IMG/VR virus record: IMGVR_UViG_3300048839_001249
Coordinates: 28,689 to 92,688 of that record
Length of the DNA stretch: 64,000 nucleotides
Source of the DNA: a virus
Direction: 5' to 3' (one strand)
The notes beneath the pieces are model-generated. The model did not search any database and was not told the origin of the DNA. It saw only the letters and a program-made list of their open reading frames with translations. Of this stretch, positions 1-64,000 are shown piece after piece. How positions within the stretch are numbered: the stretch's first letter is position 1; the number at the start of each line of letters is the position of its first letter. The position numbers were made by a program, and so were the translations under genes.

Positions 1-1
1 A

Positions 2-3000
2 CTTTACTCTACTAACATTAAAGATGATACTACTAATGTATTTTTGACTGTTCCTCTTGCTGAATCTGATACTGTACTTGTTACAAGAAACGATACTATC
101 TTTAAGATGTACTTATCCATTGACAGTGTACTCTATGCAGACACAGCCGGATATGCACTAAATAGTTATTGGTATGAAGTTCCTGATGATACTATTAAAA
201 CTTACAATCATGTAGTTGTGGATTCAAGTTTTATGGTTAATTACAAGAATACTATATTTGGACATTATAATACTGGTTTATTTGGTAACGATTCTAATTT
301 AGTGTTTGGTATATTAGAAGATAGTGTATGGATGATAGACCATGTTTGGAGTGAAAGTGAAATGTTAGTGAGAACTATTATGGGAGTTAATTTACTTGAT
401 GGGACTACAAGTGGATTGAGTGCGTCTATGAATAAGACTGTTGGAGGAAGGCATTCTGTTGAACTATTTGCTGGAAATCATACTTCGGTAGCTATTAATA
501 GTAAAGAAAATGCTACGATAACTGCTGATACATTTAATCTTTATATAGAAAGTGCTATGAATACAGTGCTATCTATAACCGATAGTAATTATAAGTTTAC
601 TGGTATTCCCGAATCTACTGTTAAATATGTTGCAGGGTTTGATGAAAATGGGACTCTATATAAGGCAGATAGTTCTTTATTCAGTAACTCTACAATAATT
701 CCTTATACGGGAGATACTCTATGGAAATCAACATATAGTACGGAAGGTTATGATATTATATCTCTTGTAGATTCAGGTAATGTTGTTGCTATTGGTACTG
801 ATTATCCTAATGGTACATTAGATGTTAGAGGTTTTTTAAATGTTTCTTCTGATTTAATTAATCCAGCAGGTTTTGGTGTATATGATACTAACGGTGTGGG
901 ATTATCTTATATTCCAACCTTACAGTTTATAATAGATAGAAGTAATAGTGATGAAGCAGGCTATACTGCAATGTCTTTAGATTTATCTGAAGAAGGTAAT
1001 AATCCATTCTATTTGTTTAATGGCTCTTTAGAAAATCATTATAACTCATTTTATGCCACTAAGGATAGTCTTGGATATAAAGCTAATGATACTACTAAGG
1101 TATTTCATATTAATGCTACAGGGGAAGTATATGCTCCATTGATTAGTAATTTAGCTAAATCTAATATTCTATATTACGATACATTAACAGGAGAAATTAC
1201 GTATGATACTGCACAATCAGTAAATGAAACAGACCCTTACTTTACTGCTGATGTTCGAGATAGTGTACTTTCTATAAGCCAAGAACAATGGTTATTAACT
1301 TATACTGATACTTCCAGATATTCTTTTAATTATGCTAAAGATAGTAGTTATGTAAGCATGAATATAGATACCATATACTTATTTACTTTACCGGAACAAC
1401 ATATAGATTACATTTATGAAAATCCCGATAATGGTAGTGGATTAGCAACTCCGTGGACTACAAATGAGGTTTGGGTTGTTGCTGATGAAAGAGTACTTGG
1501 TAATATAGCAGACACAATTATTATTGAATGGAGTGAACCAGCAACAGATACTTGTATTATTACTAATGTGATATATGCTGTCCTTCCCTCTACTGACTCA
1601 GTAACAAAATTTATTCATACTCCTAATAACTCAATGTCGGTTTGGGATATTGTTAGCATTACTATAAAATCTCCAATATTACCTCCTCTCTATATATATC
1701 CTAATCTTCATGTATTAGGCAATCAAGTAATAGGAGATACAGCTAATTTTCAAACATATCTTAATTTACCTTCTCAGGATTCAGTAATCTATTCAGATAC
1801 TACATTTTATTATAATGAACAAGACCCTATATTCTTATCTAATGTTCGAGATTCTATTATAAGTGTTTCTCAGGAACAGTGGAATTTAATGTATGTAGAC
1901 ACGTCACGATATTCATTAACGAGTCTTCATTCAGATAGTGCTAACTATGCACCTATGCCCGATAGTGTTATTCATGCTATATATTCGGATACTGCATTAT
2001 ACTATGATGAAATAGACCCTCATTTTATTGATGATGCTAGAGATACTGTTATTGCTATCAGTCAAGAGCAATGGTCACTTAGGTATGCAGATACAGCAAG
2101 GTACGCTCTAAATGTTGTTCCTTTTCCTGAACCTAATTGGGATACTCTTGCTTACTATGCTAACCTTGATACATTAGATTATTACCAATTAATAACTGAT
2201 GATCATGATACATCATCTACTAACGAACTTCAATTACTTACTTATGATAAGTCAACTGGTATAATGAATATTAGTGATGGAACTGGCGATACAATAAATT
2301 TATTTGGTTCTGCTAATAGAGGATTAGTTCCTCAATCTGGAGGTGGAACATCTAACTATATGAGGGCAGATGGTACATGGGCAACTCCTCCGGGAACAGC
2401 AGTAGCAGATAACTTAGGTAATCATATAATGACCCAAAACCTATCAACAACTGATGATTATTTTATAGGGAATAATGGAGAAAATTGGACAGGATTTAAG
2501 TTTACAAGATATAAGAGTAAGGATAGTTATAAGTTAGCAGGTAATCAATATCAGTTTAGTAATATAATACTATCTAAATTATATGACGATAATACAGCAA
2601 GTTACATTGCTCCAATATGGATTCAGGGTGTTGCTGCAAACGATAACTTTGGAGTAACTGAGTATATTCCAAAAGGATTTACAATTCAGCCTGAAACACA
2701 ATATCCGATATTTTCTGATCTTGCTGATACTATTGATGCTGGATACATTATGCTATGGAATCACTATGATAGCGTAGTCAATAAGATTAACAGACATGAT
2801 TTTATCAATAGCATTACCTCTTTTCAGCTATATGATGATACCACTACCTACGATGCTACAAAATATTGGGTAGAACAGCAGGGTTATCTTACATCATTCA
2901 CAGAACAAGATTCTGTTATAGGTAATGAAGGAGATACTACAAAACATCATACTGTAGGATGGGGATTGGTAGGAGAGTTCTATAATCAAACAGATAATGT

Positions 3001-5578
3001 AGAGTGGGAAGCTGATAGTAGTAAAGTTGCTTCTTTATATGCTCTTAATGATACAGCAACAAATATTAGAGCAGATTTTCCAAATGTAAGTGGGTTTATA
3101 TCGTGGTCTGATACTAATGTTATTGCAACACAATACTGGGTTAACGATCAAGGTTATTTAACTACTGAGGTTGATGGTAGCATAACCAATGAATTACAGA
3201 ATTTAACATTTGCTCAGGCTACTGGAATAATGAATATTAGTTCAGGTACAGGAGATACTATTCATGAGTATGATGGTGAAACAAGAGGGTTAGTTCCTGA
3301 TGCCTTACCTGTATTTACAGGAAATGAGTTTCTCAATATTGACGGCACATGGGATGCTGTTGATATTCCTGTTGAACAAGATAGTGTGATAGGTAATGAG
3401 GGTGATACCAGTAAGTATATTATAGATGGCTTTGGGATTAAAGATTTTGCTTACAACCAGACTCAGGATGCTACTGTCGAAGTAGACACTACTTTAATTA
3501 CTACATGGAATGATGTGGATAGTTTAATAGCACTTGTTGACACAGGGTACTTTAAGAGAACAAACAACTTTACTACACTTAAAAATATAAATGACTCTGT
3601 TGGTATAGGAACAGATAATCCAAGAACTAAGTTTGATATAATAGGAGAATTATCTCTTACTGGACAATCTAATTCTATTATCTATGATGTAGATAGTAAT
3701 GAGTTGATTAGGATTAATCATGAAGGAGTTAATCCACCAAATTTAGGAAGTTATGTTGATATAGGATTGCATGGTGGAGAATCTTATGGATTAGGATCGT
3801 TAAATACATTCTCGTATAACGATAGTCAATTTTCACTTGCTAATTTTGGTTCAGTAAAAACAAACGGAAGACAATCAAATTATGGAAGTGATCTTCATAA
3901 TAATATTATGTGTTTTGATACAGTACCTTCATTATCATACATTATTTTTAAATCTTGGCCAGACGCAGGAGGAAATATTGGTACATTAGTAGTAACAGCA
4001 GCAAATGATATTGGTCTGATAAAAGTTAACTTCTCTGTGCAATACAGTGTCAATTATATTACTGTTATTGATAGTTCAACAACAGTAAGGACAGGAATGT
4101 TTTGGGATAGTTTATTCATTGCCTCACCGAGATTATCTTCTACTTATGATTCCATAATGATACCAGTTTATTCAAGAGTAATTGCATCTGCCGAAAATAA
4201 CAATAAGGTATCTGTTAAGGTTGAGTATTTCCATACTGAGAATAATGCTTTTGGAGTAGATATTACTACGACTACCTCTGCCGACATATTAACCTCTTGG
4301 GTAGATAAGGTTAATAAATATGGAATAGACACTGCAACAACAGCTTTTGGAATATACTATGATCCTATTACTGGGGTTACAAGTTATGATTCCGTATCAA
4401 GCGGGGGAGGGGCTGATGGCGATAGTCTTTGGAATCATGTAGTATTACAGGATATAGATATGACAGGATTTAATCTTATCAATCCCGATACATTATTTCA
4501 CACACCTTATTCAACAACATTTGTTCCTGCTGATGATGAATTACTTATTTGGGATGATACTGAAAATGCTATTGCAGGAGTTTCTTTAACTGATTTAACA
4601 TCTAATCTTCCATTGGATAACTACCAGTTAAAATCTGATACCTCTACTTATGATGCTACAAAGCATTATGTGGATAGTGTTAATATGTTTCATCAAGAAG
4701 ATGGAGCAGTGGAGATGAAAGATAATGACGTATTGAGAATTGATGCTGGTGATGTTTTGTCTTTTGTGAACAATACAGGAGATAGCACTAAAATATATCA
4801 GGCAGGAGAGAGTTTTGTTATCCAACCTCAAAGTACTGTTGAGTACACTCAAATATATAGTGATGTTTATATAGATGGAGATACTCTCATACTTAATGAA
4901 ATGACTAAGGCTAAGAAGGCTCACAATGTATTTTATGATGAGGTTTCAGGAGTGCTTACTTATGGAGATACTACTATTACAGCAGCAGAAGTAGATGGCT
5001 CGGTTACTAATGAAGGCTCATTAACAGTTGTTGATCCTGGGGCAAACAAAAGTGCAATAAGAAGTAATACAAGTGGAAGTACTGATGTTACGATAGAGGG
5101 TGGAGATAATATTACGGTAACTGAGAATACGGGCACTGGAACTATCACAGTAGCAACAAAACAGACGACTGCCATTAATACAACAATGGTTGCAACTGCC
5201 ACCTTTAGTTTTAATGATGCGACAACTTACTATTTTGGGGCTTCACAGGTTGGATTTAGCACAACAGAGACAATATCAAGAAGTATTATTATTCCCCATG
5301 ATGGCACAATAACATTAGGACAATTTGTTACAACAACTGTTGCCGCAGGATCATCTCAGGATTGGAGTGTATATTTAAGACTGAATAATACAACGGATTA
5401 CTTAATAGAAACAATACAATCAGGAGGTAATGTGGAAATTTGGAGAAATGATGGGTTAAGCATAGCTGTTTCTGAAGGAGATGCTCTTTGTTGGAAAATG
5501 GTTACTCCTACTTGGACTACAAATCCACAGATAAGAGGAAATACTGGATGTCATGGAACCATGATAATAACATATTAA
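2..5578 (+). CDS. Large repeat-rich tail fibre/adhesin-like protein, 5'-truncated (frame open to the window edge)
   Basis: No stop between position 2 and the TTG at 44 (LYSTNIKDDTTNVF...). VGIGT.NP and EVDGS(I/V)TNE repeats resemble Bacteroidota and phage fibre-like proteins. T/D/S-rich; lies upstream of the tail module. Confidence 0.65.
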   Translation, partial: LYSTNIKDDTTNVFLTVPLAESDTVLVTRNDTIFKMYLSIDSVLYADTAGYALNSYWYEVPDDTIKTYNHVVVDSSFMVNYKNTIFGHYNTGLFGNDSNLVFGILEDSVWMIDHVWSESEMLVRTIMGVNLLDGTTSGLSASMNKTVGGRHSVELFAGNHTSVAINSKENATITADTFNLYIESAMNTVLSITDSNYKFTGIPESTVKYVAGFDENGTLYKADSSLFSNSTIIPYTGDTLWKSTYSTEGYDIISLVDSGNVVAIGTDYPNGTLDVRGFLNVSSDLINPAGFGVYDTNGVGLSYIPTLQFIIDRSNSDEAGYTAMSLDLSEEGNNPFYLFNGSLENHYNSFYATKDSLGYKANDTTKVFHINATGEVYAPLISNLAKSNILYYDTLTGEITYDTAQSVNETDPYFTADVRDSVLSISQEQWLLTYTDTSRYSFNYAKDSSYVSMNIDTIYLFTLPEQHIDYIYENPDNGSGLATPWTTNEVWVVADERVLGNIADTIIIEWSEPATDTCIITNVIYAVLPSTDSVTKFIHTPNNSMSVWDIVSITIKSPILPPLYIYPNLHVLGNQVIGDTANFQTYLNLPSQDSVIYSDTTFYYNEQDPIFLSNVRDSIISVSQEQWNLMYVDTSRYSLTSLHSDSANYAPMPDSVIHAIYSDTALYYDEIDPHFIDDARDTVIAISQEQWSLRYADTARYALNVVPFPEPNWDTLAYYANLDTLDYYQLITDDHDTSSTNELQLLTYDKSTGIMNISDGTGDTINLFGSANRGLVPQSGGGTSNYMRADGTWATPPGTAVADNLGNHIMTQNLSTTDDYFIGNNGENWTGFKFTRYKSKDSYKLAGNQYQFSNIILSKLYDDNTASYIAPIWIQGVAANDNFGVTEYIPKGFTIQPETQYPIFSDLADTIDAGYIMLWNHYDSVVNKINRHDFINSITSFQLYDDTTTYDATKYWVEQQGYLTSFTEQDSVIGNEGDTTKHHTVGWGLVGEFYNQTDNVEWEADSSKVASLYALNDTATNIRADFPNVSGFISWSDTNVIATQYWVNDQGYLTTEVDGSITNELQNLTFAQATGIMNISSGTGDTIHEYDGETRGLVPDALPVFTGNEFLNIDGTWDAVDIPVEQDSVIGNEGDTSKYIIDGFGIKDFAYNQTQDATVEVDTTLITTWNDVDSLIALVDTGYFKRTNNFTTLKNINDSVGIGTDNPRTKFDIIGELSLTGQSNSIIYDVDSNELIRINHEGVNPPNLGSYVDIGLHGGESYGLGSLNTFSYNDSQFSLANFGSVKTNGRQSNYGSDLHNNIMCFDTVPSLSYIIFKSWPDAGGNIGTLVVTAANDIGLIKVNFSVQYSVNYITVIDSSTTVRTGMFWDSLFIASPRLSSTYDSIMIPVYSRVIASAENNNKVSVKVEYFHTENNAFGVDITTTTSADILTSWVDKVNKYGIDTATTAFGIYYDPITGVTSYDSVSSGGGADGDSLWNHVVLQDIDMTGFNLINPDTLFHTPYSTTFVPADDELLIWDDTENAIAGVSLTDLTSNLPLDNYQLKSDTSTYDATKHYVDSVNMFHQEDGAVEMKDNDVLRIDAGDVLSFVNNTGDSTKIYQAGESFVIQPQSTVEYTQIYSDVYIDGDTLILNEMTKAKKAHNVFYDEVSGVLTYGDTTITAAEVDGSVTNEGSLTVVDPGANKSAIRSNTSGSTDVTIEGGDNITVTENTGTGTITVATKQTTAINTTMVATATFSFNDATTYYFGASQVGFSTTETISRSIIIPHDGTITLGQFVTTTVAAGSSQDWSVYLRLNNTTDYLIETIQSGGNVEIWRNDGLSIAVSEGDALCWKMVTPTWTTNPQIRGNTGCHGTMIITY
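1223..2104 (+). repeat. Three degenerate protein repeats (N/D)ExDPxF...RD(S/T)xxx(I/V)SQEQWxLxYxDT(S/A)RY
   Basis: Copies start near 1223, 1814 and 2006 in the translated fibre ORF. Confidence 0.85.
2219..3415 (+). repeat. Duplicated modules TNELQxLT...TGIMNISxGTGDTI...RGLVP...DGTW and EQDSVIGNEGDTxK
   Basis: Two copies of each in the translation (near 2219 and 3185; near 2903 and 3374). Confidence 0.85.
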
Positions 5579-5579
5579 T

Positions 5580-5768
5580 ATGACAATAGATTTATCCATA
5601 GGAGAGGTTGAATACCTACTCACATTGATCAATATGAATAATGAGTTTGGTGGTCATTACAATGATCCTAAGTATGATATACCTTTGAGGGACAAGTTAA
5701 GAGAGTTAAAGAAAAAGATTAATGAAAAGGTTACTACTGATACTATTAATGATGCCTGTAATTGTTAA
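5580..5768 (+). CDS. Hypothetical protein
   Basis: 62-aa ORF starting 1 nt after the fibre stop codon. Confidence 0.5.
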   Translation: MTIDLSIGEVEYLLTLINMNNEFGGHYNDPKYDIPLRDKLRELKKKINEKVTTDTINDACNC

Positions 5769-6165
5769 TGCTCAGGTGCTTACTAAAAAGGATATTATCC
5801 CATTGGTCTGTACATTTCAGGCAGGGATATATGAAGGCTTTGCTGAAGGATTGAAGTTTCACTATGAAAGCATTGACAGTAAACTTGGATTAAACGATAA
5901 TTACTGGAATCCTGCTATGAGTTGCAACAATAAATATAAGAATGGTGATCCTGCACAGGGAGAGGCATTTCCTATGAGTACCACAGTCTTTGTATGGACT
6001 ACTGATGGTTATCATCTTACAAGAGCTGCAAGAAATACCTGTCTTATGGCTGGACTCACATTCAAATTGGGAGAGAAACAAAAGTGGTATGAATACCTTT
6101 TGGAATTTATTGCTTACTATATTACTTTTACATTAGGATTTAACATAACTTATGAACTGCTATGA
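5722..6165 (+). CDS. Signal-peptide/membrane hypothetical protein
   Basis: N-terminal MKRLLLILLMMPVIVNAQ signal-like peptide and hydrophobic C-terminus; ATGA overlap with the next gene. Confidence 0.7.
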   Translation: MKRLLLILLMMPVIVNAQVLTKKDIIPLVCTFQAGIYEGFAEGLKFHYESIDSKLGLNDNYWNPAMSCNNKYKNGDPAQGEAFPMSTTVFVWTTDGYHLTRAARNTCLMAGLTFKLGEKQKWYEYLLEFIAYYITFTLGFNITYELL

Positions 6166-6710
6166 AACTAATTATCTTTGGTAAAGGCGGTTTTGGTAGA
6201 GAAGTAGAAGCCGCTATTAAAAACTCCAGACTATCCAGATTTTACGATATTGTAATGATGGAAGAAGGAGAAGATTTACTACCTATTTATAATGAATGTA
6301 TTATAGCTATTGGCGATCCTAATGTAAGAAGTAGATTAGCTAATGAATTACGATATAGCTTTGGAAAGATTATATTAGGTACTTGTTATTCCTCTAATAT
6401 AGGGGGCGGTACAATTATTCAACCCGGAGCTATAATTACTGTTAATTGTAATATTGGTAAGCATGTTCAAGTAAATTTAAATGCTACTGTTGGACATGAT
6501 TGTAACATAGGAGATTGTACAACTATTGCTCCAGGGGCCCATATATCAGGAAATGTAACTATTGGAAAAAGATGTTATATAGGAACAGGAGCAGTAATTA
6601 AACAGAATATTAATATTTGTGATGATGTAACAATAGGTGCTGGTGGAGTAGTAGTAAAAGATATTACTGAATCAGGTATTTATGTTGGTTGTCCAGTTAA
6701 TAAAAAATAG
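6162..6710 (+). CDS. NeuD/PglD/VioB-family sugar acetyltransferase (left-handed beta-helix)
   Basis: IIFGKGGFGREV Rossmann-like start, IAIGDP..R, hexapeptide repeats, VGHD histidine motif, C-terminal YVGCP. Confidence 0.9.
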   Translation: MKLIIFGKGGFGREVEAAIKNSRLSRFYDIVMMEEGEDLLPIYNECIIAIGDPNVRSRLANELRYSFGKIILGTCYSSNIGGGTIIQPGAIITVNCNIGKHVQVNLNATVGHDCNIGDCTTIAPGAHISGNVTIGKRCYIGTGAVIKQNINICDDVTIGAGGVVVKDITESGIYVGCPVNKK

Positions 6711-6711
6711 T

Positions 6712-7044
6712 ATGAAGTACATTGTATTTTGGTTATTGGTTATTAATGTTAGCTTGTCTAACAAGCCTAAAATTGATGAGTTTGGTGCAAAAAGTCAATG
6801 GACTACTCTTGAATATAATATGGGTACTGAATATGAACAGTATTTTAAAATGTTTGATGATAGACAGGCTGCACTTGACTTTCTTAGTAGAGGACAAAAT
6901 CACTCAAAGGTATATGCTATTGCAATAGATAGTGTTAAGATTCCTACAACGGAAGAATATTTTAAGAATTATATTTTGGTATATGACTCGGTTAATTATT
7001 ATACCTTACCAATTTTACATGACACAATAATATTACGCCCATGA
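6712..7044 (+). CDS. Secreted/membrane hypothetical protein
   Basis: ATG at 6712 preferred (MKYIVFWLLVINVSLS, signal-like); overlaps the next start codon. Confidence 0.6.
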   Translation: MKYIVFWLLVINVSLSNKPKIDEFGAKSQWTTLEYNMGTEYEQYFKMFDDRQAALDFLSRGQNHSKVYAIAIDSVKIPTTEEYFKNYILVYDSVNYYTLPILHDTIILRP

Positions 7045-7604
7045 CAAAACAATTTGTATTTAAGACAGGAGATATTGTATTAGTATCTGGACACTCTAAG
7101 AGGGCAGAGATTATACAAAAGTTTCAAGAAAAGTCTGATAAAGACTCAGGTAAATGGAATCATTCCATGCTTGTTACAGTAATTAATGGAATACCTTATG
7201 TATATGAAGCTGCTGAGATTGAAGAAAGAAAAGTCAAAGCTGCTGCTAAGTTTACTCACATTAGTGAATATAATGGATATGAACTATTAGTTCTTAGACC
7301 TAAGTTTGCTATCATTGAAAACGATGTTATTCAATGGTGTGTATTCTATAATGGTACTCCTTATGATTATTCTAGTTTACTTAGAGATCAAATAGTAAGA
7401 ACACTTACTGGTTGGTGGTTAGGTAAGAAAGGAGATAAAGCTGCTAGACGTATGGTATGTCACGAGCTTACTCAATTTATTATGAACCTATATAAACCAG
7501 ACTTATTTCCTGAATGGTTTAAAGGTGATGTAGCTAAGATATTTCATTCTGTTGATTATAATAAGGTACAATATATACCTAATTACAAATACATTAAACA
7601 ATAA
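7041..7604 (+). CDS. Permuted papain-like NlpC/P60 (YiiX/YebB-type) enzyme
   Basis: GDIVL start, WNHSML His, GTPYDY, and a C-terminal MVCHEL Cys; His precedes Cys as in permuted NlpC/P60. Confidence 0.8.
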   Translation: MTKQFVFKTGDIVLVSGHSKRAEIIQKFQEKSDKDSGKWNHSMLVTVINGIPYVYEAAEIEERKVKAAAKFTHISEYNGYELLVLRPKFAIIENDVIQWCVFYNGTPYDYSSLLRDQIVRTLTGWWLGKKGDKAARRMVCHELTQFIMNLYKPDLFPEWFKGDVAKIFHSVDYNKVQYIPNYKYIKQ

Positions 7605-7620
7605 TTTAAATTAGATTACT

Positions 7621-8514
7621 ATGAAGACAAAAATTTTAGTATTACTATTTAGTGTTGTAATGATCACAGCACTTGCACAAGAAACCTGTATTCGGTATTC
7701 AGTGAAAACATCACCCTCTTCTGGTTATTCTGGTGGATTTAGGGATGAGTTATGCTATGATGAATATGGTATGTTTCCTACTACTGCACATAACCCATAT
7801 CAATTAGGTATTGAGGTTAATGGTGAACTATTACTTAAGTGGAAAGCTTTAGTTGAATTAAGGAAGCCTATATGGGGTGAATTAGGTAATCAGAAGTTTA
7901 AAGATTTACTTCCTGAATATATTGAATCAGTAGATGAATATATCTATATTGAGCAGTTTCCTTGGTTCTCTTTTGATACATTACCCTCATTACCCAAAGG
8001 TCATGAATTAGTACCTTACGGATATGAGCTTAGAGTATCTTCTGGGGGTAGTGAATATATGTATGTTCAAGGAGCTACTTTAGAGATGGCTGAAATGTTA
8101 CTTGATCAAGGATACTTTGCAGAATGGAGGCCATGGAATAAAGTAGGTCTTCGTATTATGAAAGTAGTCAATCCTGAATATGCTATTGTAGAAGCACAAC
8201 GTACTCAGATGTATATTGATTATGAAAATATAATTAGTACATATCTTGTACAAAGTGCAATTTATAAGTTTCCTAAGTTCTACTATCCTAAGGAATATTA
8301 TACTTTAAGATGGTGGATTAAAACATCAGAAGATGCTAATTACGTAGAAGTTACACCTGATAAGGAACATCCTTTATATTCAGATACACGATCTGGTTAT
8401 ATAGATGAAAGAAAGATAGCTAGAGAGCAAGACAAGAAATCTTGGAATGCTTGGATTAATAGTACTATTTCTTATAGTGGAGATCAGAGAGTTAAAAAAT
8501 TACTTGGTTACTAA
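7621..8514 (+). CDS. Secreted hypothetical protein
   Basis: Signal peptide MKTKILVLLFSVVMITALAQ; 297 aa. Confidence 0.7.
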   Translation: MKTKILVLLFSVVMITALAQETCIRYSVKTSPSSGYSGGFRDELCYDEYGMFPTTAHNPYQLGIEVNGELLLKWKALVELRKPIWGELGNQKFKDLLPEYIESVDEYIYIEQFPWFSFDTLPSLPKGHELVPYGYELRVSSGGSEYMYVQGATLEMAEMLLDQGYFAEWRPWNKVGLRIMKVVNPEYAIVEAQRTQMYIDYENIISTYLVQSAIYKFPKFYYPKEYYTLRWWIKTSEDANYVEVTPDKEHPLYSDTRSGYIDERKIAREQDKKSWNAWINSTISYSGDQRVKKLLGY

Positions 8515-8567
8515 ATATTTTAATCTTAAATAATTCTTAAAATTATTTAATAACAATTAATACTACA

Positions 8568-8831
8568 ATGGCTAAAATACTCAATGAAAATTCCTTTTCG
8601 TGGCTTGATAAAATTGTAAGTATAATATTATCTGTAATCAGTGGTATAGCTGTAGTTATACTTTTTGTTGCAGATGTAAAAAATACTACTAAAACTAATG
8701 CTAATGACATTCAAAATGTCAAGGATAACTTTAGTGATTTTAAATCAGACATTAAGGATGATGTTAAGGAAATAAAAGAAGATATTGAATATGTTAGGAA
8801 ACTTATCGAAAACAAACACAGCAATGATTAG
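8568..8831 (+). CDS. Single-TM plus coiled-coil membrane protein (holin/spanin-like)
   Basis: TM segment IVSIILSVISGIAVVILFV followed by heptad-like DIKDDVKEIKEDI. Confidence 0.55.
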   Translation: MAKILNENSFSWLDKIVSIILSVISGIAVVILFVADVKNTTKTNANDIQNVKDNFSDFKSDIKDDVKEIKEDIEYVRKLIENKHSND

Positions 8832-9051
8832 AATTGTATGTATTTTAATTTTGTTGTCATTACTTTCATTACCAGTAATATATCTTACTACTCCTATGGA
8901 AAAGGAAAACACTGAACTAACACAATTTGTAACACGGGGTAGTAGCATAATGAAGATACAATATGAAAGTCAAGATTCATTAACACATTGTTTGGAAGAT
9001 TTAAAAAAACAAGTTGATAGTCTTGTAATGACTGTGGAAAAATATTATTAA
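8824..9051 (+). CDS. Membrane-anchored hypothetical protein
   Basis: ATG at 8824 preferred (MIRIVCILILLSLLSLPVIYL); overlaps the previous stop. Confidence 0.55.
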   Translation: MIRIVCILILLSLLSLPVIYLTTPMEKENTELTQFVTRGSSIMKIQYESQDSLTHCLEDLKKQVDSLVMTVEKYY

Positions 9052-9067
9052 CTTAAAAATTATAATT

Positions 9068-9358
9068 ATGAACTACTTAGTATTTTTAATGGCCTTTGCT
9101 GGAATTGTACTTCACTTATTAGTGAAGTATCAAGATTCCAGAAGTAAAAAAGAAATGTTTGCATGGAAAGATCATCTTGTTTATGCAGCTATGTCAGCTA
9201 TTGCTATGGTTGCTATTATAGTAGGATGGGAACAAGCTAAAGTGTATTTGGGTATGGGAGATGAATTGTTTCCTTTTACTGCTTTTCTGCTTGGATATTT
9301 TTCTGACTCTATGATAAAGAATATCAGTAAATTTAATCCTATCAGGATTAAAAAGTAA
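9068..9358 (+). CDS. Three-TM holin-like membrane protein
   Basis: 96 aa with three hydrophobic segments and a basic C-terminus. Confidence 0.55.
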   Translation: MNYLVFLMAFAGIVLHLLVKYQDSRSKKEMFAWKDHLVYAAMSAIAMVAIIVGWEQAKVYLGMGDELFPFTAFLLGYFSDSMIKNISKFNPIRIKK

Positions 9359-9378
9359 AATTTTTAAGATGAATTTTG

Positions 9379-9386
9379 TATCTTTG
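9379..9386 (+). promoter_or_regulatory. Possible Bacteroidota housekeeping -7 promoter element (TATCTTTG)
   Basis: Matches TAnnTTTG 14 nt upstream of ATG 9401; no clear -33 TTG box. Confidence 0.35.
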
Positions 9387-9400
9387 TTAAAAGTTCATCA

Positions 9401-10105
9401 ATGAAAAATATATCAGATCATTTTAGCGAATTAGAGGTAAATGAAGAATTACATACCTATACACATCAAAGTAACAACCTCATTCCTGTAACAAAACTTT
9501 TACAAAACTTTGTACCAGAATTTGATAAAGAAGGAAAGTCAAAATCTGTAGCAAAAAAAAGAGGAGTAAGTCAGCAGGAAATACTTGATGAATGGGAAAA
9601 AACAGGTAGTGATGCAAGAAATTTTGGTCACTCAGTTCATCAATTTGCTTATGATTATGGACAATATTATGTAGGTACTGGATCATTACCAGTACCTACA
9701 TGTCCTGAAATGATTGCCATTGTAAAGTTTTTTAAAGAATTAAATCCTAGATTTTTACCAGTAGCATTTGAACAAAAGGTTTATTCCTTAAAATATCAGT
9801 ATGCTGGTACTGCAGATATTGTATTTTTTGATGGTAAGAAAGGTTTTATTATTTGTGACTATAAAACTGGAAAGAATATACACAAGAATTACATGGGACA
9901 AATGATGTTGTCACCATTTCACTATTTACTTGATACACCTTTTAACCATTATCAATTACAATTATCACTCTATCAAATTCCATTAGAAGAACATGGATAT
10001 TTTGTAAGTGAAAGATGGGTTGTATGGGCAAAATCTGATGGAACATATCAGAAACTTAATACTCACAATTTTACACAAATGTTAAAACAACATATATCAC
10101 AATGA
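9401..10105 (+). CDS. PD-(D/E)XK exonuclease (Cas4/RecB-like fold)
   Basis: GHSVH, FEQ, AGTAD, ICDYKT and YQLQLSLY motifs. Confidence 0.85.
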   Translation: MKNISDHFSELEVNEELHTYTHQSNNLIPVTKLLQNFVPEFDKEGKSKSVAKKRGVSQQEILDEWEKTGSDARNFGHSVHQFAYDYGQYYVGTGSLPVPTCPEMIAIVKFFKELNPRFLPVAFEQKVYSLKYQYAGTADIVFFDGKKGFIICDYKTGKNIHKNYMGQMMLSPFHYLLDTPFNHYQLQLSLYQIPLEEHGYFVSERWVVWAKSDGTYQKLNTHNFTQMLKQHISQ

Positions 10106-10788
10106 GTACTGTAGGTGAAGTAACACAAAGAATTCATAGCTTGTATTCTAAAGGTGTAGAATCTGATGATACAAGAATGTCAATTAGACTTAGTTACAAT
10201 AAGTTTATTGGTACTCGAATGAAATTGATAATTCAAAGATTAGGTAAAGGAGAAGATAAAAACAATCTTACAGATTGGGATTATCAACCAATAGCTAATA
10301 TACAAATGGAGAATTATTCATTTACAAGTTTAAGCTGTCCAGTAAAAAGAAGTACTGTAAAAATCCCAAAAACAATTATTGATATTTCATCTACTCACAT
10401 GAGAGTAATTTCTGTAGATGGAAAAGTAATATATAATACAACAAGAATTGATCGTGCAAAATATATTAAAGGTGGAAAATATACATCAGAATTTCCATAT
10501 ACTTTTATATATGATGATTATTTGTTTATTATGAATTCACAAGCTAAGAATGTTACACTTTATTCAATATTCAGAAATCCAATTGAAGCATATTTAATGC
10601 ATCAAAATAATATAGGTGAAAATATACAATGTATAAAATACACAGATATTGATGTATTTACACCTGATGATGTCACTGATATTGCTATTGAAATGTGTGC
10701 ACAAGAACTAATACAGTTTTTTAATACAATGGGAGTTGAAGATACAAGAAATGATTCTGCTGATAATCCACCTGAAAAATCAAAATGA
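10102..10788 (+). CDS. crAss-like structural protein (tail ring-type)
   Basis: Position before the IHF-like and tail tubular genes; C-terminal EDTRNDSAD resembles crAss ring proteins (recognition only). Confidence 0.5.
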   Translation: MSTVGEVTQRIHSLYSKGVESDDTRMSIRLSYNKFIGTRMKLIIQRLGKGEDKNNLTDWDYQPIANIQMENYSFTSLSCPVKRSTVKIPKTIIDISSTHMRVISVDGKVIYNTTRIDRAKYIKGGKYTSEFPYTFIYDDYLFIMNSQAKNVTLYSIFRNPIEAYLMHQNNIGENIQCIKYTDIDVFTPDDVTDIAIEMCAQELIQFFNTMGVEDTRNDSADNPPEKSK

Positions 10789-11273
10789 ACCAGAAAAGAT
10801 CAATAGCAACAAGTTATAAAGATTGTACAGTAAGCATATCATATACTGATTATGCTAAAATTGTTAAAGGATTCATGAAATTTATCATGATGAAAGTATT
10901 TGATGGTGATACTGTAGAACTTCCTGCAAGAATGGGTGACTTATCAATAAAAGGAAAGAAAGTAACACCAAGATTTGATGAAAATGGTAACATTGTAAAT
11001 CTTGCACCTGATTGGGTTAAGACAAAACAATTATGGGAAAGAGATGAAGAGTCAAGAATAAACAAAACATTGGTCTATCATTTCAATGAGCATACTGGTG
11101 GTGTCAGATATAAGATTTGTTGGAACAAAGGAATGAGTGGTGCAGTAAATAAACTCTTATACATATTTAAACCATCAAGGGAAAACAAAAGAAAAACATG
11201 GAAGTCTGTAACTGCTGGAAAAGAATTTTATGTCAAACCTAAATTTCATTCAAATGTCAACAACAATATCTGA
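10785..11273 (+). CDS. IHF/HU-like DNA-binding protein of crAss-like phages
   Basis: GDTVELPARMGDLSIK HU-arm-like segment plus PDW.KT..LW and HFNEHT motifs; crAss-like synteny. Confidence 0.7.
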   Translation: MNQKRSIATSYKDCTVSISYTDYAKIVKGFMKFIMMKVFDGDTVELPARMGDLSIKGKKVTPRFDENGNIVNLAPDWVKTKQLWERDEESRINKTLVYHFNEHTGGVRYKICWNKGMSGAVNKLLYIFKPSRENKRKTWKSVTAGKEFYVKPKFHSNVNNNI

Positions 11274-11463
11274 AATACGTAAAAGAGATGGTGATACAAG
11301 TAACACTATTACTGTCGAACAAATTGAAAATGGATTTTTAATTACAAAAAATAAAGAATGGAAAGATAAAAAATCAGAATGGCATTATGAATGTAAAAAA
11401 TACTATTCTGAAAAAAATCCATTAGAAGATGCATCCAAAGAACTTGCTGCATATTTTGATTAA
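11254..11463 (+). CDS. Small hypothetical protein
   Basis: ORF 11230-11463; ATG at 11254 is the likelier start. Confidence 0.55.
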   Translation: MSTTISEIRKRDGDTSNTITVEQIENGFLITKNKEWKDKKSEWHYECKKYYSEKNPLEDASKELAAYFD

Positions 11464-11474
11464 TATTATTTACT

Positions 11475-12407
11475 ATGAAATACACATCTATTGATAGAAT
11501 TTATTCTAAGGTTATAAGAGACCTAGGAATAAATGCTGATGAAGCAGACCTCATTGAATGGACAGGTGAAGCATTAGAAGCTATTGATGCTCAACGATCT
11601 CATGAAGAAGCTGTTGCATTTTTACAAGTAAAGAATTATCATTGTGAAGTTCCATTTGGGTTACAGTATATTATACAAGTAGCTAAAAATACAAGAACAG
11701 ATACTTATGCACCAATAGAAAGTGATGCTATTGAAGAGAATGCAATTGTTGATCCAGAAGGAGTATGTCCTGTAAGAATTGATTGTAATGGTGCACCAAT
11801 AGATGATCATGAACTTTCTTATTACAGACCTTACTATGATCTTAGATATGAGTATGATTTATGGAGAGATAGTACTGTTGCTACAAGATATTATGAACCT
11901 GTAAGACTTGCTGTACATTCATTTTTTAACAGTATTGTATGTGGTAATGTAGAAAACAATGAACTGTATAAGACAACAAGAAATGAATATTCACTTACAG
12001 ATGAAGATTCTATCATGAGATTTAGTTTTTCTGATGGTCTTGTTGCATTAGCTTATGTTAGAACAGTACTTGATACAAATGGAATACCAAAAATTCCAGA
12101 CAATTATTCATTTGTAACTGCAGTTGTAAAGTATATTACTTACAAACTAATGGAAAGACAGTTTTATCTTGGTAAATCAGACTCAGATAAAAAAGTATAT
12201 AAAGCAGAAAAAGATTGGCAATGGTATTGTAAACAAGCAAAGAACTCAGCATTTATCATTCAAGGTATTGATGAGATGGAAAACTATCTTGATCAAAGAA
12301 CATACCTAATACCACGAAGAAATGTATATGACAGTTTCTTTGGAAATCTAGCAAAAAGAGAAAACAAAAACATTCTTAATACTTATCAAAGACATAATTC
12401 AGAATGA
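11475..12407 (+). CDS. Tail tubular/ring protein (P22 gp4-like Ttub of crAss-like phages)
   Basis: YTSIDRI..K..RD, IEW..EAL, G.PKIPD and W.WYC.QA motifs; immediately upstream of the muzzle gene. Confidence 0.75.
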   Translation: MKYTSIDRIYSKVIRDLGINADEADLIEWTGEALEAIDAQRSHEEAVAFLQVKNYHCEVPFGLQYIIQVAKNTRTDTYAPIESDAIEENAIVDPEGVCPVRIDCNGAPIDDHELSYYRPYYDLRYEYDLWRDSTVATRYYEPVRLAVHSFFNSIVCGNVENNELYKTTRNEYSLTDEDSIMRFSFSDGLVALAYVRTVLDTNGIPKIPDNYSFVTAVVKYITYKLMERQFYLGKSDSDKKVYKAEKDWQWYCKQAKNSAFIIQGIDEMENYLDQRTYLIPRRNVYDSFFGNLAKRENKNILNTYQRHNSE

Positions 12408-15400
12408 TCACAGATAATGTAACCAGAATATCAAAAGGTCTTTTCAGAGATTCAAATGTACTTGACCAACCAAAAGGTACATACAGATATGCATTAAATA
12501 CTGTATTAGAAACCAGAGAAGGTGATGTGCAAATTATTTCCAATGAAGAAGGAAATCAAGCATATGCTATTACCAATCAGGGTACTACAGAAATGCATAT
12601 TATTGGTAGTGTTTATATTGGAGATAATGAACATATATTATTTATTGTTGGTAATTCAGTAAGTATTATTGCATTATTAAAAGAAGGTAATATAGAAAGT
12701 CCACTGGTTACAAATGATAATGTTGAGTTTCTAGTAATTGACAGTGAAGATGTACTTGCATTTTCAGAATTTTCACAAATTCAAGCAGAATACAAATTAA
12801 GAAGAGGATGTGAAAAGTGGATCTATTTTACTGATGAAACAAACAAAATAAGAAGTTTTAATTGTAGTGACCCTGAGAGTTTTAAAACAAATCCTAATGG
12901 AGATCCACCAGAGGGTAAAACTGTATGGAGTAAAGTAAAATTTGAACTACAAAAAGGATATAATAAAAGACCTGAATTTTTATCTGTTGAGATATTAAGT
13001 GGTGGTGAATTAAAATCAGGAACTTATAATTTTGCTATTCAATATGTTGATGAAAATAAAAATCCTACAGAATGGATTACCACATCAATGCCTGTATCTA
13101 TTTATAAAGATGGAACATCAGGTAGCTATGATGGTGTAATAGGTTCATCAAATCCACCAGTAGGAGAAACAACACCTTTATTTGGTCAACCACCAACATC
13201 AAAATCAATTAAACTTATATTAGGTAATCTTGATGATAGTTATAGTCATTATAGAATTGCAATAATTGAAGCTACAGCAGGTAGTGGTTCTCCAAATAGA
13301 GCATTAATGTCTCAGCCATTTTTCATTACAGATACAGAATTTATATATGATGGGAATCCACTGGCATTTACAGTAATTGATCTTAATGAAATTCTTGTAG
13401 CTAAAGCTGATCTTGGCATTCCAAAACATGTATGTCAGGCAGAAGATGTATTGCTTGTAGCTAATATTAATAATACAAGTAAAGATGTATGTTCATTACA
13501 ACAATATGCATCAAAAATAACAAGCAATTATGTAACAAAATTTGTATTTGCTTATGACTATAAAGAAAAAGGAAATCCTAAAACACCTGATACTTTATGG
13601 GATACAATGACAGCAATAGGTGGAGAAGTCTATGCCCATGGTATTGTTTATGTATTTGATGATGATACAGAATCACCAGCTTATCATATTCCGGGAAGAA
13701 ATGCTCATGATAGAAATGGAAATCCTATTCAATCTGTTGAAGCTATTCCATTAGCTGAATGGGATAATCATGAAGGAGATATAAAGGCAATAACAGGAAG
13801 TGATGCTAATGCAATAGTAGAAGGTGGAAATATTCAAAAATGGAGAGTATATGACACATCAGATGATGATGGAAAAATGTCTTTTTGGCAAGCTCAAAAT
13901 GCTGAGTATCCTATAAGAGAAAATTGTAATGGTGATGATTATTGGGGAGTTGATGCTGATGGATTTGGTCTCACTGGTAAGAAAATAAGACATCACAGGT
14001 TTCCGTCAAGGAATAAAATTGCTCATGTTATAACTGCTCCTAATGATCCATTAAACCCTAATGTTGGAACCTATTTAAGAATCATTTTAGATTCAATAAA
14101 ACAACCTAAAAATGTTGATCCAATAGATAAAGAATTATATTATAGACTTACATTTAATATTATATTTACTGATGGCTCAACAGAAACAAGATCAGAAAGT
14201 GGATTTTTTACTAGTCTTGATTTTGAGTACATAGCAAATAAAATATGGAATATCAATTACTTTGAAGAGGGAAAAGATATTGAAAGTATTGATAATATAG
14301 TACTTGAAGGATCATTACGTGATAACTCTGATATTGTATATGCAAATGATGTTGAATTGGAATCTCCGGGTGGTGATTTAGTTACTACTGAAATTACATG
14401 GATGGTACAATCTAAATCTACACTGGAAGGAAGAGAAGATTCAGAAGTAATTCAATTAATAGGTATTAAGTTTGATAATATAGAAATTCCAGAAGGATGT
14501 AAAGGTTATTATTTTGTAAGAGCAGAAAGAGACACTTTTAACAGAACAATTCTTGATAAAGGATACTCAGGTAGTTTGAGACAGAATGATGAATATATTG
14601 CTTTTACAAATATAACAGAAACAGTTTATGAAGGAAAAATAATGAATGACCATGGAGAAATATATGATCATAATACTAGGGTCAAGTATTTATTTTCACC
14701 ACTTAGTTTGTTTAGAAACAGAACAATAAATCCTGTATATATTACAGTAGAAAGAATATTTCATAAAATACAAGGTTCAAATCCAGTAGGAACTAAAACT
14801 GTAAAGAATATTGATGATGAAAAAGGTGGAATATTTGACAATGATGGCTTTGATTGGAAAGGTGCTTTTATTGTTGATTCATTTATAACTGATGGTCAAC
14901 CAGTTGCAGAACATAATTATCGTGTACTCCAAACAAAAACTCTTCCACCTGTAAATAAAGATATTGGATTTACAACAAATGATGAGGTAAAAAAAGTATT
15001 ATATAATTGCTCATTTGATAACAGAGTTCAATTTTTGGAACTGGATAGAGATTTTGAATTTGTTGAACCCAAATTAATGATTTCTAATGTACCTCTTGTA
15101 GCTGATCATCCATTTCAAGATGTGTATTATGTATCATTAAAAGTAGAAAGAGATGTTCATCCTGATATAGATAATATTAAATATTATAAGATGCATAACA
15201 ATATGCTTACTTATGATAGTACAGAAGATGATACAGGTGGTGTGGAAATCTATGGTTATGATGGATTTATTTCACATTTCCCTATAACAACATCTATGTT
15301 TCAAGGTGTTGCTGGTAAAGTAAGAATACTTGATTTTATTGTTTATGCAATAATTATTATAGCTTCTGCAGTTGTTACTTTCTTTACAGCAGGTGGTGGT

Positions 15401-17410
15401 ACACCAGTTCTTATTGCAGCAATAGCTCTTGCAGTAGCAGGATTAACAGTTGCAGCATTTCAAACATTTGCCAGTGATTTTGCTAATAAACCAGAATTTC
15501 GTAAATTGATGCGAAGTATCATGATGACAAAATCAGTGATGGGAGATTTGAATGATGATAGGTATGAAGCTGTAATGGAAAGAGCTACAGGTTTGTTTGT
15601 AGAAAGTGAAGTAAACATAGGATTAAGAGAAAATGTTAATTATGGTTGTTCTGGATTTTTAAAGAGTGATCAAGAAGCTGCTGTTGAAAATTACATGGTT
15701 GATAAGTTTACTTATTATGAAACAGGTAGTGATACAAGCAGACTTAAACTAATTCCATGTCCAGAAGTATATGTTTCAAATTTAGACTTTCAAAGAACAA
15801 ATAAAGAAAAAGTATTTTTTGCTTTAGCTTCTAGTTATGACTGTTGCTCTGATTGTAGAGAAAACTTTCCAAACAGAATACATTATTCTCAGAAGGCATT
15901 TTCAGAAGAACAAATTGATAGTTTTAGCAGATTTCTTCCATTGGATTATATTGACATCCCTGGTGAATATGGTGAGATTACAGACATCTTTATGGAAAAG
16001 TCATCTCTCTATGTCAGGACTGAAGGAGCATTGTGGCTATTGCCTCAAAATGTGCATGAGAGGGTACAAGGTGATGTTGTTAGTTTGATAGGTACAGGTG
16101 GATTTTTTGCTATTACACCTAAGAAATTATTTGATACAAAGACAGGTGCAGGTGGTGGTTATCAGAAATTTGCAACAATCAAAACACCATTTGGTTCTGT
16201 ATTTGTTGATGAAACACAAGGTACATTATATTTATTAAACTTTAGTGCACAGACAGGAACTCAGATAGAAGAACTCACTGCATTAAAATATGGAATGAGT
16301 AAGTGGACAAAACAGAACTTTAAGATACTATTATCAGAACAAATAAGAAAGACACTAAAAGAAAAATTTGAACATAGCTATAAACCAGCATCAAAATATG
16401 GTATAGGAATTCATACAGCCTATGATAACGAATATAAAAGATTAATTGTTACCAAAATAGATTATATTATTAAACAAGAAATCATTGATGAAGACAAACT
16501 CATATCATTTGATCAAGAACCTTATGCATTATATGGATGGAATAGAATTCTCATAGGTGATTATGATGAAAGTCTTGTAGGTGTATTAGGATTTAACATC
16601 TATAATAATACATTTTGGAAATACACAGAAGATTATATTCATGGTAGTCATGTAATAATGGCAGACCTTATTGAGTTTGATGATACTGATTATTTTGAAG
16701 ACAAATCTTTTACAATTAGTTTTTCATTTAGTACAATGTCATGGGTGAGTTGGCATAGTTATAAACCAAGAAAATATATATTTGATAACAATAATCTATA
16801 TAGTGCATTGGTTACAAAAGCTTTTGCTTACAATCCAGGAGACGATTATTTCTATACAGCTAAATTATTCAAACATAATATTGCAGGACAGTATCACAAA
16901 TACTATGATCAGAACTATGCATTCATTGTTGAGTATATAGTATTAAAAGAACCAATACTAGATGCAATATTTGATAATATCATGATTCAAACAGTTGCAA
17001 AAAAGGATGATGTAGAACAAAGATTTGTTACATTTAATAAAGCTTTATTTTATAATCATAGACAATTATCTGGTTTACTTAATCTTATTATTGTTGATGA
17101 AACAATGGATACTGATTATCTTCAACAGTATGTTGTAAATTTACCTGATTCAATCATTGTCAAGAGAAAAAATAAAAATTGGACAATTAATGATTTCAGG
17201 GATATTCGAGTAAATTATTCACTACCTTTGTTTATTGGTGATCTTTGTGGAGATGTAAATACGGATTCCATTGATACTCAGAAAGATTGGACTGAGCTTG
17301 AACCATTTATGGATAAGTTTCTAGGAGTAAGACTTATACTGGACAATAAGAATGATGTAAAATTACTCTTAAATTATATGCTTGAATCTATAAAACCTGT
17401 AATAGGATGA
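12404..17410 (+). CDS. Tail stabilisation/muzzle protein (P22 gp10-like Tstab)
   Basis: KGL..D...QP.GTY.YALN start, KIRHHRFP, NRIHYS, GEITD, SFTISFS...WVSWHSY.P; crAss-like synteny. Confidence 0.8.
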   Translation: MITDNVTRISKGLFRDSNVLDQPKGTYRYALNTVLETREGDVQIISNEEGNQAYAITNQGTTEMHIIGSVYIGDNEHILFIVGNSVSIIALLKEGNIESPLVTNDNVEFLVIDSEDVLAFSEFSQIQAEYKLRRGCEKWIYFTDETNKIRSFNCSDPESFKTNPNGDPPEGKTVWSKVKFELQKGYNKRPEFLSVEILSGGELKSGTYNFAIQYVDENKNPTEWITTSMPVSIYKDGTSGSYDGVIGSSNPPVGETTPLFGQPPTSKSIKLILGNLDDSYSHYRIAIIEATAGSGSPNRALMSQPFFITDTEFIYDGNPLAFTVIDLNEILVAKADLGIPKHVCQAEDVLLVANINNTSKDVCSLQQYASKITSNYVTKFVFAYDYKEKGNPKTPDTLWDTMTAIGGEVYAHGIVYVFDDDTESPAYHIPGRNAHDRNGNPIQSVEAIPLAEWDNHEGDIKAITGSDANAIVEGGNIQKWRVYDTSDDDGKMSFWQAQNAEYPIRENCNGDDYWGVDADGFGLTGKKIRHHRFPSRNKIAHVITAPNDPLNPNVGTYLRIILDSIKQPKNVDPIDKELYYRLTFNIIFTDGSTETRSESGFFTSLDFEYIANKIWNINYFEEGKDIESIDNIVLEGSLRDNSDIVYANDVELESPGGDLVTTEITWMVQSKSTLEGREDSEVIQLIGIKFDNIEIPEGCKGYYFVRAERDTFNRTILDKGYSGSLRQNDEYIAFTNITETVYEGKIMNDHGEIYDHNTRVKYLFSPLSLFRNRTINPVYITVERIFHKIQGSNPVGTKTVKNIDDEKGGIFDNDGFDWKGAFIVDSFITDGQPVAEHNYRVLQTKTLPPVNKDIGFTTNDEVKKVLYNCSFDNRVQFLELDRDFEFVEPKLMISNVPLVADHPFQDVYYVSLKVERDVHPDIDNIKYYKMHNNMLTYDSTEDDTGGVEIYGYDGFISHFPITTSMFQGVAGKVRILDFIVYAIIIIASAVVTFFTAGGGTPVLIAAIALAVAGLTVAAFQTFASDFANKPEFRKLMRSIMMTKSVMGDLNDDRYEAVMERATGLFVESEVNIGLRENVNYGCSGFLKSDQEAAVENYMVDKFTYYETGSDTSRLKLIPCPEVYVSNLDFQRTNKEKVFFALASSYDCCSDCRENFPNRIHYSQKAFSEEQIDSFSRFLPLDYIDIPGEYGEITDIFMEKSSLYVRTEGALWLLPQNVHERVQGDVVSLIGTGGFFAITPKKLFDTKTGAGGGYQKFATIKTPFGSVFVDETQGTLYLLNFSAQTGTQIEELTALKYGMSKWTKQNFKILLSEQIRKTLKEKFEHSYKPASKYGIGIHTAYDNEYKRLIVTKIDYIIKQEIIDEDKLISFDQEPYALYGWNRILIGDYDESLVGVLGFNIYNNTFWKYTEDYIHGSHVIMADLIEFDDTDYFEDKSFTISFSFSTMSWVSWHSYKPRKYIFDNNNLYSALVTKAFAYNPGDDYFYTAKLFKHNIAGQYHKYYDQNYAFIVEYIVLKEPILDAIFDNIMIQTVAKKDDVEQRFVTFNKALFYNHRQLSGLLNLIIVDETMDTDYLQQYVVNLPDSIIVKRKNKNWTINDFRDIRVNYSLPLFIGDLCGDVNTDSIDTQKDWTELEPFMDKFLGVRLILDNKNDVKLLLNYMLESIKPVIG

Positions 17411-17727
17411 GAACTCTTAATACATATTTAGGTAAACCTCGTAAGGATAAAAAACCAAGAAGAAATAAACTTACAGAGGAAGAAAAGTATTATCGTAAAA
17501 AAGGCTATCCGAGAGATTATGTAAAAATGATGGAAAAAGAATCAGTAAACATGTCTCAGCAATCAGATAATGGTATATTTGAAATGCCTACTGATGAAGA
17601 AATCAATTTACAGAAAGCAAGAAAGTTTTATTCAAATACTACTATTCCAGACAATGTAGGTAAAAGGAATAAAAATGTTATTCAATATCTTGAAACAGGG
17701 AAGTGGCCTAAAAAATCTAAAAAGTAA
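17407..17727 (+). CDS. Basic hypothetical protein
   Basis: 106-aa K/R-rich ORF coupled to the muzzle stop codon. Confidence 0.6.
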   Translation: MRTLNTYLGKPRKDKKPRRNKLTEEEKYYRKKGYPRDYVKMMEKESVNMSQQSDNGIFEMPTDEEINLQKARKFYSNTTIPDNVGKRNKNVIQYLETGKWPKKSKK

Positions 17728-17732
17728 TCACT

Positions 17733-19022
17733 ATGGCATATAATATATTTGAGTGGCCTGATGGAGTTGATAATACATCAGTTCCTACTAAAAAAACCAA
17801 AGAAGAATGGAAAATTGAAGCTGGTAAACTGTTATATAAATATCAGAATTATCAAGATAAATATGTGGATGATATTCCATGGGATACAGAAGAAGCCATA
17901 TTTGTTGGGCCACCTGATGAAGGTGAGAGAAAAGTACAATTAGGAGAATTTGAAAAAATTGATAGACGGATTACTCCTAAAAGATTGATACCAAAAACTT
18001 CAAGTGGTATCAGTTCAGACAAAGTTATTCCAACAAAACATCCTGATTATTTAGGACAAAGACCTTATAATCCAACTCCAACAACACCTGTTATTCCTTT
18101 TTATGATTTTAATATTGAAGATGAAGATTATCCAACAGATGATAGTATTCCAGGATTAGGGGATTTAAAAACTAACAGAGAAAAAACTCCAAAACCTTAT
18201 AAAGCAAAAAAGGATAGAAGTGGTGGTAATGGTATGGGAATGGGAGACCTTACTACTGGTGATAAAATAGGACTTGCAAGTTCTGTATTGGGTACAGGAC
18301 TTAATGCTGCATTAACAATAGCAAACAGACTTGGTGACAGACCAAATGAAAATTCATTTCTTACTTATGCCGAAGATGCATTAAGAACAATGGATGAAAG
18401 TAAGAGATATGCTCAAAGCATGTTTGATTATGCATTAGAAGGTATTGATTTTGATGAGGGAACTGCAAGAAGAACTATCACACAAAATGCAAGAGGTATT
18501 AATCAACAAAGAGCATTGCAATTAGGATTACATGTACAAGGTCAATCTGCAAAGAGAAGTGCAAGAATGGATTATGCTAATAAAATGTTAGGTATTAACA
18601 GAGAAATTGCAGGATTACAAGAAAGACATGACAGATTTGCTATGAGTGCAGAAGAAAGAAGACTTGACAAAGATAAAGCTGATAGAGATGCATTCTATAC
18701 AAATATGTCAAAAAATGTAACTGATGCTACAATGTTAGGTCAGCATGTAGGTGCATCATTAAACAAGTCATTAGAAACACAGCAGAAATTAAAACTGTTA
18801 AATCAGTTTGGTAAATATGCTTATTTCGATGATGATTTTGATCTTGTTGGAAAAGGTGTAACTGATAATAGTACACCAGCTAAAGCAGCACCAGCAAGTA
18901 ATACATATTCATCTGGAATGTTTTCATTTAATAATTCAATTAATAGTCCATTTGATCCTGAACCAATGAGACTAGGTACTCGTTGGAATCCTGTTACAAA
19001 AAAACTTGAAACTGTAAGATAA
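17733..19022 (+). CDS. Putative virion cargo/ejection protein
   Basis: Low-complexity N-terminal half and helical, coiled-coil-like C-terminal half; lies between the muzzle and RNAP genes. Confidence 0.55.
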   Translation: MAYNIFEWPDGVDNTSVPTKKTKEEWKIEAGKLLYKYQNYQDKYVDDIPWDTEEAIFVGPPDEGERKVQLGEFEKIDRRITPKRLIPKTSSGISSDKVIPTKHPDYLGQRPYNPTPTTPVIPFYDFNIEDEDYPTDDSIPGLGDLKTNREKTPKPYKAKKDRSGGNGMGMGDLTTGDKIGLASSVLGTGLNAALTIANRLGDRPNENSFLTYAEDALRTMDESKRYAQSMFDYALEGIDFDEGTARRTITQNARGINQQRALQLGLHVQGQSAKRSARMDYANKMLGINREIAGLQERHDRFAMSAEERRLDKDKADRDAFYTNMSKNVTDATMLGQHVGASLNKSLETQQKLKLLNQFGKYAYFDDDFDLVGKGVTDNSTPAKAAPASNTYSSGMFSFNNSINSPFDPEPMRLGTRWNPVTKKLETVR

Positions 19023-21148
19023 TGGGAAGGTATTTTAGATCATCGTCACCAAGATACATTGACTTTATGTATGATCTTCCTGAAAGTCAAATGTATAATC
19101 TTTTAATGTCAGTAGACAAAAATGTTGATCAAACATTGAATGATATTGAACAATTAAGATTTAATTATAAAGGAGATACTCAAAATGGATATAATGCTGA
19201 GTATCTTCCTGCTGATGAAGATGCAGCAAAGAAAAGAATAACTGAATTTGAAACAAGCATTGATGAAGTAGCTAAAAAAATACAAGCTAATCCACTAGAA
19301 TTCAGAAGATTAAACAGAGATATATCAAGATTGAGAACTGACATTAAATCTGATTTAGCATTTGGTGAACTAGGTACTTATTCAAAACAATTACAAGCAG
19401 TAAAAGAATGGAGAACAAGACAGAAAGATTCTAAGATTGATGCTAATGAAATAGCAAGAATGGAATCTGCAATGATGAGAGAATGGAATGAAAAAGGTGG
19501 AACAAACTATGATAGGGAAACTGGTAATCATATTCCTATTACTTCATTCTTAGAAGATATTGCTCCCGGAGATATTCGTAAATCAGCATTAACCTATGGT
19601 AAAGAGATAAAGAATAATACAGATAAAAATCATATTGCAAGTACAACATTAACTGCATTATTAACAGATGAAGATGTTGATAAGTATTTAAGACAGCAAT
19701 GGAAATATGGATTGTTATTAACATCAGTTACAGGAATAGATAAAAGTGGCAGTAAAGTAACAAGACAATTAACATTTGATGAAGCTAAGTTAATGGACTT
19801 GACAAGAGAAGCTGCTCTGGCTGCAGAAATTTATTATAAGAAACCTACAAGTAGTGGTAGAGGTGGTAGTGGAAGCAGCAAAGATAATGAGGGTTGGCCT
19901 CAAGCACCTTACTATGGTAACACAATTAATTTACCATCAGCAGCACAAAGCTTGATGAGTAGTGATTATAATCGAGATGGTAATGGTAATCTGATAGGTG
20001 ATGATTATGCTAGTTTTAAAGCTGCAAGAGATAAAAGAGAAAAGGAACTTAAAACTAAATATACTGATGATCAGCTTAAACTAATGGATGCAAGAGGTGA
20101 TCAATTATTTGATCTTACAGAAGAAAAAATAAATTCTCAAGTAATTGATGCTATATACAACGACATTGAATCATCATCAAGAAGAGCAGATGGTACTATT
20201 GATGAAAATCTTGCTAATAGTAAATTTAATGAACTGAAAAAAGGAAGAGATGTTAATATTGAAAGTACATGGTACAAGGAAGGTGTAAGTGAACAAGAAG
20301 CTAAAGATATGATTGCATCTGTATCTGATGCAGTTAATCAGTTTGATCAATGGAAAGAAGCATCTTTATTGTCAACAATTCCTAGCATGAATAATAGGAC
20401 ACTTGAAGACATGGTTAATAGAGGTGATCTTAAATACAAAGATAATAGTGCTACTCGTATCCAAAATATAAAAGATGCATTTCAGGGTAATATTACTAAA
20501 GATGCTAATGAAGCAGAGATAGTTAACATTGGACAAGATGGTACTGTATCATTTACAACATTAGATAATAGTCATGCGTTAATTGAAATAAAAAGAGATA
20601 ATGGTTATGTAAGATTATATAGAAATAAAAAAGAAGATACACAATCGGCATTGCAAATTACAGCAGACCCATCAAAAGGTTTTTCTAATTTGGAAATTGA
20701 AGCTGATAAAGTTGCACCTACAAATAATCCAAATCAATATGGTCAAATGATGTGGAGAGTACCAGTTAAATATAATGGTAAAAATGGTATTGAAACTGGT
20801 GCTGTTTTTATACCTTTTAATGATACTCCGGGATTTGGTATTTACAATGCTGCAGCCAGTGAGCTTTATGATCCAATGGCAATGAAGGTTAATTCATCAG
20901 TTAATTTATTATATACTAATAAAATACCAATAGGTACAGAAATTGAAATTGAAAGATCAAGTAACTTAGGTGTATGGTTTACTAAAATTGGAAAGAATCA
21001 ATCATTTACAGTAGATGGAAAAACACAACAAGCTAATGAAGACGGTGTTGTTATGTGGATTTCAGGTAATGGTACTGTAAAAGCTGTAACAGACAAGACA
21101 GAACAATTAGGATTAATGGAAACTTACTTCAAACAGAAAAATCAATGA
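19022..21148 (+). CDS. Putative virion cargo protein
   Basis: 708 aa, helical N-terminus; directly precedes the virion RNAP gene. Confidence 0.55.
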   Translation: MGRYFRSSSPRYIDFMYDLPESQMYNLLMSVDKNVDQTLNDIEQLRFNYKGDTQNGYNAEYLPADEDAAKKRITEFETSIDEVAKKIQANPLEFRRLNRDISRLRTDIKSDLAFGELGTYSKQLQAVKEWRTRQKDSKIDANEIARMESAMMREWNEKGGTNYDRETGNHIPITSFLEDIAPGDIRKSALTYGKEIKNNTDKNHIASTTLTALLTDEDVDKYLRQQWKYGLLLTSVTGIDKSGSKVTRQLTFDEAKLMDLTREAALAAEIYYKKPTSSGRGGSGSSKDNEGWPQAPYYGNTINLPSAAQSLMSSDYNRDGNGNLIGDDYASFKAARDKREKELKTKYTDDQLKLMDARGDQLFDLTEEKINSQVIDAIYNDIESSSRRADGTIDENLANSKFNELKKGRDVNIESTWYKEGVSEQEAKDMIASVSDAVNQFDQWKEASLLSTIPSMNNRTLEDMVNRGDLKYKDNSATRIQNIKDAFQGNITKDANEAEIVNIGQDGTVSFTTLDNSHALIEIKRDNGYVRLYRNKKEDTQSALQITADPSKGFSNLEIEADKVAPTNNPNQYGQMMWRVPVKYNGKNGIETGAVFIPFNDTPGFGIYNAAASELYDPMAMKVNSSVNLLYTNKIPIGTEIEIERSSNLGVWFTKIGKNQSFTVDGKTQQANEDGVVMWISGNGTVKAVTDKTEQLGLMETYFKQKNQ

Positions 21149-24100
21149 GACCAAACTTACATGATTTAATTAAAAATGCTCATGTAGCAAAGGAAGAAAA
21201 AAAGGAAGAGCCTAAACAGCCTTCCTTTATTGCCTCATCCAAAACATTAGATGCTGCAAGTGATACAGTATCAGATGAGTTAACAGAATATAGACAACTC
21301 AAAGATGATTTTTATAAGGCAATAAAAGAACAGCAAGCCATTAATACAGAAGAAAAAATAACTAGTGATATTTCTGCAGGGAAATATTTAGTAAAGGGAT
21401 GGTATAAAACAATGGTTAATGGTGGTCTGCTTTTACCACAAATGGTTTTAGGTAGTCCTGATGCATTTAAAGATTTTGCTCTTGGTGCATTATCAACAAC
21501 ACCAGAAGATATTGTAAATTATGCGTTTGAAGCATACAGATTTCTTCATGGTGTGGATGAAAAAGATGTACAGGAATTTGAAGCAAGAAAAAATACATTT
21601 GCTAGTTTAGCAAAAGCTACATCAGATAAGTTAAATCCTGTAAACATGATAGCTTCTTCACTTGATAGTCAAGGAAGTGAATCATTGTTTAGTTTGAAAG
21701 ATAGTGATCTTGATAAAGCAATTGAAAATATACCTGAGTTTCTTAAAAATGATTTTAGTATTAGCCCAATAGGTACAGTTGCTAATCTATTACTTCCAGA
21801 AGGACAAAGATGGGATAAAAATACAGTACAGCATCTTGCTGATATACAAGCAAATTTTAATGCAAGACAATATGAAGAAACTCCTATAGATTCAGTATTT
21901 GATAAATCTGTATGGGGAAATGAAAATCTTGGTATCATAGAAAAGTTAAGTCAGGGTATTGCATATAGTTCACTTGATCCTACAAAAAGAGAGTCATTGA
22001 TCTATCTATTAAATACAGCACCAGAAGGTGTAGCAAGTTTGGCTGCATCCATATCACAAATGGCACTTACTGGTAATGCATTAAAGCTTGCAGGAGTACC
22101 AGCAAATCTTATAAAAAAGATACAAGCAGTAAGTGGTTCAGTAGGTGAAGCAACTGTTATTGCAAAAGATGTTGAAAACAAAATTAAAGAACAAAAACTA
22201 GAAGAGCTTGTTGGTGAAGATTGGAAAAAGGCAAGTGAACAAGCATTTGAACAAGCATTTCAAGAAGCTAAAGCAAATGGTGAAAATGATAGATTTGCAG
22301 AAGAAGCTGGTAATCAAGCTAAAAGAGAATTAATTAATCAATTTCTTGCATCAGAAGATAATGCTGATATTCGTAGAAAAGTAGAAGATGCTGCATTTAG
22401 AGGAAGGAATATTACAGTAGGTATTAACTTACTTACTACTGGTACAAATTATATTCAGGTATCTACTACATTAAAAAATCTTGAAAGACTTGGTACTAAA
22501 GTAGGTATTAATGCAGCACAGGAAACAATAGAAGGTGGTACAAGAAATATCTTAGCAAAGCCTTTTGTAATTGGCACAAGTAATTTATATAATGCAAAAG
22601 CTACACTCAAAAATCTTGGTATAGGATTAGAAAACTTTGGAACAGAAGCAATTGAAGAAGGTCTTATTAATCCCATGGCTGAAAGGTTTGGTATAGAATT
22701 AGGCATGGATCGTGAATATAGAATGGGTGACTTTTGGAAAGAAGTAAAGGCAGGTGAATATCTTGATGATGCTTTTTGGGGTGGTATATTTGGACATGGT
22801 GCTTATCATGGTGGTGCTGCAGCTAATTCAATAAAAGGTGCATTTTCTTATAAAAGCAGAAAAAAAGCTTATGAAGCACAACAAGAAATTCTTAAACAGT
22901 GGGATAAGATAAGTAAAGCAGCAGGTACAGATTTACTTAGTGAACTTGTTAATCTTAATGATAATATACATACCATCGCTAAACTTGATAGAGCAGCAAA
23001 GAAAGCAGAACAAGAAGGAAACATTGAATTAGCAAAATCAATTGAAGAAAGAAAGATAACTGTACAAGCAGGTAAAGCATTTAAATCTGGTACTACTGAA
23101 AAATTACTTGAGGCATATCAGACAATTGCTGATAATACTGAGAATACACAAATCAGAGATCATGCTTTAAATGCTATTCAGAAAGTTAAGAAACTGGAAA
23201 AGTTATACACCAATGCTGCAAAGAAAGAATACTTGAATGTAGAAGAAGTATTCATGAATACTGCACAGAATGATCAGTTAAATAATAATCTTAATGAAAT
23301 GAATCTTATGTTGCGGCAGGCAAAAGCATCTGCTGAACAAGTACTTACAAGTATTCAAAAAGATTATAATGCTATATTTGCTATAACAGAGAATGGTATT
23401 GTATTCGATGGGGAACAGAAACAAGAATTTAAAGATGCTGTATTAAATGATGCAGCTATTTCTCAATTTCAAAAGATATTCATAGCAAAAGAAATACTTT
23501 CTGCAGCTATTACTAAAAACCTACAATCATTTGCTAAGATAACATCTAAAGGTTATCAACAAGAAATTCAAAGAATAAATGAAGTTGCAAGTTCTATCAG
23601 AAGAAATAAAAATCTTTTTACACTAGAAGATAAAAAAGATTTTATGAGAGAAGTTGAATTAGTCATGGCTCAGAAAAATCTGAAAGAAGTTAATAAAGAA
23701 CAGATAAGAAAAGTGTTTGCTAAAGAATATGATGTATTCAATGTACAAAAACAATTAGTAGAATCTCTTGCAGCCAGATCAAAAAACAAAGATGCAACAC
23801 CACCCAAGAAAGGTATTGCTAGTGTTTTTTCAAAGTTTAGAAATAGAATAGAAGCTAAACGCAAAAAGAAAAGTCATCTTTCAGTAGCTAAGAAAGAAAA
23901 GGTAGATATGTTACCTGCTGAACTTGATGAAGAAATGGATGATGCTACCAAACAAGTAATCAAAGAACAGATGGCAGAATTAATTTCAAATGAAGGAGAT
24001 AATCCAACATTTGAACAATTAATTAATACAGCCATACAATCATTGGAAGGTGAAACAGCAGAAGATACTAAAAAAACAATAGAAGAAGATTTTAATGTTT

Positions 24101-27100
24101 ATGTATTAGGATGGAGATTAAATAATAAAGAATTAACAGATGAAGAAGCTGTAAGAGTATATAACAAGTTTTTTACAAAGAGAACAAGATTATCTACTTC
24201 AATAACTAAAAAAGCTAAGAAGACACAACAAGAGAAGACAGAACCACCAATAGAACTAGAAAAAGTTATAGGACAAGAAATTGCTAATGAAGTTGTTACA
24301 GAACAAGAAATCAAAAAACCTGTTAATCCTGTTGCAGTACAAAGACTAGGTATTCCTACTGTTGCATGGATTACAGTTGATGATATTATTGAAGGAAAAG
24401 ATAGTAACGATATTATTAGTCATAGATTAGCTGATCCAACAAGAAATAATCCCGGTGATCCTGTAACTGTTGTTGCTTATAATGAACAAGAAGAAAAAGG
24501 TAATTACAAAGGGAAAATAACATTTCCTAATGGTAAGAAAGGAAATATATTTACATTTTGGGAAAACAAACTTTCACCAAGGACATCACATAGTGTAACT
24601 GGAACTGAAGATTCAAGTTCTACTACTACTGTTAAAGAAAGAGGTAATAAAATAACTTTTGAAGAAAAGCATAAAGTAAGCAATAATAAAAAAGTCATAA
24701 AGCTTTACAAGACTTATGATAATAAAAAAGACAAAATTACTGAACATTTTTTGGTAAAAGATGATCAGGATGTTGCTACACTCAATGCTGATAATATTCA
24801 AGAAGTACGTTTATATAGTATTAATTTATCTGATACAGGAGAAGCAGTTCTTAAATTAAAAATTATTCATAATGATGATACTACTGAAACTAAAGATATA
24901 GTTACATACAATGATAAAAATAATTATCAACCATTATTAATAAAAGACAGTGAAGGAAATAATCTTGCATGGGTAGCTTCACCTAAATATACAGCAATGG
25001 ATAGAGCTACAATGTTAAGAACTGCTGAGTTTCGTAGAAAAGTCATAAATGCAGGTGGAACTTTTCAAACTACAATTGCTAAGAAGATACCACAAAGTCA
25101 GGGTGGTGTAGTACATAGTCATACAATAAACAATACACCATTATCAGAAGTATGTCCTACTGCAATACCTACTGTATATAAAGATGGTGCATTTAGAATT
25201 GGTGAAGAAAGTTTTGAAAACGAAGAAAGAGTTATTACTAACCTTGATCGTATAAATCCTAGTAGTGGATATACTTATGATATGAGGTTAATAGGTTATA
25301 ATGAAAAAGGACAACAAGAATATATTGCTTGTGCTAACAAAATGATGCCAGAGTTAGCACCAGAAGCATTTTCTACAGTAATGTGGGTATTGAAAACTTA
25401 TCTATCAAAACATGATAAAAATCAATCATTAAGCTCAGAAATTACCAAAGAACAATCACAGAAAATAATAGATTTCTTTAAAAAGAATTTTAAGATTGAT
25501 GTTACATCACAGAATGGACTTGAACAAATACTTTCAATGTTTATTAATCTTGGAAGTGCTGCTACAAGAGAAAAAACACAACTGAGTGATGGTAATATTT
25601 CACCCAAAAGATTTGAAGAATATCTTAATTCTCAACCAAAAGGTAAGCCTGTATTACTTATGAGTAATACTAATTTGTTTTTTGGTGTTGCAGGTCAAAA
25701 AATAAATGGAGAAAATTATGTTATTCTTTCTACAGGTACAGCAGAAAAGGGATTAGACAGGGTTAGTGTAAATAGAATAAAAGCTGCAATGCAAGCATTA
25801 GTAGCTACAGGATCAAAATTACCTTTAAGTAATAATATAAAAATGGCAGGTAATGAAATGCCTATGCCAATAATTGATAATAATGGTAATCCTTCAACAA
25901 AAGGTAAATATTCTGATTGGTTAAAAACAAGACTTCTTACTACTACAAGAGCCACAAAACTTAAATGGAAAGATAAAGATGGTAATGATATTTATACATC
26001 AAGACATACTGCTGTTATTGAACTTAACGAGGAACAAGCAATACCAGTAAAACCAACAGAAAGAATTGAACCTAAACCTGATGATGAGTCTTTAATAGAA
26101 GAGAAAACACAAGATGAGATTACATTAATTAAGAAGCTACAGGTTGCATTTACAGAACTTGGCATAACTGATTTAAATTCGTTGCTTGATACAGTTGATT
26201 ATCTACCAGAAAGTCAAGAAGATGCATTTTTAAGAACTGTAAATCCTATTCCAGGAGTAAACTTACAGCAATTACATGAAATGGTTAATAACCTTTTCAA
26301 TAGAGTTGTATCAGAACATAACAATGAGAGATTTACAGATGAGCAGATCAGGTCATACACTAAAGGAAAAGAATTATTTGAAAAACATATACTTCCAACA
26401 AGGGAAAAATATATAAAGCTTATACAGGAAGTTACTCAATTATATGAAACTGATCCTGTTAAATATTCTAATTTTTCGTTTATATTAATGTCTATTCAAA
26501 ATAGACTTAATATATATGATGTTATTGAAGAACATTTTTCAGAAGTAGAAACAAGAGTTGCTGAAAGACTTCGTAAATATTCAGGTATCAAAATAGAAGG
26601 AGAAGATCAAACTGGTGATGAACAAGACAAAGTTTATTCTAAATCATCAGAAGAAAATCTATTAAAAGATAGTATTACATCAGAACTCAGAAGATTTTTT
26701 GCTGGTATAACAGATGTTAATGAAAAAGGTACTGTATATGGGTTTTTAGGTTTAGAAAATCATGTTAATTTTAATAAAGCTTTTGATACAGTAGCATCAA
26801 TACTTGGTACTGCTCCAACATCAAGTATGAATTTTACTGATGCAATTAATATCCTTTCAGAATATACTGACGCATATCCATGGATGGAAGGATTTATTAA
26901 TAAGATTAAAGATGCAGATGAACAAATGAAGAATATGTTCATCTACAATTGTGTTAACCAAAATCTCAATATGAAATTCTTAATGTATTATTGGGAAAAA
27001 GGTCAACTTCAAACAAGAGTATATGATACCAATTCCAGTGAGATCAGCAATATTATTAGAGATGGATGGGTATCTGGATTTATGAAATCTGATCTTGTCA

Positions 27101-30100
27101 AATATGAAAAATCAATTGATGAAAATGTAATTAATAAAGCAAAAGCTCAAGAACTAGTAGACAAGTTTAATACATGGAAAGACAAACATCCATCAAATGA
27201 TGAACTCATTCTTTGGCTTTCAGAAGTAGGTATTACACTTTCAGATCAAACAATCAATCAAATTAGAGAATATGGTTTAGATTTAAATGGTAGAGTACTA
27301 TCATTTAATGATATGTTTGGTGATAGTGAAAAAAGTGCTGGACTATTTGGTGGTATAGCTTATAAATTAAAATTACAAGCTAAACAAGAACGAACAATTA
27401 TAGATGAAAAAGGAAATGAAATTCCTTTCTCTAATATTAAAAACACTATAAAGGAAATTGCAAAAATAGAAGCTAAGTTTTCTAACAGAACTGTTACAAT
27501 TTCTTTCAGGGATGGTGATAAATCTATATCTGGTTTAATACCAATGAGGTTTGCATCAGATAAGATACAAGCATTAAAATGGAATATAGAAGAAAGGAAC
27601 AAAATGTTGAATGATCCTTTCTCCAGACATTCAATGTTACTTAATCTTATTAATAGAAGTAATGATGTAAGAGATGCAGTATATGTTAATCAGCTTGGAG
27701 TAACAGCAATGAAGACAAGAGGACAGTCTTCTGATAGTATATCCATTACTGATTTATCAGCAGAAGATCAGGAGTTTGTACAACTTGGATTCTTTTGGGA
27801 TAGAAGACAGGGAAAAGTACCAGTAAGTTACTGGACATCAGGAAGAAAAAATACATCTATTCCATTAAGAATGGCTAATATGTTTTTTCCTGTCATGAGT
27901 GATAAGTCACAAATGTTATCAATGTATATGCCTGTACTTGATCTCAATAGTGCACATTTTAAAACAACTGAAAATGGTAAAATAATTATTCATGATGATG
28001 TTCTTGCAATATTATTTGAACAATTAGTAAGACCTGAATTAGGAAGAATAATAGAAAATGCTAAAAAATTAAAATCAGGAAGTGAATCTAATTGTGCAGG
28101 TTATGATTTAGGTGCTCAAATATTTCAAATGATTCCAGAACTTAATAATGTAACTGTTACAGTAGAAGGAAGGGAAGTATCATTAGTAAAACTATTAAAT
28201 GAAAATCCAGAAGCATATCCTGAATCATGGGTATTAAATGATCCACAAGCAAAAGAAAGAATTAACAATGTATTACTTGATCTTATTGATAAGGAAGTTA
28301 ATAGTAAGTTAGAAGATTGGAAGAGAATAGGAATAACAAAAGAAAATAAACTGGATGGTAGTCAAGAAGTAGCAAAAATAAGTGGTGAATATTTATCAGA
28401 AACAGGATTTACTGATCTTAAACATATTGCTGCTGACTTTGTGATTAATAATCTAATATCCATGTCAAATATATTTCAGCTTGTTGCTGGTGATTTGGCT
28501 TTTTATTCTCAGGATAAACTATACAATGATTTTGGATATAATAAAGATTTAACAAGAGGCATTGTCGGATTTGAAAATATTAATTCTTATGCTGATCTTC
28601 AAGAAGCATTAAAGTCAGAAAGAGAAAGTCTTACTGATGAACAATACAATTATATAAAAAGTAATGCAAAGCCATTGGCTTATGAACCAACATCAAAAAA
28701 TGCCTATGTCAAGCTCTCAGAAAGCCTTGGAACTAACTTGGGTAAAAGGTTGGCATTGTTATTGACTCCGGGAAAAAGGATTGCCACATCAAAAAATAAT
28801 GCCTATATTCAGGTATTCCTGAATGATGTTGCTGTACCTGCAAGTAATTTCTCATTCCTAATTAAAACCTTTTATGGAAAAGATGCATTGACTGATGAAG
28901 TTAAAGAACTGATTTCTAATAATGATACAAAAGCAATTGTAAGTTTATTTCCAAAATTAAAAGCTTTTGAAAAAATTGACTCAACAGATGCACAAGAATA
29001 TACAACATTACTAGAGCATATTGATGTATTATATGGAAAAGGAAGATTAAGTACTGAGTTATATAACAGAGTAAAAGAAAAAGCATTAAGTCAAATGAAA
29101 GATGGACTTAATGATAACAACAGGATTGATGATGAAGATTTTAGGCTTATTCTTCAACCAATGAAACCTGTTGCTACTGGAAGCATAATGGATGAGAAAA
29201 ATAAAAATCAGAGAATGATCTATATTAAATCATCATCTTTTCCATTATGTGCTCAAATTACAGAAAATACTAACCTTGACAATCTTAGGAAAGTCATGGA
29301 AGAAACTCAGTTGCGTGAAGGAAAATCTGTAAGAGCATGTTACAAAACAGGTGTTAAAGTTGGTGCTACTGTTAGTGGTGTTGATATTTACAAACCTGAT
29401 CTTTCTGTTGACGATTTAATAGGTAGTTCAATTATCATACCTAGAGATAATTTTAAAGTTCAGCAAGATGTACCTGTACATTTTCTTTATGAAAATGAAG
29501 ACAAAATATTAATGGGTACTCAGTTAATGAAATTATTATTTGGTGATGGAGTAACAGAACTTGATATTGAATTTAATGGTAATCCAGTTAAAGGTAGAGA
29601 ACTATTAAATGTATATAATAACACATTTAAACAAATCATAGATACAATAAAGAATGATCTCTTTAAAGAACTTGGATTAAATAAGAATGGTATTCCTGTC
29701 AATCAGGAAGAGTTTATGAGAGCCATTTCTAAAATCTTAAAACGTGAGGCCAAAGAAAGAGGATATTCACAACAAAGTATTGATTCTCTTAGCATCAAAG
29801 CTCAGGTTGATGATTTTGGGATGATAACAGATTTTACTTTTGTGTCTCCATTATGGTCTTCTTCTGATAGTATGAGATTTGAATCATTACTTAATTCTAT
29901 AATTACTAAACGATTAATCAAACTTAAATTACCCGGATATAGTTATGTAGCTGGTAGTCAAACAGGATTTGAGAAAAAATCAGAAGAAGATATTACAAAT
30001 AAATCTGATATTATCTATACTAAATTCTATGATGGTAAAGGATTAAAACCAAAAGATGAAAATGGTAATGCACAAGTATTTTTACCATCAAGATTTAGAG

Positions 30101-33100
30101 ATACTACTGGTAAATTAATTGATCTTTTTGCACAGAATGAAGATGGATATATTTACATAGAAAAAGATGAAAATGGAAACTGGAAATTAAAAGATGGAAA
30201 GATTGCTGATGAACTTTTGAGTATTCCTACATTTCGTATTCCTACATCATCATTAGTATCATCATCTTTTGTTACAATAGCAGGATTTCTTCCTGTTACA
30301 TCAGGTGACTTGATGATTGTACCAAAAGAGCTTATTACTCAGAAAGGACTTGACTTTGATATTGATAAAGAATATGGTTATCATTTATGGCATTATACTG
30401 ATGAACAAGGAAATATAGCACCTATTGAACAGTTAACCACATTAGAAAATCTTGATGATTTTATCAGTAGTGGTCAAGAATGGTTAGGACAAGTAAAAAG
30501 AGCAGTGTCTAAAGATCAGTACATGCTAAAGAAAATTCAAGAAATGGAAGAAGAAAATTCTGTTCTTGATGAGTTAGATGAAGAAGAAATGTATGATGTA
30601 GAAGATATTATGGAAGAGTTTGATAACTTTCTCCATAAAAAATCAAATTACAGCATGCAAGACATAGAAAAAGGTATTAAAGATTTAAAGTACGCAAAGT
30701 CATTAAAAAGAAAGCTTCTCGAAAATCAAATAATCAGAATACATAATGCTGTAATATCAAGTAAAAATCCTGAAATAGAAAGAAAAGTTAATTCAGTTCT
30801 ATCAATGGAATTTGCTAAACAACAAGCAAGTATGCTTGAACAAGAAGATAAAGGATTTACAACTATACTTAGTGATAGATACCAAAGAAAAAAAATGAAT
30901 TTGGGAAGTGCTGGTAAAATGGGTATTGGTGTATATTCTAATGCAGTAACATTAAATTCACTTATTCAACAATCAGATTCACCTATTTCATTAATTGTAA
31001 ATACTGATGAAGGTAAATTACCATTAAGATTAAAAATAGGTAATCATGAATTTAATGGTAATCTTGGAAGATATATATCTATCATTCAGTCAGGTCAGTT
31101 AAATGAAATATTTAAATTAATAACTGATGAAAAGTTAAGACAAAGAATTAGAGATGGTAAAATATCATTAACTGAATTATCAAAAGTTATAGATAATGCT
31201 GGTGGAAATTCTACAATATTATTAAACGGTATAAGAACCATTACAGAAGTTTTTGCTGAACGTCAAAATACTGCTACTGATAATGAAAAAGAACAGATCA
31301 TGGGTCGTTGTCATGTTAATGATATGACAATTAATGTTGACTGTTTATTATCATTAATGGGATTTGATAAAGGAAATGATATTATTGACATAGATGGAAA
31401 TCAATTACCAGCATCAATATCTTATTTGATTTTATCACAACCTGTCATAAAAGAATATGTACAGGAAATGAAGAAAGCAAAATCAAGAACTGGTGCATAT
31501 GCTAGTGAGGAAGAAATTATAAATAAAATTTTTGAAAAATATCAGGTTAGTGATAAACAGGTTACTGTAACCAGTTTAGATACACAAACATTATATGATA
31601 ATATTTTCAAACAAACCGCCAGTGATGTTCAGGTTGCAGTATTTAACTTGTTTCTTAATCTTAATGCTACATCAAAAAAAATGGGTAATATCCAAAAGAT
31701 ACTTGGAATTACTGGTGGAGGCCCAAATGCAGGATTAGGTAAAAGCATATTTGATACTAATTCAAAATTTAAAAGAATCATTCAATTAGTATCAAATCAG
31801 AATGATAATGAAATACATATAGCTAATGTTAAAAAACTCATAGGTGATTTTATCCATATAAAAGATTTAGAAACATTTGGAGATGAAAAGTCTGATAATC
31901 CTATTGCAATAGCTAGAGCAGAAGGTTACATTGATTTTGGTGAATATATGATAAAACCAACAACAGCAATTGGTCACATGATTGTTAATAGTGTGCAAAT
32001 TGGATATGATACATGGAATCAATTCTTTCCTTTTGAACATCCAGTAATTAACAAAATCATGGATGAGATAATGAGATTGCAAAAAAGTGATACTACAAAA
32101 TGGGGAGATGCTAAAATTATCGAACTTAAAAGAAAGATTATTAAAGAAATACAGAAAATGCTATTCTCAAATCCTGATTATGGTGTTATATCAGGTAATT
32201 CAACAACAGAAAGGAGAAGGCTTTTTAAAGATACTGAGGATAAACCATCATTAGCAAGTTATTTACAGAAACTTGTTGATGATAAAAATCCTGAAATCAT
32301 AGCAAATGAACTTATTAAGAAAATGAAGTTTGACATTAAACCTAATAAGATAGCAGATGTATCAAGAATTATATTTGATAATACAGTAGAGAATGATTTT
32401 GATGAAGAGTATTTACATAATTCATTTTATGATTTACTTTATAATGAAAGACCACTTCCTGATAATATATCATTTGATCCCGGAATAAAACATGCTGAAA
32501 ATCCAATGACATTTGGAAAGAACAGTTCAGAATTAATTGTTGCAGGAAAAAAGAAGTTAGATATAAGAGAATCTCATAATGAAGAATTTGTACAAGGTGA
32601 ACCATTAATTCAGATTATTAATGGTCAAAGATATAAGATCACATATCTTGGAAATATTAATCAGAATGATCTGAATATACATTCAGGTAAATCTGTAAGT
32701 ATTAACAATGAACTTGGTAAATCACAATTAAATCCTATAGAAGCAAAATTTGCACAAGGAGAATCAAAACATGTATATAAGATTGAAGCTGTATATACTA
32801 CAACTCAATTAGCTAAAGACCTCATTGCATATTCTTATCTCAGTGGTGGTATTCAAGGAGCTATTGAATTTATAAAGTACATACCATTAAGTTATCTTGA
32901 AACATCAGGTTTATTATCCGCAATGAGAGAATTTGATATTAATGATGATAATACATTTGCTAATGAATTAGGAACAACAATTGATGGTATTTTGAGTAAA
33001 ATGACTGTTCAATATTATCAGCATAATCCAGAAGAACTTCCTACAATGTCATTGAAAGATGCTGGACTTAGTGCTGTACCAGTTGATGAAATATTCAGTT

Positions 33101-36100
33101 TTGCATCTAAAAAGGAAAATTCATCACCAATGATTGCTATACCTTTACAAAAAAGTGACTACATGGTATTTTTACTTGGTTCTGATAATGTTTATTATAG
33201 AATTCATGCTCTTGGTACTCATGGTATGAGTGAATACAATATTCAAAAGTATAATCCTAATTCAATACTTACTGATCGTGCTCAACCTCAGATGTTAACC
33301 AAACTTGAACCATCAAGAAGAAGATTATCAAATAAAAATGTAAATACATTTGGTATTGAAAATGGTGATTCCAGAGCAGTACTGGAAAGGATAGCAAAAG
33401 AAGGTAATGAATATGAAAAGAAGCTCGCTACTGAATTATTAAAATATGATAATGATGTTAAACTAACTGTTGAAAATATTTATGCAGCAGGAGTTTATAG
33501 TCATAATAATCATACTATCACTATCAGTACTAAAATTCTTTCACCTATAAGTAAGAAATGGTCATTAGGAAATAACAATAATCAAGATAAGATTGCTTCT
33601 GTGTTTTTGCATGAATATATACACAGTTTGACAGCAAGAGAACTTAATAATTATTTTGATGATGAAGGTAATCTTATTGTTGATAATCCTCCACAATATA
33701 TTGTAAATCTTCAAAAAATATTTTTACAAGCAAGAACAAAACTTAATGTTAACAGAAATAATGTTAATGATGTAAGAAATAAAATGAACAATAGTACTAT
33801 ACTTACAGAAGATGAGAGAGGAAGAATATATCCTTTTGTAAATGTAGGAGAATTTGTTGCACAATTAATGTCAACAGACACTCAGTTCAGAGAAAAGCTT
33901 GCTGAATTACAATATGAAGGTGAAGATAAATCATTACTTGATAAGTTTAGGGAATTCATTAATGATCTGTTAAATTCACTAGGTGTAAACACTGATGAAA
34001 ACATGTTAAAAGCTGCTCAGATTGCTACATTAGATTTTATAGCCAGTGAAAATGCACCTGTACAAGAATTACCTGAACTTACAGAAGAACCTTATTATCC
34101 TATTATGGGTGAAGAAGATGAACCTTTTGTTGATATTTTAAATCCAACACCTCCAACCAGACCTGAAATGAAATATCGTCTATTAGCACAGCAGCAATCA
34201 GATGATATGAATTATATTGAATTCTTGCATGATGCTACATCTGGATTTGTTTACAGACTTGTTACAACTCCTGATGGCAAATTACAAATGAATAAAGCAA
34301 ACTTAAATGATAAGAAGTTTTCTCCTGTAGTAGGTGATGAACTTAATGCACTTACCAGTGGATCAATTAAGGAATTTATAATCAAGGAATTTGGTAGTGA
34401 TGTATGGCAGAAATTAAAACCTGTTAAGAAAGAGGTTACAAGACCTAAGAAGATCATCTCTGGTGCACAAACTGGTGGTGATAGGGGTGCATTATTAGGT
34501 GCAAAAGAAATAGGTATTGAAACTGGTGGAAAAATGCCAAAAGGTTTTAAAACTGCAGAAGGTAGCAGACCTGATGTTGCTAAAGAATTTGGATTATCAG
34601 AAACAAATTCAGCAGATTATCCACAAAGAACAATGGAAAATGTAGATGATTCTGATGGAACAATGGCAGTTCTTTGGGGAAATAGTGTGGGTACTGGTAA
34701 AACAATTGGATATGCACAAAATCATACTTGGGGATATGGAAATAATAAATCCAAGGATGATGGATACAGACCCGTGTTAGTAATTACTACACATGATGTT
34801 AAAGAAGCTGCACAACAATTAAAAGATTTCATTAAACGTAATGGTATTGAAACTCTTAATGTAGCTGGACATAGAGAAGGTAGTCAGCCAGGTATTCAAG
34901 AGTTTACTCGTCAAGTAATTGTTGAAGCATTTAAAGAAGAAACTACAGAACAAGAAACTCAAACTAGAGAATACACACCTGATAATATAACTTCTTTAAA
35001 ACCTAATGAAATATTTGTATTTGGTAGTAATGAAGGAGATTCTAGAGGTGGTAAGCCTACACATGGTAGAGGTGCAGCTAAAACTGCAAGAGAAAAATTT
35101 GGTGCTATTCAAGGACAATCTAGGGGATTACAAGGACAGTCTTATGCTGTAGTAACAAAAAAATATTGGGATATTGAAAAATCTTCTACTCTTGATGAAA
35201 TAAAGAAAGAACTTACAGCTTTTGTTTACTTTGCACATGAACATCCTGAACTTAAATTTTATGTTACTAAGTTAGGTAGTAGTTTAGCTGGATATTCAAT
35301 AAATGAAATAAAGCAATTATTTGAAAATATACATCAATATTCAGGTCAAATCACTGATAATATTATTCTTCCTAGAGAATATGAATTTAGAGATGATGTA
35401 AAATCCACAGAACAACAAGAAGAGGAAACTCAAGAACCAGATATGGGAATAAATCCATCCAACCCTACAACTAATGGTAAAACATTACAGGGTGAACAAG
35501 TAGAAGCTGCACAGAAAGCTGACAGATGGTTTGCTAAGTTGAAAGAAAAGACCAATGATATTATGAATGCCAGATCATCAGGAATACTGGAAGATGATAT
35601 TATTAATAATTTCATGTTTCTGCTGAGTGGTAAAGGTGGTACTGGTAAAACATTCACTACAGAAGTTATCTTGAAGCAGCATGTTGAAGGAAGAAAAGTA
35701 ACCTATGTTGCACCAACACATCAAGCAAAGAATGTACTTACTGAAAATATGGAGTCAGGCTCAGCTAGTACTTTACAATCATTGTTAGGTTTGAAACCAT
35801 CAAAAGATCAGCGTAAAAATGAATTTTATGCATTATCAATGCATGAAGTTGCAAAAATTTACAATGCAGGTACAATGCAAATTCCATTTTTTGATACTGA
35901 TATTATTGTAATTGATGAAGCATCACAATTAGGTTATGGAAAATTATCATCTCCTGAGATGTTAAGAGATTGGACTGGCACATCTTATGAAAGTCAATCA
36001 GTACATTATGATCCTGCATTAGGTACTTACTTAATGGAAATGATAAAGCTTAAATATCAGCTTACTGGAAGATTAACAACAGTATTTATGATGGGTGATA

Positions 36101-37245
36101 TTGTACAAACTGTACCTATTAATACTGATAAATATCAAATAAGTGAATTATTGGAAAGAGTTATTAAATCTGATAATTTTGCAGAACTTGAAAAAGTAAG
36201 AAGAGTTGATGATAAAGACATTTTGAATTATAATCAACAATTCAGAGATGCATTCTTTGATATTTACAAATCAGAAGATAGGAAAAAGATTGTTCCTCCA
36301 TTGAAAAGATTATTACTTTCTGGTAATTTTAATAGTAAAAACTTAAAGAAACTGGATAATGCTAATCAAATGGTTGATACATTTGTAGAACATTATCAGG
36401 AAAATATAAGTAGTGAGACACCAAATCCAAATCATACTGTTATTATTAATTACAATGCTGCTCACAGGCCAGAAAGCATGCTGCTAACTAATAACATCAG
36501 AAAGAAATTATTTGGTGAAGAAGGTGCTCAAAATTATTATAACAAAAATGAGTTAATACTACATCAGGGAAGTTATGAATATACTTATGGTGGTAGAACA
36601 TTTAATATTGAAAATGATGATAAGTTAATTATTCAATCTGCTACAGAAGAAACTCAATCAATTGATGTTGGTAAGAATAAAATGTTTAATGTTGATGTAC
36701 TGTGGATGAGTGTAACTGTAAAAAATCCTGTACATGGATTAATTACTATTCAAGTTCCATATATGAAACCTGAAACAAAAGCTGAGATTAATAAATATTG
36801 GGAAGAAGCAAGAGCAAAAAAGGAAAACCCTGGTGCACAATCTACTACTCAATTCAGAAGTCTTAGAGCCAATGAAATGTTTACTGTCATGAGAGCATTA
36901 AACAAATTCAATTATGGTTATGTTGTTAATAACTATAAAATTCAGGGAAGTGGAATTGATTATCCTATTGTAGATGCTCAAAATATTCTCTCGGCAGGTA
37001 AACATACTGATCCACTGCATCTTACAACTTTTATTTATACTGCTGTTAGTAGAGTAAGAAAAAAGATGTATATTTACATTGAAGGAGCACCCACCATACC
37101 TATTATTAAAGATACTGATTCTCAAGACAATAAAGAAGGTATGGATGATATTTCCTCTGTAGAGTCAGAATTTGACTTTATGCTACTCGAAAACATTGCA
37201 AGAGCATTTCCAGAAAAATTTGAACAAAAAAAGTGTAACCTATGA
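21145..37245 (+). CDS. Giant virion-packaged DNA-dependent RNA polymerase polyprotein with accessory C-terminal domains
   Basis: Catalytic GLDFDIDK at 30352-30369, preceded by RIPTS, with STDAQEY and KSSSFPL upstream, matching crAss-like two-barrel RNAPs (phi14:2 gp66 type). HEYIH, SLOG-like and SF1 helicase motifs follow. Confidence 0.9.
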   Translation: MRPNLHDLIKNAHVAKEEKKEEPKQPSFIASSKTLDAASDTVSDELTEYRQLKDDFYKAIKEQQAINTEEKITSDISAGKYLVKGWYKTMVNGGLLLPQMVLGSPDAFKDFALGALSTTPEDIVNYAFEAYRFLHGVDEKDVQEFEARKNTFASLAKATSDKLNPVNMIASSLDSQGSESLFSLKDSDLDKAIENIPEFLKNDFSISPIGTVANLLLPEGQRWDKNTVQHLADIQANFNARQYEETPIDSVFDKSVWGNENLGIIEKLSQGIAYSSLDPTKRESLIYLLNTAPEGVASLAASISQMALTGNALKLAGVPANLIKKIQAVSGSVGEATVIAKDVENKIKEQKLEELVGEDWKKASEQAFEQAFQEAKANGENDRFAEEAGNQAKRELINQFLASEDNADIRRKVEDAAFRGRNITVGINLLTTGTNYIQVSTTLKNLERLGTKVGINAAQETIEGGTRNILAKPFVIGTSNLYNAKATLKNLGIGLENFGTEAIEEGLINPMAERFGIELGMDREYRMGDFWKEVKAGEYLDDAFWGGIFGHGAYHGGAAANSIKGAFSYKSRKKAYEAQQEILKQWDKISKAAGTDLLSELVNLNDNIHTIAKLDRAAKKAEQEGNIELAKSIEERKITVQAGKAFKSGTTEKLLEAYQTIADNTENTQIRDHALNAIQKVKKLEKLYTNAAKKEYLNVEEVFMNTAQNDQLNNNLNEMNLMLRQAKASAEQVLTSIQKDYNAIFAITENGIVFDGEQKQEFKDAVLNDAAISQFQKIFIAKEILSAAITKNLQSFAKITSKGYQQEIQRINEVASSIRRNKNLFTLEDKKDFMREVELVMAQKNLKEVNKEQIRKVFAKEYDVFNVQKQLVESLAARSKNKDATPPKKGIASVFSKFRNRIEAKRKKKSHLSVAKKEKVDMLPAELDEEMDDATKQVIKEQMAELISNEGDNPTFEQLINTAIQSLEGETAEDTKKTIEEDFNVYVLGWRLNNKELTDEEAVRVYNKFFTKRTRLSTSITKKAKKTQQEKTEPPIELEKVIGQEIANEVVTEQEIKKPVNPVAVQRLGIPTVAWITVDDIIEGKDSNDIISHRLADPTRNNPGDPVTVVAYNEQEEKGNYKGKITFPNGKKGNIFTFWENKLSPRTSHSVTGTEDSSSTTTVKERGNKITFEEKHKVSNNKKVIKLYKTYDNKKDKITEHFLVKDDQDVATLNADNIQEVRLYSINLSDTGEAVLKLKIIHNDDTTETKDIVTYNDKNNYQPLLIKDSEGNNLAWVASPKYTAMDRATMLRTAEFRRKVINAGGTFQTTIAKKIPQSQGGVVHSHTINNTPLSEVCPTAIPTVYKDGAFRIGEESFENEERVITNLDRINPSSGYTYDMRLIGYNEKGQQEYIACANKMMPELAPEAFSTVMWVLKTYLSKHDKNQSLSSEITKEQSQKIIDFFKKNFKIDVTSQNGLEQILSMFINLGSAATREKTQLSDGNISPKRFEEYLNSQPKGKPVLLMSNTNLFFGVAGQKINGENYVILSTGTAEKGLDRVSVNRIKAAMQALVATGSKLPLSNNIKMAGNEMPMPIIDNNGNPSTKGKYSDWLKTRLLTTTRATKLKWKDKDGNDIYTSRHTAVIELNEEQAIPVKPTERIEPKPDDESLIEEKTQDEITLIKKLQVAFTELGITDLNSLLDTVDYLPESQEDAFLRTVNPIPGVNLQQLHEMVNNLFNRVVSEHNNERFTDEQIRSYTKGKELFEKHILPTREKYIKLIQEVTQLYETDPVKYSNFSFILMSIQNRLNIYDVIEEHFSEVETRVAERLRKYSGIKIEGEDQTGDEQDKVYSKSSEENLLKDSITSELRRFFAGITDVNEKGTVYGFLGLENHVNFNKAFDTVASILGTAPTSSMNFTDAINILSEYTDAYPWMEGFINKIKDADEQMKNMFIYNCVNQNLNMKFLMYYWEKGQLQTRVYDTNSSEISNIIRDGWVSGFMKSDLVKYEKSIDENVINKAKAQELVDKFNTWKDKHPSNDELILWLSEVGITLSDQTINQIREYGLDLNGRVLSFNDMFGDSEKSAGLFGGIAYKLKLQAKQERTIIDEKGNEIPFSNIKNTIKEIAKIEAKFSNRTVTISFRDGDKSISGLIPMRFASDKIQALKWNIEERNKMLNDPFSRHSMLLNLINRSNDVRDAVYVNQLGVTAMKTRGQSSDSISITDLSAEDQEFVQLGFFWDRRQGKVPVSYWTSGRKNTSIPLRMANMFFPVMSDKSQMLSMYMPVLDLNSAHFKTTENGKIIIHDDVLAILFEQLVRPELGRIIENAKKLKSGSESNCAGYDLGAQIFQMIPELNNVTVTVEGREVSLVKLLNENPEAYPESWVLNDPQAKERINNVLLDLIDKEVNSKLEDWKRIGITKENKLDGSQEVAKISGEYLSETGFTDLKHIAADFVINNLISMSNIFQLVAGDLAFYSQDKLYNDFGYNKDLTRGIVGFENINSYADLQEALKSERESLTDEQYNYIKSNAKPLAYEPTSKNAYVKLSESLGTNLGKRLALLLTPGKRIATSKNNAYIQVFLNDVAVPASNFSFLIKTFYGKDALTDEVKELISNNDTKAIVSLFPKLKAFEKIDSTDAQEYTTLLEHIDVLYGKGRLSTELYNRVKEKALSQMKDGLNDNNRIDDEDFRLILQPMKPVATGSIMDEKNKNQRMIYIKSSSFPLCAQITENTNLDNLRKVMEETQLREGKSVRACYKTGVKVGATVSGVDIYKPDLSVDDLIGSSIIIPRDNFKVQQDVPVHFLYENEDKILMGTQLMKLLFGDGVTELDIEFNGNPVKGRELLNVYNNTFKQIIDTIKNDLFKELGLNKNGIPVNQEEFMRAISKILKREAKERGYSQQSIDSLSIKAQVDDFGMITDFTFVSPLWSSSDSMRFESLLNSIITKRLIKLKLPGYSYVAGSQTGFEKKSEEDITNKSDIIYTKFYDGKGLKPKDENGNAQVFLPSRFRDTTGKLIDLFAQNEDGYIYIEKDENGNWKLKDGKIADELLSIPTFRIPTSSLVSSSFVTIAGFLPVTSGDLMIVPKELITQKGLDFDIDKEYGYHLWHYTDEQGNIAPIEQLTTLENLDDFISSGQEWLGQVKRAVSKDQYMLKKIQEMEEENSVLDELDEEEMYDVEDIMEEFDNFLHKKSNYSMQDIEKGIKDLKYAKSLKRKLLENQIIRIHNAVISSKNPEIERKVNSVLSMEFAKQQASMLEQEDKGFTTILSDRYQRKKMNLGSAGKMGIGVYSNAVTLNSLIQQSDSPISLIVNTDEGKLPLRLKIGNHEFNGNLGRYISIIQSGQLNEIFKLITDEKLRQRIRDGKISLTELSKVIDNAGGNSTILLNGIRTITEVFAERQNTATDNEKEQIMGRCHVNDMTINVDCLLSLMGFDKGNDIIDIDGNQLPASISYLILSQPVIKEYVQEMKKAKSRTGAYASEEEIINKIFEKYQVSDKQVTVTSLDTQTLYDNIFKQTASDVQVAVFNLFLNLNATSKKMGNIQKILGITGGGPNAGLGKSIFDTNSKFKRIIQLVSNQNDNEIHIANVKKLIGDFIHIKDLETFGDEKSDNPIAIARAEGYIDFGEYMIKPTTAIGHMIVNSVQIGYDTWNQFFPFEHPVINKIMDEIMRLQKSDTTKWGDAKIIELKRKIIKEIQKMLFSNPDYGVISGNSTTERRRLFKDTEDKPSLASYLQKLVDDKNPEIIANELIKKMKFDIKPNKIADVSRIIFDNTVENDFDEEYLHNSFYDLLYNERPLPDNISFDPGIKHAENPMTFGKNSSELIVAGKKKLDIRESHNEEFVQGEPLIQIINGQRYKITYLGNINQNDLNIHSGKSVSINNELGKSQLNPIEAKFAQGESKHVYKIEAVYTTTQLAKDLIAYSYLSGGIQGAIEFIKYIPLSYLETSGLLSAMREFDINDDNTFANELGTTIDGILSKMTVQYYQHNPEELPTMSLKDAGLSAVPVDEIFSFASKKENSSPMIAIPLQKSDYMVFLLGSDNVYYRIHALGTHGMSEYNIQKYNPNSILTDRAQPQMLTKLEPSRRRLSNKNVNTFGIENGDSRAVLERIAKEGNEYEKKLATELLKYDNDVKLTVENIYAAGVYSHNNHTITISTKILSPISKKWSLGNNNNQDKIASVFLHEYIHSLTARELNNYFDDEGNLIVDNPPQYIVNLQKIFLQARTKLNVNRNNVNDVRNKMNNSTILTEDERGRIYPFVNVGEFVAQLMSTDTQFREKLAELQYEGEDKSLLDKFREFINDLLNSLGVNTDENMLKAAQIATLDFIASENAPVQELPELTEEPYYPIMGEEDEPFVDILNPTPPTRPEMKYRLLAQQQSDDMNYIEFLHDATSGFVYRLVTTPDGKLQMNKANLNDKKFSPVVGDELNALTSGSIKEFIIKEFGSDVWQKLKPVKKEVTRPKKIISGAQTGGDRGALLGAKEIGIETGGKMPKGFKTAEGSRPDVAKEFGLSETNSADYPQRTMENVDDSDGTMAVLWGNSVGTGKTIGYAQNHTWGYGNNKSKDDGYRPVLVITTHDVKEAAQQLKDFIKRNGIETLNVAGHREGSQPGIQEFTRQVIVEAFKEETTEQETQTREYTPDNITSLKPNEIFVFGSNEGDSRGGKPTHGRGAAKTAREKFGAIQGQSRGLQGQSYAVVTKKYWDIEKSSTLDEIKKELTAFVYFAHEHPELKFYVTKLGSSLAGYSINEIKQLFENIHQYSGQITDNIILPREYEFRDDVKSTEQQEEETQEPDMGINPSNPTTNGKTLQGEQVEAAQKADRWFAKLKEKTNDIMNARSSGILEDDIINNFMFLLSGKGGTGKTFTTEVILKQHVEGRKVTYVAPTHQAKNVLTENMESGSASTLQSLLGLKPSKDQRKNEFYALSMHEVAKIYNAGTMQIPFFDTDIIVIDEASQLGYGKLSSPEMLRDWTGTSYESQSVHYDPALGTYLMEMIKLKYQLTGRLTTVFMMGDIVQTVPINTDKYQISELLERVIKSDNFAELEKVRRVDDKDILNYNQQFRDAFFDIYKSEDRKKIVPPLKRLLLSGNFNSKNLKKLDNANQMVDTFVEHYQENISSETPNPNHTVIINYNAAHRPESMLLTNNIRKKLFGEEGAQNYYNKNELILHQGSYEYTYGGRTFNIENDDKLIIQSATEETQSIDVGKNKMFNVDVLWMSVTVKNPVHGLITIQVPYMKPETKAEINKYWEEARAKKENPGAQSTTQFRSLRANEMFTVMRALNKFNYGYVVNNYKIQGSGIDYPIVDAQNILSAGKHTDPLHLTTFIYTAVSRVRKKMYIYIEGAPTIPIIKDTDSQDNKEGMDDISSVESEFDFMLLENIARAFPEKFEQKKCNL

Positions 37246-40200
37246 TATGTCCTGATTTTAAAAACCCAATAGAAAAACAACAGTTTCTTGAAATTGAGTC
37301 TATATTTGGTAATAATGTATCTTCATGGTTATGGCATTTTAATAATGGACATCCATTAAATAAAACATCTTCTGGTGAAGATAGTGTGTTATTCAAAGAA
37401 ATCTATGATATTGTAGGTAATAAAAAAACTGCAATGTTATTAAAAGCTCAGATTTATCAAAAAGGATTTATTGCACAGGAGCCAACTTTAAAAGAATTTA
37501 CTGATCAGTTTATGCCTAAAAAGATCACTGTTTCTCACAGTGTTCATCCTAAGAAACTGGAATATGGAAGTGTTCATAGAGCAATGGTTGAAGAGGCCAT
37601 AGGTAATATGATTACTGGAAAAAAGATTAAGGCTGGTGATCATCGTAATGAAGTCAGATTTGAATTTGAAGATGAGCAACAAAATTACGAGGTAGCTAAA
37701 AGTAAAGCTCTTAAAATTAATGAGCAATATGGACAAGGTACAGCTACATTGGATACAAGAAATCCAAAAAGTATTACCATGTTTGTTAATTTTAAACCTG
37801 AAACAATTATAGAACAGCTTACACTAGAAACAGAACTTGCAAGACAAAGAATGATTGATCAGAATGAATCTGATATGTTTACCAGACAAATTGAAGGTAA
37901 TTGGCAAACAAATGATGAAGGTAATGTTATTCCATATACAGAATATGATACAAGAGATTATATGCCATTGAATGTATCAAATCAAACATTTTCTTTTCCT
38001 AATACATTTGATGAGTTTCTTGCTGAAAAACAGGCACAACTAAAACAACTTGAAGATACACAAAACAGATTAAGGAAAGAAGCAAAAGCATCAAAGAGAA
38101 ATCAGGAAATAATAAATAAACTTAATGATTTACGATTTAGAATAACAGCATTAAAAACTACAATTAACAATGTAAAACGTGATGGTTTATTTTCTGTTGC
38201 ATTTTCTGAAATGGTAAAAAGTGATTTTGAAAGAATAGAAAAACTATTACAGAATAATGATGGTGACTCCCTTCTGGAAGCTAAAAGAATGATTGATTAT
38301 TATATATCTGTAGGGATAATGGATAGAGATGGTAATTCAAATCCATTATTTGCAGCAGAAGGAATATCATTAGCTGATGCACCTGATGATATAAAAAATG
38401 CATTAGTTAAAGCTTCTACAAAAGCCGAAGAATACAATGATATTTATATTGAAAAACTTAAAGATGTAGCTTACCAAACATTAATCAATCATCCTAATTA
38501 TGCTAAATTATATCCTGATGATATATCAATGAGTCAACTTTTTGAAAAAGTTGACGATATTGATTATTTTTCTGAATATTTTCTTAGTGTTGATTTTACA
38601 TTTACTGGTAATGATTCTATTTTAGCACAGATCATAAAAGAACTTTTTGAAAGGAAATTACTGGAAAAGATTGCTGTAGCTAAAGGTATTATTGAAAATA
38701 TTGATGATCTGTTGCCTAGAGTAAACAGATTACTCATTGAGATGGGTGAATATAGAAGGGATTTTTTAACAGCAGGAAGAAAGATACCATTGTATAGTAT
38801 ATTTTATCAGAAAAATGATCTTGGTAATTTAACACCTGCATTAATTGATAAGTTTTCACAAGACTGGTACAATTTTGTATCAAGTATATCTTTTGCTGTA
38901 GATCAGGCATGGAAATCAGGTAAAACTTATGATGAAGTAAATAGTGCAAAATATAAGGAGATACATAAAAAAGGAAGATTATTTGATATAACAAAATTAC
39001 CTTCATTATTTAGTACTCATACAGCATTTAAAGGAAGTAAAGTTCCATGGGCAAACACAACAGATGAACAAGCTTATATTAATGAACTTGTATCAGAAAT
39101 GGGTCAAACAAAATTTGATGAAATTGTAGAACAGCAAATAATAAAGCTGGATGAATATAATTCTTATGTTGCCATGTTTCGTAATGATTTAATAAAGCAA
39201 TATGGAAGTTTTAATCAAAATGTTAAAGATGAATTAGAAAGAGAAGTATTTTCAAGATCACCATTACGTGCTTTATTTGCAAATAAAGATGGTATGGTAA
39301 CAGGTAATAGTGGTAATACATATTCTGTTACATTGGAATTTAGTATGTATATTCCAAAGAAAGGATTACAGAGAATGTATAATGATGATTTTTCTGTTAT
39401 TGAAAATAACCCATTGTTATTACAGTTTTGGGGTGTTATGCGTGAAGCTGTAAGAAACATAAATGAATCTGTACCTTTTAAAGCTAAGTATGCAACAAGT
39501 ATTCTTTCAATGAATCAGGGAATATTAGAAGCTGTCATTGATAAAAGAATAGGTCAAAAATCAAAATTAGTCTCATTAGCAGGAATTAAAGAAATCACAT
39601 ATAATGCATTGCATAATACATTCTCAACAAAAAATAATGATTTCGATGAAGATTTACTTGCAAAAGAAAATGATCAAAACAAAGTTAATGACAGTAAATT
39701 TAAAAGTGTAACAGATAGAATATCATCAAGAGTTGAGAAAGAAACAGAAGAAGCATCATCAATATTAAATTTAAAGCTTAATAATACAACAATGGTGGAC
39801 TTAAATACAGCAAGTCCAGAAATGATAGAGTATCTTGCAAGACTTTTTAATGTAAAAGCTACAAGATCAATGGTTATTAGTGCTGTAAATCGTGGAATTA
39901 CACCTTATGCTACTGATATATATATTGTACGTGCAATAAGAGCAGAAGTAGGAAGACAAGAAATGTTAAAAGAAACTCTTAATCTTCCTAAAGTATTAAA
40001 GTATTATTTAGCTCAAGCTGCACATTATGATGCAGCAAATGAGATTATTCCTATGCTAGGAGGGTTGAAAAATTTATATAATCAAATTAAAACAAAATCA
40101 GGCTCAAAAAGAGTAAGAGCAGAAAAAAGAATGAATGAGTGGTTTGATCGAGTGATCAGAGGATATAGAGTAAGAGAGAATCCACAAAAAGGAATATTAG

Positions 40201-42185
40201 TGCTAAGCACAGAAGAAAAAAAAGAAAGGGCAAGGTTGTTGAGAATGATTAAAAGATCATCATCACAACAAGAAATAGATAAGTATAATGAAGAAATTGA
40301 AAAGCTTGGTAGTCATATCAATGTAAATAGTATTTGGAATGTTATTAATTCACTTATCGTTTTCAATGGTTTGACTTATAATATACGATCAAGTATGTTT
40401 AACTATACTTATGGTTATTTACAAAGTATGTTTATTGATCAGTTAGGTGATCACTGGACACCGGGTAATTTTCAAGCAGCATTTAACTTTGTACTAGGTA
40501 AAGGTAGAAAAAATCTTTACAAGACAGGTGGAAAACTTTTTCCGGGATGGAAAGAACATGCTAAACAAATAGAAATTGCACAATTGTTTATTAACAAATC
40601 TTATATCATTAATGATATGAGAAATGAAAAACAAAAGGCATCAACAAATTTAGGAAAAAAAGAATTTGGCGGTGGAGCAAAAAACATATTAAAACCTTAT
40701 TATATTTCTGTTACAGCAGTAGAATGGAGAAACCAGACTGCAAACATTCTTTCAGTATTAATGGATGCTGAAATTGAAGACATTCACGGAAATAAACATA
40801 AAGTATTTGATGGTAATAAGTTTACTTGTTATGAACATACTAGTGGAAAATTAAAATTAAAAGCTGAATTTGCCAAACCTGAAAACATTGAGAATTGGGA
40901 AAATATGAATGGTGATCAGTTTAAAACATTTCATATTTCAGCATCATCAGCTATCAGAAAAGTACAAGGAGATTATTCACCTATTGGCGGAATGATGGTA
41001 AAGTCAGGTAGAATAGGAAAAACAGCTATGATATTTCAAACATGGCTACCTATGGTATTGTGGACAAGATATGGAAAAGGTAAGAATTTAGCTTCTGGTA
41101 CTAATAGAAAAAGACCAATATATAGAAGACATAATCCTTTTACATTAGCAATGTTGGCTGGTGTAGTCACTACTGCTTTTGTAGCTACAAATTTACCAAT
41201 GGTAGCAGGTGCAACTATTGGTACTCTTATTGCAGCAACAATTGTTAGAAGATTTGCAAAAAATATTTCTGTAAAACCAGATATAAATTATGCAATGGAA
41301 TTGGTAATGACAATGAAAGCATTAACAATGAAAACTTTAGGAATTCCTACAAATCTTATATTAAGATCATTACCAATCAATATTAAATCTAGGAAAGAAT
41401 TACTTAAACCTAATATAGAGAAAGATTTTGGTTTAAAACTAGAAGATGCAAAAGCTATGCAATTTATATTAACAGAGATTGCGGTTGTACTTAATGCTAT
41501 TATGATGAAAATGGCTGTTGTTGCAGCATTAAATTGTGATGAGAAAACAATATCATGTGAAAGAAGAATGAAAATCAAAAACTTTCTTGATAATACATTC
41601 ACAAGAATTATTGCAGAAACAGCATTTTATCTTAATCCATTAAAGATTATTCAGAACTTTAGAGATGGATCATTTTTAATGTATCTTGATAAAGTAGGTG
41701 GATTTCTTCCTGCTGTGAATAAGTTTCTCGAAGGTGAGGATATTATAATGAGTGGTGAATATACAGGTGAAAGTAGGTTATTAAGACTAGCCGATAAAAC
41801 ACTTGTACCTTCTATATTGAGTATTAATCATTTGTCTCCCATATTTGATAGTTCTGTTAGGAAAAAAATAAGTGATGATCCCGGATATTTATTAGATGTT
41901 GCAATGCCACATCAAATAGATTATACAGCTAATGATTTCTTTGATGTAACATTTTCAACAGATAGACAAAAAGCTGACAGAAATATTGAAAATAAAAGAG
42001 CAAAGCTTAAAAGAAAATTAAAAAGACAAGGATATAGTGATGAGTATATTAATAGAATGAAAAATCAAAATCATCCTACAGTAGCTCAATATATAGCTGA
42101 CGTAAAAAGAAAAGTTGATAAAGGTGAATTACCACAATCATTAGCCAATCAACAAATACAAAACTTTATTAACAACAATAAATAA
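37242..42185 (+). CDS. Large virion cargo protein with hydrophobic C-terminal segments
   Basis: 1647 aa, helical, QGDYS...FQTWLP motif, TM-like stretch near 41138-41250; last gene of the + arm. Confidence 0.65.
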   Translation: MICPDFKNPIEKQQFLEIESIFGNNVSSWLWHFNNGHPLNKTSSGEDSVLFKEIYDIVGNKKTAMLLKAQIYQKGFIAQEPTLKEFTDQFMPKKITVSHSVHPKKLEYGSVHRAMVEEAIGNMITGKKIKAGDHRNEVRFEFEDEQQNYEVAKSKALKINEQYGQGTATLDTRNPKSITMFVNFKPETIIEQLTLETELARQRMIDQNESDMFTRQIEGNWQTNDEGNVIPYTEYDTRDYMPLNVSNQTFSFPNTFDEFLAEKQAQLKQLEDTQNRLRKEAKASKRNQEIINKLNDLRFRITALKTTINNVKRDGLFSVAFSEMVKSDFERIEKLLQNNDGDSLLEAKRMIDYYISVGIMDRDGNSNPLFAAEGISLADAPDDIKNALVKASTKAEEYNDIYIEKLKDVAYQTLINHPNYAKLYPDDISMSQLFEKVDDIDYFSEYFLSVDFTFTGNDSILAQIIKELFERKLLEKIAVAKGIIENIDDLLPRVNRLLIEMGEYRRDFLTAGRKIPLYSIFYQKNDLGNLTPALIDKFSQDWYNFVSSISFAVDQAWKSGKTYDEVNSAKYKEIHKKGRLFDITKLPSLFSTHTAFKGSKVPWANTTDEQAYINELVSEMGQTKFDEIVEQQIIKLDEYNSYVAMFRNDLIKQYGSFNQNVKDELEREVFSRSPLRALFANKDGMVTGNSGNTYSVTLEFSMYIPKKGLQRMYNDDFSVIENNPLLLQFWGVMREAVRNINESVPFKAKYATSILSMNQGILEAVIDKRIGQKSKLVSLAGIKEITYNALHNTFSTKNNDFDEDLLAKENDQNKVNDSKFKSVTDRISSRVEKETEEASSILNLKLNNTTMVDLNTASPEMIEYLARLFNVKATRSMVISAVNRGITPYATDIYIVRAIRAEVGRQEMLKETLNLPKVLKYYLAQAAHYDAANEIIPMLGGLKNLYNQIKTKSGSKRVRAEKRMNEWFDRVIRGYRVRENPQKGILVLSTEEKKERARLLRMIKRSSSQQEIDKYNEEIEKLGSHINVNSIWNVINSLIVFNGLTYNIRSSMFNYTYGYLQSMFIDQLGDHWTPGNFQAAFNFVLGKGRKNLYKTGGKLFPGWKEHAKQIEIAQLFINKSYIINDMRNEKQKASTNLGKKEFGGGAKNILKPYYISVTAVEWRNQTANILSVLMDAEIEDIHGNKHKVFDGNKFTCYEHTSGKLKLKAEFAKPENIENWENMNGDQFKTFHISASSAIRKVQGDYSPIGGMMVKSGRIGKTAMIFQTWLPMVLWTRYGKGKNLASGTNRKRPIYRRHNPFTLAMLAGVVTTAFVATNLPMVAGATIGTLIAATIVRRFAKNISVKPDINYAMELVMTMKALTMKTLGIPTNLILRSLPINIKSRKELLKPNIEKDFGLKLEDAKAMQFILTEIAVVLNAIMMKMAVVAALNCDEKTISCERRMKIKNFLDNTFTRIIAETAFYLNPLKIIQNFRDGSFLMYLDKVGGFLPAVNKFLEGEDIIMSGEYTGESRLLRLADKTLVPSILSINHLSPIFDSSVRKKISDDPGYLLDVAMPHQIDYTANDFFDVTFSTDRQKADRNIENKRAKLKRKLKRQGYSDEYINRMKNQNHPTVAQYIADVKRKVDKGELPQSLANQQIQNFINNNK

Positions 42186-42220
42186 AAAAAGTGCCTGCTC
42201 GTAACAGGCACTTAGTTTTT
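42184..42220. terminator. Bidirectional intrinsic terminator where the two arms converge
   Basis: AAGTGCCTG-ctcgtaa-CAGGCACTT hairpin (42189-42213) with an A-run on the left and a T-rich tail on the right. Confidence 0.85.
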
Positions 42221-42323
42221 AACCCTTAAATCAGTTTTTAATGAATATTTTATCAGATCAAGTTGTAAGAATTATCAGAGTTCATGTTCGTAATGGTCAA
42301 TGGAAAACATTTAATCATGATAA
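42184..42323 (-). ncRNA. Candidate small RNA of about 140 nt
   Basis: Bounded by a full promoter and an intrinsic terminator; contains only a 21-codon ORF. Confidence 0.4.
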
Positions 42324-42329
42324 ACTGTG

Positions 42330-42361
42330 CAAATATAAACAATTAATTGAAGAAGAGCAAA
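42330..42361 (-). promoter_or_regulatory. Bacteroidota housekeeping promoter TTTG-N20-TATATTTG
   Basis: Minus-strand TTTG at 42361-42358, 20-nt spacer, TATATTTG at 42337-42330. Confidence 0.65.
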
Positions 42362-42412
42362 TTTTTCGTGATAAATATCATGCTGACATAGTTAATATTG
42401 TATATATGATGC

Positions 42413-42730
42413 CTAACTAAAATAGTCTATAATTCTGATTACTAGTTCATAAGATAGTTCTGTATCACGTAAACAAAATCTTTTTTCTGTTCTTCGTTTA
42501 TCATTTCCTAATATATTTTTGAATTCAATAATTTCTGAAAATTCTTTTACAGTAATTGTTTCTACTATTTCATTGAATGTCATGTAAATGGTAGGAGTAG
42601 CTATTAGTTCTTTTGGTATAGTTATTCCTGTTAGTGGTTTTTCATTCAATATGTTCGATATAGTAGTTGCATTCTCCCTCATCTGTTGATTCAAAAAGAG
42701 CAATTTGGATACCTTCTTCTGGTATTTCAT
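42413..42730 (-). CDS. Hypothetical protein (true start uncertain, possibly ATG at 42583)
   Basis: ORF track; the 5' part overlaps the 42642-42824 ORF. Confidence 0.45.
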   Translation of the reverse strand: MKYQKKVSKLLFLNQQMRENATTISNILNEKPLTGITIPKELIATPTIYMTFNEIVETITVKEFSEIIEFKNILGNDKRRTEKRFCLRDTELSYELVIRIIDYFS

Positions 42731-42824
42731 ATTCTGATTTTCCCTTCTCAGTGTATTTTAAATACTCTTGATTTCTTAGACATGCATTAGCAATAACACA
42801 GTCATTGTTTTTACATAGTATCAT
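42642..42824 (-). CDS. Small Cys-rich protein
   Basis: C-x4-C-x5-CLR...C pattern typical of small phage Zn-binding proteins. Confidence 0.55.
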   Translation of the reverse strand: MILCKNNDCVIANACLRNQEYLKYTEKGKSEYEIPEEGIQIALFESTDEGECNYYIEHIE

Positions 42825-42913
42825 TTCTTGTTTTTTATTATTGTTCTTATTAGAATAGCAAATGTAATAATTATCAAAGCTACTCCTATTGCAATGTATA
42901 AATCATTTTCCAT
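42821..42913 (-). CDS. 30-aa single-TM microprotein MENDLYIAIGVALIIITFAILIRTIIKNKK
   Basis: Read by hand; fills the gap exactly and overlaps both neighbours; below the ORF-track cutoff. Confidence 0.55.
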   Translation of the reverse strand: MENDLYIAIGVALIIITFAILIRTIIKNKK

Positions 42914-43337
42914 TTTTGTAAACTGTATTCATTTGTGATTCATTTAAAATTTCAATTGTACTTTTTCCATCATTTTTATCAACAGTTAATTGTTCTTCTG
43001 TTTCTGAAATAATTCCTGTAAAAGTACTTTCTGGTTCATCATATACATTTGTTAGTTGAGCAGAACTGTACAATTCACCTGATTTAATTTTGTCAATAAT
43101 TGTGTGTGCTCTTGTACTAGTTACTCTTACTCGTTCCCATGCAGTAATTTTAAAGTCAATAAAAATAGTTACTGGTTTTACATCACTAACATTTAATGAT
43201 ACATTTGTTGGTATAGGAATAGCTTCTGGATGTTCTCTTCTATCAACAATATTACCATTAGATAATATTCCAGCATAACCTTCTTGAGTAAATTTGAGTA
43301 TCTTTTCTAGTAATTCTACTTTTTCTTTATTATTCAT
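42903..43337 (-). CDS. Hypothetical protein
   Basis: 144-aa ORF in the minus-strand gene run. Confidence 0.65.
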   Translation of the reverse strand: MNNKEKVELLEKILKFTQEGYAGILSNGNIVDRREHPEAIPIPTNVSLNVSDVKPVTIFIDFKITAWERVRVTSTRAHTIIDKIKSGELYSSAQLTNVYDEPESTFTGIISETEEQLTVDKNDGKSTIEILNESQMNTVYKNGK

Positions 43338-43341
43338 AACT

Positions 43342-43872
43342 TTAATTGTAGGTTTCTCTTGCTTCTATAGCTTTGTATTTGGTTTCCCAACAAGTTTTAC
43401 AATAAATACCAGCAAAGTATCTTCCTGCTATTTCTTCTTTTTTTATTTCAGTTTTACATGCACTACATTTAACAACACCTTGCACATATTTTCTGCAAAC
43501 ATCAATAATTACTTCAAGGTCTTTATATTCAAGCTTGTCAGTTTCTTTGTTGATAGACTTTATTTTAAAGTTTCCTAATGTTGTACCACCAGTTTCATTC
43601 CATACAGTAATATCCCAATAATAAAATTTCTCTGGCCTCTCTTGTGTATGATAACTTACCATGAAAGCAAATAAATGTCCACCATAAGTTATCTTTAACA
43701 ATTTATGTGAATTTGCATACTTATATCCAATAGCAATTTTCATTGCATCTTCATAAAATCTTATACTGTTATCTCCACGATTATTATTATCAAATGTCCA
43801 TAATGGAAAATCTAATAATAATTGTTGATGAATAATTATAGCAGGTACTAATTTTGCTTTTAAATTGTTCAT
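43342..43872 (-). CDS. Hypothetical protein with C-terminal zinc finger
   Basis: CSAC...CKTC. Confidence 0.7.
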   Translation of the reverse strand: MNNLKAKLVPAIIIHQQLLLDFPLWTFDNNNRGDNSIRFYEDAMKIAIGYKYANSHKLLKITYGGHLFAFMVSYHTQERPEKFYYWDITVWNETGGTTLGNFKIKSINKETDKLEYKDLEVIIDVCRKYVQGVVKCSACKTEIKKEEIAGRYFAGIYCKTCWETKYKAIEARETYN

Positions 43873-44153
43873 GATTTTAGTTTAAGTTCACAATTTAGTC
43901 CTTTTCTTTTATTTTCAATGAATGTAAGAAATTCTTCTAGCATTTGTTCTTCTTCCAGTGTTTTGAATTTTAGAATTTCTCTTAGGGGATTTTCGGTAAG
44001 CTTTTTACGAAGTAAATCTGTAGCTTTCATATAGTAAATTTCATGATCATGTTCCATTGCATCAATTAATTTTTCAATAACATGATCAATATCTACTTTT
44101 ACTTCACTTTTAAAATGTAATGGATGTACCCACATTGTTTTTTCAGCACTCAT
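43869..44153 (-). CDS. Hypothetical protein
   Basis: Translationally coupled ORF. Confidence 0.6.
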   Translation of the reverse strand: MSAEKTMWVHPLHFKSEVKVDIDHVIEKLIDAMEHDHEIYYMKATDLLRKKLTENPLREILKFKTLEEEQMLEEFLTFIENKRKGLNCELKLKS

Positions 44154-44539
44154 AAAATATATTTTTTAATTGATATAAAATCAATATGTGACCAACCTTC
44201 ATTTGTATTAGCTTTGACTTCATTATTTTCAATATCAAATTCAAAGCTGGCTATAATAGCTTCTCTGGCAATCTTATCATCATGTATAACAGTATCACCA
44301 ATTGAAAAGTATTCTCCATAAGAATTTCTAGCAACTTTTTTATCAGGAGACAAAAAGTTTCTTCTTTTTCTTACTGTTATTTCAGATTGTAATTTTTTAG
44401 TACAATAATCATTTAACTTTTCACCTAGAGTAATTAGACCAACACCAATGATGCCATTAACTTCTATTGCACAGTCAATGACATCAGTGATTGTTAGTCC
44501 TTCATTAAGCATAAGTTCTTTAATCTTCGTCTTCTTCAT
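44150..44539 (-). CDS. Hypothetical protein
   Basis: Coupled ORF; the C-terminal FSIGDTV segment looks SH3/KOW-like. Confidence 0.6.
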   Translation of the reverse strand: MKKTKIKELMLNEGLTITDVIDCAIEVNGIIGVGLITLGEKLNDYCTKKLQSEITVRKRRNFLSPDKKVARNSYGEYFSIGDTVIHDDKIAREAIIASFEFDIENNEVKANTNEGWSHIDFISIKKYIL

Positions 44540-45111
44540 TGTTTTTTAAAATTAAAAATTTCTTCTTCTTTTACAGGTGGAAATTCAACTTCTCCTTGCC
44601 ATGTTCTATAATCAATACGAACATCATACATTTTGTTAACTGTACTAATAAAACTAATTAATTTCTCTTTGTCTCTTACTAGTACATCCATGTATCTATT
44701 ATTAAATACATGGTTTATTTGCTCTTGAGTGTACATTTTACTATACTTTCCTTCAACAAACTCTGGTTTTGCATCTTCATAATTTTCTGGTATTTGCAGA
44801 ACAATCATGTGTTGATAGCCAGATAGTATATCATCAAATGGATAATCATTTACATAAAATGATTGTGTTTTAATCCATTTAAGTATTTGAGTAAAATTTT
44901 TACAATCAATATCTACAAGTAAAAAAATATGATTTTTATGAACACTGCCAGTAATAAATTGATCTCCTGTTCCTACAGCTAGTTTTTTCAGGCCATTTAT
45001 AGCCTTCATTAGTGTTTTTCCATGGTCACAAAGACAAGGGAGTAAATATTCCCTTGTCTTATTCATGTAAAATTTTCCAATCTCTATTTTCATATCATAT
45101 TGATTCCCCAT
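44536..45111 (-). CDS. Phage hypothetical protein
   Basis: 191 aa with NKT..YLLP, F.EGKYSKMY and EEEIFN segments. Confidence 0.65.
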   Translation of the reverse strand: MGNQYDMKIEIGKFYMNKTREYLLPCLCDHGKTLMKAINGLKKLAVGTGDQFITGSVHKNHIFLLVDIDCKNFTQILKWIKTQSFYVNDYPFDDILSGYQHMIVLQIPENYEDAKPEFVEGKYSKMYTQEQINHVFNNRYMDVLVRDKEKLISFISTVNKMYDVRIDYRTWQGEVEFPPVKEEEIFNFKKQ

Positions 45112-46241
45112 TCAAGATTAAGATTGTTATTATTTTCTTTTATAATTCTGTCAATGTCAAATCCATTATTAAGATGCCATTGATATAGGTCAAGAAGATA
45201 TAAAAATCCTTGTACTGGAGAAAATGATAGTGTTCCTGTTAGTTCATTATCTTGATTTTTAAACATTAGATATTCTCTTCCATATTTACCCATATTTAAA
45301 AATGATTGATTGGCATGATAAATAACTGGATTACCAGTAAAGCTTTTACTTTCAACAATAAATCCAAAACCTTTAATTGCACCAACACTAATACTCATTG
45401 GTTCACTATCTTCACCAATATTAATGGTTAATTTCCAGTTGTTATTTTCCAAATGTCTGTTAATTACTGCAAGATAAAATGCTGCTTGTATGTCATACCT
45501 GAATCTTTTTGCCTGTTCTGGAAATTTTATTACAGGTTCTTCCATTGTTTTAATGTCAAATATTGTAAGATTTCCAACAGCATCAATAACAATTATATCT
45601 GGTAATGCCTTGCATTTTACATTGTTAATCATTGCATAAACAGGCTTTTGATAAATCACATAAAAGTTTTCTTCTACATTTTCAAAGAAATCTTTTGTTT
45701 CATCATGAGTTTTAAGTGATTTTACAATATTATCAATAATAACTTTTTCTTCCAGTGAAATTATCTGTTTACCGATAGATTTTATGGTTTCATCAAAATA
45801 GTTATTACCTTGCTCAAGAATGTTTCTTATTAATGCCTCATCACCATATTTAGGATTCCAGTTATGGTTTCTACAAGCTGAACAAATTAGTTCAGGAAAT
45901 AATGACAGGTTTCCCGGCATAAGTGCAATATCTTCTTCTGATCTTGTTTCAATCAATGTATCAGCAATTTGTTTGATAATTGACATTACTGTTGGAGATG
46001 GTTTTACATCAAGCATTGATACATAAAACTGTTCATTAAAGATTTCTTCTCCTTGTGTTAACATTGTATCCACAGCACTTCCAATAACAAAGCTGGTTAC
46101 TTCATCATAATGTGCTTGTTTTTCTCTTTCTTTGTTAAAGTAATCTACTCCACCAGAAAGTTTTTTTAGAAGACTCTGATTAATATGATCTTCATCATTG
46201 AAATAATTTTCAATCTCTTGTTTGTTTGTTCTGATTATCAT
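45090..46241 (-). CDS. PD-(D/E)XK exonuclease (RecE/ExoVIII, DUF3799-like)
   Basis: QSLLK, GSAVD, CKALPD, FDIKT and YDIQAAFY motifs. Confidence 0.85.
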   Translation of the reverse strand: MIIRTNKQEIENYFNDEDHINQSLLKKLSGGVDYFNKEREKQAHYDEVTSFVIGSAVDTMLTQGEEIFNEQFYVSMLDVKPSPTVMSIIKQIADTLIETRSEEDIALMPGNLSLFPELICSACRNHNWNPKYGDEALIRNILEQGNNYFDETIKSIGKQIISLEEKVIIDNIVKSLKTHDETKDFFENVEENFYVIYQKPVYAMINNVKCKALPDIIVIDAVGNLTIFDIKTMEEPVIKFPEQAKRFRYDIQAAFYLAVINRHLENNNWKLTINIGEDSEPMSISVGAIKGFGFIVESKSFTGNPVIYHANQSFLNMGKYGREYLMFKNQDNELTGTLSFSPVQGFLYLLDLYQWHLNNGFDIDRIIKENNNNLNLEWGINMI

Positions 46242-46605
46242 GTGATATTAATTTTTTAAAGTCTTGAAATGTCATTGTAACAATTTCATCATACTCATTT
46301 CTTTTATTTCCACTTCCTACTTTTTTCTTGTGTATGATGATTTTAGGGTAGTCTGGATGATCTGGAATAAATTCCTTTAATGCATCATTCATTTCTTTTA
46401 GTATTTTAATAGGATTAAGACCTCTTTGTATTCCAGCTTTTGCTTGCACATAAAATGGAATATTCATTAAATCTACTTTACAGGAATCATATAATCTGCT
46501 TCCTTGTCTTGATGTAATGCATCTTTTAAATCCTAAATTTCTAAATTCTTGGGCATAGTACCTTTCAGCATTATGTCCAAGAGTTCTATTTTTAGCATTA
46601 CTCAT
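46210..46605 (-). CDS. Holliday junction resolvase-like PD-(D/E)XK nuclease
   Basis: NR..GH.AER, VDL and VQAK pattern. Confidence 0.65.
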   Translation of the reverse strand: MSNAKNRTLGHNAERYYAQEFRNLGFKRCITSRQGSRLYDSCKVDLMNIPFYVQAKAGIQRGLNPIKILKEMNDALKEFIPDHPDYPKIIIHKKKVGSGNKRNEYDEIVTMTFQDFKKLISHDNQNKQTRD

Positions 46606-46622
46606 GTATTAAAATTATTATA

Positions 46623-47258
46623 TTAACTGTTTGTGAGACTTATTTCCATTAGATTATTCTTTATTCTTTGGTTTATCATTTCCAAATCATTTACAGTTTT
46701 AATTTTTATTTTAAACTGATATGGAATAAAGCAATAATTTTGAATTTTATTTGTCATAATTACATCATAATAATTTCTAACATCATAAAGCAAACCTTTA
46801 TTTATTATCCAACTAGTTAATTTTTTATATTCGAAAATTTCACTATTAACTAGTATTTTAATATGGTCAGAACTAATGAAAAAATTTTCACCTGACAATA
46901 ATTTTGCCATTATTATTGATGATGAGTTTATTGCTGCAAGTAAAACTATTTCATTATTAACTGATATATATCCATATCCATATTGAATTGTAATATTGTC
47001 CGGTGAATAAAAAATTGTGGTTGGACTACACCATTTATCATTATAATTCCTTAATGCTGATATTTTTTTTGTTGATGTTCTTATAGAATTAGCTATTATT
47101 TTAGATGAATAATATAACTTTTCATTTATTACCATTCCTTCATTTAATGCATATAATGGTATTAATTCATTATCACTTGAACAGCAGATATTACCAACAT
47201 CATAATGATATTTTATGGGATTAAATTGTATGGGATTAAATTGTATGTAATTTATCAT
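46623..47258 (-). CDS. AT-rich hypothetical protein coupled to the E1 gene
   Basis: ATGA overlap with the ThiF stop; 211 aa. Confidence 0.6.
   Translation of the reverse strand: MINYIQFNPIQFNPIKYHYDVGNICCSSDNELIPLYALNEGMVINEKLYYSSKIIANSIRTSTKKISALRNYNDKWCSPTTIFYSPDNITIQYGYGYISVNNEIVLLAAINSSSIIMAKLLSGENFFISSDHIKILVNSEIFEYKKLTSWIINKGLLYDVRNYYDVIMTNKIQNYCFIPYQFKIKIKTVNDLEMINQRIKNNLMEISLTNS
47214..47247. repeat. 15-bp tandem duplication TATGGGATTAAATTG
   Basis: Two exact copies; encode IQFNP-IQFNP in frame. Confidence 0.9.
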
Positions 47259-47935
47259 AGTACAATATCAGTTTTTAATAATGGTACAAAATATTCATAG
47301 TAAAATGGTACAGTACGATATTTTTCTCCTGTTATGATATTAGCTGCATGATTTGTTAAAAATGCTGTCATTAAGCTTGCTATCATTGCTGCTGTATGTG
47401 ATGTTTGTGTTGTTGTGCAACTTAGATTTTCAACATCTTCATCACCAAATAAGAAATTTTCCTCATAGCGTTTCATTATTTCAGGATCAGTAGTAACACA
47501 AAATATTTGAATTTGCTCAAAAAGTAATCTTCCATCAATTAATAATGCATTTTGATCATTTTGATTATTTTCTTTCCATCTATGATACATTATTCTTCTT
47601 GCTTCCATATTATCAAATCCTGATAACATAATAGAAGATGTTATTGATGTTGTATCATACTTGGCATTTACTCCTTGTATATTAATTTTTGAAAAATCAG
47701 AAACATTGTTTTTTAATGCTACTATTTTTCTATCACCTACTTGTGACCATCTAACAAATTGTCCACCAACATTGTGTTCTTCAAAAATATCATCATCAAA
47801 TACTATACATACTATTCCTATTCTCGAAAGAAGTAATGTAAGCCATGATGAAATTCCACCTGCACCACCCACAATAATCTTTTTTCCTTTTAAATATGGA
47901 TACCATATTGCATCTTTAAATCTATCATTGTACAT
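47255..47935 (-). CDS. ThiF/MoeB/E1-like adenylyltransferase
   Basis: GGAGGISSW nucleotide loop, FDDD..EEHN..GQ, K, GFDNMEAR, DGR; candidate catalytic Cys in NLSCTTTQT. Confidence 0.9.
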   Translation of the reverse strand: MYNDRFKDAIWYPYLKGKKIIVGGAGGISSWLTLLLSRIGIVCIVFDDDIFEEHNVGGQFVRWSQVGDRKIVALKNNVSDFSKINIQGVNAKYDTTSITSSIMLSGFDNMEARRIMYHRWKENNQNDQNALLIDGRLLFEQIQIFCVTTDPEIMKRYEENFLFGDEDVENLSCTTTQTSHTAAMIASLMTAFLTNHAANIITGEKYRTVPFYYEYFVPLLKTDIVL

Positions 47936-49007
47936 ACTTTTTCGTTTTAAAGTTAGCTTTTACAAAATCATTAATCAACTTTTCCATTATTTTTACTATT
48001 GGGTATTTTATGGATTTAAGTGCTTTTAAATATTCATTTATTACTTCAATTGGGTCAATTGGTTCTCCAGGAACATAGTAATTTAATATGTCTTCTGCAA
48101 GATTGTTAACAGCTAGAGTCATTAATTGAATGGCTTCTTCTCTATTATCATGATTTTGTAATATTGAAAATGCTTGATCTGCTGTATGAACCATAGCATC
48201 AATTTCCATAATACTTTCTGCTTCCAGATTATAACATATAAAGTCATCAATATTAAGTTTATCTGAATCTTTACTTGTAATTTTTTTGTTTTGATTTTTT
48301 GGAAATACAAATTCATCAGATACCGAAGAATTTTTTCCAAAACCTATTACATTATTGTGAGATGTTTGTACTGCAACAACTTTTGTCTTTTTATTTATTT
48401 TTTCATATCTATCTGAGAATTGTGATCCAACTTCATGTTGAATATCAGCGACAAACTTGCAGTCATAAGTACATACACTTAGTATTTGGTTTTTTATTTT
48501 AAGGTTGTAATATTCACCATTACCCTTTCTTGCTTTGATTGTAGACATTGGTTCTATCGTAAATGCAATTTTACCTTTCATTTCCAGAAATGTATTTACA
48601 ATTACTGAAAGATAAAAATTATGATGTTCAGCATTTTCTACAAGCTCATCTAAGTCTGTACCTGAAAAGAATACACTCATCAGATTGTGGCTATGAATAT
48701 GTCCCATTTTCCAACTCAGTGAGTCAGGATTATTCATTCTGAATTCAACAATAGATTTATCCAGTTTATAGTCTGTTGCTGCACCTGTTCCTATATCCAT
48801 TAAAAAGATATATTGTAATACTATTAACATATTTTTAGGTTTATCTATATCACCATCAACGGTGTAAAATAATATACCTGACCATTCTTTTTGTGGAACT
48901 TTTGAAACAAGATATTTTACTTGTTCTGAAAATCTCTTGGTTATAGAAACTTTTACCTGACTTTCAAGAGGGATTATTTTTAGATTTTTTTGTTGCATAA
49001 TATTCAA
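47925..49007 (-). CDS. JAB/MPN+ (JAMM) metallo-isopeptidase with C-terminal extension
   Basis: EWSG glutamate plus HSH-x7-S-x2-D (HSHNLMSVFFSGTD). Confidence 0.9.
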   Translation of the reverse strand: MNIMQQKNLKIIPLESQVKVSITKRFSEQVKYLVSKVPQKEWSGILFYTVDGDIDKPKNMLIVLQYIFLMDIGTGAATDYKLDKSIVEFRMNNPDSLSWKMGHIHSHNLMSVFFSGTDLDELVENAEHHNFYLSVIVNTFLEMKGKIAFTIEPMSTIKARKGNGEYYNLKIKNQILSVCTYDCKFVADIQHEVGSQFSDRYEKINKKTKVVAVQTSHNNVIGFGKNSSVSDEFVFPKNQNKKITSKDSDKLNIDDFICYNLEAESIMEIDAMVHTADQAFSILQNHDNREEAIQLMTLAVNNLAEDILNYYVPGEPIDPIEVINEYLKALKSIKYPIVKIMEKLINDFVKANFKTKKYVQ

Positions 49008-50070
49008 GCATTTTAAAATTTAATATTCCGTTTAATGTTTCAATAATAATAGTTTTTACTAATGGATGTATAGTTAATACTGGATTTTCTATCAATTTTC
49101 CATATACAATTGTTTGCAATTCTTTATTGTTAAACATTATTTCATATTTATGAGTATATGTTTTGTCGTTGGTTATTACATTAATGTCATAGTATTTACC
49201 TTTACTTTCTAAGTATGAATAATCAGAAAAATGATAGCTTAAAAAATTAATAAGATATTCATCTTCTATAATTTCATATCTCATTTTTTCATAAGAAAAT
49301 TCAAAATTGATGTTTTCATCTGAGATTAAAGTAAATTTAAATAAATCTATACATTTAAGTTGTATATTTCTTTCATTTATAGAATTCAATATTACTTCGT
49401 TTCCATAATCTTTTATAGTCTCAATTTTTATATATGGAACTCCTTCAAGTGATTCCCATGATAAGTAAGGTTCAATTTGAAGTAAAAGTAATGTAAGCAA
49501 TTCATTACTAAATAAATTTGGAATTTTCAACTTGTTTACTAATGTTGAAAGTTCGTCATTACCAATACAAAAATTAGCAGAAAATAATGTTTGTATAATT
49601 GATAAACTTTGTACTGGTAAATGACTGTGTATATAACCATTTACAAATTCTCCATTACTAAATGTTGTTCTTATTCCTTTTATTTTTTGAATTGAAAGTC
49701 CGTTTTTATGTTCAAAATTTATTATTACATATAGGTCTTTTATTTCATTTTTATCATTATTTGTATTTGTTATAGTGATGTTATCATATTTAATGATTAG
49801 TCTTAATGAAAACTGTATGTGAAATTTCATATGATATTCATATACTATGTATTCATAAGCATCATGTAAATCATTATTCTTACAATTATGTGAATATAAT
49901 TGAATTTCAAATTGATTATCATCAAATACTTTACTTGCAATATTAAATATTGTTTCCCAATCATCAGCCATACTTTTTTCACATCTATTTTTCAAATATA
50001 AATATTCAATGGTTTGTCTGTTGATTATATTTTCCTTGTTTATTTTTTTAATAAATTCATATACATACAT
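48964..50070 (-). CDS. Prokaryotic E2-like (UBC-fold) protein
   Basis: GYIHSHLP...NFCIG with Cys at 49567-49569, resembling the E2 HPN...C arrangement; lies between the Ubl and JAB genes. Confidence 0.6.
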   Translation of the reverse strand: MYVYEFIKKINKENIINRQTIEYLYLKNRCEKSMADDWETIFNIASKVFDDNQFEIQLYSHNCKNNDLHDAYEYIVYEYHMKFHIQFSLRLIIKYDNITITNTNNDKNEIKDLYVIINFEHKNGLSIQKIKGIRTTFSNGEFVNGYIHSHLPVQSLSIIQTLFSANFCIGNDELSTLVNKLKIPNLFSNELLTLLLLQIEPYLSWESLEGVPYIKIETIKDYGNEVILNSINERNIQLKCIDLFKFTLISDENINFEFSYEKMRYEIIEDEYLINFLSYHFSDYSYLESKGKYYDINVITNDKTYTHKYEIMFNNKELQTIVYGKLIENPVLTIHPLVKTIIIETLNGILNFKMLEYYATKKSKNNPS

Positions 50071-50084
50071 AATATTTAAAAATT

Positions 50085-50115
50085 AAAAAAGGGGAAATGC
50101 AGTATCTCCCCCTTT
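50085..50115 (-). terminator. Intrinsic terminator after the Ubl gene
   Basis: Minus strand AAAGGGGGAG-atactgcatt-TCCCC followed by TTTTTT. Confidence 0.7.
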
Positions 50116-50135
50116 ATTATGAATGAAATTATTTT

Positions 50136-50858
50136 TTACAGACCAAACTCTCTTTTGATTCTTTCAGCATCATCTTTGAGTTTCTTCTTTTGTTCAGCAG
50201 TAATAATTGCTGATTCTTGGATTGCTGGTTCACCGGGATGTTTTGCTATGAAATCATTGAGTAATTTTTCTGCATCATTTAAGAATGATATTGCAGTTTT
50301 GATTGGTTCAAGGTCAATTGGCTCTGCTGTTGTTTTTTCAACAGCTTTTTCAATAACTTCGTCAATAACCTCTTCAGTTACTTCCTCAGTTACTTCTTCT
50401 TTGACCTTTTTAGGTTTTTCAGTTTTCTTTGGCTTTTCTTCTGACTTTTTGGTTTCTGATTTACCAGTCATTTTGTTGAGCCATGCTTTGAGCAAATTTT
50501 TCATTTCATCTGTGGATTTGTTTGTGTAATTTTTGTCTTTATTGAAGTGCTCAGCAGCTTCTTTGTTTTCAGCAATAGTTTCTTTAATTGCACTTCTCAA
50601 ATCCTTGTAGCTCATTTTGTCGACATCCATTCCACTTTTTACCTTGATAGGCATCAAAAAAAGTGTAAATTTGTCACTTGGAAGTTCAGCATTTGCAACT
50701 TCAAGTGTATGTCTGTTTTCACCAATAACAGCTTTCATGTTCTTGTGACTTACTCCATTTTCAGTAAGTACACCTTGGAGTTCTCCCCATGTTTTAGCAT
50801 TGCTACTGATGATTTTACCATCTTGTCCTGATGTTGAATAAATTGTGATTGTTCTCAT
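50136..50858 (-). CDS. Ubiquitin-like (beta-grasp) domain, residues 1-76 ending KVKSG, fused to a helical/charged C-terminal extension
   Basis: Strand-strand-helix (TWGELQGVL)-strand pattern, LP..FTLFL terminal strand, Gly76 at 50633-50631; operon with E2, JAB and E1. Confidence 0.7.
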   Translation of the reverse strand: MRTITIYSTSGQDGKIISSNAKTWGELQGVLTENGVSHKNMKAVIGENRHTLEVANAELPSDKFTLFLMPIKVKSGMDVDKMSYKDLRSAIKETIAENKEAAEHFNKDKNYTNKSTDEMKNLLKAWLNKMTGKSETKKSEEKPKKTEKPKKVKEEVTEEVTEEVIDEVIEKAVEKTTAEPIDLEPIKTAISFLNDAEKLLNDFIAKHPGEPAIQESAIITAEQKKKLKDDAERIKREFGL

Positions 50859-50861
50859 TTT

Positions 50862-51494
50862 TTACCAGTTAATTAATAATTTGTTATTTTCTTTTAAAAG
50901 TTCATTTACTTTAATGAAATGCCTACATCCTGTAAATTTGACAATATTTCCATATGCCTCTGCAGCAGGATGTGGTGCTGTTAGAATTGTATTTCCTTCT
51001 TTTTCTATTATTGGGATAAATGTTTGTGCATATTTTCCCCATAACATCCAAATACAAGGATTATTTGTTGCAATATAGGATATAATTTTTGTGGTGATAG
51101 GTTTCCATAATGATGTATGACTACCAGCATTTTTCTTTTCAACAGTTAGTGCTGTATTAAGTAGAAACACACCTTGATTTACCCAATCCTGTAATGTTTT
51201 GTCAATTGGATGTCCAATTTCCTTTTCAATAACTTTTAAGGAGAATGGTTTTTTTGTATCATGACTTACAGCAAAGGCATATCCTATGGCTTGTCCTTCT
51301 TGAGGATAAGGGTCTTGTCCTAGTATTACTACTCTTATTTGATTTACTGGCATCCTAAAAACATTAAATACATCTTTTGATAATGGATAAAAATTGTCGG
51401 GATTTAATTTATTGATTTTTATCCATTCTGGAAGCATTTTTATTTCTGCGAATAGCTCAGTCCAACTGTCATGAATGATGTCTACTAGCTTCAT
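50862..51494 (-). CDS. ung: Uracil-DNA glycosylase (family 1)
   Basis: VVILGQDPYP, QGVFLLNTALTV, LWG and HP motifs. Confidence 0.95.
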   Translation of the reverse strand: MKLVDIIHDSWTELFAEIKMLPEWIKINKLNPDNFYPLSKDVFNVFRMPVNQIRVVILGQDPYPQEGQAIGYAFAVSHDTKKPFSLKVIEKEIGHPIDKTLQDWVNQGVFLLNTALTVEKKNAGSHTSLWKPITTKIISYIATNNPCIWMLWGKYAQTFIPIIEKEGNTILTAPHPAAEAYGNIVKFTGCRHFIKVNELLKENNKLLINW

Positions 51495-52495
51495 AATATA
51501 TTATTTTTTTTGAAAAATTCAATCAATGGTTTTTCACCTATGTTTTTTTGAATTTCTGCAGGATCATTAAAATGAGGTGTAATAAATCCTTTAGCCTTAT
51601 TTGGATTGTAACTATTAAAAGCTGCTACAACTCTTTCAACAGCTTTTTTTCCAGCATCATCATTATCAAACATTATTGATATATTTTCAAATCTTTTTGA
51701 TAATGATATAATAATAGGTATATCAGGTAATATTCCTTCATTTTGGAACCAAATAACATCTTTTTTACCTAAGTTTCTAATTACTCTACAGTCTTTATAG
51801 CTTTTGGTAATAAGCAAATTAGTTCCTCTAGAAGAAATATTCCTGATATTTCCTATATCATTTTTGTTACAATTTGTTATCCACTTATTGTTATAATTTA
51901 CTGTTGTAGGACAATAAATTTTCACCCTAGGATTAAATTCAAAAAGAGCATATGAAGGTTTTCTTGGTCTGACAGTAAATGAATTTTGATTTTTTGTTAG
52001 TTTATACCATCTTACAGCATACACATGATCTTCAATTAATTGAGATTTTTTAATATTATATTGAGACCAGTATTTACCATCTTCTTTGATATAGTTTCTT
52101 GGATGAAATATAATTTGTGTATTCTTCTCCTTGTTTTTTGTAATAATATTATTTTGTGCAATAACTGGTTTAACATTTGTTGATGAATAGCCGAGTCCAA
52201 GTGTAAAATGCTTATTTATCAATTCCAATGTTTCTTTAAAATTTGTACCATAATATGCACTAATAAAATTAAAACAATCCATTGGTGAATTTGAAAATCC
52301 AAAATCCACAAAATATAATTTTCCATTATACCTTTCAAAGTAACAACCAGCAGAAGAATCATTCTTCCTTAATGGTGAAAGGAAAAATTCTCCTTCTACT
52401 GGTTTTAATACCATGCTAAAAATATCCTCTTGAGATACTCTTAATAGTATTTGTTCTAATGTTAATGGTATAAATTCACAAAAACCATAGTTCAT
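51491..52495 (-). CDS. dnaG: DNA primase (Toprim), crAss-type
   Basis: SPLR..D N-terminal domain, ITKSYKD, and FDNDDAG Toprim motif. Confidence 0.8.
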   Translation of the reverse strand: MNYGFCEFIPLTLEQILLRVSQEDIFSMVLKPVEGEFFLSPLRKNDSSAGCYFERYNGKLYFVDFGFSNSPMDCFNFISAYYGTNFKETLELINKHFTLGLGYSSTNVKPVIAQNNIITKNKEKNTQIIFHPRNYIKEDGKYWSQYNIKKSQLIEDHVYAVRWYKLTKNQNSFTVRPRKPSYALFEFNPRVKIYCPTTVNYNNKWITNCNKNDIGNIRNISSRGTNLLITKSYKDCRVIRNLGKKDVIWFQNEGILPDIPIIISLSKRFENISIMFDNDDAGKKAVERVVAAFNSYNPNKAKGFITPHFNDPAEIQKNIGEKPLIEFFKKNNIL

Positions 52496-53259
52496 TACGA
52501 TTCTTCCTCAGTCCAAGTTTCTGATGTTTCTGATGTTTCTGATTCTTTAAATCCCTCACCTGTAGGAATTGTATCTTCTTCAACTTGCTGTTTAGCAAAA
52601 TTTGATTCCATAAACCATTGAGTCCTTGTAAAAGGATGTACATTACCAGCACCATCTTTGTAAAATAAAGCTTTTGTTTTGTTAGTTGGATTGTGTATTT
52701 CTGTCCATACTTCAACAGGCTCAATTGATTTACATAACCATTTTCCTTGCTTCATGTTTTGTGGAAGTCTCAGATATGTTTTGTTATTATCTCCTGTAAT
52801 TTGCCATTGCCACTGAGCAAATATGTCCATCTTTTCAGTCTCAAACCCTTTTGGGAGAATGCTTTTTGCAATATCACAGAATTGTTTAAAACTTTTGATT
52901 GGTACTTGCATTGCTGTTTTAATAGCATCTTTTTCAACATAAGCATGGAGTATGTGAGTAATAATACTGTTAAAATCTCTCAATGCTTCAATCATCTTTG
53001 GATGTTTTGGGTCATTAACTTCATTCCCTTGTGCATCAAAGGCTTTTGTTACAGGAAATTTTCTGTAGCTGATTTCCTTACCATTTACAGTAAAGATAAT
53101 ATCAAGACATTCTTGTGCTGCACCATCTTTTCCACCATTAGGATTAAATTCAAATTTTGTCAGATATGCAACACCAGCATTTAATCCAAATTGTAATCCT
53201 GGGGCTATTTCTTGATTGTCATCGGTATATCCGTAGGTTTGTGTTTCTTCTTTACTCAT
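52495..53259 (-). CDS. Putative single-stranded DNA-binding protein
   Basis: Between the AAA ATPase and primase genes; beta-rich with an acidic tail (ETSETSETWTEEES). Confidence 0.5.
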   Translation of the reverse strand: MSKEETQTYGYTDDNQEIAPGLQFGLNAGVAYLTKFEFNPNGGKDGAAQECLDIIFTVNGKEISYRKFPVTKAFDAQGNEVNDPKHPKMIEALRDFNSIITHILHAYVEKDAIKTAMQVPIKSFKQFCDIAKSILPKGFETEKMDIFAQWQWQITGDNNKTYLRLPQNMKQGKWLCKSIEPVEVWTEIHNPTNKTKALFYKDGAGNVHPFTRTQWFMESNFAKQQVEEDTIPTGEGFKESETSETSETWTEEES

Positions 53260-53301
53260 TTTGTAACTTTTAGTGGTTATTGAATTTTTTACATGCTGTT
53301 A

Positions 53302-53589
53302 TTACAGCTCAGGATCAAGGTTATTCTCTTCTTCAGCAGGTTCAGGATCATCTTCAGTGATTTCAATGTCTTCACCAGCATTGTTGTCGACTTCTTCTTC
53401 AACTGAGTTGACATCATCAACCAATTCAAAACTCAGACCTTTAATGGTCTTTTTATTTTTCAGTTTAGGATGTGAAAACAATACTCTTTGTTCCCTGAGT
53501 GAAAGGCCATATTTTTCCTTGATCTGTTTTCTTGTCATTCCATTTTGTAAGTCAGTAAGTATCTGACTTGTTGTGATTTGTTTTGCCAT
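53302..53589 (-). CDS. Small HTH-like protein with acidic tail
   Basis: L.NGMTRKQIKEKYGLS helix-turn-helix-like segment. Confidence 0.6.
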   Translation of the reverse strand: MAKQITTSQILTDLQNGMTRKQIKEKYGLSLREQRVLFSHPKLKNKKTIKGLSFELVDDVNSVEEEVDNNAGEDIEITEDDPEPAEEENNLDPEL

Positions 53590-53601
53590 TTTTTTATTGT
53601 T

Positions 53602-54324
53602 TTATGTTATTACTTGGACTCCTGTATTATATGCATCTATGTGTTTTATTACATATCCCATGTCATTTGGAATATAAAGGTCATTAAACATTCCTATTGG
53701 ACTTTTTGCAGGATAATCACCGTCATAGTTTGTTACAAATACTTTTTCAACTGTTTTCTCCTGATCGTTAAATCTTTGAGTACCAAAGAGTACAATTTCA
53801 AATTTTCCTTCTGGTGTAATGTATTGATTTGTCATCTTTCCTACAGTTTTCATTCTGAAAGAAAGTTTACCAGCATTATCAATATTGTATTCTTCAAAGT
53901 GAGCCATCATGATGAAATGTTTTTCAATAGGAACTAAGTTTATAGCATCGAATATTGCTCCCATAAACAATCCTATCTTTTTAAAAACATCATATCCTGA
54001 TTTCATTGCATTGTTCATATAATAATCTTGCATAAGATAATTAGTATCATCAACTACAATGTTTCTTATTCTTTCACTTTTTGCAAGTACTTTAATACCA
54101 GTTGCAACAGTATTGGCATCATTTGTGTACCAGTAATTACCATCCATGGGTTCTTTACCTTTTTTGTAATTATTCATCCATCCTGCAAATGGTAATCCTT
54201 TATTTGCACATGCAATAATAAAAGTTTCTTTAGGGTCTAATCCCTCAATATTGAGTTCTGGTACATTACCCAATGATGTACTTTTACCCATTCCACTTTC
54301 TGCTAGTACTAATATTTTTGACAT
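53602..54324 (-). CDS. AAA_24/Sak4-like P-loop ATPase
   Basis: AESGMGKST Walker A, IVVDD Walker B, AKSP.GMF. Confidence 0.85.
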   Translation of the reverse strand: MSKILVLAESGMGKSTSLGNVPELNIEGLDPKETFIIACANKGLPFAGWMNNYKKGKEPMDGNYWYTNDANTVATGIKVLAKSERIRNIVVDDTNYLMQDYYMNNAMKSGYDVFKKIGLFMGAIFDAINLVPIEKHFIMMAHFEEYNIDNAGKLSFRMKTVGKMTNQYITPEGKFEIVLFGTQRFNDQEKTVEKVFVTNYDGDYPAKSPIGMFNDLYIPNDMGYVIKHIDAYNTGVQVIT

Positions 54325-54333
54325 TTTATAGTT

Positions 54334-55455
54334 TTAAAGTGATTCAAAATATCCAATATTAAAAAAGGCATTTAGTTGCATATGTATTGGACATTCTGTA
54401 TCTCTTGACTGCACTAAATGAACACTTCTATAATTTGGATAATCTTTTATGTCTAATTGAAAATGACGAGATATATTGTATCTTTCATCATGAGGATTAA
54501 ACATTGTAATTAAGTAGTCAGCTTCTTCTGAAAGATTTCCTGAGTCTTTCAGATCACTGTCGTTAGGAAACAGATATTCATTATTGAACTTTATTCTTGC
54601 AATATCAGATATATTTCTGTTAAGATGTATAATATCAACAAATACAAATCTACATAAGTTTCTTAACATTACCTGATATTCGAGCATTTTATCAATGTTT
54701 TGTTTTAGGGTAAATCCTCTTTCCAATTTCATTTTTCTCAAATGATCAAGAATGATAATAGTTATTTTTTCAGTATTTTTAGGCTGATAACCAATCATTC
54801 TTTGCTTTTTCTGTGCTTTACCTTCTACAATAGTTTCATAAGGTTCATAAACAAAATCTCCGTTTTTCGCTGCATAATTTAGTATGTAATTTCTTATTCC
54901 AGTAGGATTAGAGTCATTTCTGTCTTCAATGACTTCTATCTTACCTTTTGCAAGTTTTCTACCATGCTCGTCATATTTACCAAACATAGGAATAATTCTT
55001 TTGGTATATATTTCTTGCAAAATTTTTACGTGTTCTGGTATTACTTTTATTACATCATTATTATCATCTCTTAACCTATGTAATAAATATCTTGATGATA
55101 TTGGAACCCTGTGAGTACCTCTGAGTGTTCCTTTATCATATTGAAAATCAGCAATACCATAATCTTTAAAAAAGAAAAAAGCTGCTGTTTTATACTCTAT
55201 TTTTATTCTTGACATTTCAAGTGAATAATAGATAAAGTCAACATCCAGATTATTTTCAATTACATGTAAATAAGGATTAATCATGAAGCAGAAATCAGTA
55301 AATGTTGATTTTCCTGTTTTAGGACTTCCTGCTATACCGTATATGCTTCCTTTTTGTACCCTGTCAATTGCCCTGTCAAGAACATCTAATCCAGTAGGTA
55401 ATCCAGCATTTTTTCCTTTTGTTCCATCTAAAAATGTTTTTTTGAAATTACTCAT
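54334..55455 (-). CDS. dnaB: DnaB-like replicative helicase
   Basis: GLPTG, GSPKTGKST, YSLEMS, IILDH, HLNR and DLKDSGNLSEEAD motifs. Confidence 0.9.
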   Translation of the reverse strand: MSNFKKTFLDGTKGKNAGLPTGLDVLDRAIDRVQKGSIYGIAGSPKTGKSTFTDFCFMINPYLHVIENNLDVDFIYYSLEMSRIKIEYKTAAFFFFKDYGIADFQYDKGTLRGTHRVPISSRYLLHRLRDDNNDVIKVIPEHVKILQEIYTKRIIPMFGKYDEHGRKLAKGKIEVIEDRNDSNPTGIRNYILNYAAKNGDFVYEPYETIVEGKAQKKQRMIGYQPKNTEKITIIILDHLRKMKLERGFTLKQNIDKMLEYQVMLRNLCRFVFVDIIHLNRNISDIARIKFNNEYLFPNDSDLKDSGNLSEEADYLITMFNPHDERYNISRHFQLDIKDYPNYRSVHLVQSRDTECPIHMQLNAFFNIGYFESL

Positions 55456-55865
55456 CCTAATTGCTCTTCTTGTGATTCAGGTCTGTCTTCTGTTAGAGTT
55501 TGTTCTGTTGCATTATTTAATTCTGACATTAATTGTTCAAAATCAGAATGGTTTAATTCATTTTCTACTTGTTGTGTAGTATTTTCTTCTTGAACTAATT
55601 CTTTTTTAAATGTAATGTCTGAATTTAATCCTGTATAATTTGTACCTTTTATTCGTTTTCTGATCATTTCAATTTCATCTTCTGATGTGTCAATTACTCT
55701 TGCAAGACCTGTTAATTGTCTACCATTTACTAATTTATCATGCATATAACACAAAAATTCTTCTGTGTCAAATATTTGTAATTGCTTACAGTTTTTAATT
55801 GCTTGATCTTTTTCCATACTAGTATCAAGCCAATCTTCATTTTGAACATAAAATATTCTTTTCAT
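55452..55865 (-). CDS. Hypothetical protein
   Basis: Translationally coupled ORF. Confidence 0.6.
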   Translation of the reverse strand: MKRIFYVQNEDWLDTSMEKDQAIKNCKQLQIFDTEEFLCYMHDKLVNGRQLTGLARVIDTSEDEIEMIRKRIKGTNYTGLNSDITFKKELVQEENTTQQVENELNHSDFEQLMSELNNATEQTLTEDRPESQEEQLG

Positions 55866-56422
55866 TTCATTATGTATTTAGTTTGTAATTCTGCTTTTTC
55901 TTTTTGCTTTTTTACGATTTCTAAATATTCTTCTAACCTACTTTCATGTGTTATTCCTCCTGCTCCTCTTTGTGTTTTTAATATAAAATAATCTGCTCTT
56001 TGCATATATTGAACATTTTGCTTTCCATTTTTAAATTGTTCAAGATACATTGCTGCTGATGATAAAACATCTTCAATTTTTGTATTTGGATTATTTTTAA
56101 AAAACAATTGCATTTTTTCAATGCATGATTTTTTATTACCACCACCATCTCCTCTTAATTGTGAAAACATGGTTCTGAATTTAGTAGTTACCCATTCCCA
56201 ATTATTACTATCATCATCTTTAAATAAGGGTACTATCCATGTAATAGTACCCTTACTATCTCCTCTGTTGATAATCCCATTTGCATATATTTTTCTTTTT
56301 AACTCCTCTGGTATATAACTAGGATTTAAATTGTTATATAATGCAATCAGATAAGTAATACCATCATCTCTACTAATTTCATTCTCTTCTAGGATGGTTA
56401 GAATTTTAGGATTTACGATCAT
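55862..56422 (-). CDS. Replication-region protein (possible helicase loader/initiator)
   Basis: YMQRADYFI.K...SRL; lies between the SF2 helicase and DnaB genes. Confidence 0.55.
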   Translation of the reverse strand: MIVNPKILTILEENEISRDDGITYLIALYNNLNPSYIPEELKRKIYANGIINRGDSKGTITWIVPLFKDDDSNNWEWVTTKFRTMFSQLRGDGGGNKKSCIEKMQLFFKNNPNTKIEDVLSSAAMYLEQFKNGKQNVQYMQRADYFILKTQRGAGGITHESRLEEYLEIVKKQKEKAELQTKYIMK

Positions 56423-57573
56423 TTAATAGAATATTTTAGAATTTGTGTGTTTTCAAGATTTAAATTTTTTGTAGCTTGATCAACCCATTTTTCATCGACT
56501 GTGTTTTTGGCATAGATGATATAAATATTTGCTGTATGGTTCTCTCTGAATCTTACTGCTCTTCCTATTTTTTGTATCAGGTGTCTTTCTTTACTGTTAA
56601 CCTGTACAATTATAGCATTATCAATATCAGGAATATTCATACCTTCATTTAATGCTTTTACACATGATAACCGATTTATTTCTTTACGCATAAATAAATC
56701 AAGATAGTTATCACTAGATTTTGAGTGGAATGTATTAGGTTCCAATCTTTCAGCCATGTCAATTGTACCTGCAAAAATTAATGTCCTTTCATTTTCAGGA
56801 ATTGATTTTAAAACTGATTTTGCAACAGCCTCTTTACTTTTGAGACCATAAATAAATTGCATACGTTTTAAGTATTTAAATTTTAACTGTTTTCCTGTTA
56901 TGTTAGGATTTTGTTGTGCAGATTCAATATCTCTGCTAAGATAATCATAATTACTTTGTTCAGTAGTCATGAATCTGTTCTTAATTGTACCAGCTTCCAC
57001 ATTTTTATTAACATTATCTAATGAAAATTCTACTTTAATGATTTTGTATGGAGATACTAGTTGTTTTTCAACACTCTCATCCAATTTCATTGTATATACA
57101 ATTTTCATGTCAAGTTCGTCTAACAGTATTGATTTTTCTGTTTCTGTGGGAACTGTAGCTGACAATCCAATAACATCTTTTACTTTATTTTGAGTAAAGA
57201 ATTTGTAATTATTGGGTGTGATATTTTGTAACTCATCTAAAATAACAAGGTCAAAATCTTGATCTTTAATGGTATTTATTGATGCATAACATTCTCTTTG
57301 TAAAGAATTATATATATCATCACAATTCCATTTGCTGAATTCATCTGACCAGTTATTATCTCTGAGTTTTCTGGTAGGTACAACAAGTAGTATTTTTGAT
57401 TGTTGATAATCTTTTTTTATAAAATCAATAACAATCTTTGATTTACCACTTCCTGTAGCCATAGCAATTATACCTCTGATTAATCCTGTAAATGGATGTT
57501 TGGATAATTTGAGTGCATCTATGGCCTTATTTTGCACTTCTTGTTTTCTTTCATCAACATTCATTCTTTCCAT
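56419..57573 (-). CDS. Superfamily 2 helicase
   Basis: ATGSGKS, LDELQ, GLSAT, LNEGMNIP and QKIGRAVR motifs. Confidence 0.9.
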   Translation of the reverse strand: MERMNVDERKQEVQNKAIDALKLSKHPFTGLIRGIIAMATGSGKSKIVIDFIKKDYQQSKILLVVPTRKLRDNNWSDEFSKWNCDDIYNSLQRECYASINTIKDQDFDLVILDELQNITPNNYKFFTQNKVKDVIGLSATVPTETEKSILLDELDMKIVYTMKLDESVEKQLVSPYKIIKVEFSLDNVNKNVEAGTIKNRFMTTEQSNYDYLSRDIESAQQNPNITGKQLKFKYLKRMQFIYGLKSKEAVAKSVLKSIPENERTLIFAGTIDMAERLEPNTFHSKSSDNYLDLFMRKEINRLSCVKALNEGMNIPDIDNAIIVQVNSKERHLIQKIGRAVRFRENHTANIYIIYAKNTVDEKWVDQATKNLNLENTQILKYSIK

Positions 57574-57754
57574 ATGTTATGCTTAATATCATTATTGTTG
57601 TTAATAAATTCATTTGAATATTATTACTGTTAATAAATTCTTTAACGTAGTTACCTTTTATGATCATAATTGGAACAGTATTATTTATGAACGCCATATT
57701 CATAAATTCATTTACAGTAGATGAGTCTACCAAATGTACTATCATATGAGTCAT
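57554..57754 (-). CDS. Hypothetical protein
   Basis: 66-aa ORF overlapping both neighbours. Confidence 0.45.
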   Translation of the reverse strand: MTHMIVHLVDSSTVNEFMNMAFINNTVPIMIIKGNYVKEFINSNNIQMNLLTTIMILSITYGKNEC

Positions 57755-59712
57755 AGTATTTGTATTTGTCTGATTACTTTATTTACTTGTTCAATATAAT
57801 AATCATAATTTATATTCTTTTTCATTTCAATGAGTTTTTTATCTGTAACATGATTCATTTCTTCACATGAAAATCCTGCTTCTACCATAAATTCCCTTTC
57901 ATTTTGCATACCTATCAATGGTGGCATTATTTTGACAAATGTATTTCCATTATTGGATACATAATATCTTGTAACATTTTGTAGTTGTTCTTCTCTTAAA
58001 ATATTACTTTCATTGTCATAATCTCTTCTTACAAGTTTTGTTGTTTTATCAAATTTTGTTCTCAGGAAGAAATCATATAAATCAGGATGAGATTTAATAA
58101 AATCTTCTGGTTTAGTTCCATGTAAATAATATGCTTCTAATGCTTTTGGTACAACTAACATACTAAAATCTTTATGGTATTCTTTATTTTTTGCATGATC
58201 ATATTCAAAAGCACCTTTTCTTTTGGTTTTACCATTTATATCTACTGCCAAATAAGAGTTTACATCACGTTGTACAAATAGGTTATATTCTTTTATATCA
58301 AGTTTTAGTTTTGTTAGTTTCATCCAATCATCAAGAATACTTTCTATTGTACTTTTAAAATTTCGTTTAGCCAGTATAAATATACCATCAGTATTTACTT
58401 GAATTATTTTTGATGCTCCCCACAACCATTCTGTTAACATACTTAGTAATAATTGTCCGTTGACACATATACTCATCATAAATTGTGGATCATACATTGG
58501 TGAGAATTGACTATTACTTTTACCATATAATGCACCATTTAAAGATAATTTTACAGCTTTTACTGTTTGTTCATCTCCTGTTTTCTTAGCTTCCATTCTC
58601 TGTCCATACAACATTCTAATTATACTAATAAATATTTCTTTAGGTATATGTGCTGGATGAAATCCATTTTCTGCAGCTAAATTTGGATAATAAGAACTTA
58701 CATCAATATGATAAATTGTATCTTTTTCATTGGATTTAAATAAATATCCTCCGCAATCACCATGTAACCCACCAGTACCAAAATTAACTTGAAAATCATC
58801 ATTAATCAAAATATTAAGATTTTTGAGCTTACCTTTAACTGTTTTATTATTACAATATGGTAATAGTGGCTCTACATCTTTCATGTTTAGATTAGTGAAT
58901 TGCCCTTTTGTCTGTGTGATTGTTTTATTTTTCCACCAATCTAGTAAAACATTAAATTCTTTTCGTTTAAAATTAATATAAGGCAAAATAATATCACTCA
59001 TTTTCATTTCTGATCTATGAGTCCTCATTTTCCTTACAGTAGCAATGTCAATATTAAGATTTTTTGCAATAGCATCAATAAGAATATATTCTCCTATTTT
59101 TACATCATTGTAGTTTGTAAAATCATGTCTATAAATCTTGGAAAATCTTCTTCTAAAATCAATAGCATCTGTATTTTCAAGAAAGAATTTATATGTGGCA
59201 TTTACATCATTTTTACAATACTCTTTTACAATCTCAACTTCTTCTTTTGTTAAAAAATGTTTTCCTTTAAATGGTAACTCTATGATGTTATCCATTTTCA
59301 TGTTAAATTCGAGAACTTTTAATGATGTAGCTTTTGCAAAATTATCATAATGATTGATGAGAAGAAGATCAATTTGTGGTACTAATGGATGTCTTACTGT
59401 ACTAGCATGTTTATTTTCATGGTTAATAATTTTCATCATTTCTACATTCAATTTTCTTACCATTTCTTTTGGTTTTTCTTTCTTTCTAACCATTTTTATA
59501 AGGAAATGTAGCAATGGATAATCAAATCTTACATTATTAAATCCTATCATTGCTTCCAATGTTGTCAAATGCATCATTAATTCATGAATATCAGTCTTAT
59601 AAGGTGATATTTCAAATACCTTATGTGGTTTTTCTGGATTTTGCACTGATTTACTCACCAGTAAAAATAAGTTATCGTATATTTCTGTATCATATACTAC
59701 TATTTCTTTCAT
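57751..59712 (-). CDS. polB: Family B DNA polymerase with 3'-5' exonuclease
   Basis: Exonuclease motifs YDTE, GFNN..FD, YC.ND; polymerase motifs DVSSYYPN, KLSLNGALYGK, NTDG. Confidence 0.9.
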   Translation of the reverse strand: MKEIVVYDTEIYDNLFLLVSKSVQNPEKPHKVFEISPYKTDIHELMMHLTTLEAMIGFNNVRFDYPLLHFLIKMVRKKEKPKEMVRKLNVEMMKIINHENKHASTVRHPLVPQIDLLLINHYDNFAKATSLKVLEFNMKMDNIIELPFKGKHFLTKEEVEIVKEYCKNDVNATYKFFLENTDAIDFRRRFSKIYRHDFTNYNDVKIGEYILIDAIAKNLNIDIATVRKMRTHRSEMKMSDIILPYINFKRKEFNVLLDWWKNKTITQTKGQFTNLNMKDVEPLLPYCNNKTVKGKLKNLNILINDDFQVNFGTGGLHGDCGGYLFKSNEKDTIYHIDVSSYYPNLAAENGFHPAHIPKEIFISIIRMLYGQRMEAKKTGDEQTVKAVKLSLNGALYGKSNSQFSPMYDPQFMMSICVNGQLLLSMLTEWLWGASKIIQVNTDGIFILAKRNFKSTIESILDDWMKLTKLKLDIKEYNLFVQRDVNSYLAVDINGKTKRKGAFEYDHAKNKEYHKDFSMLVVPKALEAYYLHGTKPEDFIKSHPDLYDFFLRTKFDKTTKLVRRDYDNESNILREEQLQNVTRYYVSNNGNTFVKIMPPLIGMQNEREFMVEAGFSCEEMNHVTDKKLIEMKKNINYDYYIEQVNKVIRQIQIL

Positions 59713-59808
59713 GAATGTACTTTTTAGTTAACAAGATTATTATATATTTTTCACCATGATAAGATGGGGTTTGAATTTTGGTTGGCGATTTGTCTGCTTA
59801 CTGAAAAT

Positions 59809-59840
59809 AAAAAAGCAGGTAAACATGTCCATTTACCTGC
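59809..59840 (-). terminator. Intrinsic terminator
   Basis: GCAGGTAAA-8 nt loop-TTTACCTGC followed by TTTTTT on the minus strand. Confidence 0.8.
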
Positions 59841-59881
59841 CTTAATTAATTAACCAAAATTCTAAAGAATGAAAAAACAAT
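59809..59881 (-). ncRNA. Candidate small RNA or leader RNA of about 70 nt
   Basis: Lies between the promoter at 59888-59918 and the terminator at 59840-59809. Confidence 0.4.
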
Positions 59882-59887
59882 CTTTAG

Positions 59888-59918
59888 CAAAGGTAATATT
59901 TTTTTAGTGTCGTGTCAA
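59888..59918 (-). promoter_or_regulatory. Bacteroidota promoter TTG-N20-TACCTTTG
   Basis: Minus-strand TTG at 59918-59916, 20-nt spacer, TACCTTTG at 59895-59888. Confidence 0.6.
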
Positions 59919-60239
59919 GTTTTCTTCAAAAAATTTTTCAGCATTATAATCATCATTATAGATCATATATTTATCTTTTGTGCTGATAATCAGTAAGTCA
60001 CCAGATAATTCTACCAGTCTGTTTTTTGAGTCATAGAAATAGTAACCATCTGAATTTTCAGAATCATTGAGTATTCCACTGAATTCAAAAACATTGATCA
60101 GTACACCACCTGAATATTGTTCAATGTGATAAAATCTGTCACTGGTTTGCATTTGCTTGTTGAGTCTTTCACAACTTCTTTGACAACTTGCAAGTGTAAC
60201 AAGTAATAGTAATCCGATAATAATTTTAACTGTTTTCAT
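59904..60239 (-). CDS. Lipoprotein
   Basis: Signal peptide with an LASC lipobox. Confidence 0.75.
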   Translation of the reverse strand: MKTVKIIIGLLLLVTLASCQRSCERLNKQMQTSDRFYHIEQYSGGVLINVFEFSGILNDSENSDGYYFYDSKNRLVELSGDLLIISTKDKYMIYNDDYNAEKFFEENLTRH

Positions 60240-60240
60240 T

Positions 60241-60495
60241 TTATTCTATTATGGTTAGTGTTTTTACAATGTTTTTATTGACTTCTGTATTATTTTGAAG
60301 TATAAAACATTCTCTAAATAAAGAGTAGTTTGTTATCATAAGAGTATCATTATTAATGACAATCTTCTTTCCTACATAGCTTTTCATCTCTGTATCTGCA
60401 TTTGTTAGCTTGTTAGTTTTTGTAATTATAATATACATAAAAGATACTGCAAGTATGATAGCTAATATAATTAATACTTTTGTTATTGTACTCAT
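60241..60495 (-). CDS. Membrane-anchored hypothetical protein
   Basis: N-terminal TM segment. Confidence 0.65.
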   Translation of the reverse strand: MSTITKVLIILAIILAVSFMYIIITKTNKLTNADTEMKSYVGKKIVINNDTLMITNYSLFRECFILQNNTEVNKNIVKTLTIIE

Positions 60496-61616
60496 ATTAT
60501 TGGTTTTATGTTACTAGATACTGGTGATTCACTTATATATGTTACTGGAATTTTCAATACTTTTGCAATGTATTTTACAAATTCCTCTTTTGTGGATAGT
60601 TTTACAACATTATTTTGATGTGATAGTAGATATTCTTTTAAATGATCTACACAAGTTACAACAAGTATCTTATTGATAAAATCATTTATAAGTCTTTCAG
60701 AATATAGTGCATATTTCAGTAAATCAACATCTAACATTGACTTTCTGAATTCTCCCTGATAATTGCTGACATTAGTTTCATCTGGATTGTCAATTATATG
60801 ATCTGAAAATTCTGTGGTCATTGGCCCGTTTCCATGTCTTGTTTGATAAGCTCTTGTAACAAGATAAATTTGAGTGTTATGTTGAGTAAATTTCATAATA
60901 TTACTTAATCCTGTATTTGATCTTGTTACATGTGGAAAAAAGCCAATATTCTGATCAAGCATAAGTCCTTGGCTACCTTCAAATATTACATTAGCTTCAT
61001 ATATTCCATCATTTATTTTGCTAATCTTTGATAATCCTTTGATTTGATTTTCAAATACTTTCCAGTTAATATTAATACCAATATTTGATATATCATAACC
61101 AAATTCTTTAATCATCTTAGCATTATAATAGTTATAAATGAGTTTGAATTTCTTTTTTGCTATATTTGGAAATAGTAAGTCTCCTGCCAATAAATGATAA
61201 TGGTCTTCTTCTCTTTGAATTGTTGTTCCTACACCAACACCAACACTACCATGACCCATACGATCATTATACATTTTATTGTATATTTTATCAAAGATTG
61301 TTGTTACAGGACAACTTTTGTCAATGAGTAATTTTGGTATATTACTCATTTTAGTTTGTAGTGAATAGTACTCATTGATTATGCTTACAGGATCAATTAC
61401 TATTTCTAACAAATATGTAGGTATTCTTCTTAGTGTTCCTGAACCATAGCTTGAGAATATATGTTTAGTATTATCATCTAATACCACAGTATGACCAGCT
61501 TGATGTCCACCAGAAAATCTGATTACAGTTTTATAGCTTCCTGTATTTGCAAGCCAATCTGTAACTAAACCTTTACCTTCATCTCCGAATCCTAATCCTA
61601 TTACTGCTGCTTTCAT
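60492..61616 (-). CDS. purA: Divergent adenylosuccinate synthetase-family protein
   Basis: GDEGKG, GGHQAGHTV, FEGSQGLMLD, PHVT and TRHGNGP motifs. Confidence 0.85.
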   Translation of the reverse strand: MKAAVIGLGFGDEGKGLVTDWLANTGSYKTVIRFSGGHQAGHTVVLDDNTKHIFSSYGSGTLRRIPTYLLEIVIDPVSIINEYYSLQTKMSNIPKLLIDKSCPVTTIFDKIYNKMYNDRMGHGSVGVGVGTTIQREEDHYHLLAGDLLFPNIAKKKFKLIYNYYNAKMIKEFGYDISNIGININWKVFENQIKGLSKISKINDGIYEANVIFEGSQGLMLDQNIGFFPHVTRSNTGLSNIMKFTQHNTQIYLVTRAYQTRHGNGPMTTEFSDHIIDNPDETNVSNYQGEFRKSMLDVDLLKYALYSERLINDFINKILVVTCVDHLKEYLLSHQNNVVKLSTKEEFVKYIAKVLKIPVTYISESPVSSNIKPII

Positions 61617-62425
61617 TTTGTTGAATTTTTAATTTTGTCAATTAATCTTTTATACTCATCAATTCTTGAGCCTCTCCATCTTTCTCCAACATAAGCACAT
61701 GCATTGTAAGCCAAATTATCATGTTTTATTTCATCGGCATACCAATTATCAAGTGCCTTCAATGAATTTGGAGTGATAAAGTAGATGTTTTTATTCAAGA
61801 AAAGATGGCAAAACTTATTGTTTAATTTCCATGATTCTTCCTGAGACAGTAAAATATATGGAATATCAAGAATTTCCTTACTTATTTCAGTTTCCTTGAA
61901 TTCTTTATCTTCATCAGAACCTGTCATTAACCATCTTATTTCTTTTATATCTAAAACACCATCAAGAACTTGTTTTGTTACGGTTTTTGCTAAGAACCAT
62001 ATATTATTAAATTCTTCAATTGATATGGTTTTATAGGTTGAAAAATCATAATAGTTATTGTTGTCTGTTAAGTATAATTTACCATTATAACCTTTGTAAT
62101 TAGTTTCAAGAGTTTCTATTGCATAATTTCTATAATATGTATCAGGAAATTCTTTAATAGAAATTCTTTTTGCATGGACACCAATATAGTACCTTCTTTC
62201 ACTAAACTCATTTTCAGAATTATCTTCTATCATTTCATAAGAAATATGATGTACTATATGAGCAAATCTTGATTTTTTACTTGATTTGATAATCCTTACC
62301 TCAACAGTTCCTTCAAGTTTTTTGAGTTCTTCATATCTTTTCAAAAGCTTTTCTTTATCAGATTCGACTTTAAGTCTTTTTTGCTTTAACTCAAGCTCTT
62401 TTATTTCTTGTTCAATTGTTGTCAT
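61613..62425 (-). CDS. Hypothetical protein with N-terminal coiled coil
   Basis: 270-aa coupled ORF. Confidence 0.65.
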   Translation of the reverse strand: MTTIEQEIKELELKQKRLKVESDKEKLLKRYEELKKLEGTVEVRIIKSSKKSRFAHIVHHISYEMIEDNSENEFSERRYYIGVHAKRISIKEFPDTYYRNYAIETLETNYKGYNGKLYLTDNNNYYDFSTYKTISIEEFNNIWFLAKTVTKQVLDGVLDIKEIRWLMTGSDEDKEFKETEISKEILDIPYILLSQEESWKLNNKFCHLFLNKNIYFITPNSLKALDNWYADEIKHDNLAYNACAYVGERWRGSRIDEYKRLIDKIKNSTK

Positions 62426-62673
62426 AATTCTTGGCTTTTAAAAATTCTGTAGTCTTTAACTTTTAAAAATGATATTAATCTTGTATTACAGAAGTTGTCG
62501 AATGCTTCTTTCATTGTCCATTCCTGCATGTTATATGTAACACTGTCTTTTTTTCCGTCTATAAATATTTCTCCCCCATCGTTAATTTTAATTTTTACTG
62601 GTAACTGCAGTATCAATCCTCTAAAAGTTTCAGCATAATAAATTTTGCGGTCTAAATAAATTGCTATATACAT
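62422..62673 (-). CDS. Hypothetical protein
   Basis: 83-aa coupled ORF. Confidence 0.6.
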   Translation of the reverse strand: MYIAIYLDRKIYYAETFRGLILQLPVKIKINDGGEIFIDGKKDSVTYNMQEWTMKEAFDNFCNTRLISFLKVKDYRIFKSQEL

Positions 62674-62695
62674 TGTTTGTTTGTTTTAAAGTTTG

Positions 62696-62796
62696 CTTCC
62701 GGGGCAGGACTTGAACCTGCATTTAAACTCCGAAGAGCCAGACTCAATTTGCTGTCTAATATTTCGCCTTGCGTCTACCAATTCCGCCACCCGGAA
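62696..62796 (-). tRNA. tRNA-like RNA (Leu-type D arm, non-canonical anticodon region)
   Basis: 7-bp acceptor stem TTCCGGG/CCCGGAA, D arm GCG-GAATTGGTAGA-CGC, T arm GCAGG-TTCAAGT-CCTGC. Confidence 0.7.
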
Positions 62797-62806
62797 AACC
62801 ATTCAT

Positions 62807-62977
62807 TTATTCTTCTTCTCCTTCAAAGAGTTTGTCAGCTTCTTCAACACAGAAATCTGAAATTTCATTAAGGAATTCTTCCTTATCATCTACAGATTCT
62901 ATTGTTGCAAGTTTGCTGTTGATCAATTCTTTTACCTGATCAATTGGTTTTGCATCTGCATGTGCTGTGTTTCCCAT
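62807..62977 (-). CDS. 56-aa acidic protein MGNTAHADAKPIDQVKELINSKLATIESVDDKEEFLNEISDFCVEEADKLFEGEEE
   Basis: Read by hand; its ATG overlaps the vWA stop codon (TAATG). Confidence 0.6.
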   Translation of the reverse strand: MGNTAHADAKPIDQVKELINSKLATIESVDDKEEFLNEISDFCVEEADKLFEGEEE

Positions 62978-63840
62978 TAAAGTAAATGTTTTTTAGGTTT
63001 GATACTTGAATTAATTGAACTGTGAATTTCTGTTTTGTGTTTGATGATAATTTCATTAATTGTAGTTGATATCTTACGATAGTCTTCTATGATAATTAGA
63101 TTCTCACCCATTAGTTCTCTCCATCCATTCATTACATCTTCTCTCTCACCTTGCCATCCTTCTTTTATGTGTAAATGATAAACATGGTATTTATCTTGTG
63201 CTGCTTTTAATAAATCTTTTGATGTTTGATCTGTCAATTGAGGATGAGCTGCTGATGATCCCATTATTTTTCTTAAGGTTCCATTGTCAATAGTAGGAAG
63301 TACAGGCTCATCTCCAATTGTAAACAAGAACCCTTTTTGATTTCTTTTTTCAAAGCAATCAATGGATGTATGATTTGCTGCAAAATACCATGCAAGCATG
63401 TAGCTTTCACCATTATTTCCTCCACCTTTACCTTCAAGATATACTTTTGTAAGCCATTTGTCAAGTAATTCATCACTTGTTTCAAACTGACTTATTTGTA
63501 AAGGTGCATTATCATAAACATGATCTCCTATACCTATAAAAAGTATTTGAGGATGTTCAATTCCTGTTTCCATGAGACCACTCATAATTGATGGTAAACC
63601 ATCTTTTATAAGTTCATGTGGAATTCGTTTCATTGAACCAGTTTCATCTAATGCTAAAATAATAGCCAATGATTCAGGATGTTCTTCTGAATCTCTTGAT
63701 TCTCTTATTTTAACATCATAAGGATTCATTAGATTATCAATGCTACGATTTGTGAATATTTCCTCTGTACTTTTTGTGTAGTATCCTTCTGCTGTACTTC
63801 TTAGTGTTCTGTTTTCTGTACTATAATTTCCAAATCCCAT
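62977..63840 (-). CDS. vWA (MIDAS) domain protein
   Basis: LALDETGSM MIDAS motif, GIGD, GGGN.GESY, FTIGDEP. Confidence 0.85.
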   Translation of the reverse strand: MGFGNYSTENRTLRSTAEGYYTKSTEEIFTNRSIDNLMNPYDVKIRESRDSEEHPESLAIILALDETGSMKRIPHELIKDGLPSIMSGLMETGIEHPQILFIGIGDHVYDNAPLQISQFETSDELLDKWLTKVYLEGKGGGNNGESYMLAWYFAANHTSIDCFEKRNQKGFLFTIGDEPVLPTIDNGTLRKIMGSSAAHPQLTDQTSKDLLKAAQDKYHVYHLHIKEGWQGEREDVMNGWRELMGENLIIIEDYRKISTTINEIIIKHKTEIHSSINSSIKPKKHLL

Positions 63841-63843
63841 GAT

Positions 63844-63999
63844 TTAAAGATTGAATGTTTCACCATAGAGTTCTTCGTACCTTGTTTTTGCAAGATTAAA
63901 TCTGATTTGAGCATCACGAATTTCAATGCCTAGTTCATCATCTATTTCCATAAATGAATTAGCATCAAAATCTTTTGCTGGTGTAAGGCTTCCAGCATG
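63844..63999 (-). CDS. C-terminal fragment of a helical protein upstream of the vWA gene
   Basis: Open frame from the window edge (HAGSLTPAKDFDANSF...RYEELYGETFNL*), stopping 3 nt before the vWA ATG. Confidence 0.65.
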   Translation of the reverse strand, partial: HAGSLTPAKDFDANSFMEIDDELGIEIRDAQIRFNLAKTRYEELYGETFNL

Positions 64000-64000
64000 G

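What the first reader, a model, noticed from the sequence alone, without database searches (positions are those of the whole stretch)
2..4980. Fibre-like protein saturated with the Bacteroidota O-glycosylation sequon D-(S/T)-(A/I/L/V/M/T)
Seen in sequence: by hand I count about 49 strict sequons (DTV, DTI, DSV, DTA, DTL, DTT, DSL...) plus about 20 other D-S/T sites in 1844 aa. The last ~190 aa have essentially none, and the RNAP and replication proteins show no such density. Established: this is the general O-glycosylation motif of Bacteroidota extracytoplasmic proteins. Inference: the phage may co-opt host glycosylation to build a glycan-coated fibre or surface protein, with an unglycosylated distal binding domain. 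Host glycosylation acts on exported proteins, so the missing N-terminus should carry a signal peptide, implying an unusual assembly route or a host-surface role.
Basis: partly seen in the sequence, partly recalled or inferred. Interest (0 to 1): 0.8.

Follow-up and report, generated by a model that had tools for sequence, protein, structure and literature searches.

The report
Exported, sugar-tagged phage fibre protein
A crAss-like phage of a Flavobacterium-type host puts the host's own secretion signal on a giant tail-fibre-like protein and packs it with about four times the chance number of the host's sugar-attachment motif. The fibre is therefore very probably exported and sugar-coated in the periplasm, a route I found described in no paper for tailed-phage fibres.

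Summary
The window holds 1858 aa of a 2053-aa ORF that starts 583 nt upstream. That part carries 50 strict D-[ST]-[AILVMT] sequons against 13.4 +/- 3.4 in shuffles. The whole protein has 56 against 14.4 (z about 12).

A position-by-position scan recovers the published Bacteroidota O-glycosylation motif: only D at position 1, only S/T at position 2, and V/I/L/A/S/C/T at position 3. The signal is frame-specific, survives masking of internal repeats, and is absent from the other 70-odd ORFs.

The missing N-terminus is a Sec/SPI signal peptide with Gln at +1 (the Bacteroidetes Q-rule). Five neighbouring ORFs carry such peptides too.

Among 234 homologues, strong enrichment occurs only in signal-peptide proteins (10/84 against 0/150). 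Bacterial chromosomal homologues are depleted. The sequon-free C-terminus models as a TNF/C1q-like tip.

Export plus host glycosylation is very probable but not shown by experiment. Whether the fibre ends on the virion is open. A cultured Cellulophaga phage has three leader-bearing proteins in its virion proteome.

This scan has noted the same theme on other DNA, in at least 25 genomes. I found no paper describing it.

The parts
2..5578 (+). C-terminal 1858 aa of a 2053-aa fibre-like preprotein (P0002). The gene starts 583 nt upstream of the window at genome 28105, with a signal peptide of about 20 aa (..SAFS|Q).
   Evidence: ORF. Sequon counts: 56 vs 14.4, z 12. Positional scan matches the sequon. 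No Pfam, PHROG, NCBIfam or PDB sequence match.
2..4975 (+). Sequon-rich stalk: 50 strict sequons in the window, about 3 per 100 aa.
   Evidence: Of 26 sequons in the blocks aligned with the closest homologue P0006 (48% identity), 13 are kept as sequons.
2204..2416 (+). First '..GTG-DTI-N..RGLVP..DGTW' fibre module (residues about 930-1000). A second copy lies at about 3161-3352.
   Evidence: This module brings most of the 1794 phmmer hits. At the DTI position the family consensus is V/A/T-T-L/I.
4973..5152 (+). 'EVDGSVTNEG..' module (residues about 1853-1912).
   Evidence: It is shared at 55-68% identity with many signal-peptide-bearing proteins, some carrying Peptidase_S74. Proteins drawn through one such relative include chromosomal ones of Flavobacterium, Winogradskyella, Tenacibaculum and Aquimarina.
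5114..5575 (+). Sequon-free C-terminal tip domain, a TNF/C1q-like jelly roll.
   Evidence: AF2 on 25 sequences: pLDDT 83.5, pTM 0.79. Foldseek hits: ExsFA, BclA, RANKL, C1q and phage RBP heads, TM about 0.5. The domain also ends many small fibre-like proteins that lack a signal peptide.
5722..6165 (+). 147-aa ORF with a Q-rule signal peptide (..VNA|Q), no sequon, function unknown.
   Evidence: no family match.
6162..6710 (+). 182-aa NeuD/PglB/VioB (PglD-like) sugar N-acetyltransferase. No signal peptide, so cytoplasmic.
   Evidence: TIGR03570 E 2.5e-44 (151.3 bits; cut-off 160.8). PglD_N plus Hexapep.
6712..7044 (+). Small ORF (120 aa from the first ATG at 6682; 110 aa from Met11) with a signal-peptide-like start and 3 sequons against 0.3 expected.
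7621..8514 (+). 297-aa ORF with a Q-rule signal peptide (..ALA|Q), function unknown.
   Evidence: no family match.

Best explanation
P0002 is a 2053-aa modular fibre-like late protein of a crAss-like phage whose nearest cultured relatives infect Flavobacterium.

Proposed pathway:
1. It is made as a preprotein with a Sec / signal-peptidase-I leader that obeys the Bacteroidetes Q-rule.
2. It is exported to the host periplasm.
3. Its stalk is O-glycosylated by the host's general O-glycosylation system at many of its 56-67 D-S/T-x sequons.
4. The TNF/C1q-like tip stays bare.

The three ORFs just upstream (730, 145 and 159 aa) and two or three small downstream ORFs take the same export route.

Shown from sequence: the leaders, the motif-specific enrichment, its restriction to leader-bearing proteins, and the fibre modules and tip fold.

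Inferred: actual export, cleavage and glycan transfer.

My preferred fate, at about 45% given export: these are the phage's host-recognition fibres. They would meet the cytoplasmically built particles only when the inner membrane is breached at lysis. The host-type glycan coat would serve stability or shielding.
For: Leaders:
- Six ORFs in one co-oriented cluster (genome 24960-37202) start with M-K/R, a hydrophobic core of 10-15 residues, small residues at -3 and -1, and Gln at +1: AFS|Q, VFS|Q, GFS|Q, SFG|Q, VNA|Q, ALA|Q.
- The Q-rule is specific to Bacteroidetes SPI substrates (PMC5837995, found).
- The gene starts are fixed by gaps of 2-20 nt between genes.

Sequon:
- z is 12 for P0002.
- The unbiased scan gives D only at position 1 (E -0.9, N -1.1), S/T only at position 2, and V, I, L, A, S, C, T at position 3. 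Permuted motifs are not enriched.
- This equals the glycoproteomic preference reviewed in PMC12871550.

Coupling to export:
- z > 3 occurs in 10/84 leader-bearing against 0/150 leaderless homologues, Fisher 2.5e-5.
- The closest homologue, P0006, has both a leader and z 6.4.
- An independent complete crAss-like phage (G001) has four leader-bearing ORFs in the same slot, one with 15 vs 4.0, z 6.6.
- crAss001 gp27, which has an N-terminal hydrophobic segment, has z 6.8, while its leaderless fibres gp22-26 do not.

Extremity: in 303 ORFs of a Bacteroidota chromosome with 31% GC, the maximum density is 1.7 per 100 aa and the maximum z is 6.2. P0002 has 2.7 per 100 aa and z 12.

Fibre nature:
- The fibre modules and the tip domain are shared with leaderless fibre-like proteins.
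- The repeats of the neighbour P0003 match annotated tail fibres of cultured phages.

Virion precedent: Cellulophaga phage phi18:3 gp085-087 are annotated as virion proteins from MS/MS, and all three start with Q-rule leaders.
Against: - No experiment: no glycan, cleavage or localisation data exist for this uncultured phage.
- The signal peptides were judged by rule (charge, hydrophobic core, -3/-1, Q at +1), not by SignalP.
- Tailed-phage particles are assembled in the cytoplasm. I know of no described case of a fibre added from the periplasm.
- The closest relative with enough sequence (G003, major capsid protein 75% identical) has ordinary leaderless fibre-like ORFs and also a leader-bearing giant ORF. 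There the exported protein may be an extra rather than the receptor-binding fibre.
- Modules of the same kind occur in bacterial chromosomal surface proteins, so 'fibre-like' does not prove a virion part.
- Not all leader-bearing phage relatives are sequon-rich: G002, G003 and phi18:3 are not.
Confidence: 0.72

Rival explanations
1. The proteins are exported and glycosylated but never part of the virion. They would act in or on the infected cell's envelope, or be released at lysis. Possible roles are receptor masking or destruction, capsule or EPS degradation to free progeny, blocking of adsorption to debris, or adhesins.
For: - In G001 the leader-bearing ORFs in the same slot include a right-handed beta-helix protein and a ConA-like lectin with a K1-lyase C-terminal domain, the kind of protein that cuts or binds surface polysaccharide.
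- G003 keeps leaderless fibre-like ORFs beside its leader-bearing giant ORF.
- The cluster also holds a sugar N-acetyltransferase and leader-bearing ORFs with no fibre features.
- P. gingivalis prophages encode Q-rule proteins that were read as envelope modifiers (PMC10367356).
- Cytoplasmic assembly is the rule for tailed phages.
Against: - The genes sit in the tail-fibre slot. The first is 2 nt from the preceding ORF of the structural gene block.
- I found no other large fibre-like ORF without a leader in this genome.
- phi18:3 leader-bearing proteins were found in purified virions.
- A 2053-aa fibre with a trimer-type tip is a costly design for a mere masking factor.
Confidence: 0.35
2. The D-S/T-hydrophobic excess is a structural or compositional feature of this fibre fold (turn caps, repeats), not a glycosylation signal.
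For: - The protein is rich in D, S and T (8.8%, 9.1%, 11.4%) and has internal repeats that carry the motif.
- T followed by a hydrophobic residue is structurally conserved at least at one module position.
Against: - Shuffles keep the composition and still give z 12.
- Masking repeats leaves z 9.5.
- E and N at position 1 and all permuted motifs are not enriched.
- Leaderless homologues average observed/expected 0.66 and none exceeds z 3. Bacterial chromosomal homologues are depleted, mostly z -2 to -3.7.
- At the homologous module position, D replaces V/A/T only in the leader-bearing, enriched proteins.
Confidence: 0.04
3. The hydrophobic N-termini are not used for export (for example they are membrane-insertion or docking elements of cytoplasmic fibres). 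The sequons would then serve a cytoplasmic, phage-directed modification.
For: - Phage virion glycosylation by phage-encoded cytoplasmic glycosyltransferases is known in mycobacteriophages (from my own knowledge, not checked here).
- A sugar acetyltransferase lies in the cluster.
Against: - All six N-termini follow the SPI grammar with Gln at +1.
- No glycosyltransferase turned up among the roughly 20 ORFs of and around the cluster that I screened. The rest of the genome was not screened.
- The motif equals that of the periplasmic host system, which acts only on non-cytoplasmic proteins (PMC12871550).
Confidence: 0.06
4. The cluster is host DNA: an assembly chimera or a recently captured bacterial adhesin cassette with no role in the phage cycle.
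For: - Modules of the same kind occur in proteins encoded on long bacterial contigs.
- GC here is 0.32-0.36, against 0.28-0.31 in much of the rest of the window.
Against: - The cluster has the same strand, the same GC-skew sign and tight or overlapping gene junctions with the flanking phage genes.
- The same slot is filled by leader-bearing ORFs in three other crAss-like contigs, one of them complete with terminal repeats.
- Bacterial homologues are sequon-depleted, whereas this protein is saturated.
Confidence: 0.03

Closest known systems
Substrates of the general protein O-glycosylation system of Bacteroidota (review PMC12871550). The heavily glycosylated Tannerella S-layer proteins are the densest known case.
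   Same: A Sec leader is combined with the D-(S/T)-(L/I/V/T/A/S..) sequon. The positional preferences recovered here match the glycoproteomic ones.
   Different: - It is phage-encoded and fibre-like.
- Its density (2.7 per 100 aa, z 12) is about nine times that of leader-bearing ORFs in a Bacteroidota chromosome sample.
- The review does not mention phages (0 occurrences).
Cellulophaga phage phi18:3 gp085, gp086, gp087 (NC_021794; cultured podovirus, Pachyviridae)
   Same: These are phage proteins of a Flavobacteriia host with Q-rule leaders. The record annotates them as virion or tail proteins from MS/MS of particles.
   Different: - There is no detectable sequence similarity to the proteins here.
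- They are not sequon-enriched (1 vs about 3 each).
- They are much smaller (547-785 aa).
- I found no statement that anyone has remarked on the leaders.
Tail fibres of cultured crAss-like phages (crAss001 gp22-gp26; Flavobacterium phage FpV4 fibre region)
   Same: Same virus order: the major capsid protein is 61% identical to FpV4 and matches phrog_11589. The genes have the same position or role in the genome.
   Different: The fibres of the cultured phages have no leader and no sequon excess.
Q-rule signal-peptide proteins of Porphyromonas gingivalis prophages (PMC10367356)
   Same: These are phage genes adapted to the host's Sec/SPI pathway with Gln at +1.
   Different: They are small accessory genes of temperate phages with unknown function, not fibre-like. 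Glycosylation was not considered there.
Bdellovibrio mosaic adhesive trimer (MAT) fibres (PMC10769870) and leader-bearing fibre-like proteins of Bacteroidota chromosomes
   Same: These are exported, phage-fibre-like mosaic proteins with swappable tip domains. A MAT tip (8okw) is among the fold matches of the tip here. They share the 'EVDGSxTNE' and 'GLVP..DGTW' modules.
   Different: - They are bacterial, displayed on the cell, and some carry T9SS C-terminal domains or S74 chaperones.
- The Bacteroidota ones are sequon-depleted.
- P0002 has neither a T9SS C-terminal domain nor S74.
BclA / ExsFA exosporium fibres of Bacillus
   Same: Resemblance in working principle only: a stalk ending in a TNF/C1q-like trimeric tip. 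These are the top fold matches. That the BclA stalk is glycosylated is from my own knowledge.
   Different: They have a collagen-like stalk, a Gram-positive host and a different glycosylation chemistry. There is no sequence relationship.

Membership tests
Sec / signal peptidase I substrate obeying the Bacteroidetes Q-rule | N-terminal K/R region, a hydrophobic core of 10-15 residues, small residues at -3 and -1, and Gln at +1. | tested here: met
   P0002 has MKR, then the core, then A-F-S|Q. The same grammar is seen in five neighbours. The rule is from PMC5837995. SignalP was not available, so this is a rule-based call.
Substrate of the Bacteroidota general O-glycosylation system | D-(S/T)-(A/I/L/V/M/T, also S/C) sequon in a non-cytoplasmic protein. 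| tested here: met
   56 strict and 67 extended sequons. The position-specific enrichment matches the published preference.
Substrate of the Bacteroidota general O-glycosylation system | The host belongs to Bacteroidota and has the system. | tested here: inconclusive
   The host is unknown. The nearest cultured phages infect Flavobacterium psychrophilum (major capsid protein 61% identical), and the Q-rule leaders point to Bacteroidota. No host genome was identified.
Substrate of the Bacteroidota general O-glycosylation system | A glycan is actually attached to Ser/Thr of the sequon. | not testable with these tools
   This needs glycoproteomics.
Tailed-phage tail fibre / receptor-binding protein (virion part) | Modules shared with known phage fibres, and a gene located in the structural block. 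| tested here: met
   The GLVP..DGTW module and the tip domain are shared with leaderless fibre-like proteins. The repeats of the neighbour P0003 match annotated tail fibres. The cluster starts 2 nt after the preceding ORF of the structural block.
Tailed-phage tail fibre / receptor-binding protein (virion part) | Presence in purified particles, and an N-terminal tail-docking domain. | tested here: inconclusive
   The N-terminal 410 aa have no homologue. Virion presence cannot be tested here. phi18:3 is only a precedent.
Type IX secretion cargo | C-terminal domain of type A (TIGR04183 / PF18962) or type B (TIGR04131). | tested here: not met
   Neither Pfam (E <= 0.01) nor NCBIfam (E <= 0.1) gave a match in P0002-P0005. 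None was found in the G001 or G002 leader-bearing proteins either.
S74-type fibres (intramolecular chaperone) | Peptidase_S74 domain (PF13884) at the C-terminus. | tested here: not met
   No Pfam match in P0002. Some relatives that share one module do have it.
Crassvirales (the phage) | crAss-type major capsid protein and a giant virion-RNAP-type ORF. | tested here: met
   phrog_11589 E 1.8e-170. tblastn hits to crAss-like phages of Flavobacterium, Bacteroides and Cellulophaga. A 5366-aa ORF is present. I did not test its RNAP motifs.
NeuD/PglB/VioB (PglD-like) sugar N-acetyltransferase (window 6162-6710) | PglD N-terminal domain plus a left-handed hexapeptide-repeat helix. | tested here: met
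   PF17836 and PF00132 are above their cut-offs. TIGR03570 scores 151.3 bits, just under its 160.8 cut-off.

The most novel reading that the evidence does not exclude
The host-recognition fibres of a tailed phage mature outside the cytoplasm. They would be Sec-exported, cut by signal peptidase I before Gln, and coated with the host's own O-glycan at about 60 sites in the periplasm. They would join the cytoplasmically built particles only when the inner membrane is breached at lysis. The virion would then leave the cell wearing a host-made glycan coat on a stalk with a bare TNF/C1q-like binding tip.
Probability: 0.35. Interest if true: 0.92.

Novelty: new variant of a known kind. Interest (0 to 1): 0.8.

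Why it matters
All parts of a tailed phage are thought to be built in the cytoplasm. Known phage virion glycosylation relies on phage-encoded cytoplasmic enzymes.

Here the sequence argues that a phage has shaped a giant fibre-like late protein as a high-density client of two host periplasmic pathways: Sec/SPI with the Q-rule, and the phylum-wide O-glycosylation system.

If the protein is virion-borne, this would be a new assembly route and a host-derived glycan shield on a phage. That would bear on stability, adsorption, host range and immune recognition of the crAss-like and other Bacteroidota phages that dominate gut, soil and aquatic viromes.

If it is not virion-borne, it is a new class of large exported phage effectors acting on the envelope.

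Either way it gives a natural, very dense test substrate for a glycosylation system whose function is still described as mostly unknown (PMC12871550).

The contrast between sequon-saturated phage proteins and sequon-depleted bacterial homologues suggests that selection acts on the motif in both directions.

Tried and rejected
Searches that found nothing:
- Pfam, PHROGs, NCBIfam and a PDB sequence search gave nothing for P0002. PDB gave nothing for P0003.
- The N-terminal 410 aa have no homologue among shorter proteins or among anything fetched here.

Genomic context of the enriched homologues could not be obtained:
- The search for related loci found no locus for P0002, P0006, P0021, P0050 or P0247 in viral contigs.
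- It found none for P0247 in metagenome contigs, and none for P0042 or P0021 in genome contigs.
- I therefore cannot say whether those proteins are phage or bacterial.

Other dead ends:
- GenBank phages hold almost nothing like P0002 (one 4% patch).
- BLAST self-comparison failed to list the short internal repeats. I replaced it with a 12-mer identity scan.
- Among about 80 relatives by major capsid protein (66-77% identity, many short) only two show leader-bearing large ORFs, so the trait is patchy.
- The promoter and terminator scan gave nothing decisive for the cluster. Its only notable hit is a hairpin after the 383-aa gene, upstream of the cluster.
- Four literature searches for exported or glycosylated Bacteroidota phage fibres found no such paper.

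Readings rejected:
- A DNA-level motif (frame-specific).
- Repeat amplification.
- A fold property.
- T9SS cargo.
- A chimera.
Full report
WHAT IS THERE

The window is bases 28689-92688 of a 92,688-bp virus record that CheckV rates 98% complete. Its major capsid protein matches the crAss-type family phrog_11589 (E 1.8e-170). It is 61% identical to that of Flavobacterium psychrophilum phage FpV4, with weaker hits to crAss-like phages of Bacteroides and Cellulophaga.

The ORF of the finding is open from window base 2 to the stop at 5576-5578. It is cut by the window edge: the true start is an ATG 583 nt upstream, giving 2053 aa (P0002).

- The window part has 50 strict D-[ST]-[AILVMT] sites against 13.4 +/- 3.4 in 5000 shuffles (maximum 27; z 10.7). 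It has 72 D-[ST] against 33.5.
- The whole protein has 56 against 14.4 (z about 12). The count is 67 if Ser/Cys are allowed at the third place.
- An unbiased scan of each motif position gives a clean result. At position 1 only Asp is enriched (z 12; Glu -0.9, Asn -1.1). At position 2 only Ser (7.7) and Thr (8.6) are enriched. At position 3, Val 7.9, Ile 6.0, Leu 4.8, Ala 4.7, Ser 3.8, Cys 3.3 and Thr 3.1 are enriched, and nothing else exceeds 1.3. Reversed and permuted motifs are at or below expectation.
- This is the preference found by glycoproteomics for the Bacteroidota O-glycosylation system: L/I/V/T/A/S common, M/F/C/G rare, Glu not tolerated (review PMC12871550).
- The signal is at protein level. 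The DNA pattern occurs 78 times in frame against 1 and 5 in the other frames.
- It survives conservative masking of later copies of internal repeats: 43 in 1765 aa against 11.9, z 9.5.
- All other ORFs of the genome, including the 5366-, 1668- and 1647-aa proteins, sit at expectation. The exceptions are three neighbours: 730 aa (12 vs 4.6), 145 aa (5 vs 0.7) and 120 aa (3 vs 0.3).

THE PREDICTED SIGNAL PEPTIDE IS THERE

The missing N-terminus reads MKR, a 13-residue hydrophobic core, then A-F-S followed by Gln. The three ORFs just upstream (730, 145, 159 aa) and two downstream (147, 297 aa) have the same grammar. Their cleavage motifs are VFS|Q, GFS|Q, SFG|Q, VNA|Q and ALA|Q. The 120-aa ORF looks similar from its second Met.

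Gln at +1 is the Bacteroidetes Q-rule of signal peptidase I substrates (PMC5837995). Gaps of 2-20 nt between genes leave no room for other starts. I had no SignalP, so this is a rule-based call.

No T9SS C-terminal domain and no lipoprotein Cys is present.

THE ENRICHMENT DEPENDS ON THE LEADER, NOT ON THE FOLD

A phmmer search of residues 400-1399 against 1.84 billion representatives gave 1794 hits, mostly through a '..RGLVP..DGTW' fibre module. A word-based search with the C-terminal 214 aa added 109 more.

- Among the 234 homologues of at least 300 aa, z > 3 occurs in 10 of 84 leader-bearing proteins and in 0 of 150 without a leader (Fisher 2.5e-5).
- Leaderless ones average observed/expected 0.66.
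- The closest homologue (P0006, 41-48% identical over two blocks) has a Q-rule leader and 29 vs 10 sequons. Of the 26 P0002 sequons in the aligned blocks, 13 are kept as sequons.
- At the module position where P0002, P0006 and P0010 read D-T-I, the family consensus is V/A/T-T-L/I. Thr plus a hydrophobic residue is structural, and the Asp that makes the sequon is lineage-specific.
- Leader-bearing homologues are bimodal. Chromosomal ones from Flavobacterium, Winogradskyella, Tenacibaculum, Aquimarina and others, some with T9SS-type C-termini, are mostly depleted (0-3 found against 4-14 expected; z -2 to -3.7).
- In a 400-kb sample of a Bacteroidota chromosome with 31% GC, leader-bearing ORFs average 0.30 sequons per 100 aa. 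The maxima are 1.7 per 100 aa and z 6.2. P0002, at 2.7 per 100 aa, is far outside that range.

FIBRE NATURE AND THE BARE TIP

The last 200 aa hold no sequon. Their own composition predicts 1.3, and the density of the rest of the protein would predict 6.1.

Residues 1900-2053, folded with 24 homologues, give a confident beta-sandwich (pLDDT 83.5). Its best PDB matches are TNF/C1q-like trimeric tips: ExsFA, BclA, RANKL, C1q, the head of a lactococcal phage receptor-binding protein, and a Bdellovibrio MAT tip. TM is about 0.5 and E is 1e-4 to 1e-3. The same domain ends many small proteins that have no leader.

The repeats of the neighbour P0003 match PHROGs of virion or tailspike proteins. They also match annotated tail fibres of cultured Pelagibacter, Roseobacter and cyanobacterial phages.

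The cluster fills the fibre slot of the genome. It begins 2 nt after the preceding ORF of the structural block.

RELATIVES

- The cultured crAss-like phages FpV4 and crAss001 have fibres with no leader and no sequon excess.
- crAss001 gp27, a lysis protein with an N-terminal hydrophobic segment, has 4 vs 0.3.
- A complete crAss-like phage with terminal repeats (G001, 95.9 kb) carries four consecutive leader-bearing ORFs in the same slot. One, of 1147 aa, has 15 vs 4.0 (z 6.6). One is a ConA-like lectin with a K1-lyase C-terminal domain. One is a right-handed beta-helix.
- G002 and G003 also have leader-bearing giant ORFs there, but these are not sequon-rich. G003 keeps leaderless fibre-like ORFs beside its own.
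- Among about 80 relatives by major capsid protein the trait is rare, though many of those contigs are short.

MECHANISM

I conclude, at about 0.72, that P0002 and its neighbours are exported by Sec, cut before Gln and O-glycosylated by the host in the periplasm. What is shown is sequence grammar and selection. Export and glycan transfer are inferred.

The final destination is open.

In favour of virion fibres:
- the fibre modules;
- the slot in the genome;
- the lack of any other large fibre-like ORF without a leader in this genome;
- a precedent that I checked after a lead from earlier notes of this scan. In Cellulophaga phage phi18:3, gp085-087 are annotated as virion or tail proteins from MS/MS of particles, and all three start with Q-rule leaders.

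Against virion fibres:
- cytoplasmic assembly is the rule for tailed phages;
- G003 has both kinds of protein;
- bacterial exported proteins use modules of the same kind (MAT fibres, PMC10769870);
- the leader-bearing partners in G001 look like polysaccharide-cutting or -binding proteins, which could act on the envelope of the infected cell.

I put the virion branch at about 0.35 overall.

NOVELTY

- The O-glycosylation review does not mention phages.
- Four full-text searches found no paper on exported or host-glycosylated fibres of Bacteroidota phages.
- The nearest statements are Q-rule proteins of unknown function in P. gingivalis prophages (PMC10367356), and the remark that phage DGR targets lack signal peptides, which those authors took as supporting a phage origin (PMC6199706).
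- Earlier notes of this same scan describe the same theme in at least 25 other genomes. Those are AI notes, not independent evidence. Of their claims I tested only the phi18:3 claim, and I confirmed that the MAT paper exists.

LIMITS

- The host was not identified.
- There are no experimental data.

Noticed in passing
window 6162-6710 (+): A 182-aa PglD/NeuD-type sugar N-acetyltransferase (PglD_N plus hexapeptide repeats; TIGR03570 E 2.5e-44) sits inside the cluster of leader-bearing genes. It might alter a host glycan (O-glycan, O-antigen or capsule), possibly the one put on the fibres.
   Followed up: partly
protein sets P0006-P0267; loci L140-L156: Sequon use among leader-bearing fibre-like homologues is bimodal: 10 of 84 are strongly enriched and 15 of 84 have z < -2. 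The chromosomal Bacteroidota homologues examined (L140-L156), mostly leader-bearing, are largely depleted (for example 0 vs 12, 1 vs 12). Selection seems to act both for and against glycosylation.
   Followed up: partly
L025 25093-25695 (crAss001 gp27): The 'lysis regulatory protein' gp27 of crAss001, which has an N-terminal hydrophobic segment, carries 4 sequons against 0.3 expected (z 6.8). Its leaderless fibres gp22-26 are at expectation.
   Followed up: no
L161 32891-38583 (Cellulophaga phage phi18:3 gp085-087): Three proteins annotated as virion or tail proteins from MS/MS all begin with Q-rule signal peptides (..YSQ|V, ..SAQ|T, ..NAQ|T). They are not sequon-rich.
   Followed up: partly
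L160 1251-11020 (-) (G001, complete crAss-like phage): Four consecutive leader-bearing ORFs: 1083 aa (Laminin_G_3 plus K1-lyase_C), 1147 aa (sequon z 6.6), 755 aa (right-handed beta-helix) and 143 aa.
   Followed up: partly
window 7041-7604 (+): A 187-aa ORF with a faint match to YiiX-type permuted papain-like enzymes (E 0.011). It may be a cell-wall peptidase. Two small ORFs with hydrophobic segments follow at 8568-9051, so a lysis cassette may lie here.
   Followed up: no
window 5580 to about 5730 (+): A small unannotated ORF of about 50 aa fills the gap between P0002 and the 147-aa leader-bearing ORF, and overlaps that ORF's start.
   Followed up: no
L002 5552-5573 (genome 23551-23572), upstream of the window: A strong terminator-like hairpin (9 pairs, 6 G-C, then a T run) lies right after the 383-aa tail-region gene. 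The run of genes from the 349-aa ORF through the fibre gene therefore starts after it.
   Followed up: no
L002 5593-6956 (genome 23592-24958), upstream of the window: The 349-aa and 105-aa ORFs that precede the leader-bearing genes end in the same motif of about 35 aa (faint DUF4183 match, E 0.0025). They are the only candidates without a leader for a tail-proximal adaptor.
   Followed up: no
window 59904-60495 (-): A 111-aa ORF with a lipoprotein-type leader (..LASC) lies next to an 84-aa ORF with an N-terminal hydrophobic segment. This looks like a spanin-like pair.
   Followed up: no

Follow-up and report, generated by a model that had tools for sequence, protein, structure and literature searches.

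In type II CBASS, the E2 and the E1 are fused, and the protein that is conjugated is a CD-NTase and not a β-grasp ubiquitin-like protein (Ubl). PRTRC is the ParB-related, ThiF-related cassette of plasmids and integrative elements, and its parts are PRTRC_C (Prok_Ub), PRTRC_B (Prok-E2_D), PRTRC_A (JAB), PRTRC_E, and PRTRC_ThiF. The BilABCD and CEHH/6C operons are arranged in the order Ubl, E2, JAB DUB, and E1, and the DUB cleaves the Ubl fusion (PMC10557695). In Bub operons, the E1 and E2 have no catalytic Cys and work through oxyesters on Tyr and Ser instead, and a DUF6527 serine protease serves as the peptidase (PMC11601596). All functionally characterized bacterial E1/E2/JAB/Ubl systems, i.e., type II CBASS and Bil, act in phage defense (PMC11601596; PMC10557695). 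In phages lambda and T1, TAPI consists of a Ubl, whose C-terminal Gly is conserved, and an additional domain fused to it, and TAPI adjoins TAPK (JAB and NlpC/P60), which is predicted to cut after the Gly of TAPI (PMC1779556). Previous work on kits of this type has been confined to cells and to bacterial defense against phages, whereas the kit presented in this study is owned by a phage. The window, i.e., the whole stretch of 64,000 nucleotides that was analyzed (positions 28,689 to 92,688 of IMG/VR record IMGVR_UViG_3300048839_001249), probably encodes a Ubl processing and conjugation pathway whose five genes keep a constant order: Ubl precursor, E2-like protein, JAB, E1, and a fifth protein. 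No description of this cassette was found in the literature searched.

Gene order and distribution of the cassette

The original prediction placed a complete operon of four consecutive minus-strand genes between ung and the nucleases, and all four open reading frames were found: the Ubl precursor (positions 50136..50858, 240 aa), the E2-like protein (48964..50070, 368 aa), the JAMM/JAB metallopeptidase (47925..49007, 360 aa, TTG start), and a compact ThiF/E1-like adenylating enzyme (47255..47935, 226 aa). While these four parts hold, the set is not complete with them, as a fifth conserved gene on the same strand (46623..47258, 211 aa), whose start overlaps the E1 stop, follows the E1 gene and is the only gene separating it from the nucleases. 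The cassette is flanked on the Ubl side by a uracil-DNA glycosylase gene (50862-51494; NCBIfam, 4e-50) and beyond the fifth gene by genes for a RusA-like resolvase (46210-46605) and a PD-(D/E)XK exonuclease (45090-46241).

The order Ubl, E2-like, JAB, and E1 is identical in approximately 80 uncultured viral contigs, in the Flavobacterium phage FpV4, and in the Bacteroides phage crAss001 (Gp79 to Gp76), and it is the same in every related locus that is not interrupted by a contig end. In all related loci the cassette is located in the replication module, and its range covers Flavobacterium, Bacteroides, Chitinophaga, and soil and marine contigs. The source is a crAss-like/Fipvunavirus-like phage, in which the cassette sits inside the DNA-replication genes. 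The synteny across Crassvirales that had been suggested is borne out insofar as phages carry the cassette and it is conserved among crAss-like phages; however, the closest named DNA relatives of the window are Fipvunavirus phages of Flavobacterium, which are not placed under Crassvirales at NCBI, although the cassette is common to Crassvirales.

In 60 of 76 distinct loci, among them FpV4 and crAss001 (Gp75), the gene directly 3' of the E1 gene belongs to a single family. A profile of this family built without the window protein finds that protein with an E-value of 1.2e-13, as its sole match among the 149 open reading frames of the window. Pro34 is the only invariant residue, and searches of the PDB and the Atlas with the fifth protein gave no informative match.

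Ubl precursor and the hairpin behind its gene

The 240-residue precursor matches phrog_15560 (1.4e-21) and no Pfam or NCBIfam family. In the AF2 model (ma7013a7fcbcd, mean pLDDT = 77.6), residues 1 to 76 (50631..50858, minus strand) take the shape of a ββαββ domain with pLDDT values of 88 to 96. The β-grasp fold predicted for these residues was recovered with a Foldseek probability of 1.0 to ubiquitin, SUMO, TtuB, and ISG15 and with VIA Z-scores of 8 to 9.3 (RMSD of approximately 2 Å over 66 to 72 residues) to matches that include ubiquitin, FAT10, ISG15, and MoaD. The structural alignments with ubiquitin, ISG15, and FAT10 extend to residues 72 to 76 of the model, where the KVKSG sequence named in the original prediction is present; Lys74-Ser75-Gly76 is the proposed mature C-terminus. 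Lys74 and Gly76 are invariant among the homologues, the cores of which all end in K-[SAG]-G or D-S-G.

The C-terminal extension (residues 77 to 240; 50139..50630, minus strand), which we propose is released by the JAB, is helical and of low complexity; it comprises a helical domain with an SY..LR...NYTNKST motif, an acidic and Lys-rich linker, and a terminal helix. In the AF2 model, the helices of residues 84 to 131 have pLDDT values above 88, and residues 133 to 161 are disordered. A conserved helical motif occurs in the tail of many homologues; across all of them, the tails range from 1 to 252 residues and are unrelated in composition. Three homologues stop 1 to 3 residues past the Gly, and the others carry unrelated tails of 53 to 252 residues. 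Together with the invariant Lys74 and Gly76, this is the pattern of a modifier that is made as a precursor.

In the gap between the Ubl and E2-like genes, a terminator-like hairpin (50087..50115, minus strand) with a 12-bp stem is followed by a T-run, and we propose that it acts as an attenuator or mRNA 3' end. Of 71 distinct related loci, 61 have a hairpin with a T-run in this gap, compared with 0.4% of shuffled gaps, and the stem sequences vary between loci. This hairpin and the fifth gene were added to the cassette by the present analysis. The position of the hairpin fits a Ubl substrate that is produced in excess of its enzymes.

E2-like protein, JAB peptidase, and E1

Residue conservation was counted in approximately 70 non-identical homologues from viral contigs (n = 75 for the E2-like protein, 73 for the JAB, and 67 for the E1). 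The motifs named in the original prediction are all present, and their presence and conservation are far beyond chance.

The E2-like protein matches phrog_15310 and no Pfam or NCBIfam family, and its sequence connects to none of the E2 families, PRTRC_B/Prok-E2_D included (hhalign E-value, 0.19). The UBC/UEV-fold core (approximately residues 25 to 225) contains Tyr146, the predicted His148-Ser149-His150 and Phe167-Cys168 with Gly170 (F-C-x-G), and the W205-E-S-L-E-G-x-P212 segment. The core is modeled by AF2 with pLDDT values of 80 to 94 as a helix, a four-stranded meander, a loop, and helices, and the C-terminal region is poorly modeled. The closest fold is the UEV domain of Tsg101 (VIA Z-score = 7.0 to 7.8, 133 to 134 of 141 to 143 residues); Z-scores of 5 to 6 are observed to many E2s, and 4.9 and 4.6 to Cap2 and BubB, respectively. 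The best 50 structural matches are mostly E2, UEV, or RWD domains, in line with the UBC fold that the original prediction called for. Cys168 is located in the loop from the β-meander to the next helices, as in E2 enzymes, and is conserved in 75/75 homologues, as is Gly170; His150 is conserved in 74/75. This protein is the probable carrier enzyme of the cassette.

The catalytic domain of the JAB (approximately residues 15 to 210) is followed by a variable helical C-terminal half. The JAMM motif is intact (Glu41...His105-Ser-His107-x7-Ser115-x2-Asp118), and all five of these numbered residues are found in 73/73 homologues. Of 33 JAB homologues, 17 match Pfam Prok-JAB and 16 match NCBIfam PRTRC_A (best E-value, 2.6e-4), and the family comprises 2356 cluster representatives at E ≤ 1e-3.

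The E1 matches phrog_15670 (5e-73) and, over the cut-off, Pfam ThiF (7e-11), whereas the named NCBIfam ThiF, MoeB, and PRTRC_ThiF models all score under their curated cut-offs. The adenylation site is intact, with the ATP loop GGAGG at residues 23 to 27, and the residues of its ATP/Mg site are invariant. Gly24, Gly26, Gly27, Asp47, Asp49, Asn55, Gln59, Lys70, Asp108, Arg113, Asp134, and Arg136 are each conserved in 67/67 homologues and the candidate Cys173 in 66/67; the enzyme also carries Arg5 and Asn109. Among the PADLOC models, only the CBASS E1-E2 models (1e-7 with the E1, its best match in the defense library) and, weakly, a JAB model (0.0034 with the window JAB) match the cassette.

Proposed pathway, alternatives, and known systems

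In the proposed pathway, the Ubl would be produced in precursor form, and the terminator-like hairpin behind its gene makes production in excess probable. The JAMM peptidase would cleave after Gly76, which would expose the K-S-G C-terminus and free the variable tail, and the compact, probably dimeric ThiF-type E1 would adenylate Gly76 with ATP and may load it on Cys173. By predicted thioester chemistry, the Ubl would move to Cys168 of the UBC-fold protein, with His150, Ser149, and Tyr146 close by, and would then be attached to lysines of target proteins, which may be phage or host proteins of DNA metabolism or defense. The fifth protein may be an adaptor, an E3-like factor, or a substrate, and the JAB could also remove the mark. 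The cassette may serve in counter-defense or at the replisome.

Weighing against conjugation, no E3 is recognizable in the cassette, the minimal ThiF has no recognizable E2-recruiting domain, the Ubl has one terminal Gly and not Gly-Gly, the fold match of the E2-like protein is moderate (Z < 8), and the nearest named E1 families are sulfur-carrier adenylyltransferases. The E1 might instead adenylate Gly76 so that the Ubl becomes a thiocarboxylate that donates its sulfur to a cofactor, a small molecule, or a base of a nucleic acid, in the manner of ThiS/ThiF, MoaD/MoeB, and TtuB/TtuC, with the Cys/His protein as a persulfide relay and the JAB only maturing the carrier. This is quite unlikely: the five genes encode no rhodanese domain, cysteine desulfurase, ThiG, MoaE, or TtuA-type sulfur acceptor, the gene order is that of the conjugating Bil operons, and the cassette contains a UBC-fold protein with an invariant Cys at the E2 position, for which we know of no counterpart in sulfur-carrier pathways. 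In its favor are the best named matches of the E1 (ThiS adenylyltransferase ThiF and thiF_fam2 in 29/29 homologues, all under cut-offs), the alignment of the Ubl model to MoaD and TtuB, and the setting among DNA-metabolism genes in a phage that presumably encodes other enzymes of nucleotide metabolism.

By structure, the E2-like protein is most similar to UEV domains that lack catalytic activity, which likewise speaks against conjugation and would suit a non-catalytic UEV-like binder in a cassette that serves processing or some other acyl-adenylate chemistry but tags no proteins; we consider this unlikely, since a pure binding module does not need the invariant Cys168 and His150, and Cys173 of the E1 is also conserved. 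The β-grasp domain could serve the tail as a chaperone or solubility tag that is later cleaved off, comparable to ubiquitin-extension fusions and lambda TAPI/TAPK, in line with the helical motif conserved in many tails and with the JAB and Ubl pairs without E2 in phage tail assembly (PMC1779556); however, the near-tailless homologues retain the E2-like, JAB, and E1 genes, and thus tail delivery cannot be the conserved purpose. Alternatively, the E1 could make a non-protein conjugate, e.g., a peptide-nucleotide as MccB does, and MccB and PaaA are its best PDB sequence matches (E = 0.006). Because the characterized bacterial systems are all anti-phage, phage countermeasures are plausible, and the JAB could remove Ubl or cGAS conjugates of the Bil or CBASS type in the host while the Ubl, E1, and E2-like protein serve as decoys that sequester the conjugation enzymes of the host. 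We judge such interference very unlikely, as a decoy needs neither an intact adenylation site, invariant Cys residues in E1 and E2, nor strict five-gene synteny, and across a very broad spectrum of hosts the cassette belongs to the core of the replication module and does not form a variable accessory anti-defense island.

The conjugation pathway can be compared with each of the known systems. In ThiS/ThiF and MoaD/MoeB, which among named families the E1 matches best by sequence, although under all equivalog cut-offs, a ThiF-fold enzyme adenylates the C-terminal Gly of a β-grasp protein, as is predicted here; unlike them, the cassette has a UBC-fold Cys protein and a JAB without sulfur-transfer partners, and the single Gly of its Ubl follows Lys-Ser, in contrast to the Gly-Gly of the ThiS and MoaD type. 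TAPI/TAPK is also phage-encoded, but it is a tail-module pair without E1 or E2 and belongs to unrelated sequence families. Type II CBASS shares an E1 adenylation domain and a UBC-fold E2 (Cap2, an E2-E1 fusion and structural match of the E2-like protein) and a JAB (Cap3) with the cassette, in which no CD-NTase or effector gene is found.

PRTRC, to which similar gene sets had been assigned, resembles the cassette in the JAB and E1 only, and the link is weak; by sequence, these two proteins are distantly PRTRC-like. PRTRC_A is the nearest named relative of the JAB, and PRTRC_ThiF is among the nearest of the E1 (29/29 homologues; hhalign probability of 96.5% over the Rossmann half), whereas scores on PRTRC models are far under the curated cut-offs (35 versus 144.75 bits for the E1), and profile comparisons of the E2-like protein, Ubl, and tail with PRTRC_B, PRTRC_C, and PRTRC_E were not significant. 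PRTRC is likewise carried by a mobile element and, in Bacteroidota, is also bordered by genes of the replication type (DnaN-like and primase-like); its Ubl end T-K-G resembles K-S-G, and its E2 motif H-x-x-H...V-C-L-G-N resembles H-S-H...F-C-I-G-N. On the other hand, no ParB-type gene adjoins the cassette, and only the cassette Ubl bears a long extension.

The Bub (6E/DUF6527) operons encode a Ubl, an E2, a peptidase that frees the Ubl from its fusion precursor, and an E1 (PMC11601596), and the E2-like protein structurally matches BubB, among others; in contrast to Bub, the cassette conserves both Cys residues and has a JAMM enzyme as its peptidase. Bil is encoded in host defense islands and its type II E1 is multidomain, whereas the cassette belongs to a phage replication module, has a minimal 226-residue ThiF and a fifth conserved gene, and encodes Ubl and E2-like sequences that fit no known family. 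Nevertheless, Bil types I and II have the same four functions in the same gene order (PMC10557695; PMC11601596), with a JAB peptidase that matures the Ubl by cutting off a C-terminal extension, as is proposed here, and a diverged UBC-fold E2 with a nearby His and a catalytic Cys, as is predicted here. A pathway that works like the bacterial Bil systems is the best reading of the cassette.

Genomic setting and distribution of the cassette

The source virus record is 92,688 bp long and is estimated to be approximately 98% complete. The window has a GC content of approximately 0.25-0.30 and a switch of strand skew near 42 kb; the cassette lies on the minus-strand arm together with the replication genes. 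The four open reading frames of the phage-encoded conjugation operon in the original prediction are all present at their coordinates, i.e., those of a ubiquitin-like β-grasp protein (Ubl; 50136-50858, 240 residues), an E2-like protein (48964-50070, 368 residues), a JAMM metallopeptidase (JAB; 47925-49007, 360 residues), and a ThiF-type adenylating enzyme (E1; 47255-47935, 226 residues). Scans against Pfam, NCBIfam, and PHROGs likewise confirmed their location inside a replication module, with primase and uracil-DNA glycosylase (UDG) genes on one side and resolvase and exonuclease genes on the other. In transcription order, the minus strand carries a Sak4-like ATPase (53602-54324), a toprim primase (51491-52495), and, directly before the cassette, the UDG (50862-51494); the four cassette genes are followed by a fifth gene encoding 211 residues (46623-47258), a RusA-like resolvase (46210-46605), and a PD-(D/E)XK exonuclease (45090-46241). 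Judged by the coordinates, packing is tight: the JAB and E1 frames each overlap the 3' end of the gene that precedes them, E2-like and JAB, respectively, and the fifth gene likewise overlaps the stop of E1, while the Ubl and E2-like genes are set apart by a 65-nt gap.

Within this gap, immediately 3' of the Ubl stop codon, is a GC-containing stem of 12 bp with a T-run behind it (50115-50087, minus strand). Related loci have a corresponding gap with a median of 58 nt, and a hairpin with a T-run was found there in 61 of 71 distinct loci versus 0.4% of shuffled gaps; the stem sequences are unrelated from locus to locus. Since only approximately 17 nt lie between the hairpin and the E2-like start codon, expression of the downstream genes probably depends on read-through, which would leave the Ubl mRNA in excess of the mRNAs for the enzymes.

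Two degenerate JAB motifs alone sufficed to retrieve 474 confirmed IMG/VR loci, and the best 80 of these, mostly on contigs of 50-100 kb, were retained. When all open reading frames of these 80 loci and of four earlier ones were searched with HMMs, the order Ubl, E2-like, JAB, E1 was found in every locus uncut by a contig end. Synteny across crAss-like phages, a check suggested with the original prediction, was observed; the same order is annotated in the Flavobacterium psychrophilum phage FpV4 and in Bacteroides phage crAss001, in which the genes are Gp79, Gp78, Gp77 ('metalloprotease domain'), and Gp76 ('ThiF'), flanked by the primase Gp80 and the UDG Gp74. GenBank labels for the cassette genes are limited to 'thiamine biosynthesis protein' and 'metalloprotease domain'. 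With tblastn, the JAB was also detected in DAC15, Kolpuevirus, and many 'uncultured phage cr…' exemplars. DNA matches in the phage collection were confined to Fipvunavirus phages of F. psychrophilum (FpV4, Fpv1, and relatives; 88-92 kb), with 66-67% identity spanning E1 and part of the JAB gene. Among 185,579 species genomes, only 14 cassette loci were found, nearly all on MAG contigs amid the same phage replication genes; the isolate chromosome among them is that of Chitinophaga sp. YR573. From this rarity and phage-gene context, the cassette is essentially a phage property.

The Chitinophaga locus (NZ_FOJF01000001.1, 3748593-3763207; handle L094) contains the primase, UDG, Ubl, E2-like, JAB, E1, RusA-like, and exonuclease genes, and its Ubl comprises 80 residues and ends in KSELGRK. 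This module may be an integrated or co-assembled phage of the crAss-like or Fipvunavirus-like type; MAG contigs of Puia (374 kb; L090) and Bacilli (640 kb; L092) present similar cases. A 41.6-kb contig labelled as an uncultured Nitrososphaerota archaeon MAG (CAZEMX010000008.1; L088) carries the 14-gene replication module of the window in the same order, with E values down to 1e-97, and is almost certainly of phage origin and misbinned. A distant relative in a Polyangiaceae MAG (JALWFW010000228.1, 6199-7900; L101) has the reversed order, E1 and then JAB (E values of 1e-9 and 5e-12), with no Ubl or E2-like homologue detectable in that locus, and may represent a different, bacterial version of the system.

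The fifth gene (46623-47258), the product of which is referred to here as protein X, appeared to be an orphan when jackhmmer started from the window gene gave three relatives; this view was overturned by clustering and by a leave-one-out profile. Sixty of the 76 distinct genes downstream of E1, including crAss001 Gp75 and the FpV4 gene, fall into one family, and a profile built without the window protein recovered 46623-47258 at an E value of 1.2e-13 as the sole match among 149 window open reading frames. With pairwise identities of approximately 15-20% and Pro34 as the sole invariant residue, protein X is the fastest-evolving member of the cassette. A PDB profile search gave one unrelated match, and a glutamine-amidotransferase-like assignment was rejected because the ESM Atlas feature scores of approximately 0.8 to such viral clusters were at the level of shuffled controls. 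Protein X may act as an adaptor or E3-like factor, or it may be a substrate. The 5' end of the window gene encodes an exact tandem repeat, NPIQF-NPIQF.

Predicted folds and conserved residues

The AF2 model of the Ubl (50136-50858), built on 13 homologues, takes the form of a confident β-grasp at residues 1-70 (pLDDT of approximately 90), with lower confidence at approximately residues 71-80; the tail has confident helices at residues 84-131 and a disordered stretch at 133-161. Foldseek against the PDB returned ubiquitin, SUMO, ISG15, TtuB, and other Ubl domains with a probability of 1.0, and a VIA search, which is independent of Foldseek, gave Z-scores of 8-9.3 and an RMSD of approximately 2 Å over 66-72 aligned residues. 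The VIA alignments to ubiquitin, FAT10, and ISG15 extend to model residues 72-76, and the β-grasp proposed for residues 1-76 is supported by all three methods. Pfam and NCBIfam assigned no family to the Ubl homologues. Lys74 and Gly76 are invariant among homologues, and the core always ends in K-[SAG]-G or D-S-G (70 distinct homologues). Past the glycine, three homologues end within 1-3 residues and the others continue into tails of 53-252 residues, which are variable, being helical, acidic, or rich in Lys, Ala, and Pro. A constant core end followed by a variable tail would be expected if the Ubl is a modifier synthesized in precursor form rather than a protein of two fixed domains. The short forms came from viral loci; no candidate for a short stand-alone homologue was found in a set of 5.8 billion proteins.

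The Ubl tails differ sharply between phages, as seen in related loci L035 (4141-4698), L046 (4168-4698), L065, L075, L081, and L086. Some are Lys/Ala/Pro-rich and resemble histone H1 (AKAAKP...KKAAAKK), and others are strongly acidic, i.e., rich in Asp and Glu with Trp; a helical SY..LR...NYT..ST domain in the tail of the window protein is present in many homologue tails. One locus (L005, 4007-4955) carries a tandem pair of Ubl-like frames of 95 and 218 residues.

The E2-like protein (48964-50070) had no sequence match in the PDB, and neither the window protein nor its homologues (sets of 21 and 29) matched an E2 family of Pfam or NCBIfam (UQ_con, Prok-E2_A to E, PRTRC_B). In the AF2 model, built from an alignment of 21 homologues, confidence is confined to residues 30-220, with a core pLDDT of 80-94. 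This part consists of a helix (residues 32-48), four long antiparallel strands (54-61, 86-101, 107-121, and 125-138), and two further helices (173-182 and 189-203), and the loop after the fourth strand holds Tyr146, His148-Ser-His150, and Phe167-Cys168-x-Gly170. The order of these elements is that of the UBC fold, namely, an N-terminal helix, a four-stranded antiparallel meander, an active-site loop, and C-terminal helices; in the predicted model, His148-Ser-His150 lies 10 residues past strand 4, and Cys168 lies 5 residues ahead of the next helix. Foldseek against the PDB found nothing at E ≤ 0.001, with UEV, Mms2, and RWD domains scattered down the list. An exhaustive VIA search placed the Tsg101 UEV domain at the top (Z-score = 7.0, 134 of 143 residues), followed by the Vps23 UEV domain, many E2 enzymes (Z-scores of 5-6), and RWD domains, with the E2 domain of Cap2 at 4.9 and BubB at 4.6. 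A second VIA search also gave the Tsg101 UEV domain (Z-score = 7.8, 133 of 141 residues, RMSD = 3.4 Å), and the large majority of the top 50 entries of both searches are UEV, E2, or RWD domains; in the second search, nearly all are UEV or E2 domains. The UEV and E2 alignments cover 125-142 residues. These Z-scores are moderate, and the coherent hit list together with the near-complete coverage of the target domains supports a UBC-superfamily fold for the modeled protein.

Cys168 and Gly170 are each conserved in 75 of 75 homologues and His150 in 74 of 75, which would not be expected of a non-catalytic module of the UEV type. Of the predicted E2, the UBC fold (at moderate VIA Z-scores) and the conservation of the cysteine were borne out. 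A comparison with PRTRC_B/Prok-E2_D using hhalign was not significant (E = 0.19), and the aligned stretch covers only the Cys motif (FCxG/VCMG). The ESM Atlas was uninformative for this protein (model pLDDT of 0.30). A tandem pair of E2-like genes (350 and 365 residues) occurs in locus L070 (4013-6083).

The JAB of the window (47925-49007) falls below Pfam detection and has a weak match (0.0034) to the PADLOC JAB model. When 1.84 billion representatives were scanned in full with HMMER, a family of 2356 representatives at 50% identity was obtained (E ≤ 1e-3), and 17 of 33 diverse relatives matched Pfam Prok-JAB and 16 of 33 matched NCBIfam PRTRC_A. The JAMM motif, originally read as intact, is complete (E...H-x-H-x7-S-x2-D), and its five residues, Glu41, His105, His107, Ser115, and Asp118, are invariant in 73 of 73 homologues. 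The C-terminal half (approximately residues 210 to 360) is variable and helical. The window sequence had no PDB match; a profile search with the JAB alignment retrieved only designed helical repeats via the C-terminal half, and these hits were discarded as spurious. In Fpv1-type phages (L110; KU599877.1, 1432-3724), the JAB is split into a 117-residue frame with the Glu part and a 314-residue frame with the HxH part, parted by an insertion of approximately 1 kb with an opposite-strand frame of 249 residues, whose only matches, to LAGLIDADG homing endonucleases, are very weak (E = 0.3). This split accounts for two PHROGs families for one protein (phrog_21448 and phrog_16107). The JAB gene of FpV4 (L001, 7568-8839) is intact.

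The E1 (47255-47935) matches Pfam ThiF (PF00899) at 42.2 bits, above the cut-off of 28.1. The adenylation residues G24xGG, Asp47, Asp49, Asn55, Gln59, Lys70, Asp108, Arg113, Asp134, and Arg136 are invariant, as is the N-terminal Arg5; read from the sequence, the family has Gly in place of the Arg of the usual N-L-x-R-Q motif (N55-V-G-G-Q59). Cys173, conserved in 66 of 67 homologues, is a candidate catalytic residue past the adenylation core, at what was judged by eye to be the Cys position of ThiF/MoeB. Of the ThiF/E1 assignment, the ATP loop and adenylation site are intact. The NCBIfam models ThiF, MoeB, PRTRC_ThiF, UbaA, and Cap2-like match only the Rossmann half and lie far below their cut-offs (35.3 bits against 144.75 for PRTRC_ThiF), and hhalign with bona fide PRTRC_ThiF gave a probability of 96.5% over 98 columns.

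Proposed function and alternatives

By analogy with characterized systems, the cassette is best read as a Bil-like processing and conjugation cascade, with its chemistry, targets, and role being predicted. The JAB would cleave the Ubl precursor after Gly76, the E1 would adenylate Gly76, and the Ubl would be handed via Cys173 of the E1 to Cys168 of the E2-like protein and joined to lysines of targets; the mark is perhaps reversed by the JAB too. We base this reading on the gene order, which is equal to that of BilABCD and CEHH/6C, and on the conservation of both cysteines, unlike in Bub. A sulfur-carrier pathway fits some of the facts. However, the cassette differs from ThiS/ThiF and MoaD/MoeB in that the best ThiF/MoeB-type NCBIfam score of the E1 is 46 bits against an equivalog cut-off of 159 bits, and sulfur-transfer or synthase genes are not linked to it; i.e., family scans of the cassette genes and flanks gave no rhodanese, ThiG, or MoaE-type neighbours. 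With 226 residues, the E1 is too small for an added rhodanese or ubiquitin-fold domain. A pathway of processing only, or one that forms a non-protein adenylate, and a decoy for counter-defence also fit some of the facts, but each of the three alternatives leaves unexplained the invariant Cys of the UBC fold, the conserved Cys of the E1, or the status of the cassette as a core rather than accessory element.

Returning to the conjugation cascade, genes for a primase, UDG, resolvase, and exonuclease are its constant neighbours, which hints at a connection to the replication of mobile DNA. In its fullest form, the proposal is that crAss-like and Fipvunavirus-like phages run a complete conjugation cascade of their own, with a Ubl precursor overexpressed by means of an attenuator, JAMM trimming, a minimal E1, a new family of UBC-fold enzymes, tagging during infection, and protein X giving specificity; we put the chance of this at a little under even. 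The tagged targets would then be phage replication or recombination proteins, or host proteins of defence or DNA metabolism.

The crAss-like and Fipvunavirus-like phages include the most abundant ones in the human gut. To our knowledge, bacterial ubiquitin-type conjugation has so far been demonstrated for host defence only (type II CBASS, Bil, and Bub), whereas here such machinery is owned by a virus and is a constant element of the replication module throughout a very large group of phages that includes the cultured and tractable crAss001 and DAC15 (Bacteroides) and FpV4 (F. psychrophilum). Full-text searches, which covered journals other than subscription ones, found no paper in which ubiquitin-like, JAB, or ThiF functions are connected with crAss-like phages, Crassvirales, or crAss001. 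If the proposal is true, this would be the first ubiquitination-type system encoded by a virus of bacteria and a mirror image of the host Bil defence. If the cassette does conjugate, a further level at which phages control replication or host defence would come to light, the Ubl and E2 would each define a new sequence family, and there would be a handle on the equally uncharacterized PRTRC cassettes of plasmids and integrative elements.

Comparison with known systems

The BilABCD and CEHH/6C operons have the order Ubl-E2-JAB-E1, and their DUB cleaves Ubl fusions (PMC10557695). The phage cassette shares this order in approximately 80 loci; however, Bil is host-encoded, located in defence islands, and anti-phage, whereas the cassette lies in a virus record and in the replication module of cultured phages. 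PADLOC reported only CBASS E1-E2 models and the weak JAB model. In Bub (6E/DUF6527), the E1 and E2 are without a catalytic Cys, the chemistry is that of oxyesters, and DUF6527 is a serine protease (PMC11601596); in contrast, the cassette keeps Cys173 of the E1 and Cys168 of the E2-like protein and has a JAMM peptidase and no DUF6527 match.

By sequence, PRTRC is nearest to the cassette, in the JAB and E1 only. The curated cut-offs are not reached, PRTRC_A is matched weakly by the 16 of 33 JAB homologues but not by the window protein, and there were no NCBIfam matches to PRTRC_B, PRTRC_C, or PRTRC_E; hhalign of the Ubl with PRTRC_C and of its tail with PRTRC_E was not significant. A further difference is that Pfam, NCBIfam, and PHROGs scans of 15 distinct window proteins, which comprise those of the five cassette genes and of their flanks, gave no match to a ParB family. 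In one Bacteroidota PRTRC locus (L107, G062:C1:188000-200000), a DnaN-like clamp is followed by PRTRC_E, PRTRC_C (Prok_Ub, ending TKG), a 464-residue protein, PRTRC_B (equal to Pfam Prok-E2_D), and PRTRC_ThiF, and then by a 254-residue protein with a weak DndB/ParB-like match and a primase-like protein. As no PRTRC_A/JAB was detected in this locus, the 464-residue protein may fill that place. Bacteroidota PRTRC cassettes lie between DnaN-like and primase-like genes; this setting is a likeness to the phage cassette and hints at the same link with mobile-DNA replication. Lying below the PRTRC, ThiF/MoeB, and all E2-family thresholds, the cassette resembles Bil in its proposed working and PRTRC in the sequences of its JAB and E1.

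Follow-up and report, generated by a model that had tools for sequence, protein, structure and literature searches.

The gene at positions 50,136 to 50,858 of the window, by which we mean the whole 64,000-nucleotide stretch of viral DNA analysed here, probably encodes a cleavable precursor of a phage ubiquitin-like (Ubl) modifier, and stands first in a Ubl/E2-like/JAB/E1 cassette within the replication module of a crAss-like phage. This reading is the best supported of those considered, as judged from comparative and structural evidence and from a close biochemical precedent, the cleavage of BilA by BilC. A ubiquitin-type fold, an invariant glycine at its end (Gly76), short relatives that keep the neighbouring enzymes and a complete JAMM motif in the adjoining protease together make a precursor trimmed after Gly76 the best reading, and three alternatives, in which the protein stays uncut, the Ubl carries sulfur or the tail is the main product, are each much less likely. 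The four genes, all on the minus strand and in part overlapping, and the parts of the precursor are:

50136..50858, minus strand (50858>50136): Ubl precursor gene (240 aa), a Ubl domain plus a 164-aa tail, from the open reading frame; PHROG 15560, function unknown
50631..50858, minus strand: ubiquitin-like beta-grasp domain, residues 1-76, ending K72-V-K74-S-G76 (AlphaFold2, VIA-align, Foldseek)
50628..50633, minus strand: predicted processing site, Gly76 (GGA, 50631-50633) / Met77 (ATG, 50628-50630)
50466..50615, minus strand: three-helix tail module, residues 82-131, SYKELR...HFxxGKNYTxKST...LL (pLDDT ~92, conservation)
50376..50465, minus strand: K/E/P-rich disordered linker, residues 132-161 (pLDDT <50 at 133-161)
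50139..50375, minus strand: C-terminal helices, residues 162-240, with end motif L227..A231..(I/L)234..F238 (model, alignment)
48964..50070, minus strand (50070>48964): probable E2-like protein, 368 aa, with invariant Cys168, His150 and Glu206 (21-sequence alignment, AlphaFold2, VIA-align)
47925..49007, minus strand (49007>47925): JAB/MPN+ metallopeptidase, 360 aa, a predicted processing/deconjugating enzyme (JAMM motif)
47255..47935, minus strand (47935>47255): minimal E1-like adenylating enzyme, 226 aa, ThiF family, with invariant Cys173 (Pfam ThiF, 7e-11)

The open reading frame and its structural model bear out what had been noticed from the DNA alone, namely a Ubl-like domain that ends in KSG at residue 76 and continues in frame through Met77 into a tail of 164 residues. 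Around the junction the precursor reads ...FTLFLMPIKVKSG76/M77DVDKM82SYKDLRSAIKE...NYTNKSTDEMKNLL..., followed by a K/E-rich stretch and then C-terminal helices. The original prediction had described the tail as a helical module, a K/E-rich stretch and C-terminal helices; this layout stands, except that the 'MSYKDL' module starts at Met82, five residues past Met77.

In an AlphaFold2 (AF2) model of the precursor built on a 13-sequence alignment, the Ubl domain comprises strands at residues 2-8 and 15-19, a helix at 24-33 and further strands at 41-45 and 64-70 (pLDDT ~90), with a dip in pLDDT at residues 71-80. A VIA-align structural scan of 48,161 PDB chains, independent of Foldseek, returned matches that almost all belong to the ubiquitin superfamily (ubiquitin, FAT10, ISG15, MoaD, UBX, DIX), at Z 8-9.3 and rmsd 1.8-2.7 Å with 66-72 residues aligned over model residues 1 to ~75. 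Foldseek against the PDB matched the domain to many ubiquitin chains with probability 1.0, MoaD and TtuB also being among its neighbours. The beta-grasp model and these matches indicate a genuine ubiquitin-type N-terminal domain of ubiquitin length. Sequence identity to the structural matches is 10-16%; Pfam, NCBIfam and PDB sequence searches gave no match to the precursor, and its profile, compared with the sequences of solved structures, gave nothing meaningful. By these searches the Ubl is an undescribed family at the sequence level. Its end, K72-V-K74-S-G76 (family consensus K-T-K-S-G), parallels the R72-L-R74-G-G76 of ubiquitin in having basic residues at positions 72 and 74 and the same end number.

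Searching 1.84 billion cluster representatives with a profile gave 2136 relatives of the precursor at E<=1e-3, the best 150 of which were returned as family sequences; conservation was counted in an alignment of 156 of the 2136. Gly76 is invariant (156/156), Lys74 is kept in 152 of the 156, and at position 75 there are 126 sequences with Ser and 29 with Ala. Position 77 varies (A/L/I/V/M), and one third of the 156 sequences have gaps in the four columns beyond it. Gly76 is also the sole invariant column of an independent alignment of 150 diverse homologues with a mean column identity of 17%. Its conservation across these alignments is far beyond chance, and the K-x-G boundary, for which an alignment of homologues had been proposed as a check, is kept in nearly all of the 156 sequences.

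The Ubl domain is present in all 38 related IMG/VR phage loci (HMM E 1e-19 to 1e-34), in which the length of what follows KSG varies, the variation beginning exactly after the Gly:

1 residue after KSG: L023, L024, L026, L027, L029, L033
3 residues after KSG: L028, L032, L034
21-23 residues after KSG: L022, L025, L030, L031
59 residues after KSG: L035-L039
82-139 residues after KSG, acidic and Trp-rich: L016, L018-L021
111-296 residues after KSG: loci with a helical module as in the window

Stop-codon recoding is known in crAss-like phages and was considered as a source of the short Ubl forms. These forms terminate at TAA or TGA with more in-frame stops beyond, which rules out recoded read-through. 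Wherever the flank extends far enough, the E2-like, JAB and E1 genes come next in unchanged order in nearly all loci, at any tail length; L024 has no E2-like match and L028 a weak one, and both keep the Ubl, JAB and E1. Tails of 1-3 residues occur in both major clades (100/100 support) of a maximum-likelihood E1 tree, which means that tails arose or disappeared more than once at precisely this point, and L025, with a fused 21-residue tail, is sister to the 3-residue form L032. Neither a stand-alone tail nor a stand-alone Ubl emerged from a word-indexed search aimed at shorter homologues or from a search with the tail alone (residues 77-240); stand-alone Ubls are known from the IMG/VR loci. As these end one residue past KSG, Gly76 is very probably the mature C-terminus of the Ubl, and the tail an exchangeable appendage that needs removal. 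An E1 requires a free C-terminal carboxylate, and every form has at least one residue past the Gly, so that removal is a requirement of the pathway.

Pfam and PHROG searches with ten neighbouring proteins place the cassette in a phage replication/recombination module, with DNA primase and uracil-DNA glycosylase genes upstream on the same strand and RusA-like and exonuclease VIII-like genes downstream past the E1. The 368-aa product of the second gene gave no family match, and its profile matched no solved E2 among the sequences of solved structures. In an alignment of 21 sequences N102, Y146, S149, H150, C168, G170 and E206 are invariant, and the AF2 model, in which a helix (32-48) precedes four long strands, a Y-x-H-S-H loop, F-C-x-G 13-30 residues on and then helices, matches UBC topology. 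Most of the top 50 VIA-align matches are UBC-fold proteins (Tsg101 UEV, Z 7.0; Vps23 UEV, Z 6.1; E2s, Z 4.7-5.7; RWD; Cap2, Z 5.0). As these Z scores lie below the level that excludes chance and the Foldseek E values are at least 0.6, the E2 identity of the protein is probable rather than established.

The 360-aa metallopeptidase carries the full JAMM/MPN+ motif E...HxH...S..D, with E41, H105-x-H107, S115 and D118 invariant among 21 sequences and the spacing H-S-H-x7-S-x2-D in the window. The PADLOC JAB model matched the protein weakly (E 0.0034), and the JAB profile matched, among solved structures, only designed helical proteins, via its C-terminal half. This JAB is probably the enzyme that cuts after Gly76. 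A complex prediction for JAB residues 1-175 with precursor residues 1-100 scored 0.35, against 0.01 for the best control, and was graded as weak support; its runs share at least 55% of their contacts, with a partner pLDDT of 70 or more. In the benchmark of this procedure, 58 of 80 solved complexes and 2 of 110 mismatched pairs attained that mark, with passes at scores <=0.60 consisting of just 7 of the 80 solved complexes plus both mismatches. Since structures of JAB-ubiquitin complexes already exist, likeness alone could account for the pass.

The weak grading of the JAB-Ubl prediction would also fit a protein that stays uncut, with a permanent N-terminal Ubl domain as in Rad23- or UBX-type adaptors and with the E1, E2-like protein and JAB acting elsewhere, as would the tail module, which is strongly conserved (F105, N110 and T112 each at >=90%) and found fused to a Ubl only. 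We nevertheless regard this as very unlikely, as the Gly that ends the domain is the only residue invariant across the family, and relatives that stop 1-3 residues past it retain the enzymes. Moreover, the E1 would need a free carboxylate, and the cassette offers no other candidate substrate; the C-termini of full-length homologues in the alignment are not a conserved Gly.

The putative E1 conserves GxGG, D47/D49, N55, K70, FDNM and DGR, with C173 as the sole invariant Cys. Its profile matches MccB, UBA5, NAE1-UBA3, SAE2, ThiF, UBA1, MoeB and Cap2, it has a single adenylation domain, and its best named matches are ThiF models. No E3 or conjugation target was identifiable.

The cassette resembles the bacterial BilABCD systems (types I and II) in its gene order, given for Bil as Ubl-E2-JAB DUB-E1 (Chambers et al., PMC10557695), in a single conserved Gly with extra residues beyond it, in a long variable loop ahead of the E2 catalytic Cys, which is putative in the present protein, and in having no E3. 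BilC, the JAB of that system, cuts BilA at a single Gly97/Ala98 bond, full-length BilA being unreactive and up to nine residues following the Gly (PMC10557695). The two systems differ in setting, the present cassette lying in a phage replication module and Bil in a bacterial defence island; in the E1, which here has 226 aa and one adenylation domain, whereas BilD has ~500 aa and IAD, AAD and CYS domains; and in the C-terminal extension, which here is a structured and conserved 164 aa but in BilA only 1-9 residues. All residues of the BilB CEHH motif are conserved in the E2-like protein, but in the order H148, H150, C168, E206 rather than C-E-H-H, and this motif was therefore rejected. PADLOC and NCBIfam gave no match to Bil families in the cassette.

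An E1 of ThiF/MoeB size whose best named matches are ThiF models, MoaD and TtuB among the structural neighbours of the Ubl, and a location among DNA-metabolism genes would also be expected of a ThiS/MoaD-type sulfur carrier that is trimmed by the JAB (compare QbsD/QbsE and Mec+/CysO) and supplies a thiocarboxylate for phage thiolation, for instance of nucleic acid, with no conjugation. Against this, a UBC-like protein with an invariant Cys lies between the Ubl and JAB in nearly all loci, and the gene order is that of BilABCD. The Ubl ends in K-S/A-G, with a single Gly, rather than in the G-G of ThiS and MoaD, and the ten neighbouring proteins scanned include no rhodanese, cysteine desulfurase, PP-loop sulfurtransferase or other sulfurtransferase-type gene product. 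We therefore consider sulfur transfer an improbable role for the cassette, and conjugation of a trimmed Ubl the preferred one.

The tail consists of a five-residue variable linker, the three-helix module (82-131), a K/E/P-rich disordered stretch and helices running to the C-terminus. Structure prediction of residues 77-240, suggested when the gene was singled out, returned this arrangement, with helices at 84-131 (module pLDDT ~92), disorder at 133-161 and helices at 162-238. Conservation in the module (F105 in 150, N110 in 141 and T112 in 153 of 156 homologues) is accompanied by that of the end motif (L227 in 124, A231 in 93 and F238 in 90 of 156), and the 59-aa tails of L035-L039 carry the same end motif, AAKIKRELGL compared with AERIKREFGL in the window protein. 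A module HMM applied to 40 loci found the three-helix module always fused to a Ubl and in 0 separate genes; it is missing from lineages with short, acidic or 59-residue tails, so that, with whole lineages lacking tail or module, the tail counts as accessory rather than core.

Conservation is as high in the tail module as in the Ubl itself, and this fits a permanently attached functional domain equally well as a released one.

Pfam matched neither the tail of the window protein nor that of its homologue Gp79 of phage crAss001, and an ESM Atlas search with the tail gave no usable match; the tail is thus conserved and modular but matches no family searched. The suggestion of a nucleic-acid-binding HeH/SAP-like domain in the tail finds no support in these searches, and the rare SAP matches in the family are sub-threshold: they occur in 3 of 150 members, and the one located (P0029) lies in helix 1 of the Ubl, at residues 29-46, with 19.2 bits against a cutoff of 23.9. 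A single faint Ish1 match (E 0.028) falls within a family tail.

The 308-aa homologue of cr126_1 (Kolpuevirus hominis, a gut relative) does contain a recognisable domain, a Ribosomal_L12 C-terminal domain (46.4 bits, cutoff 25.9) that sits after the helical module and before the C-terminal helices. Where the tail is 1-3 residues long, most lineages have an ORF of 41-51 aa between the Ubl gene and the E2 gene, which in some cases overlaps the Ubl stop. This ORF and the fused 21-23-residue tails share the pattern V-E-x-H-[YM]..[LM]..[KR][LMY]D and are reciprocal best hits among 6041 ORFs, at E ~0.75-4, which is not significant. In some relatives the tail may therefore exist as a separate small ORF, as far as these sequence patterns go. 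The bL12 domain of cr126_1 and the small ORFs favour the tail as a separable, functional polypeptide, and release of a second protein in 1:1 ratio with the Ubl, as originally envisaged, is plausible.

These observations lend some weight to the idea that the protein is cut at Gly76 but that a tail effector is the main product, the Ubl serving as a removable chaperone or timer in the manner of ubiquitin with eL40 and eS31: tails are built of modules, with different domains in different phages, such as that of cr126_1, and the small ORF downstream of Ubls with 1-3-residue tails weakly resembles the fused tails. Such a division of roles is unlikely, however, given that L024 and L028, which have neither tail nor small ORF, keep the Ubl, JAB and E1, from which it follows that the Ubl pathway stands alone; in addition, the resemblance between tail and small ORF falls short of significance and the window tail matches no family. 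A precursor whose chief product is the Ubl modifier remains our preferred reading.

In eukaryotic ubiquitin precursors, processing at the terminal Gly precedes activation by E1. The window protein resembles UBA52 (Ub-eL40), RPS27A (Ub-eS31) and polyubiquitin in that an N-terminal 76-residue ubiquitin fold continues in frame into a second polypeptide, and resembles UBA52 and RPS27A further in that the tail is folded (a three-helix module with pLDDT ~92 and C-terminal helices), with a ribosomal-protein domain in the cr126_1 tail. It differs from them in ending the Ubl with K-S-G rather than G-G, in having a JAB as its putative protease instead of a USP/UCH cysteine protease, and in a tail that, in the window, is no ribosomal protein; moreover, the likeness to ubiquitin is one of fold, with no sequence homology.

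Phage-borne Ubl fusions are also represented by TAPI of lambda, a Ubl-linker-domain fusion for which processing by the neighbouring JAB has been predicted (Iyer, Burroughs and Aravind 2006, PMC1779556). TAPI of lambda and T1, with the JAB-containing TAPK, shares with the present system a phage beta-grasp Ubl, a conserved Gly at the domain end, a fused C-terminal domain and an adjoining JAB, but belongs to tail-assembly operons that contain neither E1 nor E2, whereas the present cassette includes these two and is surrounded by replication genes; a Gly-rich linker is not seen here, and the two C-terminal domains show no relationship. The Class 6 operons (Iyer et al. 2006) and the PRTRC systems of plasmids and ICEs are likewise mobile-element cassettes that combine a minimal ThiF-type E1 with an E2-like protein, a JAB and a small Ubl. 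The E1 matches the PRTRC_ThiF model TIGR03736 weakly (7e-9, below cutoff), but all such matches fall below curated cutoffs, the Ubl, E2-like protein and JAB match no named family, and a ParB-related component is missing.

We posit that the JAB cuts the bond after Gly76 and frees a 76-residue Ubl with a K72-x-K74-S-G76 end. The minimal E1 would then adenylate Gly76, possibly forming a thioester on Cys173, and the Ubl would move to Cys168 of the E2-like protein and from there to lysines of phage or host targets; the JAB probably reverses conjugation as well. The 164-residue tail would be a lineage-specific, exchangeable part that keeps the Ubl inert before processing and, being conserved and structured, probably doubles as a released or docking polypeptide.

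The same cassette is present in phages that have been cultured. Among cultured phages, the closest relatives are the ~90-kb Flavobacterium psychrophilum phages that form the FpV4 group, in which gp53-gp50 of FpV4 occur in the same order, and crAss001 encodes it as Gp79-Gp76, with Gp78, Gp77 (annotated as a metalloprotease) and Gp76 (annotated as ThiF) following Gp79. Gp79 (225 aa) shares 29% identity with the window protein (E 8e-4) over the Ubl, a K-I-K-S-G end and an FGKNFT module. The E1 has homologues in 79 phage records, DAC15/17 and PhiCrAssBcn among them, and these homologues are usually annotated as 'thiamine biosynthesis protein'. In FpV4 and crAss001 the setting is likewise one of phage replication, with no bacterial defence context. 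The literature searched held no paper on a phage or crAss-like Ubl cassette or on the precursor.

More speculatively, and with doubt, we suggest that Crassvirales and FpV4-like phages run their own Ubl conjugation, in which the tag is made fused to exchangeable cargo tails (a helical module, acidic Trp-rich segments, short helices or a bL12 domain) as an independent viral counterpart of the ubiquitin-ribosomal-protein fusions. The JAB would free tag and cargo in 1:1 ratio, and the two might act together on the replication or translation machinery of host or phage.

Long structured tag precursors are known for eukaryotic ubiquitin; in prokaryotes there have been just extensions of 1-9 residues or the TAPI prediction. 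What has been worked out to date of ubiquitin-like conjugation in prokaryotes is a bacterial weapon against phages, in Bil and type II CBASS, and the cassette described here would be a phage-borne version of this logic. Its bearers include crAss-like phages, which fall within the most abundant group of viruses of the human gut. The invariant K-S-G junction provides a precise and testable site, for which two culturable phage-host pairs, those of crAss001 and FpV4, are available. With Lys at position 74, tryptic digestion would mark modified lysines with a Ser-Gly remnant (+144.05 Da, calculated), which makes targets mappable by proteomics. If these targets were to prove to be host defence or translation factors, the cassette would represent a new class of phage counter-measure.

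In the gut crAss-like phage cr126_1, the tail of the precursor homologue (the sequence that follows its Ubl domain) carries a Ribosomal_L12 C-terminal domain (PF00542; residues 158–220, 5e-12), and the predicted product combines a ribosomal-protein domain and a Ubl in one fused protein. An HMM of the helical module, the conserved three-helix part of the tail of the window's precursor, matches twice in a 341-aa homologue (L005:6905-8017), at residues 111–156 and, partially, 154–182, which suggests that the module has been tandemly duplicated.

L041:2320-3246, 308-aa precursor homologue of uncultured phage cr126_1 (MT774391.1), Ribosomal_L12 C-terminal domain in tail

In most lineages where the Ubl stops 1–3 residues past KSG, the Ubl and E2-like genes flank an ORF of 41–51 aa, which overlaps the Ubl stop (TAATG) in three of the lineages listed. 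These small ORFs are weakly similar to the 21–23-aa fused tails of L022, L025 and L030.

Small ORFs (41–51 aa):
L026:1530-1685
L029:4729-4869
L033:4994-5140
L032:2178-2303
L023:7277-7426

E2-like proteins range from 347 to 571 aa owing to long, unrelated N-terminal extensions, and the longest occur in lineages with a nearly tail-less Ubl.

E2-like genes of varying length:
L023:7470-9098
L029:4917-6629
L032:2356-3807

Two loci carry altered cassettes. In both, the JAB ORF spans no more than 123 aa, and ~3.4 kb further downstream comes an E1 match shortened to 164 aa, whereas the near-identical L037–L039 have their genes intact and adjacent; this suggests that an insertion has split the cassette.

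Altered cassettes:
L035:8713-12939
L036:8712-12938

In the window, an ORF overlaps the E1 stop (ATGA). No homologue was detected by tblastn in any of 40 related loci, and family searches gave no match; sequence comparison places this ORF outside the conserved cassette.

46623-47258 (-), 211-aa ORF

Public phage records name the cassette E1 'thiamine biosynthesis protein (ThiF)' in FpV4 (gp50), crAss001 (Gp76) and cr126_1, a name that is probably misleading because Ubl, JAB and E2-like genes adjoin.
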